Assembly: GCA_951406725.2 (NCBI GenBank)
Contig: OX597818.1
Coordinates: 140,492,001 to 140,556,000 of the forward strand
Direction: 5' to 3'
Length of the DNA: 64,000 nt
DNA from: Octopus vulgaris
Taxonomy: Eukaryota
Shown here: positions 1-64,000 of the stretch, piece by piece
Layout: each line of letters begins with the position of its first letter
How positions within the stretch are numbered: the first letter of the stretch is position 1
Notes under the pieces: model-generated
What the model was told of the DNA's origin: nothing
The model's input: only the letters and a program-made list of their open reading frames with translations
Database searches by the model: none
Made by a program: the position numbers and the translations under genes

Positions 1-767
1 TCCTTTTAACGGGTGTTGACAGCAAATGGATCGCCTGACCATCGGGACGCATCTTTTCCACAAGAAGCGAAAGAGGATGCGTTGTAGTTTGGTGATGGTA
101 GGGTCGGGACAAGGTACGACGGTCAGGCGGTAGTAGATGACGGACGCGATGTACGTGTTCGCCACCTCCGCCCGACCTTTTAGGGACAGTTTCCTCTCGG
201 TCCATTGCCGGGCGAGAGTGACCACCCTACTCGTTATCTCGTTCCAGTTCTTCTCCACTTGGAGGTCCGGACCAAACCAGACCCCGAGCAACTCAACCGG
301 GCCGTCGGTCCAGCGTCCCACGACGGAGGCGCTGGTGGACGGCATGGGCTTGCTTCTCCAGGTGCCGAGTCGCAAGCCCACTGACTTTTCCCGGTTGATT
401 TTTGCTCCTGTCACCGCTTCGTAGTTTTTCAGTGTCTCGCCGACCTGCTCGATGTGCTCGTGGCTAGACACTATGACGGTGACGTCGTCCGCGTATGCAG
501 ACACGCTCGTCCCGCATCCCAGTTCTCGCGGAATGCCTCTCAAGGTTGCCAGCTTCCGCAATAATGGCTCGAGAGTCAATACGTATAGAAGCGACGAGAG
601 GGGGCATCCCTGACGGACCGAACGTGCGATGTCGAAGGGTCTCGATAGATGTCCATTCACGCGAATTACCGAACGGATGCCTCTGTACAAAGCGGCTATC
701 CAGCCGCGGAAGACGCGACCGAAGCCAGCCGCTCCGAGGACCGCCTCCAAGTATCGATGGTCCACCC
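1..767 (-). mobile_element. Non-LTR retrotransposon (Tx1/L1 clade) reverse transcriptase fragment, 5'-truncated, continues past the window start
   Basis: Manual minus-strand translation (no ATG, so absent from the ORF track) is open: RVDHRYLEAVL...GFG...WIAALY...VRQGCPLSSLLYVLTLEPLL...SAYADDVTV...YEAVTGAKINREKS...LLGVWFG...W..RKLSLKGRAEVAN...FRFLW. These are L1/Tx1 RT and thumb motifs. GC-rich relative to the flanks. Confidence 0.92.
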
Positions 768-1235
768 TATAGATAGATAGGTATAACACAGAGAGAGAGA
801 AAGGACAGAGAGATAGAGAGAGAGTGAAAGCTAGACAGGTAGATAAATAGGTACGTAGATATGCATATACATAGATATGTATAAATATATATATATAAAT
901 ATATATACATACACATATGTATGCATTTATATATATGTATGTATATATGTATGTATGTATGGATGGATGGATGGATGGATGGATGGATGGATGGATGGAT
1001 GGATGGATGGATGGATGTATGGATGAAGGGATGGATGGATGTGCGTATGTGTGTATGTATACACATATATACGGTATTGTATATGTATATAAATATTTAC
1101 GAATATATATCTATATGTGTGTGCGTTTTTGTGAGCGTATGTATGCGAAAGTGGTTACGTTTGCCACCTTCTCTGTTTATCTGCCTCTCTCTCTAGATAT
1201 ATATGTATGCATGTATGTGTGTGTGTATGTGTGTA
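768..1235. repeat. Compound microsatellite (TAGA/GA/TA/TATG/GGAT)n
   Basis: Directly visible; explains ORFs 767-1240. Confidence 0.95.
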
Positions 1236-1814
1236 ACTAATGCGTGTGCGAGAATGGCGAATTTATTTCACTAGCGACCGGCTTATCTCTGTCCCAAATA
1301 AAATCGTCCTAGAACCAAATTATTTAGCGTGTTACTTACAAAGGTAGTTGAATGTAAATTGAATCAGAATTCACCTTTATGTATCTCTACACCCTACAGA
1401 CACCATTATATTCCCATATTTACAACGTTGTACAACTATAGATAGTGATAAATTGATTAGTCCGATTGTTTGTGGTTGGGAATTTGGTCGAAGCTGTTAG
1501 GACATTGATAAGGAAAAGAAGTTCAGCCATTTTGTATGTGATTCTAGAGATCTTTGTTATTTCAATAGTTATGTTCCTTAGCGTACTTTGGTTTCTTAAC
1601 TGTTCAAACCCTACCGGGTTAAACTAAATCTGATAACATTTAGTCCGTGATATTTTTTCTTATTACTTTTCAGTTGTATTTTGACTTGGAATACACTTAT
1701 ATACATAGACACAAGTGCGGCTATGTGGTACGAAGCTTTTTTCCCAGCCACATAGCTCCGTGATCAGTTCTACTGTATGGCACATTCGGTAAGTCTCTTA
1801 TACTATAGCCTATG

Positions 1815-1881
<67 letters not shown>

Positions 1882-2136
1882 TCCTTTATTCCACAGTCAA
1901 AAATTGTGAAGCATGACCGTCACCACTACTACATGAACCTGAAGATTGCAGAATTTAATGCATGAAAGTACTAGTTCAATCAGAATGAACATTTAACATT
2001 CTATTATTTTATTTTATTTTATTATATTATCTTATATCATTATAAGATTGTAAATAAAACGTGAAAATCAGACAAGGTCGGAATTCCTTTTATTAATATA
2101 TTCTTCTATACACAATCACACACCCCCGTATATATA

Positions 2137-2189
<53 letters not shown>

Positions 2190-2201
<12 letters not shown>

Positions 2202-2410
2202 ACATATCTATGTGTGTGTGTGTCTTTGTGTCAGTGTTTGTGCTGCACCACCGCTTGACAGCCGATGTTGCGGTATTTACGTCCCAGTTGGCTAGCGGTT
2301 CGGTACTAGACATGAAGAATAAGTTCTGTGGGCGATTTGCTCAACTAAAACATATAAGACGCTGCCCTAGCATAGCTGCAATCAAATGACTGAAACAAGT
2401 AAGAGATAAA
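2190..2410 (+). mobile_element. Degenerate 3' half of SINE family B
   Basis: Similar to the reverse complement of 24081-24290 (caatcaaatgactgaaacaagtaagag). Confidence 0.65.
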
Positions 2411-2839
2411 AGATATATTTTTTTAAAGATAGGCACAACAGAATGGCGTAGGTATGGTTGTGGATTCGGCGAGTTTTCAGAATCTAAATGATTTAAGCTC
2501 AACGATGTGTAGCCAGTTTTTTTTATGTGTATCGTATGTGGTGGTCTTAGCATATTTGAACTGGTAACATCACTACTTACCGCTGCCATTTCATAATTTG
2601 TTTGCAGTGAGCCGCGGATTAACGCTGAGTCAATCTCTCTGGTTAGTTCTCAGCGTATTGTGTCTGATTTCTGTAACTGAAGAGGAGATAATCACACCGA
2701 AATATTGTATCTCACAATCTGCGGAGGTGCGCTGCGAGCTGATTTTGATATATTTACAACATTTGTCTACAGAGAGAAATTTTCTCCATGACGAAATACA
2801 ATGAATGTGTTCGAAAATTCCCCAAGCATATGTCAACTG

Positions 2840-3180
2840 GTAAAAAAAAGTAAAGACCCCCTTTGATCATGAAAGACCATGGGGTTCCACCTTGAAATTT
2901 ATCCCCAGAGGCACAAGTCCGGGCATGGTCATTTATGGACGACCAACAGTCGCCCATGCATACCAGCTCCCACTTTCCACGCTACTGTTGTTATCCAAGG
3001 GAAAGGCAAACACTGATACAATTTGGGACCAGTGACGTCGCAACAGATTTCTACAGCTCGGTGATCTGGAGCAACATGAAATAAAGTGTCTTGCTCAAGA
3101 ACACAACACACAGCCCGGTCCGGGAATCGAACTCACTACTTTATGATTGTGAGCCCGACGCTCTAACCACTAAGCAATAC
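2840..3180 (-). mobile_element. tRNA-derived SINE, family A
   Basis: Minus strand has A-box-like TAGTGGTTAG and B-box GTTCGATTCC, then GTGTTCTTGAGCAAGACACTT; homologous to 29482-29778 and 39419-39614. Confidence 0.85.
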
Positions 3181-3527
3181 ACTTTTGCACGGTTTCAACT
3201 CGTAATGATAATCTTGTATAGATAATCAAATGCGCTTTATGTTTATTAACATTTTGGTTAAAACATATCTGAAATTTTATCATTTTTAAGTCTTCGTTCA
3301 TTTTTAAGACGGTGTAATGTTATCTGTGAGTTATTGCAATGAGGACTGTACCATGCTGACCGATCACGAGCAGAGGTTCCCTTCATGACTGGCGTAGTGG
3401 AAATCCTTTTCTCCGTGGCAAAAACATGTATTTTGCCCAGGGGAAAACTTTCGGTAGCTTTCGTTCTTTTATTTTTGTATCTTTGTGTTGCGTCAATATT
3501 TGTACGACGAAATTCGGGGAAATGGTA

Positions 3528-3616
<89 letters not shown>

Positions 3617-4227
3617 ATGTATATATGTATGTATATATGTATGTATGTATATATGTATGTATATATGTATGTATGTATATGTATGTATGTATATGTAGAG
3701 AGCAGGAGAGACAAGCAGGCAGCAGAGGCAGAGAGAAAGAGAGAGAGAGTGAGAGGCAGACAAACTATGTTTTTAGTAAATGAAGAAAGGAACGTAGTGA
3801 ATCGTTGAAAGACGAACATATTGAGAGAGACTCATGGAGTCAGAGAGAAAGCGAGAGAAATTATGAAGTAATAAAGGATATATTGAAAAAGATGAAAATG
3901 GTCAGAGAATGGGGTGGTAGAAGATAGACAACCTGGAAAACTTGGATGAAAATTGAAAGAATGTGGCAAATGCATATAAGTAGAAAAATAAAAAATAATA
4001 ACTCGTCATATATTAATATACACTAAGAAGAAAGCATAGAGAATCGAAGTATTTAGAAAGAAGGGACTTTAAAGTGAGAAAATACGAAGAATCTCAACAT
4101 AAAGCAACGTAAAGGCAAGATTCCAACAGATACGACGTAAAGAATGAGACAAATAATTCAGAAATACCCGAAAATGATAAGCTAATACCAATACCAATGT
4201 GCTAAGTCAGATGTCATATATACATAT

Positions 4228-7200
4228 ATCTCTATATGTATAAAGCAGTTTGAGTGTGTGTCTTTGCGCGCGTAAGCGTATGTTCCTTATGCATTCTAAA
4301 GGTTAGTTGCTAGTTTTTACGTATGGGGTATCAAACGATTAATTTATTTTTCAACTACAAAATAAACTTTATTTTCATTTACATATATGCAGTACAAAAA
4401 TTTAACATTATAATCCTTCTATAAGTCATCTATCATAAACGACATTTTATACAACGACCACCTCCACCACGATGTCACATTTTCTATATGGGTGTGTATG
4501 TGTCTGTCAATGTGTGAGTGATTTTGCACATTCTCTACGTCCATTAAGGACATGACTGTATATAAGGATGTATGTGTCTGTCAGTATACATACATTTTTG
4601 TGACGACTGGCACACGCGCACACGCAGACATACACACACACACTCAAACACACACAGACATATATACATCTAAAGACAGCGATAAACACATAAAGGGTCT
4701 GAGATAGGCCTGAGGTGTGCGTGAATGTATGTGTATGTTTGTCTCAGTATATGTACGAGACAGTACCACCCAATAGTGAAACGCTCCTACTTTGAAATAG
4801 TTTAGTTTAGTTGCGGCCTGAATATTGAAGGAACAACAGCGTTCACTTTGAAGTACCAGTGTCTGAATTTTCTTTTACATCATGGTGAGTTGTGGTTTCT
4901 TCTTTTCTTTCTTTATCCCCGTCTGTCTTGATAGACAATGGGTTGCGCCAAGGGTGGGGCCTACTTTGATGATGTGCAGCGTCTGCTGTGACTGAACAGT
5001 CCAATTCTAGAGTGGCAGTCCTTAGTACAGTTGCTGCACACGAACATCGATGGGTACGTGTGGGGTGTTGCTGCAGTTGTCCTCCTCCTGTACCGCCTGT
5101 CCAACCACAGCTGTGCTCTCCTCTCCTCAGCCATGGAAACGCCTTTCCTCACCGTCCGACGCCAGGCAGAGCGGTCAGCAGCTGTTTCCTCCCACGTGTC
5201 CACACAGATGTTGGCAGTCCTCAGGTCGCGCTTGCACACCTCCCTGTATCGTAGCTTGGACGTCCCTTGGGTCGGGATCCCGTGGTGAGTTCTGTGGTTA
5301 AACAGCATTAACGATTATCACTATTTATGTGCTGAAATATTATTTTTTTCTTTTTTTACTTTTTAACCAAGGTAAAATTTTGCCTGATTTGACAGCACTC
5401 ACTATACTTATAAATATATCTAGAAAATATTATTCTGGTTATTATAACAAATTCGGAAACTTGGCGAAGAAGAAAGCTTTAGTAGCGCTTTCAGTATAAT
5501 TACAGAAATGTTATTGCAGTCCTTATAACTACATTGAAAATAATGCTTTTTGTTTTAACAATCCTAGCGTCCTTATCATATCCCTGCTATGCTGCTTGAA
5601 CAAAAAACTTGTACTGCGTTAGTCAGTATTTATTCTACAGCCTATAAGTTTACACTCTTAAAATATATCGAAAACCCCGACAAAAACGGGAAAATTCAAA
5701 CAGCTATTTTTGAAAGGTTGCTTTTCCAGTTTTCAAGAGTAAATGGGTCACAATATTTACTGCATTTACTACAGTTTTGACTCTGAAAAAAAAAATTATA
5801 AATGTTCACTACTTTGCCAAAACTATATCAGTGAAGTAAAGACGCAATAAAACCTATAAAACATACCCAGAACACTATTTCAGAAAATTATTACTGTTCC
5901 CTTTGAGCATATAAAAGACAAATTTAGGCGGGAAAATATGAGTAAGACAAGACAAGGTAAATACGCCCTTCCAGTTCCCCAGAGTTAAATTTGAAAATAG
6001 TCATACACATAAACATCCATCCTTAGACCTCAAAAGTACAACAAATTTTTAAATATTTTGCTCAAATGAAAGCGGATGATGGAAAAATAGCATTTTATAT
6101 GAAACTGACGAATCTCAGCTAAATCTAAAAACTCAGTATAAAATACTCTTTATAGCTACTTCACTATAGTTACATAGTCAAAAATTATGCAGATATTTTA
6201 TTAGCTACCTCAATTACAATCGAGTCAAATTTGAGAAAAATTTTCTTGACAATAGCACCTGTCACCTATGTTTCAAACACTGAACATCAACAACTATGTA
6301 AACTATATTCACCAATTTTTACTCCCAACTTCGTAGCCTATATTGACCAAATTTTACTCTCAAAGATGATGCAATCGTACAGAGTGAGAGAAAATAACAA
6401 GAAATCAGAAATTATTCATTTTGACCCACTTCCATCTTGTAATTTCAAGTGTTTGCCAGAATCACGTAAAATATATGAAAAATATAAGAATAAAAAAGGT
6501 TCGATGTGATGTAACATTTGAATATATGTGCAATAATTCTAAAGCTAAAAAAATGCTTTTAGCTGCTGAGAGATGTGACTTTATAATTAAAACTAAATTC
6601 AAAAGTCTTCTTTGCTTCCATGCTTCATGAAACAAACCAGTTTTCAAAGCTTCAGTGAAATAAATTTAGAAGTAGAAATGTGTGTGCGTTAATTTGTAGG
6701 TTTGGGACTGGGTATAAAATTGAATAATACTTCCAAAATTGGATTTCAAAAATGAATGCTAAGTCACCAAAGACTATGTTGTGGGTGATCTCACCCGACA
6801 AAGTTTTTGAAAATGTATACATAAATATTGGAGTAAAATAAGCCACAGCTAAAAATTAAAAAAAATATTAAATACATCCATTTGTCTATGTTATAAGGAA
6901 ATACAGTCAGGTGGGGGCTACTTGTGAAGGTATGCAATTTTTGGATAGCAAATAAGTCTAAATAAGTTTCTCCTTAATTTGGCAGATAGCATCTCCCACT
7001 CTACTTCACTGATTCCGCTGATGCAGTGGCATTATCTCTCTCTTTCAATTTCTCATTTTAATGTATGGGAGACACTATGTTGTCGACATCATGTTTCAAC
7101 CTCACTAATTTCATCGATATATGATTAAACCTGGATTCCATTTCATTTTTTACACAGCTATCAATTATATAGATAATCCAAACTGGTCTCTAAAGATAAC

Positions 7201-8084
7201 TTCTTTTTATACAATATTTATGTGTACATTTCCATACATGCTTCTCGATGTAAAAATAACAAACTTTTAGCAAACACAGACGCACACAAACACACACACA
7301 GACACAGACACACACACATACACACTAGGTAAAATTTCTGCACGAATTATATTATTTCTTGCAGTGTGCACACGCAAAATTACCGTTCAAATCCAATTGA
7401 AATTACCTTTTCCTATTCTGTAATACGTGCTTGTGATGGGCGTATTTAAAAACCTGATCTTCAATATAAACTTAAAACGAAGTTCTCCCAGAAATTCTGT
7501 CCTTCACCTGTTGTTTATAGCATGTCCGATGTGATATTTGCACTACTCTACCTCGTTTTTTCCCTAAATTACTTCTAATTCCTATGTTTTCGATAGAGGA
7601 GATTAGGATTTCGCCCTAAAAACACGTTCTCAATATTTTAATTTGTTCCCTCCCACCACAATTTTTCATTTTTTAGTTTTTTCAAAATCTTTTTTCTTGG
7701 TATTCCACGGAGTACAACGGAGAGTATGAATCTTTAAGAATTTTCTTCTTTCTTTTCTCCTAAAGAAACACTGAAATCTCCTCCAACATCTACCCATCAC
7801 CTCACCCAAGCTCTTGATGTTTCGCTATTAGCTTTTTGGAAAGCGAGTATGTTTCTTCAGAAATAATATCGTCTACATGTTGATTCTAGCATGTCGGGTT
7901 TTCTGGTGGTGGTCTGATATTTTTTAAGTCTGCTACTTCAATACAATTCTACGCATGCGCAAAACATCTGACGACAGTGAAACATTGGGAGTTTGTAGCC
8001 GATTGTGGCCATAAGAAAATAACAATAATACAATGTGGCTGTGGTCCACAACAACCAACTGAGCATCGCCGGGAAGCATTGCTA

Positions 8085-8085
<1 letters not shown>
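4228..8085 (+). mobile_element. Probable non-autonomous Helitron. The 3' end is well supported, the 5' boundary is tentative; it would contain the RTE fragment.
   Basis: 3' end ...ctgagcatcgccgggaagcattgCTAG|t (about 8059-8086) matches the hairpin+CTAG end at 16741 and 56281; candidate 5' end aTCtctatatgtataaagc near 4228. Confidence 0.45.
4895..5290 (-). mobile_element. RTE-clade LINE 3' end (C-terminal region with C2H2-like finger, short 3' UTR, A-rich tail)
   Basis: ORF 4961-5308: KLRYREVCKRDL...WEETAADRSAWR...CSNCTKDCHSRIGLFSHSRRC, a typical RTE C-terminus. Confidence 0.85.
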
Positions 8086-8127
<42 letters not shown>

Positions 8128-8128
<1 letters not shown>

Positions 8129-9987
8129 TTTATTTTAAGCAGCAGAAAATTCAACAAAATCTGTTACTCTGAGTTTCTCGTTGCCGTTCATCAGACAGTT
8201 TTTGCTAGAATGGAACATATATATTAATTCAATCTATACTCTTACAAACGCTACACCTTTAAAAAGAAATGGACTTGTTTGATTGGCCCTTTAGAAAAAA
8301 CGGTCAATCCTCGAGCGATAAACAAAAAGGTCAAAAATATATGTATATATATATAAAAACTTATAAAAATTATAAAATCCGAGGAAAATACCGAGGAAAA
8401 ACCTGTTGCCGTTAATGAAGACAGTACAAATTAATGCATAGAAATTAAACCTGTTATAAATACTGCAATACATATTTATATTAAAATCCACATATATATA
8501 TCAACATACACAAAAGGATGCGCGTAAACGCCATACATACACATACAGACGTATGAATATGAATCTAAATTATACACATAAAAGCATGTGTACATATATT
8601 CACGCAAACCGTCTCGCACGCAAGCTAAAATTCATCTATGTAGCAATTCTCATATACTGAGCAAGGAGGGGGAACGAAAGAAAGGGAAAGAGAGAAAAAG
8701 GAACGGAGGAGGGGTGGGGGAAAAAGCTTGTAGCTATGTTATTTGGCATCTATAGAGGCCTGTATACATACACAAGTTTGAATTGATACATATACATACC
8801 GTCGTGTATATGTGTGCTTAAGCACAAGCATACTTTCACTCACACATACACAGATACGCATGCTTACAAATACATATGCTTTGCTATACACAAACTTATA
8901 TAAACATTCTAAATTTGACAACATTGCTTTTTTTATAAAAAAACATTGCTTTTAAAAAATGGGTGCATTAATAAAAATATATACGAAAGACCTATAAAAT
9001 AAAATATAACATCCTATTTTGGGTCATTTATAAATAATCAAGGTAATATAAATAATCAAGGTAATCTTATGCAATACAATAACATGAAAACAAAGTTTGT
9101 AGGTTTTTCCTAATATATATGTAGAAACAATAAGACTTTGCTATAGGTCCGTTGTAGCTCTCAAGAGTCAAAATCAAAATCAAAAAATCAAAATACAAAA
9201 TATATACTCTATCCATATGGTATATTTATATTCGACATTTTAAATTTAGCCTTGTGCCTACATAAGTTCATTAATTCACTTCTTTGATTCAAAGAATTAT
9301 TGTCTTTGAATAATATATGCATTTTTTCTAATAAGCAAAGCCTGCACTTGAAATTATATTTGTAAGCTCCATGCCTGTATGGTGCCGCCCTGTCCAGAAT
9401 GCTCCATGTCACGTTGAAAGGTGGGCTTCCTTTTCTTTTAGTTCCCAGACATATTTTGCTAGGCTGGTTTTCTTTCTATTCTCTGGGTATTTAAAAGAAT
9501 TCTTATGAGAATAAAATCTTGTTTTAAATGAATTTTCTGAAGCCCCTGTGTATGTCTTGTATTCCGATGAGCCTTCCACTTGCACCTTGGCTCTATAAAC
9601 TACTCCTTTCACTAGACATTTCCCTTCTAACGGACAGGAGCTTTCGTTTTTGAAATTACATTTCTTAATGGGCTCGGCACCATGTCTAATCTCAATTAGC
9701 TTCCTATTATGTTGGCTAATGTAAGAGGCGAAATTTCTGCAACAAGAATAGCTAACCTTCAGGGTTCTTCTATTAAATATTCTGTAGAATTTATGACCCT
9801 GCCTAAAATGCTTAGAGACTAATCTCAAAAATTCCTTACCTATATTAGTCTTTACGGCCAAATTGAAAGCCGGGTTGAACCACAAAACTTTCCTAGTCCT
9901 AGTTCTTCGTGCAGCATTATTATTAGCATTAAGCTGGTTGAACTGGATCTTCTCCGAGAATCCACTATTCTTTAATGCGCTATCGTA
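8128..9987 (-). mobile_element. Penelope-like element, 5'-truncated copy (left palindrome arm) with frameshifted GIY-YIG ORF and about 1.1 kb 3' UTR/pLTR
   Basis: Reverse complement of 10016-11876; ORFs 9409-10140 and 9209-9412 are split by a 1-bp deletion (GGG at 9423-9425 vs CCCC at 10578-10581). Confidence 0.93.
8156..8203 (-). ncRNA. Minimal type I hammerhead ribozyme motif (mirror copy)
   Basis: Exact reverse complement of 11801-11848. Confidence 0.85.
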
Positions 9988-10015
9988 ATAAGGTGCAGCA
10001 TTATACACATATATA

Positions 10016-10795
10016 TACGATAGCGCATTAAAGAATAGTGGATTCTCGGAGAAGATCCAGTTCAACCAGCTTAATGCTAATAATAATGCTGCACGAAGAA
10101 CTAGGACTAGGAAAGTTTTGTGGTTCAACCCGGCTTTCAATTTGGCCGTAAAGACTAATATAGGTAAGGAATTTTTGAGATTAGTCTCTAAGCATTTTAG
10201 GCAGGGTCATAAATTCTACAGAATATTTAATAGAAGAACCCTGAAGGTTAGCTATTCTTGTTGCAGAAATTTCGCCTCTTACATTAGCCAACATAATAGG
10301 AAGCTAATTGAGATTAGACATGGTGCCGAGCCCATTAAGAAATGTAATTGCAAAAACGAAAGCTCCTGTCCGTTAGAAGGGAAATGTCTAGTGAAAGGAG
10401 TAGTTTATAGAGCCAAGGTGCAAGTGGAAGGCTCATCGGAATACAAGACATACACAGGGGCTTCAGAAAATTCATTTAAAACAAGATTTTATTCTCATAA
10501 GAATTCTTTTAAATACCCAGAGAATAGAAAGAAAACCAGCCTAGCAAAATATGTCTGGGAACTAAAAGAAAAGGAAGCCCCACCTTTCAACGTGACATGG
10601 AGCATTCTGGACAGGGCGGCACCATACAGGCATGGAGCTTACAAATATAATTTCAAGTGCAGGCTTTGCTTATTAGAAAAAATGCATATATTATTCAAAG
10701 ACAATAATTCTTTGAATCAAAGAAGTGAATTAATGAACTTATGTAGGCACAAGGCTAAATTTAAAATGTCGAATATAAATATACCATATGGATAG
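10016..10795 (+). pseudogene. C-terminal part of PLE polyprotein: RT thumb end, Cys-rich linker and GIY-YIG endonuclease; no RT catalytic core and no native start
   Basis: YDSALKNSGF...WFNPAF...CNCKNESSCPLEGKCL...GVVYRA...YTGASENSFKTRFYSH...CRLCLLEK...LNQRSE...CRH; the Cys pattern resembles Naiad-type PLEs (clade call needs phylogeny). Confidence 0.9.
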
Positions 10796-11800
10796 AGTAT
10801 ATATTTTGTATTTTGATTTTTTGATTTTGATTTTGACTCTTGAGAGCTACAACGGACCTATAGCAAAGTCTTATTGTTTCTACATATATATTAGGAAAAA
10901 CCTACAAACTTTGTTTTCATGTTATTGTATTGCATAAGATTACCTTGATTATTTATATTACCTTGATTATTTATAAATGACCCAAAATAGGATGTTATAT
11001 TTTATTTTATAGGTCTTTCGTATATATTTTTATTAATGCACCCATTTTTTAAAAGCAATGTTTTTTTATAAAAAAAGCAATGTTGTCAAATTTAGAATGT
11101 TTATATAAGTTTGTGTATAGCAAAGCATATGTATTTGTAAGCATGCGTATCTGTGTATGTGTGAGTGAAAGTATGCTTGTGCTTAAGCACACATATACAC
11201 GACGGTATGTATATGTATCAATTCAAACTTGTGTATGTATACAGGCCTCTATAGATGCCAAATAACATAGCTACAAGTTTTTTCCCCACCCCTCCTCCGT
11301 TCCTTTTTCTCTCTTTCCCTTTCTTTCGTTCCCCCTCCTTGCTCAGTATATGAGAATTGCTACATAGATGAATTTTAGCTTGCGTGCGAGACGGTTTGCG
11401 TGAATATATGTACACATGCTTTTATGTGTATAATTTAGATTCATATTCATACGTCTGTATGTGTATGTATGGCGTTTACGCGCATCCTTTTGTGTATGTT
11501 GATATATATATGTGGATTTTAATATAAATATGTATTGCAGTATTTATAACAGGTTTAATTTCTATGCATTAATTTGTACTGTCTTCATTAACGGCAACAG
11601 GTTTTTTCCTCGGTATTTTCCTCGGATTTTATAATTTTTATAAGTTTTTATATATATATACATATATTTTTGACCTTTTTGTTTATCGCTCGAAGATTGA
11701 CCGTTTTTTCTAAAGGGCCAATCAAACAAGTCCATTTCTTTTTAAAGGTGTAGCGTTTGTAAGAGTATAGATTGAATTAATATATATGTTCCATTCTAGC

Positions 11801-11848
11801 AAAAACTGTCTGATGAACGGCAACGAGAAACTCAGAGTAACAGATTTT
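11801..11848 (+). ncRNA. Minimal type I hammerhead ribozyme motif
   Basis: aaaa-CTGT [CTGATGA 11810-11816] a-cg-GCAA-cg-a [GAAA] C-TC-A-GA-[GTA 11837-11839] ACAG-a-tttt: core boxes, stem I CTGT/ACAG, 2-bp stem II with GNRA loop, near-palindromic stem III ACTC-A-GAGT. Confidence 0.85.
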
Positions 11849-11945
11849 GTTGAATTTTCTGCTGCTTAAAATAAAGCATATTACTCTACCACTGGTATTT
11901 GAGTACTCTTTTTTCCACCTTGTTTCACATTTATGTGTTTACTCC

Positions 11946-11948
<3 letters not shown>

Positions 11949-12021
<73 letters not shown>

Positions 12022-12155
12022 TATACACATATACATATGTGTGTGTGCATGTAGATATATATATATATATATATATGTGTGTGTATGTGTGTGTGCGTGT
12101 GTACACACACACATAAATATATGTACAAACATATATATACATGTGTATATATATG

Positions 12156-12223
<68 letters not shown>

Positions 12224-12314
12224 AATGCATGTATACATATATGTACACGTATATATCAATATACATTTTTATTAATTTATGTTTATACACAAATAATTAC
12301 ACACACACATATAT

Positions 12315-12350
<36 letters not shown>

Positions 12351-12400
12351 GCATCTGCACACGTGCATACATATGCTTATATATACCTATGTATATATTT
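11949..12400. repeat. Compound (TA)n/(CA)n microsatellite
   Basis: Directly visible. Confidence 0.95.
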
Positions 12401-12920
12401 ATAAGAAAAGTGTGTGATAGAATATGTCACACTGTATTAGAAAAATCGAGTGGCAGAATGTGTGAAAGAGCGCGAGATTTTTAAGGTGATAAAAATATTG
12501 CAGAACTATATTCTATAAGAACAAGTAATCAGTTTGGTACTTAGCAAGGCTTATTGTAACTTTCATGGTTTCTGTTTCTGCAGCTTGGGTAAATAACCAA
12601 TATACGTGGCAGTTATGAATGTGATCAAACATACGTGGGAAGAATGGAAACGTACAATTTCATACTATACGACCTACTGATAAAATTCTTGATAATTCTA
12701 GGGATTAAAGAAAAGCGGATTATAAGAAAAATCCTAATACTTTGCTATCTTGAAACACCTGCTGGCTTCATTGTGATGGGAGACATATAGCTGTTTATGT
12801 TTATGGTGTGGTTCGGAGGTGTGTATATCTTGTCTCATTGTTTTGTCTTTTGGTATTTGTCGATACATACATAAATGAATGCATATATATACACGTAGAG
12901 ATATAAACATATACACATTC

Positions 12921-12988
<68 letters not shown>

Positions 12989-13178
12989 ATGCATGTGTGT
13001 TTATATATGTATATGTATGTATATATGTGTGTCTGTGTATATATAAATATATATATTCATATGTGTATGTGTGTTTATATATATACGTATGTGTGTGTAT
13101 CTATCTGCTGTATAGTTGCATACATGCACATATGCAAACATAAGTTACAGTCACACATATTTTACAGTCATACACACG

Positions 13179-13215
<37 letters not shown>

Positions 13216-14365
13216 TATATAATTCACACTCACCCACATACATACAAATACACACACCCACATATATACATAAAAGCAAAATAGATTGAAGGAAATCACA
13301 TTAGAAACCAAAATAAATATTTCCCTAACTTTGTTATTCTAGAAACTTTCTATTGGAAATCTGATTTAGCAGTAGATGCCTATCTTACTTCAAGAAATAC
13401 ATAAGATCATATACAGAATACATAGAATATTATCATACATACACACAACCGACCATATATACATGTATCGGCGTCTACATACAAATTTATATATATATAA
13501 CTTTAGAAATGTCTGTATGTAAATGATATAGTGTTCTCAAAATTATAAACTAAGTTTGTATTATGTATTCTAATATATATCTCTTATACTATATATATAT
13601 ATATATACTATATATATATATATATATAGTATATATTCTAATATATATCCGTTATACTTTATATATTACATATGGGAAGTAAGGCTATTAATATTTCGTC
13701 TCTTATATTTATATTAATGGGTACTTGAATTTATGCTAGATATTTTACTGAGATTCGATGCCTATTTCGTTCTCATGAGCTGATGAAATTGATATACATA
13801 TAATATAAACTTTTTATACAAAGTTTCAGATTATTCAGTGTGTGTGTGTGCGTGTGTGTGTGTGCCGTATGTAGACAGGGCTATAAACCAAGCTGTGTCG
13901 GCTTTAAGCATATTTACTTCTTCCAGTATGTAAATCCTATGTTTGTATGAAGTATGCATAAGAGTCGAAACATGCTGGAAAATATGTTTGCAGAGTATTC
14001 ATAGAAGTTACAAAGTGTACATGTAGGAAAAACCCTATGAGAAATTCTTCAGACAAAGATTCGAACTTTACACTAGGGTGAAGCCGTTAATTATAGTCCG
14101 TAAGAAGATTTTAATTATATTACACAATGAAGATTTTAATCATAGTCCGCTATGACGGTTTCCCTTATAGTCCCCAAACAGGTGTCCTATAGAAAGTAGG
14201 AGGGGCTAATAACGAAGACAATTTCCAATATTAAAGAGAGGGAGAGTTAGAAAGAGAGAAAGATAGGGAGTCAGTGATGGATGTAATAAACGTACAGACA
14301 TACACATTCAAATCTCTTTCTTTCTCTCTCTCTTCGCTATACTTACATACATACATTCATACATA

Positions 14366-14422
<57 letters not shown>

Positions 14423-14750
14423 TATTTACTCACATATCTACCGCCCCTTCCTACCTTCCCCCAACGACGCGACCGACTTCCTGTCCACCACGCGGTCGAT
14501 TTCCAATTCCCCGTGCGGTATTTCCCAAGCAATTGTTTTCACTGACTTACCAACATCAAGCTGTGATACCACCTGATATTTCCCGACCAGTCGCAGGTCA
14601 CCGTCTGGTTATAAACATCCAAATGTCCAACGTCTGAGGTTAGCATCACGCTTGAAACTCGGAGTACCAAAGAGTTTTGATTTCTGTCTCTCTCTTTCTC
14701 TGTACACACACACAAACACACACACATACATACACACATATATATAATAC

Positions 14751-15255
14751 TATATTAGAAAGAAAAGCAAAACCAAGGCAGAACGATGATCTCGAGACAT
14801 TTAGAATAATTTAACTACGGTAAGGTGAATTTGGAATCTTACACCCGTTTTCTGAGATAACTTAAACGTTAGATTAGCATGTCTACGTACTGGGTGTTCC
14901 GTTTTCAGAGACAAAGTATGAATAATTTATACAGTGAAAATTTTATAGTTTAGAAGAAATAAAATAGATTCACAGTTTATAAGGAAGAAGCTAGAAGACT
15001 AAAAGAATAAATAAGGAATATGTGAATATATCACATTCCTTAAACTGTGAATGTACTTTATTGTTTGTAAGCTCTAAACTTTCCCTGTCTAAAATATTCA
15101 TACATTGTCTCTGATGATGGAACACCCAGCGCATGTACATGCTGAGTTACTACTTGGAATATCATAGAAACGACTATAAGAATTGTCCTAATTAAATTAC
15201 TCTAAATGACTTGAGATCGTCGTTCGGCATTGGTTTTGATTTTTCATCTAATATA
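14751..15255. repeat. Diverged inverted repeat (arms about 14751-14987 and 15036-15255) with a decayed hammerhead motif in each arm
   Basis: tatattagaaagaaaagcaaaaccaaggcagaacgatgatctcgagacatttag pairs with ctaaatgacttgagatcgtcgttcggcattggttttgatttttcatctaatata; ctgggtgttccg..tcagagaca pairs with tgtctctga..tggaacacccag. Confidence 0.85.
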
Positions 15256-16740
15256 CGTAGCCGCTATAGTGAAACCATAATACGGATCCTTAGATCTAGC
15301 CCCAGCTGTGAACTTGGAACCTGACGGACGACCAGCTATAGCACCTATTCCATTCAGTAATACGGGTATGGGTTAGTAGATTTTAAATTGGTATAGTATA
15401 ATCTATGTATAGAATATTTCATGGAAATAAAAAAAACACATTTGAATATAGCTATTGCTCTGCTTCTTCCCAAGATTCAACCGTCATGTGAGTATCAGCG
15501 GATACTATAAGAGCAATTTCTACATGAAAGACTTATGCAACCTCATATACATACACACGAATATATACATATAAACATATATTGATAAGAAATATTCAAA
15601 ATCGAATCACAGTGCCGTGTCTGGGATACATATAAATACTCTAACATTACTATTCATTCTTCGAAGTGAATTTCTATATCATATGTCATATATATATATA
15701 TATTTGTGTGTCGTGTGTGTGCGTGCATGTGTGTGTATACACTTGTATATATATATATATATGTCTGCATCTCTTTATATTTATGCATGATATATGTGTG
15801 TGTGTGTATGTATATAAACACATACATGTGTGTGTTTGTGAATACGTGCGTATTTATGTAAAAATATCTATTCGTCTATGTTTTAGGCACGCGCACACAC
15901 ACACACGCACAAACACATATATGCATGCATATATACACACTTGTGGGCGCATTTATGCCTACGTGTATACGTATTCTAGCATCATATGCTTATAAAAGTA
16001 TATATGTTTATATGTATATATTTGTGTGTAGGTATATTCACATGTAGATATACGCAGGTATAATATACAAATGTGCATATATTCATATAAGCGAGTGCGT
16101 GTCTATGTGTACCCATATACGCATATATATGTGTATAGATACCATAATATTTTCATTATACGTAATTGATAACTAAATTTTCTTAATAAATCCTAAAATA
16201 ACTCAAAGGAATGATAGTATTTTTAGAATGAATATTCTCTGATAAGAGATATATTGACGTTTGTATTTTGCTATTCAAATTAATTATTTATGAATCTCTA
16301 TTATCATTGTTTGCAAAATTAGCAATATCATCATCGGCAGTATAATAAGCGTTATCGTCATCAGATTTATTATCGTCTGCATTCCCCTCAACATTATTAT
16401 CATTTCTACTTTTCTCAACATTATCATCAACTACAATGCCAGTGAGCCAACGCACAAGCTAAATGTGTGCTCGTTTTGCTACAAAGAGTAGCTAATTTTA
16501 CTTCCTCTCACACAGTTCTATTTTAACAACAGGAAAGATGCTTCCTATATTGTAGTTCCAACCAGAATTGTAGTCACCATTGCAAAGCTTTTCATAAGTC
16601 TGTTAGAGCTTTGTTTCTTGTATGGTAACTTATTCTTAATGTGGCAGGAAGTTTGTGACGATTGGAATAGCCAAGTCCATGGGCAGGAAAATAACGTTAT
16701 AGATTCAATTTCTAAATCGTCGTTTTTGTTTTATTATTTA

Positions 16741-17133
16741 CTAGCAGTATCGCCCGGCGTTGCTCGGGTTTGTAAGGGAAATAACTATATAAGCATTTTC
16801 AGAGAGTTATAGCCAAAAAATAGCAAAAAAATGCATTAAAAATGGAAAAAAATATGATAATTTTTTTTTAAATCGTTGACTCATCGTAAACATTTATAGA
16901 GAGTTACTTCCCTTATATAATAGCGAAAAAGGCATTAAAATGGGAAAAAATGATGGTAATTTTTTTTTAAATCGTAGACTCATCGTAGACGCGCGCTAAT
17001 ACCCAGAAGGGCTCGATATGAATCACGACTATAAGATACCCGGTTTTGGTTAAACTGCACCGCAAAATGTGAGAGTAGTTAGGAATCTAAATCGTAGGAG
17101 AGAGACACACAACTTCACTTTTATATATAAAGA
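16741..17133 (-). mobile_element. Non-autonomous Helitron, 393 bp
   Basis: Minus strand: A|TCtttatatataaaag ... hairpin cccgagcaacgccggg ... CTAG|T; A/T target with no TSD; near-identical copy at 56281. Confidence 0.85.
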
Positions 17134-20100
17134 TTAACGAAGAGGTAGAAGGCGGTGTTTTGGAAGAACCCTTATCAGGCAAAGGCCGACTTGCTTTTCA
17201 GGGTCGCTAAGATAAGCGTTAGTGAAGTATTGAGATTGATGTTATTGATTTCCTTTCCACTTAAAAACTACTGGCCATAGACAAAAATTTAAATCCTTTA
17301 ATACAAAGGTAGGATGTCAAACAAATCACAAATTTTGTGTGGTGGGTTGTCCCCATATCGTCCGTGTAAGAACTAGTATGCTTCCTCGTGCATGCCATCG
17401 GGCTAGACAGCAACATTAACCATCAACATTATCACACTCGATGTTATAAATATTTATAATATCCTCACAAAAATGTTTCATCAACGTCATTGCAATTTTC
17501 TTCTTGAAGCTGTTTTGAACTTATTTGCTTACATTACTTATCACTGTTTGATAATACAAATTACTGCCATTTCTTTTTTTTCAATCCTATATTTGACCCC
17601 TGAAGCAAGTAGAGGTATACCATCGTCTTTGTTGTAGGTCTCACTGTTGTATTCATCATCATTATCATGTTCACTAATAGCTACTTCATAGTAGACGTGT
17701 GACTACATACAATTCAGACACTTGGTAAAGTGATATATGATGTTGCTTGGAGTGTGACTTGTGAATTTCACGCCTTTCAGCTCTCCAGCAGTGATAAAGA
17801 AATCACATAACAAGAGGAAGGAATAAAAACACACGATTCATTTAACTATAATAATTCCTTCACTGAATTTTTACTAGTTTCTACTCAGAAGAAACGATTT
17901 ATTTTATTTCAAAACGACACGAGTAGTATATTAGATTCTTTTTTTTTCTTTTTTCTTTTTTCTTTTTTGTTTCAATTACTGTGAAAATACTAGTTTGATA
18001 TAACCATTAAAATACGGTAGTAGATAATTGAATACAAGGAAAATGTAATTATACCAGACGTAAAGGACATAATAATACAAGACTAATGCAAGTAAATACT
18101 TAGTTAAATAATGAAGTAAAACAAAACCAGAGTAATAATTAGGTAAACAAAGTAAGGAAATATTTGGGATTATATTAGATATTGCTTTCCTCGTTCAGCC
18201 CCAAATCAGACTTTATGTAGGAAAAACATTTATAGTTAAATATATTCTAACCATGAATATATCATATATTAATTGGCATCTAGGGATGTACTATTGGTCT
18301 GCACTTCTCTGCTGAAGATGATAAGATTTAATTTTAAAGGAAACCTAGCTGCTATTTCTAGCTATCCGAGCGACGACTTTGTATAGCCTTGCTAGTTAAC
18401 GCGTAGGTTTTATACATCTTAGACGAAACTGAAGTTTAAGTGCTACTCACTAAGGTGGCTGCATCATTGTATAATTTTTAAAGGAATGAAAGAGGATTAA
18501 AGGCTGCGGAAAAAGTAAAATGAAATAAAGTTTAACTGTTTGGTAAAAAATGAAGTGGCAGTAATCTGGTTACATTTTTTTCTGAACCAACGAGACTTGC
18601 AGTAGAAAAGCGAAAGCTAGTCACAATGCAGAGACCTGGCCTAAATATTTTTAACAAAGTAAACTCTGTCAAAGGTCCGCGCTAAATACATGGTGATGCT
18701 AAACCGGGTGAGGGTGTAAGTCTGACACTTAAGAATTTAGAACCAAAGGACTGGAATAAATGTTATGTCCGTCCAGCCCTCTTACAGTTCCTCAAATTCA
18801 CTACCTTGGGCTCTTATTTTAACAACCTCTAGAGAATGAAAGGCAAAACTGACCGTAATGGAATTGAAGCCCGCAGCAAAAGGCACAGGAATGATCACAC
18901 TCTCGTGAATCTACCAGTTCACATAAAATAGAATATGATTTCGATTCACCTATCTACTGAGTGATTTGTGAAATCAGTTGAAGTCTTCATATTCATATAA
19001 CTTATTTTTCGTATGACAGGACTCTTAAAATCCGACTTCAAACACTAACAAATCACAACTAGTTATAGACAATAAACATACATGATTTCAGCCATTGAGA
19101 AGTCAATGGTTTTTCGTACATCGATGATCCAGTAACAGAATATAAAAGCTGGCTTCTACGTGTGACAAAAATGTCTGAAGATGCATCTAACTAAATCTTT
19201 AATGTTTTTAACAGTAGTACAACCTCAATGACGTTAAGAAGAAACAAGGAACCCCTATATACCCAACCAGTTAATACGAAATAGCAAACATATTCCCATT
19301 TAGTCACACCCTAACTTCTTCAAAAAATGATCTTGTTTGATAATGAAATATTAGAGGCACGATATCTGATATTTAGATAATCAAAAGCATTCATGATTAG
19401 AATGCTTTTGATTATAAGTTTGCTCGGTCAAGATTCATTTCAAGTTTATCAACTATTGCAACAAAAATAAGATCAACAACAACATAATAGTAAAGTTCAT
19501 AACAAAGTTGTATACTGAAATAGATATTTGTGAGTAATCATTGGGAATTCCACTCTTAAAATTTCGAAAAGAAGCATTTGAACCACCGTATACAATGCTT
19601 CTTCTTTAATCAATGACCTGTATCCAATATATCTTGCAATTGAGGTGTATTCTATGCAATTCTATGTATCTGGGATATCGTTTCCTGCATTATAAAAAAG
19701 CAATTATCAGCGCTTTTTTCTTCAAATATTTTACACAAATACAAGGTATGATTCAGTGAAATTTCACCTAAACCAAAAAGGAATCAACTATACGTTCTAT
19801 ATAGTATTTAATACCCAATAAACTGCGTACCTATAGGATTTTACAGACAAGGAAAACAAAAAAACGGTAAATATAGGTGAGATTTATATTGTTGAGTATC
19901 AGCCAAAGTAGGGATATCATATCAGTAGTAGATAATTATATTGCACCGTAAATATAAGGTAATGTATTTCAGAGTATCGCTATACTTTCGTAAATATGAA
20001 ACATTTACTGCAAGTTCGGGTATCTACTGATTCTTTAATGAGGAATTATATGTGAATGGTGGCTAAAGTTAACATAAAGCTGAAAAATAACATTTTAATA

Positions 20101-20339
20101 TTAATAAACAATAATCGAAAATTATTTCAGCTTATCAGTTTCTCAATGTCATATTTTCTGAATTGGTTGCTTTTGGGTAGTTTCAAATTAGTTCTGAATG
20201 AGGATACTTCGTGGGAGTTAGGGAGAGGAAAGTATGACATCTACAGAGCCATTGCCTCAATCTTCCTTAAAGCAATTATCAATCGTCTGAATTTTAATCA
20301 TTCCCTTTCCTTTCAGGGTTTCTATTTTTTGTCTTTGCA

Positions 20340-20690
20340 TTCTTTTACCTGTTTCATGCTTTGAACTGTGGCCAATTTGGGGCGTAACTTTACAGGGTCC
20401 AGTCGAGCAAATCGACCCTGGCATATTTTAGGCAATTGAGTATTCATTCTTTTTGCCTATTGTCAACAGGAAAGGTAAACAAACTAAATGCATTTGTCAA
20501 GTGGTTGGAAATAAGAACACTCTCCCATACACACATACACATACGACAGACTTCAGCACGGTTTCCGTCATATGAATTCATTAGTAATGATAACAGAAGA
20601 CGTGGAAGATGCCTGCTTCAGATGTCATGCAGTAGGACTGCAATCAAAACCAAGTGGCTGCGAGGCGAACGTCTTAAGCATTCAACCACG
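20340..20690 (-). mobile_element. Highly degenerate SINE family B copy
   Basis: tcttttacctgtttca..., agtcgagcaaatcgaccc, gcagtaggactg match family B. Confidence 0.6.
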
Positions 20691-23600
20691 TTTGTTATAT
20701 TGTAAAACCCCTAAAAGTGAAATGCAAGATCATGCTTTCAAAATTGTTAAATTCGATACGTCGTAAGCTAGGAAAGTACATAGCCATTCAGAACAGATCC
20801 TTCTTTTCCGGTGTCTCCTGTTTCTAAATAATCTTGCTGAGAGCTTATTATCACTTATACAGAGTATAATAGAAATATGAGGGTTTTTCAATCGATAGGA
20901 TATTGTGCAACCAGTAGAGAATCAGTGATGCATATCCATTGATCAGTGTCCTGCAAAGTTTTATTGGCCAAAACACTTAATATTCGGCTGTACTGCCTAC
21001 ATATATATATAAGTCTAATAAAATAAAATGGTGCCCGCTGTATGGGGGCGCAGAACCGTTGTCTGGTGAGATCTTTATTCGTGTTTGTGTGTTTGTGTTA
21101 CAATAAATAACACGTCTCTGCGTCCTGTTATTATATTAATACCATCTTAAAATGATAAAATGAAGGACAGAAGTGCACACCGTTGTCAAATATAAATCAA
21201 TGGACGGCTGAATACAGTAACAGTATCTGAAAACTACATTTCATTATTGCTAATGTAAATATGATACCAATAAACTATAAGATTGTAACGTGAGCCATCT
21301 ATGTCTTCTGGACCAAGTATAATTATGACTTCGTTTGTGTTTTCAAGTGTCTGTGTGTGTACGCGCGGTTGTGTGTGTGTGCGCTCACGGGTGTGTGTGT
21401 GTGTATCGTTTGTGTGTGCATACGCTATACCTCTGCTCTATTGTGTGTGCGTGTGTGTGTGTGTTTCTTATCTTTATGTTATCTTCATGTTGTCAAAGCG
21501 ATAGGTGTGCAGTGCAATTAAATGTAATGTTGGCAATTACAGGTTTATGAAACAGAAGTACATGATGCGTTTCTGTGAACAGTCCATGCCCGCGACCAGG
21601 GCCTGTTAATGTATAGTTGATAGATGTGTTTTCATCAAACCACATACGTGAAACAGTTTTTTGTGATGGTGCCAGCAGCATGGGTGTTTATATAGTGAAG
21701 AGAAATATACGCTGTAGTGTTGCCAGCAATATCGGATGTTCGCGTTAGCGATGTAAAATCATTGTATGGGACACTTACAATTATAAAGCTTGCTAAACGA
21801 TCCTACATGCCAATGTTTTCATCAATTGATTTAACATTTAACAATAGAATAATTCTAAGTTAGTTACCTCAATATATTGAGACTAATTAACCATTACATT
21901 ATATTTATAGTTTATTAGATATACAATTGTTATTAACTTGGCAATAATTTTCTTCTACAATCCATACATATATAAAAGCCTAAACAGAGCTGAGCACAAG
22001 ATGCAGATTGAGGTATTAAATTTATCACTGTATATTTTGTATGTTATAACTTTATATTGCTCTAAAATTTTGTCTTGTTGTAAACTTCAAAAATATACAA
22101 GAAAATTCATCAATGCATATGTTGGCTGAGAAATTTTAATTAAAGTTGATAAAAAATACTTTGTTAAAAAAATTTTTATGTTAAACTATAAGATTCTTCA
22201 ACATGAAAAAAAAGGCATCTAAGAAATACCTTAATTATGAATGTTTTCAAATAATTCCAAATGTTGATATTAATGATTAAATATGCATGTTCATAAGAAT
22301 CTGTCTGGAACATATTTAGTTCTGCAGAGTTAGATTCTCTCTGAATCATAATATTATTCAACGGAAACCCATAATTGATCCAGCATACTTGCTGACTCAA
22401 AGGTTTAAATTCTGTAGGATGACATGTTTCTGCGGTGTTAATTCATTTCTCAGGAGTCAATTGGAATTGAGTTAATTCAGAGTCGAAATCGCTTAACTAT
22501 TTCGCTCGCCATTGTCATCGTTATAACTCATCATGCTGATACCATATATCATTGTTTTTTAACTTGCGTAAGTTTCATAGTTATTTCGCAGTCACGATTT
22601 TGAATTTCAATAAGAAATGACAATGCTTCCTTCCTATACCAACCGAATGAGTTTTGACCAATCACTGACTCGGATTTCCAATTCTTGCTTATACTGCCAA
22701 TATTTTTTTCCTGCTTGTCTTCTCAATTTTACACAGGTTTTCTTATATCTGATACAATCATTACTATAGCTTAAATTTATTTCAAGTAATAAGAAATACA
22801 ATCAATGCTGAATGTACTATCAAAGTAGGTGGACAATCAAATCTATGGATATATTACCAGCTCACTGAATGTAGAGTATGCACCAAAAGACATCATTCTT
22901 TTTAAAAACTTGACTGCTTTTACCCCTTCATAAATATCCTTGATTGAAAACTGTCAAAAAATTGACTGTTAAATAGATTAATGTTCTGTCGATAATCTTA
23001 TATGTATCAGGTAACTAGCCAGGAACAAGTCAAGTTTTTATCTGTTGCTAATACTGCATAGAGACTCTCTCTCTCTCTCTCGCTTTCTCTCTCTCTCTCT
23101 CTCCCTGTCTACAATTTTTATCTCTCAACAATATATATTCTTTTTAATGCCCCGTTCAAAAGTAAGGGCAACGTTCACCACCTCTTCAGCTATAAAATAC
23201 GAGAAAGAGAGGAAGTAAATGACCGACGAAGATCTTTCCTAAATACGTGCAACGCAGTAAAATGTTTATTGATTTTTTTTCTTCTAAAGGAACCACATAA
23301 TAAGTTAAACCAGGCGACAGATATAGTCAAAAGAAGGTGGAAGATGATTTTACACTTCCCATTCGTAATAGTTAAGCTGCATGCGTAGTGTTAAACTTTA
23401 CGAGTGATTCATTAGCTAAAGGATATGAACATGGCAATTGTCGAATATATAACAAGAAGAGTTCTTTGATGTTTCTGCTTTCGTCAATATCTCGAAGTAT
23501 AATATGCTGGGACTCGTGGGTTTCTATTCACTGGCAAGCCAATACAAACAGGATTGGCTTTTGATGTGAACACGTTGTTATCGCACGAACATCACATACG

Positions 23601-24080
23601 GTTATACAAAGAAGGAAAATACGTAACAGGTTTATGAAATACTGACATGCATCCACATCCACATGCATCTACCCAGAAATACTGACATGCATTCACATAC
23701 TTTCATATTTACTCCCTACTCCATTCTTGCCTTCTTTTTTCCCTTATTTATCGTTATCATTTCCTCCCTCTTTCAACAATTGTCCGTCGAACTGTCATAT
23801 AGTCAATCTGTCAATCTATCTAGATATTTGTTTAGTTTACCTATGCAACAATATATCAAAATGTGTGTGTGTGTGTATGTTCATATGCGTATATCCTTGC
23901 CATTATGTTAAACTGTCGTATGTCCATTTTTTTTTTTTGCCAAATGCGTTTTTTTTTTCAATATTTATTTTTGCTTGCAATAGCCAATTCTTTTGGTCAA
24001 ACTATCGTATCTCCAGCTACTTCAGATGCTAAGATATAAAAAATTGTTAAAGTGTAGTACAATGGTTTTGCTATGGAATA

Positions 24081-24480
24081 CTCTTTACTCTCTTTTACTT
24101 GTTTCAGTCATTTGACTGCGGCCATGCTGGAGCACCACATTTAGTCGAGCAAATCGACCCCGGGACTTATTCTTTGTAAGCCCAGTATTTAATCTATCGA
24201 ACCGCTAAGTGACGGGGACGTAAACACACCAGCATCGGTTGCCAAGCAATTATAGGGGAACAAACACAGACACACAAACATATACACACACACTTATATA
24301 TATATAGATATATACGACGGGCTTCTTTCAGTTTCTGTCGACCAAATCCACTCACAAGGCATTGGTAGGCTCGGGGCTATAGCAGAAGACACTTGCCCAA
24401 GATGCCACGCAGTGGGACTGAACCCGGAACCATGTGGTTGGTTAGCAAGCTACTTACCACACAGCCACTCCTCCTGCGCC
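24081..24480 (-). mobile_element. tRNA-derived SINE, family B, with internal (CA/TA) microsatellite and AGAGTAA-type tail
   Basis: Minus-strand head GGCGCAGGAG..TGGCTGTGTGGTAAG...GGTTCAGTCCC; high similarity to 28371-28777 and 52661-53066. Confidence 0.9.
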
Positions 24481-24574
24481 TAATGGTGAAATTATTTTTT
24501 CGTTTTCTGAAAAAACAGCGTTTTGACTTACCACACGTTGCAAACTAGCAACGATATATACATATATATAATAG

Positions 24575-24611
<37 letters not shown>

Positions 24612-26626
24612 GAGTAATTCGAAAACTATATATGAACATGTTACAGACATACATACAACATACCTACACTCACACACGTATATTGTCGACAATTATCCAT
24701 CGTCTGGTGTTATTCATTTTATTATGTATATTTTTAACAGTAGTACAAACTCAATTATATAAATGTCTCTTAAAATATAAGAGATTAACTATTAAAAATT
24801 GTTATTTGAACCGTAGACACCGAGATTTTGATCGGATATTTTAAATAATTGCACCTTTATGCGTATGATGTCTAGATAGGTTCAGATCAAAATACGCTCA
24901 GCGAAGAAACTGTTTACTAATCGGTGCTTATATCTACCAACCGTATGCAGCGAGGTCTGGGACGAATGTTTGCACCGGTGGCCCAGAATACTGAGCGCCA
25001 ATGAACCGAACCTGCTCGATAAACTGTAGTCGTAAAAGGGAGAACATAATCTGGTATGATGTCCACTATAGCAACCAGCTTATTTTGCGTCTGAACTTAC
25101 CTAGATGTCTTAAGAAAAAATATCCAAGCATGCCTTCCATGTTCAAAATCATTTTTCATTAATTACTGCACTGGCATCTATACAAAAGTGTACATATACA
25201 CAAAGACAATGATATACACGCACACATGTACAAACAAATACGTATACGCATAAATACGTGCATATATACACTTATAAAACTATACATATATGTATAAGTA
25301 CGTGTTCGTATGTAGTTATGTTTGTATGTATGTTATATACTACTAAAGTGTATGGTCTTGAGTTGATTATGAATATATAACGCATAGATATCTATACATA
25401 AACACAGACCTACATACACATAGCGGTACACAAATACTCTCTTAAACATACGCAGGGAGAGTGTGAGAGAGAGAGAGAGAGGAGGAGGAGGAGGAGGAGG
25501 GAAAGAGAAATGATATAGAATGATAGAGAAAGATTAACAGACAGATAGAGAGGAGTAGAGAGATGTTCTGGTACCGAAGATTTTTTTTTTTTTCCTTTTT
25601 CAATTTCCGGAATAATATTGGGCATATTTTCTCTCTCTTGATTGCCGAGTCTTAACACATACTTCACAAATGAAGACTCATTTATCATTCATTGATGTCA
25701 AAGAGTGTATTTGAACTGTTTTTCCCCTCTGCTTCCAATTTACTATTCGCTCCTAACTGTTGGCCAATCTGTCACGAAGGACAAGGAATCAAATCCGTCT
25801 ATTCATGCAACAACATCCAGGATATCCTTTGCACAGAGATAGAGATTAAAGGTCGAATCTGACTAATGTGCTAACATATATTTTCTGTATATCCAAAGAT
25901 ATCTTGTGCTTTCCGTGATTTATACTCCGATCTCAATAAATCTTTTATATTTCGGGATATTTCGTTCAATCAGTCTGTTACACACAAGCACGCGCACATA
26001 CAACCGTACACGCATATGCAACCGTACGTGCACACACGCGCAACACACACACATGCGTGTGTGTGCACATATATAGATATGTACAGAAATTCACACATAC
26101 ATATGTGTGTATGCGAATGCATGTTTTCGGATGGGTGTATATTCGTGCGTCTGAAATATTCAGGCATATTCGTATGCACTAAAAATCTAAAAGACATTTT
26201 GACTGGAATGAACGGTAGAGGAAAGCCAAGTATGAGGTGACGAGGGAGAAATATTGAAAACGTTAATAAATAAAATCGGAAAAATGCATAACAAAAGTAT
26301 ATTAAAAAGCGAGAAAGTACGAACAACATCTATAAGCTTATATATGTATTTATTCCATTTTGTTTTTCTGAAGCAAAAGCGGTGAACAAAGATATATGCA
26401 AAGACAAATACTCATAGACATGTGTACACATCTATACGACAAGATTTTTTCAGTTCAACAAATTCCCTCACAAGGATTGGGTCGGTCCGCGTCTTTAGTA
26501 AAAGACAGATGCCCAAGGCGGCACAGAGTGGGACATAATCTGGAATCATGTGGCTGGGAAACCAGTTTCTTACCACACAGACATAACACATAGATATTTA
26601 GGCATATCTTTCTGTCAATCTATCCA

Positions 26627-26692
<66 letters not shown>

Positions 26693-27608
26693 CGCACGCA
26701 TACACAAACACATAGATGAATTTCAATCAACACATATTCCGCTCTCAGTTGTTGCAGCGGTCCTTTAGTTTTTTTTAAACCCTGTAAAAGGAGTCGGAAA
26801 GCTGGCTTCCAGCCAGGCTTTTCGCGAAAACCAGGAACTTTTCCAGCACCTTCAGTATATATAAAACCTTAAAAGGCGCCCCATATGCTGGCTCCCGTGG
26901 AGGGCTCTTCATTGGGTCTTGGGCCCAACAATGACACCTCATGCATTGTGTACATATTAAATTTTATTTAACTTGAAAAATATCTTTCAAGGAATGAACG
27001 ATTTTCATTAAAACAATGATATGATTTTTCGGCTTGGAACTTATTGCAATATTGCATGATAAACAACATTTTTTGTCTTTCCATTCGGGGTCACTACAAA
27101 TAGCTTCTTTCTATTCCCTACCCTTGAACCACCAACATATAGCTGGTGGTAGGCCACAATAAACTTACCTTTTAAAAGTTTACCTATAATTCCTCTGCCA
27201 CCACATAATTTAAAGACAAATTTTATATATGAAGGGCCTTACTTTTTGTACAAACAATTATTTGTAGTAGCTGGTACGTGTCTAAATTCCTGTTCGTAGT
27301 TTGAAGGAAAATTACACCACTGCCGCTAAACACTATTTTAAAGTGCGATTTCTATGGTTGGAACATAAAGATGTTTTAAATTTACGATTTTTTAAAGTAA
27401 TAATAAAATTAATTGAATTTATTTTAAACAAAATTAGTCGAATCTCTTACAAAACAAAAGATGTAATGTATACTAAATGTAAGAACGAAAGGGAAACAAA
27501 GAGAAGGTCCGTAATCCTTCATCAGTTATTGACCAATTGATACTTTTCTTGTGGAAAATTAGGGACGAGAGCAAACAAAACAAAACATATATATATGCAT
27601 TGGCATAT

Positions 27609-27997
27609 GGATGGAAGCACTCTGTCGGTTACGACGACGAGGGTTCCGGTTGATCCGAATCAACGGAACAGCCGGCTCGTGAAATTAACGTGTAAGTGGC
27701 TGAGCACTCCACAAACACGTCTACCCATAACATAGTTCTCGGGGATATTCAGCGTGACACAGAGAGTGACAAGGCCGGCCCTTTGAAATACAGGTGCAGC
27801 AGAAACAGGAAGTAAGGGTGAGAGAAAGTTGTGGTGAAAGAGTACAGCAGGGATCACAACCATCCCCTGCCGGAGCTACGTGGAGCTTTTAGGTGTTTTC
27901 GCTCAATTAACACTCACAACGCCCGGTCTGGGAATCGAAACCACGATCCTATGACCGCAAGTCCGCTGCCCTAACCACTGGGCCATTGCGCCTCCAC
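27609..27997 (-). mobile_element. tRNA-derived SINE, family C, with 12-bp target-site duplication
   Basis: Head GGAGGCGCAATGGCCCAGTGGTTAGGGCAGCGG...GTTTCGATTCCC; TSD GCATTGGCATAT at 27597-27608 and 27999-28010. Confidence 0.9.
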
Positions 27998-28214
27998 AGC
28001 ATTGGCATATATGTATATATACACGTACATATAAATATATATGTAAGCATACTTTTAAACTCTGTTTTGCAAACAGAAATTTAGGTTGTTAATTCTTTTG
28101 GGACTCCGCAAACAGGTTTGTTTATTGCGCATTACAGTACACAACAGACAAATACAAAATAATCGATGTATAGTCGACTTCACAGGACTTTTTCCCTTTA
28201 TATAAACTGCGTAG

Positions 28215-28348
28215 TTGTTTGTTAAAAAGCTTGATTCCCAATCACATGGTTCCGGGTTCAGTTTTGTTGTGTCTTCTACTATAGCCTCGGGCCGACCGAA
28301 GTATTGTCAATGAAATTGGTAGACAGAAACTAAAAGAAGCCCGTCGTA
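28215..28348 (+). mobile_element. SINE family B 5' fragment, inverted relative to the adjacent full copy
   Basis: cacatggttccgggttcag...gtgtcttctactatagcc...aaagaagcccgtcgtat. Confidence 0.7.
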
Positions 28349-28370
28349 TATATATATACGCGAATATATA

Positions 28371-28774
28371 CTCTTTTACTTGTTTCAGTCATTTGACTGC
28401 GGCCATGCTGGAGCACCGCCTTTAGTCAAGCAAATCGACCCCGGGACTTATTCTTTTGTAAGCCCAGTACTTATTCTATCGGTCTCTTTTGCCGAACCGT
28501 TAAGTGGCGGGGACGTAAACACACCAGCATCAGTTGTCAAGCAATGCTAGGGGGACAAACACAAACACACAAACATATACACACACATCCATATACATAT
28601 ATATACATATATACGACAGGCTTCTTTCAGTTTCCGTCTACCAAATCCACTTACAAGGCTTTGGTCGGCCCAGGGCTATAGCAGAAGACACTTGCCCAAG
28701 ATGCCACGCAGTGGGACTGAACCCGGGACCATGTGGTTGGTAAGCAAGCTATTTACCACACAGCCACTCCTGCG

Positions 28775-28777
<3 letters not shown>
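28371..28777 (-). mobile_element. tRNA-derived SINE, family B, full length
   Basis: Collinear with 24081-24480. Confidence 0.9.
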
Positions 28778-28820
<43 letters not shown>

Positions 28821-28839
28821 CGTGTGCGTGTGTTTAGGA

Positions 28840-29050
28840 AACCCCAAAAACTAACAGCAAATACAACAAAAAATCAAAACAACGCGAAGACGTGGTACAT
28901 GTAAAGTATTAGCAGACGCTCAGGGAAGGAAAGAAATATGGTTTTACGTTTGGAGGAACACCCTTCTCCAGAAACAGAGGAATGTTCAATAGAAAGGAAG
29001 AAGGAGGAAGAAAATCGCCAACGATTTACATGTGGTTACATTTTGAAATG
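28840..29050 (-). repeat. Dispersed repeat (putative PLE pLTR fragment) with decayed hammerhead
   Basis: Homologous to 35870-36056 (tggtaca, acgctcagg, aaatcgccaacgatt); minus strand tttCTGGAGA agg..cctc CAAAC GTA aaa. Confidence 0.65.
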
Positions 29051-29240
29051 ACCAGAAAAAAATGGGTGAAGAGAACGTTCTTTCTAAGACAAGAGAGTAT
29101 AAGAGCAGGAGGTACGCGTGTGTTTGTGTGGGTATGCACGTGCGCGCAAGTCTGTGCGTGCGTGTGTGTGTGTGTGTGCGTATGTGTGTGCGTGTATGTA
29201 GTTTTTATGTGTGTGTGTTTTGTGTGTAATGTGTGCATGC

Positions 29241-29384
<144 letters not shown>

Positions 29385-29481
29385 GGAATTTACAAAAATA
29401 TAAACAAAATAAAAGACGAAGACGGGTGTGTGTAGAGAGAGAGAGAAATAGAGAGAGAGAGCCTCGAAGTGACAATCAGTG

Positions 29482-29778
29482 AAGGTGATGGCTTAATGAT
29501 TACAATATCATGAGGTTGTGAGTTCGATTCCCGGACTGGGCTGTGACGTGTGTTCTTCAGCAAGACACTTTATTTCACATTGATCCAGTTCACTCGACTG
29601 TAGAAACGAGTTGTGACGTCGCTGGTGTCAAGCTGTATCGGCCTTTGCCTTTCCCTTGGATAACACCGGTGGCATGGAGAGAGGAGGCTGGTATGCATGG
29701 GTGACTGCTGGTCTTCCATGAACAACATTGGTCGGACTTGTGCCTAGGAGGAATTTCTAAGTGAAATCCCATGGCCTG
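29482..29778 (+). mobile_element. tRNA-derived SINE, family A
   Basis: GAGTTCGATTCCCGGAC B-box, gtgttcttcagcaagacactttatttcac; homologous to 2840-3180. Confidence 0.85.
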
Positions 29779-29780
29779 AT

Positions 29781-29799
<19 letters not shown>

Positions 29800-29811
<12 letters not shown>

Positions 29812-30006
29812 AACGTCTTTATGTCTGTGTTTGTTCTCCACAGGTGTTTGTGGGCATACGTCACCGTAACGAACCGGTTTGGCGAAAGTGAGAGAATAAG
29901 TATTACGCTTAAAAAAATAAGTCCTTGTGTCGATTTTTCAACTGAAAATCTTTCAAGGTGGTAATCGAGCAGGGCTGCAATCAAATGACTGAGGCAAATA
30001 AAAGAC
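29800..30006 (+). mobile_element. Degenerate 3' half of SINE family B
   Basis: gcaatcaaatgactgaggcaaataaaaga tail. Confidence 0.6.
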
Positions 30007-30625
30007 AATGATACCTTACACCAATTGAATATATTTTGTAGCATCTTTATGCACGCCTTTCTTTTTATTTTTTTGGCGTCGCGATTCTGTTTTTTTTTTT
30101 TTGCGTATTCCTTATAAGGTTCACTGACGCCATCCATATGCCTGCATGTCTATGAGTTTTTATGTCTCACGTCTCTCTCTCTCTCTCTTTCTCACTTATA
30201 TACACGCGCGTACGCACACACACAAACACAAGTGTGCATGCACATACAAACACACGCAGACATTCCCACACATATTTACATTGACATCTTTTCATATTCA
30301 TACGTCTCCCTCCCCATTCTGCTTTGTATTTGTCATCTTCTTTTATGACTCATACGTAAATTTGATCGTCAAATTGTCAGACAGATGGCTGTTTCAATTT
30401 TATCTTGCTTTTTCCGATCACAGGAACTGTTCAACATCAACCAAAGAAATAAGTTTGGAGAGGGTCAGCATACTTCACTATTAATTATAGTTTCCAAATC
30501 CTATATATAAAACTCTTACTGATCTAAAACTAGAGCTACACTGCAGCCAAAAATTCCATGTTTGCGGGATTATTTGTAGTTATGATATAAATCCAACTGC
30601 ATTCATTATTGTCTATCTCATCCCA

Positions 30626-30697
<72 letters not shown>

Positions 30698-30698
30698 T

Positions 30699-31159
<461 letters not shown>

Positions 31160-31179
31160 TGTATGTATATACATATATG

Positions 31180-31240
<61 letters not shown>

Positions 31241-31749
31241 TTACATACATATATCCAAACACATAAACGCAAACACACATATACTGATGAGACACTGATG
31301 TTGCAAACAGCAAACAAGCTTATTAAGTATTAGTTATTAGTGACGGAAGTAGAATTAATACCAAAGTAATCTTTATATAAAACTTAATAAGGATATCTTC
31401 TTAGAACACCCAATTTTGCATTATTAACCTTTAGCGATCTTGTCATATGGGCGCTTGGTACATAAAGGCACACACATAGATCTTGGTAGATATGAATTGT
31501 TTGAGGCAAGAGCCCGACTTCCCATATCACATGATTTCATTCTGCTAGAAAAGATGCCGGTGCTCTATATACCTTAGCAGCTAGAATTGAATCAAATGGA
31601 GTAACCAGATGCTTGACACTGATTATTTCCAGTAGAATGAAATCCTGGCTCCCATGACAGACGATTTTCGTCTGCGCTTACATTAGTGGATGATATCTAA
31701 ATACTAATAACGCAATATTCGTTGCTCTAACAAGCCGAACAAGTTATGG

Positions 31750-32770
31750 TACATATATATCTGTAGGCATGTGTGTGGCAGTGATTAAGTTTACCAATGG
31801 TTTCATATTAAGAAAGCCATTCACAACTATCAATCCTCTCACATGGGGCAACTCTGTTGGGCTTCATTAACATGAAACCAATGGTATCCTTAATCCACAA
31901 ATGAATAATCTTTTATCTATCAATGCGGTGTCGAGAACTCCTTCACCATGTTCGAAATATGGAACTAATTTCTAATACGAACCCCGAAACAATAGACTTT
32001 CCTTCGACTCAATATCAATCCATTAACCCACAAAAAAAGCTTTCTACACATCGCACTCGACAACCACACTGGCCACCTCGAACATATAATAACTATAAGC
32101 ATCTAAATCAACCCATTATAACTGCGCATTATAAACATACTAAGGGCCTGAGGCGGGAGATTCTATGATTCGCACCACCTTTCTCACTCCAAGTTAAATC
32201 TCTTCCTAAACTTTTCTTTAAAATCCTAAATTCTAACTTCCCGCCATAGCATAAATACCTCCCTATCTTTAATAAAGCATCAGTTAAAATCTCCTACTGT
32301 ACTACACCTAATTTGGGATCTATAATCGCCTCCTCAGGAAAAGGCAAACTACAACACCAGTCCGTTAAACCAGGAATTTCTCACGCTGCACCCCAAATCA
32401 ACCTACATAGTTACAATATTACAACATTCAGTAACGCAGCTCGACTAAATAATAACAGATTGAAGTCGTAGTTTTACAACAGGCGTAGTTTTACAACATT
32501 TGATGACATATATTAGCGAATATATTTTTCTGCGTAAAAATGTAGTCTACAAGTGCCATGTTATAACACCACGCTCTCAACTAGCAAGGGTCTATATCGG
32601 CGGCTCTGTTGATCTCAAGTGCCGCTACCGTGCATGCATGAACTCTTTCCCCAATCCAAATAATAAATTATTTACCTCCTTAACAACTTATATACACAAC
32701 CACAAATCTCAAAATGTTCTCTATACCCTATTCTGGTCCATCGTACAACGCAAACATCGCTATGTGTAAA
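31750..32770 (+). pseudogene. Old, degenerate Penelope-like element (linker plus GIY-YIG), same protein type as 10016-10795
   Basis: From about 32163: L*FAPPFSLQVKSLPKLFFKILNSNFPP*HKYLPIFNKASVKISYCTTPNLGSIIAS aligns to WFNPAF...HKFYRIFNRRTLKVSYSCCRNFASYIS; ORF 32500-32769 NVVYKC...YIGG...R...NSF...TSL..YI...WSIV. Confidence 0.85.
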
Positions 32771-33037
32771 TCATGTTTAAAAGAATCACTAACCATCCTT
32801 CGCCACCATCCATACAGCCGCATATTGTAACGAACTAAATCTACCAGCATTATTATGGATTCTCGAGCCCACAGAAACACCTCCTGGTCTTATAAGACCT
32901 TTCTTCCGCCCTTTAATTTTCTTTGTTGTTTCTATTCTTTGTAAGTTGAAGCTACTAATATTAATATCTATATATTTATACATAAAAATTCATCATCTGA
33001 ATGTTACCCCATTTTGGTTTTTCTCGTTTTGTGCCAG

Positions 33038-33185
<148 letters not shown>

Positions 33186-33189
33186 TGTG

Positions 33190-33403
33190 GAGGGGTGTAC
33201 GTGTATATGTATTCCGTTGCTGAAATACTATGAGGATATTTTTCGAAAAAGAAGACTAGGCAAATTATATTTTGATTTCTTAAAGATTTATGAAAGCAAA
33301 TTAACAGAAATAAAGACAAATATATGTAATTGAAAGAAAGCTTGATAATGTCAATAATATGACACCATGATGAAATTCGGAATATAATCGACAGAATATT
33401 TAA
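33190..33403 (+). repeat. Local direct duplication, copy 1 (copy 2 at about 34710-34924)
   Basis: About 210 bp collinear: tatgtattccgttgctgaaatactatga...ctaggcaaattatattttgatttcttaaagatttatgaaagcaaatt...ggaatataatcgac. Confidence 0.9.
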
Positions 33404-34709
33404 TATATTTGATGTGTTTAATTTGTCTATTCGCATAATTGCCTCCACATACCCGCTCATTGTGATCCCTCTTATAGCCTTTCTTTACCTTGTGGAAGGA
33501 TCCCCTGTAAAGACATCGGAGTCTAAGTTTCTTCTGTACGGAGACTACCTGGATCTTATCTGTGAACTAAATATATATATATATATGTATGTATATATAT
33601 ATATATATATATCATCATCATCATCGTCATCATCATCATCATCATCATCATCGTAGTCATCATCATCATCATTATCATCATCATCATACTCATCCGTCAT
33701 AATCAACTATTTATCCAACTTATGATTTATTATCCATTCTAATTTTTTGCACTCATAATTTATTGTGCTCTGCATGCGTATCAATCTTATATGCCTACTG
33801 TACAGTTTTCTAGAAGTCTGTCGCTTTAAGAAAAGTAGTAATATACACAGATGTCTATTCAGGTATCATATGGTACCAAAGGTCACAAATAAGACTGAAC
33901 AACAGAATATCTTCTGGCCTTCATTTACTTTTTAAAACTACCAAGCAAAAATATTAATTAAACATCTGTACTGTAGCATGGTCTTGTCCGTGGCGACTAA
34001 AGAACATTATAGATCTCAAGAACTATCAAAGAGCAAGAAAATATTAAAATACTAACATAACTATTCACTAGAAATTTTGCTCTGTCTACATTGCTTACAT
34101 AAAGCAATTTGATTTAATAACAGCAAACAAAAAACAGCAAAGAAAAACAGAAAATATATATAGTTATTTATATATTCATTTATTTACTGCAAGTTCTGGA
34201 AGCGGAAAATTGCAAAATTTGTAAACTACAGAGAGATAATCGATTGCTGTAAATGGGATAATAGTGAAGCCATTGATCTAGTTGAACTAGCAAATTTGAA
34301 GAAACAGACAAGATACAGAGGAACAAAACAAAAGCATTAAATAAACATAGAAAGATCACAAACATTAAAAAAAAAATAATAGTAAAATTACAAAAGAAAC
34401 GGAGAATATCAAAGGAGAAGAAAAAGAGTTAGAATGGATATTGTCGGTCAAATATGAACGTAAAAGCAACCGTTTATTAGAATAAGAATGAGTTAAGAAA
34501 TCGATATATTAGGAAATATGTAAATAAAAGCTAGAATGGTAAAGCGCAGAAAAGCTAATGAAACATAAATACATATACATGTATACACACACCCATATAC
34601 ATTTATACATAAGGCATATATGCCTACATATTTGTACTTATATATACATGTATATATTTGTACTTGTTTGTGTGTGTGTGTGTATGTGTGCGTGCGTTCG
34701 CGTGTGTAT

Positions 34710-34924
34710 GTGGGGGTGTACGTGCATATGTATTCCGTTGCTGAAATACTATGATGATAGTTTTCGAAAAGGAAGTCTAGGCAAATTATATTTTGATTTC
34801 TTAAAGATTTATGAAAGCAAATTGACAGAAACAAAGACAAATATATGTAAATGAAAGAAAGTCTGATAATGTCAATAATGTGATGCCATGTTGAAATGCG
34901 GAATATAATCGACGGAATGTTTAA
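34710..34924 (+). repeat. Local direct duplication, copy 2
   Basis: See 33190-33403. Confidence 0.9.
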
Positions 34925-35242
34925 GGAAAAACATTTCTTGAAATTAATAAAAGGAAAATAGGTAAAATCCTAAAATAATTCCGGCAAAACAAATAAACAT
35001 ACACACGTACATACATTCATACATACATATCTACATACATACATACATACATACATATCAATATATACGTATGTATATATGCATATATATGTGTGTGTGT
35101 GTATTTATATATATATATATTCATATTTCTATGAACACAAACTTATACATGCATAAATATATGTATATATATATATATATAACCATGTATATATACATAT
35201 ATATATAACATGTATATATACATATAGTTATATACACGCAAA

Positions 35243-35307
<65 letters not shown>

Positions 35308-35769
35308 CATGTATATATACATATGTATATATGTATACACACACATATACACATATATATTCATACGCACATACTCACTCGCATAAGCATACTTATAAAC
35401 ATACATCTACACAGGCACACGTAGAAACACAAGCATATATGTTAATATTTAAGGGTGCAAATATTATTAAAGTATTTTGTCATTCGGGTAATATACGAAT
35501 AACTCAATAATATAGACGAAAAAAGAAATAATATAATCACTAGATTTCGATAAGGAAATAGCCATTTCATTTAGGAATATCTATTTAGATTAGATGCAAA
35601 GATGAATAAAATATATCAGCTTCGGATAATACTGGAAATATTGGCATTGAAAATAGAGCTACGAAAATATAGCTTGATCATCAAATTCTAAATCTCTTCC
35701 CTCTTTCACTCTGTCAATATGCATATACATAGATACATACATACATACATACATATATATATAGCTAAT

Positions 35770-35816
<47 letters not shown>

Positions 35817-35817
35817 T

Positions 35818-35852
<35 letters not shown>

Positions 35853-35869
35853 GTGTGTGTGTGTCAATG

Positions 35870-36056
35870 CAAACAAGAACAATCAAGAAAAAACAACAAA
35901 ACGAGGACATGGTACACTTAATGTGTTATTGAACGCTCAGGAAAGAAAAGAAAAGAAAGTGGATTTCACGTTTCGAGCGGAGTTCTTCATCAGAAATATA
36001 GAAAAAGTTCAAAGAAGGGAAGACGGAAAAAGGAAATCGCCAACGATTCACACGCG
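35870..36056 (-). repeat. Dispersed repeat (putative PLE pLTR fragment) with hammerhead core
   Basis: Minus strand 35996-35964: ttt CTGATGA agaac-tcc-gctc GAAAC GTG aaa; homologous to 28840-29050. Confidence 0.7.
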
Positions 36057-36077
36057 CTCAAACACATACACGCATTA

Positions 36078-36802
36078 AGTCATCCCATAAATAATGCGGT
36101 GTTTTCGATTGCATGAAGTATTAGTAGGAGGGGGACGGGATAAACTTCCTGCATCGACTTGCTATAAAAGCAGGTAGTAATTTTACCTTTCGATGTTCTT
36201 AGTGCGAGTTTTGAAGAGTGCAGTTCAATTTTAACAGCTATTTTTTCAAATTTATAATGGAAGCGACGGAGTAGTATATTTGGCATATTTTGCTTTATGA
36301 GGTCAATAATGGCAACAACGCAACGGAGTGCGAGGAATATGAATGCCGTATATGGGGAATGGACAATAAGCGGAAGCCAGTGTCTCCGATAGTTCCAGAA
36401 ATTCTGAGCCGAAAACTACACCCTAAAAGACGAGTCTGGTCCTGGGAAGATTTGTAGAGCTCAACGAGGACGTCCTGTAAACCCTGGTGGAACAAAATCC
36501 CATCGTAACTATGCTGGAACAAGCAGAAAAGGTTAGAAAGGGTCATTCAACCAGTTACTCAAGTCAGCGCTAGATGAAAAACGACCATTTTTGTTGTCAA
36601 GACGAAGGGTGTTCTTCCATCAGGATAATGCTCGGTCACATACCCAGGTGATGACACTCCAAACTACTTTTGTGACCCACTCTACAGAATTCATATTTTT
36701 CCCGTTCAAATGATTTTGGAGACTGCGGAAGTAATGATAATCAGATGGGGCAATATACGGCGAATACGGTGGATGAGGCATCGTCTCCCATTCAAGCTGC
36801 AC
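36078..36802 (+). mobile_element. Decayed mariner (Tc1/mariner) transposon with internal deletion and inverted 3' segment
   Basis: From ATG 36257: MEATE*YIWHILLYE..GNNAT..RNMNAVYGE...FQKF...LKDE; then ALDEKRP...FHQDNARSHT on plus; WETMPHPPYSPYIAPSDYHYFRSLQNHL on minus (36660-36800), the YSPDLAPSD motif. Confidence 0.88.
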
Positions 36803-36809
36803 CACCCTT

Positions 36810-37110
36810 TGGAGTGCTCTGTTTCACTTTTACTTCTGAGAACCTAATTTATGTAATAACCTGCTCGAGTTGTGGACGTCACTATATAGGACAGATGAGT
36901 ATGACATTGAAACGGAGAACCACTCTACATAAAGAGCAGAACCAGTTCCTGCAATACAGACACATTCCTGTAAGTGAACACAGAGAGATGTGTAGGTAGC
37001 ATCAAACCAAATTTTACAGTTTTTCTACTCCTACCAATGCAAAGATACAATTTCTTTACAAGAACATTTAAATAAAGAAAATTTGTTCATAGTAAAATAC
37101 AGAATAAACT
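36810..37110 (+). pseudogene. GIY-YIG endonuclease fragment of a second PLE lineage (CxxC between GIY and YIG)
   Basis: FTFTSENLIYVITCSSCGRHYIGQMSMTLKRRTTLHKEQ...HIPVSEH..MC. Confidence 0.8.
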
Positions 37111-37329
37111 CCACACACAACAGGGAAAAACATTCTTCTTAAGAAAACACGTATTTAAATAAATTTTAATGTAATGAATAGCAAAAGCGAAAGCGGTCGA
37201 CAAACACAATACAAAATACATTAGAAATTTATAATAAAACTATATAAAGTATGTGCATTTTCCTTCTTTAATTTCTTATATACTTTACAACTCACCACGT
37301 GGAGATAATCGAAATTCCACCCTTTCTGC

Positions 37330-37367
<38 letters not shown>

Positions 37368-37429
37368 AATAATATGAGGTATATATATCTATGCATATAT
37401 GTATGTAGTTAAAATTTTGCTGATGGCAA

Positions 37430-38160
37430 GTATAAGAACTCTTACGTTAGACATGTGAATGAGTATTGACCTCTTCTCAACGATATACGAAATCATGTCA
37501 CGGACAGATATGTGCTGTGGAATTTTTAGGAGAGACGGTTTTCGAAGGCGTTGCTAAGGCAATTTTTTAATGATCATTTCTATAATGTTTGCCATGTTGG
37601 AAGTGAGAGCAAGCTGTATGACGAGATTTGGCAGGGTCAAAATATCTGCCACAATTGGGAATATGTAACTTTAAATAGATAACATTTTCAACAATTTAAC
37701 CTTTGTTGCATATGGATAGGTTTGCTTGTAAGTGTGTTTGTGTGAATGCACCATTTCAAATTGTACTTTGATTTCTCTACGGTAAAACATCATTTCAAAC
37801 TTTCAAGCAGTCTGTCATCATTGATGTGGCGTTAGAAAATGTATCCAGTAACCTGGGAGAGTTACCTTATGAATTACTTCGAGTTTTCTCCAAAGAATAA
37901 GAAGCAGTATTTATGTAGATATTTTTTATCTGCAAAAGGCAGACATTCTAGATAGTAATTGATTTTGGATTGAAGGATACTTTGTTAAGGGTAGGGAAAT
38001 AGAAATTAACTGCAGGCACCTCCGATGAAAAATAGAACTTTCGAACTATCGATAATCTATTCGTGTATTTTCAAGAAAACTTTCGAAGTGGTGTTTCATG
38101 ATTGAAACGTTTATGATATTTAATTCCAGGTAAACCTGGGGTCATCCACGTATATTCACC
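37430..38160 (-). pseudogene. Very degenerate CR1/L2/Jockey-like LINE RT fragment
   Basis: Minus strand with frameshifts: FDPAKSR..ALTSNMANIIEMIIKK...SLLKIPQH resembles DPxNYRPIALTSxxxKxxExII...LLxxxQHGF; boundaries uncertain. Confidence 0.5.
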
Positions 38161-39128
38161 TGTTTTTTAAGAAAACATATCTGTGAAATGTAATTGATTT
38201 AATGCCTCTCGCACATAACAGTTCAATCTATGCTTCTGTGTAGGATAATGTAAACAAAACATAACCTTCTAATCTATGGGCATTGGAACCACTACTACTC
38301 TACAAATTCTCGCCTAAGTATGATTCTGAATTAATATGATTTACTGAATAAACTCATCTCAAGTAGCCTTCAACCAACAAGCAAGCCGTCTTATGTTCAT
38401 TTGTTGTGCAATAAATACCAGGCAAATATTCAGTAAATCACTCATTACCGTTTTAATTAAGGGAAGACCGTATTAGATAATGTACTCCTACATTCAACCA
38501 TAGCGAAATGATATTCACAGGGCCTCTGATCTACAAATGTTCTATCGAATTATATGGAGATAAACAGCTAGTGCAACAACAACAATCTTGTTAGTTTCGG
38601 CCAGAACATTGCCTAAGAAGTTTCACTTCATCTGCCTTGCATAAAAGAATGTATAATGCATTAGCTACGTCCGTTTCATTTTCAGATTAACAAATGTAAA
38701 ACATCAAATTCTATATCCGACATATTGTTAGTGGGTAGGCAGAAACTAGTAAAATACATTGTGGCCAGCCAGTACGATAAGCACAAATAACAGTCAATTG
38801 AATTTTCTTTACAATCCTTCGGAAGAAAAAAAAGGAGATTTATCTTTGTTTCGGAAATAGCAGATTACTAATGTCTAAGAAAACCACACTATTATTTATC
38901 TAAAAGGTAATGTCTTTGATTTTATCACAATTGCTTAGCCCTTATGGCAGGAGGTCAGTAATTTTGTTGGTACGAGTAAATTGTACTTATTTTCTCGACT
39001 CAGAAAAGATGGAAGGCTAAGTTGACCGTGGGGCAATTTGAAAACAGAGGGCCAAAACTTACAAGCATTTTGCCCGGTCCTGTTGTGATAAGGATTCTGC
39101 CTTAAATGCAATAGTAAATATTGCAAAT

Positions 39129-39624
39129 GTGGAGGCGCAATGGCCCAGTGGTTAGCGCAGCGGACTTGAGGTCGTAGGTCCGCGATTTCAATTCCCAGAG
39201 CGATTCCAAAAGTAGAAGAATCTCAGGCCCCGGCTGGGGTTGGTGGTGAAACCTGCTATACTCTCTCACCATAACTTTCTCTCACTCTTACTTCCTGTTT
39301 GTGTTGTCCCTGTATTTCAAAGGGCCAGCCCTGTCAAACTTTGTCTCACGCTGAATCTCCCCGAGAACTACGTTAAGGGCACACGTGTCTGTGGAGTACT
39401 CAGCCACTTGCACGTTAATAAATGAACTGCGACGTCACTGGTGTCTAGCTGTATCGGCCTTTGCTTTTCCCTTGGAGAACATCGGTGGCATAAAAGGAGC
39501 GACTGGTATGTATGGGTGACTGCTGGTCTTCCATAAACAACCTTGCCCAGACTTGTGCCTCGGGGGGTAACTTTCTAGGTGCAATCCCATGGTCAATCAT
39601 GACCGAAGGGGGTCACAGCAACAC
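39129..39624 (+). mobile_element. Chimeric SINE (family C 5' part plus family A 3' part) with 13-bp TSD
   Basis: TSD AAATATTGCAAAT at 39116-39128 and 39625-39637; junction near 39419. Confidence 0.85.
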
Positions 39625-39699
39625 AAATATTGCAAATTTATCATAGATGTACTTCTACACAGCTAATCACATGTTGCAGTTCGATGAAGAAGCTTATTT

Positions 39700-39880
39700 T
39701 TGTTTCGTTCTTCGCAGGTATGGTGTTCGCAATGAGTATAACGTCCATACTATTCTGGGAGTTGAATGCTGGACTGATCATCGGCTTGCTCGTGCAAAGG
39801 TGATGTTTGTTATAAAATTGAAAATAGCAACCAATGGTGTAGCCATGCCAAAGAAATTGAATGTGACTCCTCCGAAAGAA
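39700..39880 (+). pseudogene. RTE-type LINE APE endonuclease C-terminal fragment
   Basis: GVECWTDHRLARAKV...PKKLNV matches the RTE xDCWTDHRLV motif. Confidence 0.7.
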
Positions 39881-39954
39881 GATGCAATGAAGGGATCGTT
39901 GATGAAGTGAACGAACATGTTTAAACATGCATCACTCTCGTGAGAAGAATTTAC

Positions 39955-40240
39955 CTCATCAATGTATTCACTACCACCCTGTATACCTGATCACGTGACC
40001 GACCAGACCATCAGATGTTGTTACACATCGCTGGTCACAATGCGTTCGCATTGTTTTAGCCTTCGAATGACGCCACCCCGCTGGCTAAGCGAGCAGGCCA
40101 ACAGAAGAAAGAGTGGGAGAAAGAGTGGTGAAAGAGTACAGCAGGGATCACCACCCCCTGCCGGAGCCTCGTGGAGCTTTTAGGTGTTTTCGCTCAATAA
40201 ACACTCACAACGCCCTAACCACTAGGCCATTGCGCCTCCA
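39955..40240 (-). mobile_element. SINE with family C head (internally deleted) and a third type of 3' body
   Basis: 40115-40240 matches 27820-27996 except for a deletion between two GCCC motifs; 39955-40110 is unrelated to the family C tail. Confidence 0.8.
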
Positions 40241-40267
40241 CGTATATATATATATATATATATACAC

Positions 40268-40302
<35 letters not shown>

Positions 40303-40329
40303 CACATACAAACACACACACCTACACAT

Positions 40330-40371
<42 letters not shown>

Positions 40372-40373
<2 letters not shown>

Positions 40374-40990
40374 CCCCAAACAGCTATACGATGTCAGTGG
40401 TAAAATCGCTACCGAGAGGATGATTTATATTCTCACCCACAAACCATGCACAAGGACAAGAGATATATAGAATTAATCAACCATTAATAAATGGATATTC
40501 TAACAGACTATTAATCAGAGATATAGAAGAATGAAGACACAAACATAATATAAAATGTACGGCGTGAATGCATCAAATATAAATACGCACACCACACATG
40601 ATATAATTACATGAACCAAACGCACTCAAACAATCGAACAAATAAACATATAATACAATTCACCGTAAAATGCAACTCAAAATGCATCACACCCATCCTT
40701 AAGCTTAAGATAATACAATACAGTATACAGACAAACACTAAAAATCTCCTAATGAATGGAACTCCTAAAACATGCGTGGTGAAGTGCAAACTGCGAATGA
40801 CCTATGCGATATATAAATTTGAATGTGAAACGGGAAGTTGCAAACTACAAGACACTGACTGTTACGTTGGACAAACCGGTACAACACTCTCGTGTAGGCT
40901 CACCGTGTACTTGCAACAAGGAGCTAATGCACATCATTACACCACATAAGCGAAACCATATTTAGATAGGAAAATACAAGGGAAAATCTT
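40372..40990 (+). pseudogene. Degenerate PLE fragment (thumb plus GIY-YIG), third lineage
   Basis: LINGYSNRLL (thumb NGY motif), TKNLLMN, AIYKFECETGSC...YVGQTGTTLSCRLTVYLQQGANAHH. Confidence 0.78.
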
Positions 40991-43900
40991 ATATGCTTCA
41001 TTTGATTCCGCACAAAAGTAGATTAATTATGGATATCATATTCATATTACTGAAATTGAGTTCTTTTCTGTTTGGCAGCAGCTGTGGAAATTTCAAGGTT
41101 TACTGAAAATTTCAAAACTTGGTGTATTAATGTAGTTTTCTAAGCTGAATCTCCGGAAATATTTCACATATTCCAGAAAATTGAAAATAAAAATCTATAG
41201 AGGTATAAAGTTTGATAATTGTTCACCCAGTCATAAAACAGGATTTGGAAACTGTCATTTTGTGCGTGACGTGTTTTAGTATGAAACTCTAAATAAATCA
41301 ACTTCTGCTTTACGCATCATAAGTTTTTAGTTTTTGGAATTATCAGAAAATATTTGTGAATTTGCATTCAACATTCGGAAATTCATGCGATTATGCAAAG
41401 ACAGGAAACAAATTTATGGTGCCTGATTTAAGGCCTATTAGTCTGTTATTTTTAACACATCTCTCGATCAGAGTACAAGTAGCAGAACACAGCGTCAACG
41501 CATAAGCTTTCGAGTAGAATATATTTGTTAACACGTTCTATCTCACAGACAAAAGAGTTCTCGCGTTTCGCTTGTTACTATGGACACAGGCATGAATGTG
41601 TCTGTGGCTTACGATTGGCTAAAATTACCCCAAAATTTGCAAAATTCAAGGCTAATACCTCTTTATTTACTTATTTATAGCGAAATTGAATTTCATGGCA
41701 TTGATAAGCATATAGAACTATAGCATTGCACCGAATATGAAATCAATTCGAACAGAAATTGAAGAGTTTGATAATTGTTAGCCATACAGAAAAGTTCCTA
41801 AAATTGTCACACATAAAAAATGTAACGCATGGAACCAGACATGAAAAATAAAGGAAGTTTAACGGCCAAAATATGAACGGGTGAAACAAATGAACATGTG
41901 ACTGCTAAGACAGCAAGCTAACGCTCATTAGACTTTTGGTATGGAAGCCTATACGAAGGCGATCAGTGTATAAAAACCAACACAAAAGCCAAAATATATT
42001 TAGTTCAGCTATTAATAATAAGACTGCGAATGTCTAAAATCGTTGGATATGAACGGAACTCTACCGTTCCAAACCAACTGTCAAAAGCTAATAAGTGAAG
42101 AGGATAGATATAATTAAAAAGATACACTGTTGCGTAATTAATGAAATATTCAAAAGCAAAATACTCTTCCCATTTGTCCAAATACGCACACACACACGCA
42201 CACACACATACACGCACGCACGCAGACATATATACACACACGCATGTACGCACGCAGACACATATACATATATCTGCATATATATATATATATATATACA
42301 TGCACAGATACACACATATGTACATATGTGTATATTTTTACTTCACGTCGGTGAACATGACATATATCTTGTATGTGATGATACGTCTCTATTCAATCGT
42401 ATATTCCCGTATATATATATATATACACACACACATGCATAAATGCAGACACCCACTAACAAACACGCTCACATTCTCTCACACTCACCGTCATATACAG
42501 ACACACGCACAAAGAAACGCACTCACAAACGTACATTCACACCAACACACACACACACACATATACATACACCTCGTACTTATATGATTATATGATGCGG
42601 AATTTTGTCACGCAAACTCCTCCTATATCTTTATTAATCAACTATTTATTGTTTCAGTTTTATCTTACCAGTCAACTCAATTTTTTTCTCCTCTATTCTT
42701 TGTTCATGATTTGTTAATGGCTTCTAGACACGAAACCAAAACTTGGTCAGCTATCACAAGATTCTGCTGACAAACCTCTAATGTAAATTGTTGCTGAGCA
42801 GTTGAACAATATGCTTAGCCAAATGGTGGTTAGATTTTATCAGTTCAAACCACTTCTGTGGCGTTTATTTTATGTCATTCTATTGGAATCACAAATGAGT
42901 CAATGTTTTTTTTTCTGTCATTCTTTCAACTGTATTATAAAGAGTTTTGACTTTATAGATCCTGTAACTAACTTTAAATTAATGAATGTTACTATGTTAG
43001 CACTGCATTGGATATGTTATGGGCATCAAGATAAGTCCCTACGAAACAATGGCCTCTATATCTCTCCTTCCTTCGTTAATGCCTGCCGTGTTACCTAAAA
43101 TAGCTCATCCTCCTGCAAGCATATGCGTATAAAAGAATGATGGATGATGTGCCTGGCGCATTGACTTTCAGCGCTATTTTCTAAATTTGATTATGATTTC
43201 CTTCTTATCCATCCATTTTTAATCCTATATTTTGTAGAATCTTGTTGCAGAATATCATTTTTCTACGAGTCGATCTCATTTCAGTTTGCTTTGCTTGACA
43301 TGCGGAATTTTATATTTATTGACAACTCAAGTCACACGAACAACCTGATTTGTTTCTCATCCCTTTAAGACCTACAAAACGTACTAACATATAGGGGTGC
43401 ATTAGCGGAAATGTAAGAACATAAAACTGAATACTGTGCACTATCAGTCACTGCTCTTTCCATTCTGTGATCAAATCCCACTGCGCTAATCTCGCCCCGA
43501 GTTGAACTCCACCACGTGTCACCTTGGGTACCTTTTACAGAAATCACTCTTTTTCAAGCATTGAAACTAGGTTTCCCGTTTTAGGATTCCTACCTCCTCC
43601 CCAAATGTCTCAGAGAATCTGAAAATGGTGTTATGCAATGTCTTTCATTTTGCCTAAAAATTAAAAAATCAGCAACCAATAGTATTTCCCTATATATTAT
43701 TTTGCGAAATGGAAACGTAGAAATAACTTGTATTAATTTTAGACTAAAATTTAAAATCAGTAAGTATGACTTGAGGAAATTTGAATGTTGTTTCTAACAG
43801 TTCAAGCGCCCTAATAGAGCTTTCAACTTTGGCTCGATAGTTAGTAGCAATCTAATGTGGTGAAATAAGTCTGTAATCCTGTTTCTGCTATGTATCCACA

Positions 43901-45195
43901 ATTGTCAGTAATATCCAATAGTATTACTATTCCTCTAAAAAATGCATCTAACGTAGAAATAACTTGTATTAATCATCGATGAGAACCCAATACTTTCGGT
44001 GAGTCTATTTTTGCACCATATGAAAATTTTCGATAAGTTCTTTTTCAATGAAAAGAAGTTGAACGCCATACTGTATTATTCTTCATCTCACATAATGTCA
44101 TACTGCTTTTGAGACTAGCAAGTGCCTCGCCGACCAGTATTTCCTAATTTTCTAATATGTTCACGTAAAGTCTTGTATAGAACAATTATTCCATGCCTTG
44201 GATGGTTCTACTACAGCACAGGCAACTATTCTGAGTTGCATGAAACGAAGGGCCTCTCAACTTAGAGGAATGGAACTACTCAAACTTCTGTACGACTTAT
44301 ATTGCTTTTATGATTCCGTCCTCTGAACAGCATTTTAAATCTCTTCCTGGCAACGATTTAATGCTATTCGAGAAGACGAGTAACTTCAACGATGTCTCGG
44401 GTTTCATCATGCAGAGGCTCTGGATCTACAACATACATCCAAAACAAACTGTTCCATAAATATGTCTCCTTTGCTCGTATTCATAATATGAAAAGCTGTA
44501 AAGAGGCTTAGACTGTGCTGCTGCTTTGACTAACTTCTTGAAAACCAAGCTGAGAACTAGAGCAACGCAACACATCTGAGGTGTTTAAAGTTAAGAGTAG
44601 TTCTTGAAATATAACTATGAATGAAATGTTAAGCAAGAATCATTTGGAAGACAATGTGTCAATGATGAGACACTCGGAACTACTATAGTATTGTTAGGAT
44701 GAATTCCATGGCAGTAGCAGCGATAGGAAATCCGTGAGAAATATTCATGTGCAGCAGATTTTGATGCGGGGTAGCCATATCCAAATCATAAATATAGACT
44801 TGGTACAGTATACAGCTGATGAATTAAATTCTATTTATCCATCGGCAAATACAGGCGATGACGTTTCAACGTTTGTTATACATTTATCAATATTATATAC
44901 CTGTCTAAAATTTAGTGATTGCTAAATAAACAATGAGATACATAATTCATTTGTGTAGAATAACATACACAGTGTTATGTATATAATTTCACAGACATGC
45001 CAGTTGAATGATGTTGATTACGTCGAAGATAATACACTAGTATGTCATCTGAGTTGACACAAATTATAATAAATTCATAAGTAAATTTGTATCTTTCATG
45101 ATTTTGAAAGCAACACCCTTTCAGTGTGTATGATTAATAAACATATTTCGGTGATCAGAAACATAGTTTTCGGTAATATGTCACAAGAAAATAAG

Positions 45196-45400
45196 ACGGT
45201 GAGCTTATGGAATCGTTAGCACACCGGGGAAAATACTTAGCGGCATTTCCTCCAGTTTTACATTCTGACTACAAATTACGCCGAGGTCGACTATGCCAGT
45301 GACCCTTTCAAGGTCAATAAAATAAGTACCAGTCGCACACTGGATCAAGGAAATCGACTTATCCCTCCTCTGAAATTGCCGGTCTAATGCCAAAATTTGA
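45196..45400 (+). mobile_element. SINE family D, degenerate
   Basis: cgccgaggtcgact...ataagtaccagtcgcacactgg; homologous to 46300-46517. Confidence 0.7.
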
Positions 45401-46299
45401 AATTAATATTTCATTAGAAAACACATGGGTTGCGCAGTAATTAACCGTGTATATATAATGCAGGCAAGCTATGTATTTTCTGTGCACTGGGTGCACTGTG
45501 CTTATACTAATTTCAGCATTTTAAATTTTTTTGATAATATAACAAATGACAATGATACACAAATTACTTAGATGATTTTAGAAATAATAGAAAGGTTTAA
45601 AACAAAGAGGAAAAGCGTAAATTATCCAAAGCCAAATGCTACTGTAAATATGTTACTGAGAAATAATGTTGAGTAATAATGCTCCAAGAATTCTCGAAAT
45701 AAATTGACTTGAAAAATAAAATCGAAAGCATATCATGTATTTTCTCAAAGGAAATTTCTACAGTATAGTTTTTTTTTAACAATAGTTATAAATAAATATA
45801 TTGTTGTAAAAGGAGGTTGAAATGTATGTATAACTTAATAATAATTTATGGTATTATATTTTTGGTGACCTTTTAAAACAACACTGCGTTCTATTATCAC
45901 TTGAATTCTTTCAGTCATTCGGATAGGTCATGCTTGGCATTCCCAACTATGACATTGACGATTACATCAGCAGTAGTATTTATCACCTGGTGCTTACTAT
46001 TTTCCCCTATACCTGTAATTGAATGAGAGGCAAATTGGAATTCAGAGTTACAAGTACTAGAAAAGGTATATTGTTAGACCTCTCCAAGTTCTGCATTGTA
46101 TACAGCCAGTCGTAAAGAACCTTATAAAAAGAAACTCTGCTCAAAGTATCGTATATTTTGTTTTCAATAAGTCAACTCTAGTAAAATATAATGAACTGTA
46201 CCTACTTCTGTTTCATTCCCATAACAACAGAGAAAAAAAAGTTAAGTGTGTGGAGAAAATTAATTTATCACTGAAACTAACAAATAATTATTTGTTATA

Positions 46300-46517
46300 G
46301 GGTGGCGAGCTGGCAGAAACGTTACTACGCCGGGCGAAATGCGTAGCCGTATTTCGTCTGCCATTACGACCTGAGTTAAAATTCCGCCGAGGTTGACTTT
46401 GCCTTTCATCCTTTCGGGGTCGATAAATTAAGTACCAGTTACGCACTGGGTCGATGTAATCGCCTAAATCCGTTTGTCTGCCTTTGTTTGTCCCCTTTTT
46501 GGGTAGTAAAGAAATAA
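46300..46517 (+). mobile_element. SINE family D with 16-bp TSD
   Basis: GGCGAGCTGGCAGAAACGTTA...GCCTTTCATCCTTTCGGGGTCGATAAATTAAGTACCAG; TSD AAATAATTATTTGTTA at 46282-46297 and 46518-46533. Confidence 0.88.
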
Positions 46518-47248
46518 AAATAATTATTTGTTAGTTTGAAGATTAAATCCGTATGTCGTGTGTAGAAGGGAAATATATTTTCCAAATGTACTTTTGTTGA
46601 ATGGCCGAGGGAATAATAATTAATTCAACCTTGTTTTTACTATTAGACTGACCACATGACAGTTTTGAATCGTCAGAGTGGAAACTCCCCACGGCATACG
46701 AACATATTTTAACTGAGATACTTGACTATATATTCTCTATCGACCAATCTCAACGTGTTACTTCGGAATCAATATTTTTCTTACACTCAGAATATATTTT
46801 GCAAATATTTAAAATATAAGGAAATGTTTTTGTTCGCCATACAAGGTCATATATATTTGTAAATTATTATAAAATCGTACTTTCACTACTAGCCCTTATT
46901 CCTTTGAATGTTGGTCAGGGCGATGTAAACGATATATGGTTTATCACAAAGGCAATAGTAGCATACCTGAAATTTAACTTATGGGTGTTAACTTAAAATA
47001 GAAACCCAGTGACGCATATTTCTAAAGTGAGCTTTCCGTATATTTAAGTCAACTGTAATTGGCGTTAAGTAAATAAAACCCGCTGTAACGTATCTAGGTT
47101 TATTAAATCCTTCTGATGCTTGCTATAAGCACAGTTTTTAGTATAGACATGATAATTTATCTACAACTGATATAAACATAAACATGTACATATATGTGTG
47201 AAGCACACAATCACGAACACATATAACATACACACATAAACGTATATA

Positions 47249-47284
<36 letters not shown>

Positions 47285-47319
47285 TGTATAACAGATGTAT
47301 ATATGAGCATGTGCATAAG

Positions 47320-47357
<38 letters not shown>

Positions 47358-49643
47358 TGTGTGAAAACAAAAATAGAATGAGCAGACCTTAGTAAAAGAA
47401 AATTGATCATATATTTACTTGTTATCTGATATGTGTGATCTGAGTTCACTTTAAGCCATACATTTATGCATGATTTTGATATATCACGTAGACAGTAGGG
47501 GTCCTGTAAGGAAGATATTTTCTTTTTAAAAATCCTGTAAACTTAAGAGGATAAGGATATACAGATGTATAGGTATGAATGTGAGCCTCTGTATGTGTAT
47601 GCAGTGAAACTGTATTTTTTTAACGCTTTCAATCGATTCCGGCGCATGTGTTATTTTTATAAGCTTTTCTCTTATCTCGTCTTTTATTTTTCCCCCCTTT
47701 CAAGTGTTTTGCTCGTCCTTCGATTCGTATGTTAGCGTAAAAAATATTATTCATATATTCTAAACGATAGCAATGTTACCATATAGAAAATGAGGAGGTG
47801 AAATATATTTTAGTTTTGTAATATATAATATGGATAGAGCAGGTGGTGAAGACGCGCGGTGAGGCACAGAAAGAAAAGTAGAATAAATGAGTAGTTGAGT
47901 GAATGATGTATATGAAGAGAAAATCTTACAAAACTAAAGAAGACAGCAAGCAACTTGATCGTTATTCTGTGGAAAATAAGAATAAGAAGTAGAGTTGTCG
48001 AGATAATATTATATCCATATTCATTTCTAATTGCTACTGTATTCCTGTCAAATCTCAATGACATGCTCTCAGCGATTCCTGTAACTGCCCTTTGGCAATG
48101 TTGAATTCTTAATGTCAATGATTGACATGGCGTCTCTGCATCATTTCCGAATATCTGCACAGTAATTTTAACGGTCGGTTTTTACATCCTATCTCTGCAT
48201 CTCACCGCCATATTCCCTTCTTGCTTTGCTTTTTCTCAGTTTGTTGTAAAGCAAACCTTTTTTTTTTTAATAATCTCTTTTCCTTTCACCAACATTGATA
48301 TTGTTAAGTATTTTCTGCGCTCATCCCGCTCATGTTTTTGGTTACCGTTATAGATCAAGTACAGAATTCAAACGGAAATAAAGTTTTCATGCTACACGAC
48401 ATCTCTTCAAGAGAAACGCATAGAATTTCATTTAAAGTTGAATCGTAATTAAACTGATGCAAAAGTAAAACGAAATGATTCAAGAATGCAAAACACTTAA
48501 CTAAAATATATCCTCAACTATAAATAAACACAAAAACAATTATGGAAATACTTCAATTTGCATTATCATTCGTGCTTTCTGGTTTTCCTTTTTCTAATTC
48601 TAGTTTGTTGTATTTCTAATTCTAGTTTGAATATTAATGAATTCTGGTAGACAGTGTTAAGAGATTAAGTGCCATAAATTTTCAGTGGAAAATTTTGCCG
48701 ATTCTTAAATACAAAAAAAAAAAAGAATGAAAACAGAACTAAATGGTTATTTCTTCAGTAAAGATGGCTAGCTTTTCATTTAAGATAATGTCAAACGTAT
48801 CTTCCTGACAAAGACGTTTCTCTGTACTGTATAAGTATGGACATACGCGGCGTATGCGAATGTGCACGAGGATATTCACTGGTTTTCTTTGTATTGTTCC
48901 GTCCGTTCCAGGCTCTCTATCATTTCTCTGTCAATACCCCTCTCTCTCATTCTCTCTCTCTCTCTCTTTCTTTACTATTATATTATACACTCACACACAC
49001 ACACACACATATATGTCAGTATGTATGAATGTATTTCTGTCAGTAAGATCGTATTGTATCCTTGTCTGTGTATGAACATATATAAACTTACTCTAAATAA
49101 ATAGCAGAGACATCAATACCATTTCATCCTTAAGCAAAAACAAACAAACAAAAAAATGGAGAAATCATTTACCATTGGTTGTATTCTTTTTTGTTTGGGT
49201 TCATTTGAGTTCTCCGCTGGTGATTTAGCAAAGCAACGGTTAACACCACTCAGCTACTCTCACCTCAATCCTGTCTTTCATGTAATTTGTGTCTCACTTC
49301 TGGTTCTATCTGTAAGTAATACAAGGCGAGCAGAATACCGTCTCATAGTAAACTCACTCTTCTCACAAGGGAACTTCCAATAACTGGAAATAGTGCCAAA
49401 AGAGCATCAAGTTAATATTTGACTCGAATATGGCACTCCATCTACGTAAGTATTTATCCAACAACACTTACAAATCAGTCTGTCCAAACTCGTAGACAAC
49501 ATATTCCTCTTCACAGCATTTGCATTACCTCCTTAGGTGCATCACATAACATGAGCCACTCTGTAGTCAATAAGTTTCAAGTATTCTGGAATGCATAAAT
49601 GTACTGCGTCAGTATTTTGACAAAAATTAATGAGTCTCATATT

Positions 49644-49677
<34 letters not shown>

Positions 49678-49753
49678 GCTCTCTATCTATCTATCCATCG
49701 ATATGTTTCTCTCTCTCACTCTTTCTCTCTCCTCTTCTTTTCGCTGTATGTTT

Positions 49754-51358
<1,605 letters not shown>

Positions 51359-52625
51359 CAGCCGAAATTTCGAGGATGATCCGGTTCTTGACTGAAGATA
51401 AAATGCTCCGAATGACCCGTCCTTGTTTTTTTTTTTTTTGTATCGTCTATTTGGATGTTTTGTTATCCCCTTTTGTATCTCCTAGTTGTCCGGATGTTTT
51501 ACGTTCTTGTCCCATTTTGTATTTTATTTTATATATATATATATATATATTCACATATACATAGATGTGTGTGTGTATTATTTATTCACACAGTGATAGA
51601 TACAGCTCAGTGGACAAATAAAAATATGAGACACTGCCTCATCACCACGCCTGCACCTATGATTTGTTACTTATAATCACATAAGTGTTTACGAATATTA
51701 TTTATGAATATATAATAAAGGCATACTCAGCTCGCACAATATAGCAATTTTGAGACTGTTCATATTGCGATGTACCTACATTGAAGGTCCGATATTTAGA
51801 TGCATGTTATTGAAACCATACTTCAATTTCTGGTTCGGTTTTCGGTTTTTATACATCATTTGTTGTTACTTCCAAGTAGCTTGTCATGGATGCGGCCGGT
51901 ATTTTCGGTTCATTCAGCAAGCTGACAGACCGAAAATAGGCTACTCAAGCCTCTGCTTCTGCTCTATTAACACTACTCCAGGCAAGTATGAACCATCCAG
52001 ATATTTTACCCCTGATCCAGAGCCGCCTTGGAGCAGCCCATGCTAACTCCGCATCCTAAGTGATGGTACTCCACCTGTTGGACCGTGTAATGCCCATAAT
52101 TAAATATAGGAAATTTGATGATTTTCAGACGTCATAAAAGTTGTTTCAGCCAAAGGACAATCAGTTATATGTGTGTGTGTATGTTTGTGTGTGTGTATGT
52201 GTGTGTGAGTACGTGTGTGCATGTGTATATATATATATACATATCCATGCATATATACAAACGTGTGTGCGTGTAAATAAACAGCGAAGGACTTATCAAA
52301 TACGCCTAAAGCATTATAGTATTTGCAATGTGAAGAAATAATCGAAAAAACTGAATTTCATATCTAGTAAAACTTAAACATACACATATACACACAAACA
52401 CTCACACATATAATACAATTAATATTTTAAAATATTCATTTTGTGCAGTCGTCCCAAGAAATGTATGATGGACATTGCAATAATAGTTTTAATTATACCA
52501 TCACAATGATGTTTTGTTTGGAAGTTCTGGTCTTTTGTAGTGTAGTTTAGATAGACAGAGACTATAGGAAGATTACTGCTAAGTTGGTAGTTGTAAGGGT
52601 GTATTTGAAGATCTTATTTCTGCTT

Positions 52626-52660
<35 letters not shown>

Positions 52661-52664
<4 letters not shown>

Positions 52665-53066
52665 ACTCTTTTCCTTGTTTCACTCATTTGACTGCGGCCA
52701 TGCCGGAGCACCGCCTTTAGTAGAGTTAATCGACCCCAGGACTTATTCTTTGGAAGCCTAATACTTATTCTATCGGTCTCTTTTGCCCAAACGCTAAGTT
52801 ACGGGGACGTAATCACACCAGCATCGGTTGTCAAGCGATGATGAGGGAGACAAACACAAACACACAAACATATACACAAACATGCATATACATATACATA
52901 TATACGACGGGCTTCTTTCAGTTTTCGTCTACCAAATCCACTCACAATGGTTTGGTCAGCCCGAAGCTATAGTAGAAGACACTTGCCCAAGTTGCCACGC
53001 AGTGGGAATGAACCCGGAACCATGTGGTTGGTAAGCAAACTACCTACCACATAGCTACTCCTGCGC
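52661..53066 (-). mobile_element. tRNA-derived SINE, family B
   Basis: Collinear with 24081-24480. Confidence 0.9.
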
Positions 53067-54514
53067 TATAAAGCTGTTTCATAAAGCTGTTTAAAAGAAC
53101 GTGATATAACTGATATTTCTCAATCATGCACGCGTGCTTCATATTTTACTTAATTTAAGAGCAGTGTTGTGGTCATAATCATGAATTAAATTAAGGGGAT
53201 ATTATAAATTCTAGATTCCTTCAATTTCTGGACGTACTAGTATAGAGAGGTGGAACATAATTTATCTCTGGATCATAATGAGACCGCATGTTGTATATAT
53301 CTGGTTTTAATGTGTTCCTTTATATTCAACTAATCGATAGCGTGTTTAGCTGTTATATGTATTGTGACCTTCGTGAGGCATTATTCATTGAGCAGGCAAG
53401 ACGTTGTTCTGCTGTAATTAATTTCAGGTGGTTGATCTTAAATTTTCTTACTGCTATTACTGTAGTCACAAAGGAATATATACCAAGCGATTTTTCATAC
53501 AGCTATAGCTAGGCTATACATTATTCTTAATAAAGTGTTTCTGATATATATTACTAATGGATAATATTTTCATTTCCAGCATCGATAGGAAATTTCTTAC
53601 TCTATTAGATGTTACGCTCGCAAGGAAAGGTGGCGGTGAAGCAAATAATTTGTCGTTTACGATATTTGCTTTTCTTCTTTCAAAATATTAATTTACAATG
53701 CATCGTTTTAGGTAACTATAGAGGGGTTAAATATTTCCTTAGATAATACGGTGATATTTTCCAATAATATTACTGAATACATATTTTATATGTTTAATCA
53801 CAGAGCCCATCGCACGAAAAATTCTTCTTTATTCATAATTTCTATTCCGTATTGTACTGCACATTGGGCTGTTCTAGAATGGCTTTCTTATAAGTTAATA
53901 CCTTTATCAAACTACCTTCTCTAGATAACATGACATTGTGAGAGAATATTTGCATTATGTGAAAAAATTATTTTGAAACATGATAGGTGTTTAAATGATA
54001 TGTGTCCTGAAAATTGCACACATACTCGTACGTAAACGTACACACATATACACATACGTGTAGTGCAATGAAGCGGAACGAGTTGTTCCTAGTATTTCAC
54101 TGGTGTTTTATCAACCCCGGACAGATGAAATTTAAAGTTAACATGAACAGGGTATGAAATCAGAGTACAGAAGCCCGGAAAAAATAACGCACTGTATTTT
54201 ATCCGTTTGTCTACAAATAGGAACAACATTTTAGTCTCACATAATGAGCAATATCTGAATTTTTCAGTAACTTAGCTGTTTATTAAGAAACTCCCTCTCT
54301 GCTACGGACAAACTGGATATACTTTCTGCTATTCCCCTATTGAACCATTATCAGGAAAAATATCGGCCCAACGCTTACCGATGAAGATGAGAAAACTTAC
54401 GACGTTCCAGACCCTAATGAGTTCATTTTTAGTACACGACGAGCGACTGTCGACAGGTGTACGGTTGAAAAAAATATATAGGAAGGAGAGTGCATATCGT
54501 CTCTTCATATATCG

Positions 54515-55143
54515 GTTTCAAATTTTGGCACAAGGCCAGCAATTTGGGGGAACGGTTATAAGTCAATTAAATCGTCCCCAGGACTCAACCTGAATTTATT
54601 TTATCAAAATTGAAAGAAAGAAAAGCAAAGTCGACCTCAGCGGCATTTGAACGTAGAAAGTAAAGACGAACGAATTGCCGTTCAGCATTTTTTGCCGCCG
54701 GCGTGTTTATGATTCTGCCAGCTCGCCCCCTAGTCTCTTCATATATTATATATATTTCTTTATTGCCCTCAATAGAGGGGACAAACAAGGACAGAAAAAG
54801 GGATTAAGTCGATTATATCGACCCAGTGGTACTTAATTTATCGACCCCGAAAGGATGAAAGGCAAAGTCGACCCCAGCGGAATTTGAACTCAGAACGTAA
54901 CGACAAACGAAATACCTATTTCTTTACTACCCACAAGGGGCTAAACACAGAGGGGACAAACAAGGACAGACATAGGTATTAAGTCGATTACATCGACCCC
55001 AGTGCGTAATTGGTACTTAATTTATCGACCCCGAAAGGATGAAAGGCAAAGTCGACCTCGGCGGAATTTGAACTCACAACGTAACGCAGACGAAATACCG
55101 CTAAGCATTTCGTCCGGCGCGCTAACGTTTCTGCCAGCTCGCT
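54515..55143 (-). mobile_element. Cluster of three SINE family D copies (one old, one 5'-truncated, one full)
   Basis: Repeated tttatcgaccccgaaaggatgaaaggcaaagtcgacc..gcggaatttgaactca. Confidence 0.88.
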
Positions 55144-56108
55144 CCCTAGTTTCTTCATATATTATATAGAAACACGCATACACACATATATCATTCACAC
55201 TGGAAGACCTGCGCGTATGCACACTCACTCTCTCTTTCTCTCTCTCTCTCTCTCACACACACACATACTCATACACGAACTTACGCACAGATATATATTA
55301 CATGCACGCATGACTGTACCTCTGTATTTATGCTTGTATATAGACAAATAACACATCCATTTATCTAAGTATAGATTGTTGAGTGTGTAAGGCTGATATT
55401 ATTTCCTATTTATATCACATACTTCAAAGAACTATACATACACTCCATAAACGAAAACACTTATCGCCAAAGCAATGCAATGACATGGCCGCATTTCAAT
55501 AATTGGAACGAAAGACTGGTAATATGTAAGCAATATATATGGTAAAATATAAAAATGCGATTTACACATTTTTTGCATGATATAACATACGGGGATTTTC
55601 CGATTCAGTAACGAACATTCAGAACAAAATACCTTTGTGGAATATGTGAACTCTGAGAAACGAACAACTCAAAACTATTGAATTCCAGATCTCCAAACAT
55701 ATGTATGTCATCAACGCGTTTAAGACAGCGAAGTTATTTGACTTGGCATTTATATTCACATAATGACCTGACTGGTATTTGTGTTGGAGGTATCATATTT
55801 GAAGGTAGAAATGTACAAGCAATTGTGAGGATATAGCTTCTGTGCGCGCGTGTGTGTGTGAAAGTGTGTAAGAGAGAGAGTGCGCTCGCTGTGTTTATGT
55901 AGACGCTCAAAAAATGTGTGCATATATCAGTGTTTGTGTGAAGGTGTGTGGGTGGTGAAATGCTTAAATATGCGTGTTTACTTGATTATATTTCTGTACG
56001 GGTGTTTTCTAGACGCTACTCACGCAGGCATGGATGTTCAACACATGCAATACGTAAAATAATATTTTTCATACGCACACTCAAACACACGGACAAACTC
56101 ATACGAAC

Positions 56109-56165
<57 letters not shown>

Positions 56166-56280
56166 ACGAACAAACACTCACATGCAGATGCGCGGGGATA
56201 CGTACACACACAGATACACATAGAAAAAAAGACAAAGGAAATTTTAAATATGTAATTGAAATTCACATATATATATATAA

Positions 56281-57252
56281 CTAGCAGTATCGCCCGGCGT
56301 AGCTCGGGTTTGTAAGGGAAATAACTATAAAGCATTTTTAGAGAGTTATAGCCAAAAAATAGCAAAAAATGCATTAAAAATGGAAGAAAAATTATAGTAA
56401 ATTTTTTTAAAATCGTTGACTCATCGTAGACATTTTTAGAGAGTTACTTCCCTTATATAATAGCAAAAAAATGCATTAAAATGGGAAAAAATGATGGTAA
56501 ATTATTTTTAAAATCGTAGACTCATCGTCGACGCGCGCTAATACCCAGAAGGGCTCGATATGAATCACGACTATAAGATACCCGGTTTTGGTTAAACTGC
56601 ACCGCAAAATGTGGGAGTAGTTAGGAATCTAAATCGTAGGAGACAGACACTCACACAACTACAGTTTTATATATATAGATATCTTATTTTTGACTTGTTT
56701 CTGTCATTAGACACACAACTTCACTTTTATATATAAAGATTTGTGCAACAACTAAAACATTCGGTTGTGCAAATTGTTTGCACAGGAAACCTGCCCTGTG
56801 TGGCGGTTTTTGCCGTTTTTGTGGATCTGTTTCAGCTTTTTTAGCGATTTCTGTTTTGGCGACTTCAAGCCATGAAGTCGTTGTTCTAAAAGAACGCTGG
56901 TCTCCTTGACAACGCTTTACGACGTTGATTTCCTTACACTCCCTTCCCCACACCTTCACGAGGGAGGGAAGAAGGGGAGAAGCAACACAGGTGCAGGTGT
57001 GAGCATGGACGCCAACTCCGCCGCCATCGACACACGAAAAAATATGCGTTAAAATGGAAAAAATTATGGTAAATTATTTTTTAAATCGTAGACTCATCGT
57101 AGACGCGCGCTAATACCCAGACGGGCTTGATATGAATCACGACTATAAGATACCCGAATTTTGGTTAAACTGCACCGCAAAATGTGGGAGTAGTTAGGAA
57201 TCTAAATCGTAGGAGACAGACACTCACACAACTTCACTTTTATATATATAGA
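56281..57252 (-). mobile_element. Composite non-autonomous Helitron array (family of 16741-17133)
   Basis: One CTAG/hairpin 3' end at 56281; 5'-TC termini at about 56679, 56739 and 57252. Confidence 0.85.
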
Positions 57253-57370
57253 TATTTGGAGGCTGGAAGTTTTTCAATCGTAAGCTTACTTCACGTTACG
57301 GATTAATCAAACGTACGAAGAAGCGTCGCAAATCGCTAAGGTACAATTACAGAAATATCTATTACTTGTT

Positions 57371-57868
<498 letters not shown>

Positions 57869-59055
57869 TTATATATATATATATATATGTAAAACCCAAA
57901 AGTCTCTTGGAGTGATTAACAGCTTGATTTTGGTGAAATGATATTGCTGTTTTTGTTGCCATTGGTGGTGGTGGTCGTGGTCGTCGTGACGATAGAGTTA
58001 TGTCCAAGGACAACAAAAATAATGTTATCAGAGACTCTGGCTGTGGCCATCCTATATTTACAGGAAAAGTGAATTTCAAAAACAATTTTAAAGACACTTC
58101 AGTGTAGTAGGGATAATTTTAACTTCTAGTTCTAAGAGATCTAAAGACGGAATATTCTTTCTTGTTGCTTCGGGAAGAGTGTATGTGAATCAGCAAAGTA
58201 GACACGAAATTGCATTTTACATGTATATTTCAGGAGACAAGGCTATAACAAATGCCTTTCATAATTGATCCAGGATTCCTATGTTCATCTTCAATCTAGA
58301 AAATTGTGGTGCCGGAAAATATTGGTAGGACTGATACAGAAACAATTTTTCTCTGGCACACTTCATGCAGTCAAATTCAAATAGATAGATAATGTGTGTG
58401 TGTGAGAGAGAGAGAGGGGGGGGGAGAGAGAATGAAATAGAGAGTGAGAGAACGAAAGAGAGAGATAGAGAAGGACAGACAGACACAGATCAACTGCTGG
58501 CATCTAATGGTAATATTTATAGTGACAGTTCGGATAAAAGGCAACGTTGTCCTCGGCAAGTTTTGAACCTGGATAGCTGGTACGAGAACACCAATAAATT
58601 ATATATCACCATCTGAAGACACCAGCGATTCTCCTCCTTTTATCCAATGAATAAATTCGAGTCGCTTCATTCCAATATTCGAGATCAAGAGTGCAGCTCA
58701 TTTTCCTTGCCTTAGTATCATTTTGTAAATGTTATCCAGATGCTAGCGTCTGAATCATATTAGTGACATTGATAACCATAATTTCATGCTATTTAAGTAC
58801 TACAAGATTTCGTTCATACCGCATATCCACACACTCACACACATGCACACACACTCACAAACACAAACAAACACACACATACGTGCATAGACACAAAGCA
58901 ATACACATAAATATAATAAAATTCTTTATTATATATATCGGGTTTCTTATTTGCATCAGTGGCATATACTACATTCTTTATCTTCATACAGAAAAAGCAC
59001 TATGTGTATGTGCGCATGAACGTGTGTATGTGGATGCGCGTGTGTCCATGTGTAA

Positions 59056-59119
<64 letters not shown>

Positions 59120-59263
59120 TTTTATGGGACTTTATACAATGTTAATTTCATACGTCTTATTGATGTATGTGTGCGAGTGTGAGTGTGAGTCACTGTGTGT
59201 ACATGTGTGTGAGTGTGCATGTGCGTGTGTATGTAGGTTGGGATATATGTATATACATATTTG

Positions 59264-59299
<36 letters not shown>

Positions 59300-59332
59300 C
59301 ATTTAGTTAAGTATATATATATATATATATAT

Positions 59333-59412
<80 letters not shown>

Positions 59413-59432
59413 ATTCAAGTGATTTGTTCCTC

Positions 59433-59623
59433 GTTAGGGCATATGACTGGTTAGAAAGTTACTGCCGGTTTTGCGCCGATTATTGCACCTAACCGTAATT
59501 GCACACTCTTCAGACATTCACTGCCTGAAGAGTGATCAGTTGTGCTTCGGTGCAAGGTTTAGCATGAATTCTCCGGTAGCATTCTGAAAAATAATATGTG
59601 ATGGCCAGTAATATATTGCTCGA
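59433..59623. repeat. Small imperfect inverted repeat with back-to-back hammerhead-like motifs
   Basis: ttgcacc...cactcttcag / ctgaagagtg...ggtgcaa; CTGAAGA on both strands separated by 11 bp. Confidence 0.6.
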
Positions 59624-60329
59624 CTATATATGTGTATATAAAGGCTCTGTTACTCACAGTCAGGGTTTTTTTTTTCAGACTTATAAATATATAAGTAATA
59701 TTCGTTTATTTTATTTTACATTAGACAACGGTCATACTGGAGCACGTCCTTGAAGAATTTTTAGTCGAATAAATGTCTACGGTAATTTAAAAAATAAAAA
59801 AAGATTGGTATTTATTTCCCTTGTTCACTTTGGCCGAACTCCTGTGTTACGGATAATGAAAGACTCCAAGACAATCTGTCAAACCATGATGGGGGACAAA
59901 CACAGATACGAAGATAAAGACACACGCTCACACAAACACTTGCACGCACGCATTTATATGTAAAATATATGAAAGAGAGATGCTAAAGGAATCAATGATA
60001 ATCTTAATCAGTTAATCCTTTGTCATCTCTCTTCTTACCGATCTACATTCAGCCAACACTTCGTTCTCAAACATACATATATTAAATTCTACACCGCGGG
60101 TTCTTCGTCTCACAATGCTTGGAGACATACAATTGTCAATTAAAAATTAAAATTGTTTTAAACTTAATATTATATTCTATTATATTTTTATGATAGTATA
60201 ATATAATATAATATAATATAATATAATAAATAATGAAGAAAAATTACATACAATTGCTTCGATTCTTATCCATAATAAAATTATAAAAATCCATTGTTTG
60301 TGGGTAAGAATCTCTTCAGTCTTATTTAT

Positions 60330-60367
<38 letters not shown>

Positions 60368-60635
60368 TGAATTGAAGAAATGGAGTTGAACGAAGATAGA
60401 ACAGAATTCCTTTTATTGCATGTGTGCGTGTATGTTTCAAAAGCCACAATTTTCCAAATTCTGATTAAATAAGGATACCATATTGCGGCTTTCTCTCTCA
60501 GGAAAAAAATAGGAATTCCGTTGGCAGAACAAAACAGAACAGAGGCGCAGCAAAGTAATTTGAACGAGGAGGCTCCATGGCTGAACTGATTATCAATGTA
60601 CGTTGAAATCGGGTGGTGGGTGCGTTGAAGATACT

Positions 60636-60705
<70 letters not shown>

Positions 60706-60753
60706 CGTGTATGTGTATGGATAGATGGTTATACGAATGTATTTAGTAAGTAT

Positions 60754-60798
<45 letters not shown>

Positions 60799-61009
60799 TA
60801 CGTGTGTGCGTGTATGTGTATGGATAAATGGATGGATGGTTATACGAATGTAATTATATATATATATACAGTCTCTCTCTCTCTCACACAACATATACAC
60901 ATATATATGATAAGACAGAATGGACTTAGCGGTGTAAGACCACACGAGGACGGAAAGTGTTGCTGAAGAGGTCACAGTAATAAACGAGTGAAGAACGAAT
61001 ATATAGTGC

Positions 61010-61050
<41 letters not shown>

Positions 61051-61187
61051 AATTGAGATAGGGGTTGTAAATGCAACCCTCCATGGGATAACATATATCC
61101 AATATACTGCTAGTGAAGTACCCAACAAAGTTAATACATAAATGTTAATGATTGCGATGCAATCAATTCATCTCCATTTTCTTATCT

Positions 61188-61223
<36 letters not shown>

Positions 61224-61810
61224 CATTTGGTCGGCTTTTATACAATGTGCATTTCATTCTTATTATTCGATATTTCTAGCTTAAGTTAAATTTGTCTGGA
61301 GAAAGTGGAGAATGGTACCGACTTGATGTCTTTTTTTCCGATATGCTAGAATGTATGCGTAACCTGCCCTAACTGATAAAGTTAAAACAATCATTATTCT
61401 TTGATTACTGTAGTCTGCTGTTAAGAAATACGTACGCCATAATATTGAGAATGTACCGCTTGAACCTCAAATAACCTGAGGTTGGTTCAGTTCACTTAAT
61501 GTTAACCTAGCAGTTTATTTTTTCTCCAGGTGCTTCCTGACAAATGTATTTGATTGGATGCTTACCTTGATGTCGATTTAGATTTTGCGGATGGTGCTTC
61601 TAATGGAGGAGCCATCACATTTATTGCAGACATTTCATACAACACGTAGACACTCGAGCATATGTCGATATTGCTAACAGGGTAGCTGACCAGTGCGTAA
61701 ACGCTGTTGCTGTCCTCAGATCTTCAAGGGGATTTCCATGCAGCTGAACTCCCAAAAAGGAATAAAGATAGATTCCATTCTATATCATCCTTTATTCAAA
61801 ATTTAAGGCC

Positions 61811-62239
61811 CTCTTCTTCTCCAAATCTTTCTTCTTCTTCTTCTTCTTCTCCTCCTCCTCCTCCTCCTCCTTCTTCTTCTCCTCCTCCTCCTCCTCCTTC
61901 TTCTTCTTCTTCTCCTCCTCCTCCTCCTTCTTCTTCTTCTTCTCTTCCTCCCTCTCCTCCTCCTTCTCCTCATCCTTCTCCTCATCCTTCTCCTCATCCT
62001 CCTTCTTCTTCTTCTTCTTCTCTTCCTCCTTCTTCTTCTTCTTCTTCTTCTCCTCCTCCTCCTCCTTCTTCTTCTTCTTCTTCTTCTCTTCCTCCTTCTC
62101 CTCCTCCTCCTCCTCCTCCTTCTCCTTCCTTCTCCTCATCCTTCTCCTCATCCTCCTCCTCCTCCTCCTTCTTCTTCTTCTTCTTCTTCTTCTTCTTCTT
62201 CTTCTTCTTCTTCTTCTTCTTCTTCTTCTTCTTCTTCTT
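61811..62239. repeat. Polypyrimidine (TCT/CCT)n trinucleotide tract
   Basis: About 430 bp, almost purely C/T on the plus strand. Confidence 0.95.
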
Positions 62240-62299
62240 GCCGCTGGTATCTCATCATCATCGTCATCATCATCATCATTCTTAGAATATCTGGAAGAG

Positions 62300-62470
62300 T
62301 CGTCTGGTGACATTTCTTCCGGATCATTTCTTTCCGAAGTGAAATTCCGCCGAGGTCAATTTTGCTTTTCATTCCATCGGAACTGATAAAATGAAATTCC
62401 AGTGGAACATCAGGTTTCATGGTATCGACAAACTCTCTCTCCTTAAAAACTTCAGCCTTTCTACCTAAAT
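62300..62470 (+). mobile_element. Degenerate SINE family D
   Basis: gaaattccgccgaggtcaattttgcttttcattcc. Confidence 0.6.
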
Positions 62471-62479
62471 CAGTAACCA

Positions 62480-62561
62480 GCATCATCGTCATCGTCATCG
62501 CCAACGTCATCATCACCTTTATCATCATCATTATCCTCATCGTCGTCGTCAGCTTCATCGA

Positions 62562-62597
<36 letters not shown>

Positions 62598-62761
62598 TGG
62601 TAGTAGTAGTAGGAGGAGGAGGAGTAACTGTAGTAGTAAATGTAGTAGTAGTAACTGTAGTAGTAGTAACTGTAGTAGTAGTAACTGTAGTAGTAGTAGT
62701 AGTAGTTGTTGTAGTAGTAGTAGTAACTGTAGTAGTAGTAGTAGTAGTAGTAGTAGTAACT

Positions 62762-62803
<42 letters not shown>

Positions 62804-62806
62804 ACT

Positions 62807-62859
<53 letters not shown>

Positions 62860-62880
62860 TGTTGTTGCTGTTGTTGTTGC
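62480..62880. repeat. Compound (CAT/CGT)n-(CAG)n-(TAG)n-(TTG)n trinucleotide microsatellite
   Basis: Directly visible; explains ORFs 62148-62924. Confidence 0.95.
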
Positions 62881-63807
62881 ACCTGAACAAAAAGAATATA
62901 AATGAGTCGTCGAACTCTGATCAAAAGAAAGTCTATGATCTACACACGGCCCTCAAGCTCCAGAAGGTCTGACGGACGAACTTCTTTGAAAATAATAGAT
63001 AAAACGTTCGGAAATTGTCGCTTAGGAAAGGCATGACATAGAATAAATATCGATTACCGGTATTGGAAGATTTCAACAGGGAATCCTGGAACCATTTGCA
63101 TCAAACGTATACTTGACAGATATTTTAGTTTATCGATCTCTTAAGACGGATGAAGAAAGTTGATCACATCGGGATTTGAACTCACAATATAAAACGATAG
63201 AATCACATAGCGCTGAGTATATCTTTCCTGAACGCTATCGGTTTTGCTTATCCACCGTGCACCCAGGCCCTGCAAAATGATTATTAGTTAGCTGTCTAAG
63301 ATAACAAACATCAGTCAGGAGAGTAAAACTTTATACCAAGCAGAAAAACCGATAATGTTATACTATCTATCTTCCAAGTTTAACAGATATGTAGTTATTT
63401 AAGAGTACTGTGATAGTGTAATGCACATATATAGACATCTTGCGGAGGCTGTACGTAGATTTCAGGGTGAGAACATTTCAAGGTTAAGTGAAAATCAGAG
63501 AAACAAGAAACGAGTTTCTAAAAAGAATTGTTACAGATCGAGTTTCAACTACCCGAGTGAGTTAAACATCTAAGCCTCCTACACATGTTACTTACTTTGT
63601 AACATATGTAAAATATATGTATATGAGGGTACACATATTAATACATAATAAAAGTAATGTATATTTAAGGAGAGGTGATTGACAATAAGTTTAATCGCAT
63701 AATGATGTGTGAATAAATGCATACATACATGTATCTATATACGTGTGTGCGTGTGCGTATGTACGTGTGTCTATAAACACATCTTCGTATGCTTACATAT
63801 TTTCACG

Positions 63808-63859
<52 letters not shown>

Positions 63860-63903
63860 TATATATATATACAGAGAGAGAGAAAGAGAAAGAGCGAGAG
63901 TGC

Positions 63904-63951
<48 letters not shown>

Positions 63952-64000
63952 ATGTGTGTATATATATATGTGTGTGTATATGTATATTTAATATGTATAT

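Follow-up and report, generated by a model that had tools for sequence, protein, structure and literature searches.

The window, meaning here the whole analysed stretch of 64,000 nucleotides of Octopus vulgaris DNA, holds a palindrome with arms that are 99.6% identical and differ at seven places, four being substitutions and three single-base indels in runs. This head-to-head duplication spans 3.76 kb and is inserted in (TA)n. Each arm reads outward through the last ~260 codons of an open reading frame (ORF), about 1.0 kb of untranslated region (UTR) and then a ribozyme, with the left arm carrying a one-base frameshift in a C run. The features are as follows.

8085..8122, no strand: (TA)n target tract, left flank
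8123-9987 and 10016-11881: arms of the palindrome, 1865 and 1866 nt with 7 differences, separated by a loop of 28 nt
8123..10002, minus strand: left arm, an inverted copy that lacks the tail and has 15 additional native bases (9988-10002) at its central end
8156..8203, minus strand: identical mirror hammerhead in the inverted arm
10003..10015, no strand: filler of 13 nt at the inversion junction, TA/CA-type
10016..11947, plus strand: right arm, by its motifs a 5'-truncated Penelope-like element (PLE) of the Hydra clade, comprising the ORF end, a ~1.0-kb 3' UTR/pLTR, the hammerhead and the tail
10016..10795, plus strand: C-terminal ORF remnant, ~260 of ~710 aa, with reverse transcriptase (RT) thumb, CxCx5C linker and GIY-YIG-type endonuclease
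11801..11848, plus strand: pLTR hammerhead of minimal type I, cleavage predicted after 11839 (GUA)
11806-11809 with 11840-11843: stem I, CTGT with ACAG
11810-11816: core box CTGATGA, followed by A 11817
11818-11825: stem II and loop, CG-GCAA-CG, 2 bp with a GCAA loop, followed by A 11826
11827-11830: core box GAAA
11830-11838: palindromic helix III, ACTC-A-GAGT
11837-11839: cleavage triplet GTA
11882..11947, plus strand: tail of 66 nt, at one end only
11883..11907, plus strand: bulged hairpin ACTC...GAGT-ACT, the short end lying just 5' of it; first of two copies in full-length relatives
11948..12030, no strand: (TA)n/(CA)n target tract, right flank

Every part of the hammerhead named in a sequence-only reading of this DNA is present, and the mirror copy claimed at 8156-8203 is, as its reverse complement, identical to 11801-11848. 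The CUGANGA and GAAA core, U16.1 and an H17 triplet are all there, as are the open stem I around the core and the short stem II that are features of the PLE pLTR type. Stem I has 4 bp plus four more beyond an A.A, and the 10.1/11.1 position adjoining the 2-bp stem II is likewise A.A. The core, the stems and the location in the PLE 3' repeat near its end, 42 and 108 nt from the two ends, support the earlier assignment to the minimal type I hammerheads of PLE pLTRs with palindromic helix III.

Detection relied on a descriptor consisting of the core boxes, a Watson-Crick stem I of 4 bp and a self-complementary helix III, with stem II not required. It gave three matches in the real window, compared with none in 5000 dinucleotide shuffles of the arm and 2/200 in shuffles of the window. 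The covariance-model scan that had been asked for used a model built on 40 of 67 distinct cores from relatives (10-15 nt between the boxes, helix III of 8-10 nt, window sequences excluded) and scored both copies at 41.8 bits (E 4.3e-11, such E-values being rough), although the two copies count as one event and not as two observations. A third motif scored 27.1 bits and all non-hammerhead matches in the window 13.1 bits or less. A search of the window with Rfam gave no match that reached the gathering threshold, and within 11450-11960 no hammerhead family came up even at E<=10; Rfam models therefore miss this form of the hammerhead. The motif is real, correctly identified and above chance.

The third motif, at 1932-1980 on the plus strand, is a second and unrelated minimal hammerhead with U.U at 10.1/11.1, a 4-bp stem II, a CUA triplet and a 6-nt palindromic helix III, situated in a 250-nt island between (TA)n tracts. 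It is probably the stump of another PLE family, and no Hydra-type hairpin was found downstream of it. Three related loci (L094, L097 and L032) carry several different hammerheads in a row, most of them followed by (TA)n, and represent PLE stumps stacked in a single microsatellite.

The ORF remnant (P0001) shows the features of a GIY-YIG-type endonuclease C-terminal to an RT (VVY...YTG, R, E and N), along with CxxC..E, N..E....CxH and a CxCx5C linker at residue 118, while the CCHH motif is absent and no CxxC lies between the GIY-YIG halves. All 30 of 30 matches among longer proteins are 472-784 aa long, with a best identity of 56%. RWK/RWR, DKT and YRDD occur in full-length relatives, RWK and DKT being found in the closest of these (P0002) and in most others; the RWK/DKT region is missing from the truncated window copy. 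As the copy lacks the RT catalytic core, it cannot be autonomous. Pfam gave no match for the window ORF and for one relative only an E-value of 0.078, and the best solved-structure match of the alignment was a retron RT (E 0.003). CxCx5C, CxxC, CxH, RWK, DKT, insertion into (TA)n and hammerheads are given as features of the Hydra clade in section 11 of PMC8557442, and the insertion into (TA)n is present at the window element. Judged by these motifs, the element is a 5'-truncated Hydra-clade PLE, a placement by motifs since the window lacks the RT core needed for a tree, and its family, as far as comparison by eye reaches, is different from the published ones.

Two other kinds of element were considered and rejected. 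A non-LTR retrozyme needs tandem non-coding units with same-sense hammerheads, whereas the window has one hammerhead per strand beside a PLE ORF; Naiad PLEs have an N-terminal endonuclease and no canonical hammerhead, neither of which fits the window element. No relative of the element was found in viral contigs. Nineteen related loci (L080-L098) come from prokaryote genome assemblies, mostly animal-associated or marine bins, and these Hydra-type PLEs are likely contamination from animal hosts, as Craig et al. note for similar prokaryote-assembly matches (PMC8557442).

Five AACGG/CCGTT words are scattered over the 3' UTR, at 10851, 11297, 11590, 11701 and 11816, one of them inside stem II. We take these words to resemble Myb-type sites, which could relate to a pLTR promoter. 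Elsewhere in the window, two pairs of dispersed repeats in opposite orientation (2902-3147/29507-29752 and 27684-27876/39227-39419), 80-85% alike, are probably short interspersed elements, and 61700-62950 is taken up by a long array of low complexity, spaced at 9-12 nt, that includes several open frames.

How unusual the hammerhead is can be judged against 25 published Hydra-clade families, given in 26 rows of File S2 of PMC8557442 and tallied here by hand, and against 98 related loci, of which 62 contain a hammerhead according to the descriptor (76 matches, 67 distinct cores). The loop of a single nucleotide in helix III had been called sterically implausible, but it is the norm of the clade: a 1-nt centre is found in 16/25 published families and a 9-nt helix III with a single central base in 38/67 relative cores, and the difficulty is resolved in a dimer. 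The 10.1/11.1 mismatch had likewise been singled out. That the position is unpaired is normal, as this applies to 15/25 published families (14 U.U and one U.C), to 36/67 relative cores, where the mismatch is nearly always U.U, and to 25/40 of the model cores. The relatives have U.U in 34 cores, G-C in 19, A-U in six and G.U in five, with U-A, A.C and A.A occurring once each. The G10.1-C11.1 pair of the 2014 consensus is missing from the window hammerhead and from 48/67 relatives, and with 15/25 published families unpaired at this position the pair does not define the Hydra clade. What does stand out is A.A on a stem II of 2 bp: purine-purine combinations occur at 10.1/11.1 in none of the 25 published families, where the shortest stem II in File S2 has 3 bp, and in one relative of 67 (L023), while a stem II of 2 bp or less is found in only 3/67 relative cores. 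A covariation check on the relatives found the stem II cells paired in 39/40, 40/40 and 38/39 cases even though the descriptor had not demanded stem II, the figures for the whole structure being partly circular as stems I and III are selected for by the descriptor.

The A.A is not peculiar to this copy. In family contigs from four runs, 11826 is A or G (G at 37%, at 19%, at 60% on one contig, and at 34% of depth) and 11844 is G in 60-65%, with A.G in place of A.A at 10.1/11.1 making up about a third of the family depth. A mutation specific to the window copy was rejected as the origin of the A.A, as A is the majority base at 11826 in three of the four runs, the alternative base is G and not one that would pair, and 11675-11898 is matched without a difference by a contig from another run. 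Among 40 of 192 listed rows of the family contigs, the only variants inside the motif are A>G at the unpaired positions 11826 and 11844, with none at core or paired stem positions. A.A/A.G on a 2-bp stem II thus characterises the family and does not reflect decay.

This trait leads to the question of whether the ribozyme works. In one alternative it is catalytically dead throughout the family, A.A/A.G on a 2-bp stem II being decay that was fixed in the master element and the motif being kept only by adjoining RT start sites. The rarity of the combination, which lies outside the published set, speaks for this, as does the report that U.U, not A.A, is the best-tolerated mismatch (PMC3088659), so that the ribozyme could be near-dead; moreover, cleavage is dispensable for in vitro insertion of a related element. 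However, the listed variants spare the core and the paired stems, and the depth of family contigs over the ribozyme exceeds that over the upstream UTR ~3-5 fold in both DNA runs, showing that more subfamilies align there. In addition, stem II often has two pairs in natural hammerheads, stems II of 1-2 bp are common in nature and a one-pair example is active (PMC3088659), and the A.A is found in L023 too. On balance, a dead family ribozyme is unlikely, at perhaps one chance in four. The hammerhead is a very small natural one, with 10 nt between the core boxes and A.A/A.G where pairing is usual, that is kept across a high-copy family, which makes this family a simple case for asking how short a stem II the core can do with. 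Judged by the listings, no paper describing an A.A variant at 10.1/11.1 was found in the literature searched, which excluded subscription papers, figures, Repbase and most of the PMC8557442 supplement, and the portion of the eLife mutagenesis paper PMC9901934 that was covered contains nothing on this position.

Folding predictions give the active fold of the monomer an ensemble probability of 2.5e-5. The predicted minimum-energy fold of the dimer has an intermolecular helix III and both stems II but no active stem I; the active dimer is predicted at -12.2 kcal/mol, only 2 kcal/mol below two folded monomers, versus -15.2 kcal/mol for this minimum-energy fold. In these models the palindromic helix III favours the dimer, in line with the earlier claim that a second same-sense copy is needed, and activity in the window family would likely be low. 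It had further been claimed that each strand has only one sense copy, which agrees with the descriptor and the model, neither of which finds a second usable same-sense hammerhead in the arm. A look-alike of the 5' half of the ribozyme at ~11577-11598 was rejected as a same-sense partner: it has neither CUGANGA nor GAAA, 10/1000 shuffles align equally well, the covariance model gives no match, and at 11598 the family majority, by depth, has another base in three of four runs.

From the pairing of each ribozyme with its perfect antisense it had been concluded that a fold-back transcript should sequester its own ribozyme. As thermodynamics this holds, as sense-antisense pairing is predicted at -82.6 kcal/mol for the 48-mer and -454 kcal/mol for the outer arms of 281 nt, and sequestration would follow for a read-through transcript. 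A transcript reading outward from the UTR, by contrast, would contain no antisense arm, and in it stems I and II are predicted to form with a probability of ~0.35-0.4, helix III being absent. As a function, the idea is not supported: the copy is a truncated dead end without RT core, and sequestration thus has no evident function. The observation that one hammerhead lies at each outer end is correct as well, yet it is the automatic result of a head-to-head duplication of the 3' end of the element, and inverted PLE copies with a hammerhead at either outer end have been published before.

A stronger form of the idea would be that the palindrome is a functional switch, with read-through fold-back RNA locking its own ribozyme or permitting cleavage only in trans. 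Pairing energies far above that of the ribozyme fold and the 99.6% identity of the arms would suit such a switch. Against it, PLE insertion commonly leaves this layout behind, the points of inversion differ in other copies of the family, and the RT core is missing from the window copy. In addition, a scan of the 147 longest of 492 complex open frames of at least 45 aa, which short exons would escape, yielded no host exon. We therefore regard a switch as very improbable. The same scan of open frames yielded one RT of another retroelement and two weak matches below the cut-off. A fragment of another RT lies at 1-770 on the minus strand (Pfam RVT_1, E 4.5e-15), probably belonging to a non-LTR element.

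The reading in which we place considerable confidence is that a 5'-truncated Hydra-clade PLE contributed the motif as its pLTR hammerhead, present twice through head-to-head duplication of the 3' end in (TA)n, and that the ribozyme is likely weak, dependent on a partner RNA or protein, and a mere passenger in the window copy. Inverted 5'-truncated copies and a tail at one end are described as standard PLE features (PMC8557442; PMC3846280), and hammerhead pairs on opposite strands were noted in 2014 (PMC4209133).

The inversion itself could in principle be an artefact of assembly or of a read folding back, the locus then having a single hammerhead. The arms are indeed near-perfect, three of their seven differences are single-base indels in runs, and none of the listed family contigs spans the inversion junction at the centre of the window palindrome. 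An artefact is nevertheless hard to credit and has little probability, as the outer flanks are unique and unlike each other, both ends correspond to genuine ends of the family, four differences between the arms are substitutions, and each arm holds native sequence that is missing from the other, namely the 15 central bases on the left and the tail on the right. The central extra bases of the left arm are identified by family contigs with loose ends at 10004 and 10016. Other copies of the family invert elsewhere, with contig joints at 10020/10116, 11802/11911 and 11803/11868, and a relative at locus L080 has a long inverted arm. At the latter two joints, contigs of two DNA runs switch strand at the 5' edge of the ribozyme, which indicates stump-sized palindromic copies of the family.

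A real inversion may also have arisen from two independent cDNAs, or from two separate insertions joined end to end, rather than from the fold-back of a single cDNA. Two cDNAs would fit the finding that neither arm simply duplicates the other, and also the behaviour of the protein of a related PLE, which is modelled as dimeric and both nicks and extends the two strands. But the arms stop within 15 nt of each other, a coincidence that independent truncations would have to achieve over ~1.9 kb, and they have private differences from the family majority in common. Two independent cDNAs thus appear rather improbable, at roughly one chance in five, and a fold-back of a single cDNA is preferred. The origin of the filler fits in here: a 17-mer made up of the filler and its neighbours has one further occurrence in the window, at 12010-12026, 63 nt into the right flank. 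This is no more than suggestive of copying from DNA of the target flank, the 13-mer filler alone occurring at eight places.

Both ends of the window insertion lie downstream of the cleavage site, at +42 and +108 nt, which implies that the RNA behind this insertion was uncleaved there. Family contigs run into (TA)n after 11881 in three runs (30 in X1, 2 in X3 and 40 in X19), and the distances from cut site to (TA)n in relatives are bimodal, with 18 cases at 29-59 nt and nine at 94-114 nt, values that bracket the 42 and 108 nt of the window. Two further cases at 9 nt represent an internal tract, giving 29/76 matches in total, and 47/76 have no (TA)n within 200 nt of the cut. The depth of family contigs is highest over 11846-11912 and many contigs diverge upstream of 11870, showing that the tail is the part most widely common to the subfamilies. 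In run X3, tentatively taken to be RNA, contigs over 11779-11950 are about a hundred times deeper across the tail than across the UTR, compared with ~5-10 times in the DNA runs; this is a hint of abundant tail-containing transcripts, though contigs cannot show RNA ends or levels.

Relatives carry a repeated bulged hairpin downstream of the ribozyme. Its form there is GCTC...GAGC-ACT, and GCTC-N8-19-GAGC-ACT or a compensated form is found downstream of the cut in 36/62 distinct segments, compared with 15/3100 shuffles and 1/65 upstream segments. The hairpin is present twice, 55-71 nt apart (16 cases), before a start codon that lies at about +140 to +190 from the cut in most 5' copies. Covariation was counted on 53 hairpins, these being the window hairpin and 52/56 others after one near-duplicate and three long or doubtful ones were dropped. 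For the inner pair, which the search had not specified, the 53 hairpins have C-G in 31 cases and U-A in 19, against a shuffle mean of 26.7 and with 0/2000 shuffles reaching the observed value, counts in which related families are not independent. The next pairs covary too, and a 2-nt bulge always starts with U. A looser pattern gave 50 complementary and five non-complementary outer pairs, some arms being mis-picked, and shows that the outer stem is mainly conserved in sequence. In the window hairpin the outer pair is changed on both sides (A-U for G-C) and the bulge has 3 nt; the only variant inside it, among 40 of 192 rows, sits in the loop.

The distance between hairpin and insertion end is nearly constant. 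Comparison of internal copies with copies joined to (TA)n places the start of the TA run 7, 6, 7 and 8 nt before the hairpin (L050, L070, L088 and L041), with 2-5 TA-type letters in common at these four junctions, and for L072/L084 at 8 nt as judged by eye. Comparison of the two arms in the window places it 6 nt before the hairpin, and a spacing of 6-8 nt was seen in 6/6 comparisons. Long ends lie 51-65 nt after the first hairpin (nine cases), the long end of the window being at 65 and thus probably just before a second hairpin that is itself not included in the window copy. It is likely that the repeated hairpin sets two RT start sites behind what is known as the PLE tail. Judged by the listings, no paper describing it was found in the literature searched, again with subscription papers, figures, Repbase and most of the PMC8557442 supplement outside the scope. 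For the question of PLE tails and inverted ends, it offers a well-delimited piece of RNA structure that covaries and keeps a set spacing from the insertion ends.

A general model for Hydra-clade PLEs can be drawn up from these findings, and we give it an even chance. In it, two hairpins (GCUC-Y...R-UN-GAGC-ACU) ~62 nt apart, between the cut site and the start codon, would be the landing sites of the RT-endonuclease, each setting a start 6-8 nt upstream at a TA-like patch that pairs with nicked (TA)n, so that the tail would be one hairpin period. Opposite-strand priming from both sites together with one fold-back would produce the palindrome, and the ribozyme would work with a purine-purine 10.1/11.1 on a 2-bp stem II. 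Under the reading favoured above, reverse transcription at this locus would have begun on RNA uncut at the ribozyme, when the nicked (TA)n DNA paired with the short TA-like patch before the conserved bulged hairpin. In an order read from this one insertion, the left flank would have primed the first cDNA at hairpin 1, and this cDNA would have run for ~1.88 kb, gained the 13-nt filler and folded back; a second, short cDNA primed at hairpin 2 from the right flank would have supplied the tail and annealed to the fold-back strand. If the template is uncut at the ribozyme, as the ends past the cut suggest, every insertion keeps the ribozyme. In an intact tandem element the ribozyme would likely cut slowly, either by pairing of two copies through the palindromic helix III or assisted by the protein that the element encodes, and the cut would fall ~140-190 nt upstream of the next start codon.

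Among the closest known systems are the Hydra-clade PLEs of Craig et al. 2021 (PMC8557442), described with a C-terminal endonuclease, CxCx5C, CxxC and CxH but no CCHH, a (TA)n target and a 3'-repeat hammerhead with a 1-nt-centred palindromic helix III. The coral family Hydra-2_aMil has stem I, helix III arms and triplet identical to the window, and Penelope-13_HM, through a 5'-truncated copy in inverted orientation, has hammerheads on both strands; the paper also describes tails confined to one end. By contrast, Hydra-1_Obim differs from the window family in protein and ribozyme when compared by eye. The window departs from the published Hydra families in having A.A or A.G at 10.1/11.1 instead of U.U or G-C, a stem II of 2 bp where the published minimum is 3, a tail of 66 nt where 30-40 bp are quoted for the clade, and a 3' UTR of ~1.0 kb up to the ribozyme compared with 62-366 nt for most first downstream matches in relatives. 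The repeated hairpin of the relatives has no mention in the text of PMC8557442 that was compared. The PLE hammerheads described in 2014 (PMC4209133) are similarly of type I with a short helix I, a palindromic helix III and a predicted dimer, and low in vitro activity and opposite-strand pairs were reported for them, while activity in the window is a prediction only. In their consensus, helix II is long, one more base follows position 9 and G10.1-C11.1 is a highly conserved pair; the window has a 2-bp helix II and no such pair.

A further parallel is the Poseidon element PAc of Anolis (Frangieh et al. 2024, PMC11167929), in which RT starts downstream of the ribozyme at two internal sites that define the tail, on an uncleaved RNA template and at AT-rich targets. 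Its ribozyme cuts only with protein, and cutting is not needed for insertion in vitro, results with which the uncleaved template deduced for the window agrees. The starts of PAc, however, lie at an AC-rich stem-loop inside the ORF and have no target homology, whereas the ends in the window and its relatives lie in the 5' UTR, each before one of two hairpins and with 2-5 nt of TA-type microhomology. The inverted-pLTR Penelope of Adineta vaga (Arkhipova et al. 2013, PMC3846280) shares with the window the head-to-head repeats, junction palindromes and an optional tail at one end. For that element the arrangement was explained by self-priming, possibly on an antisense template, while for the window a fold-back of the cDNA followed by a second priming event is proposed.
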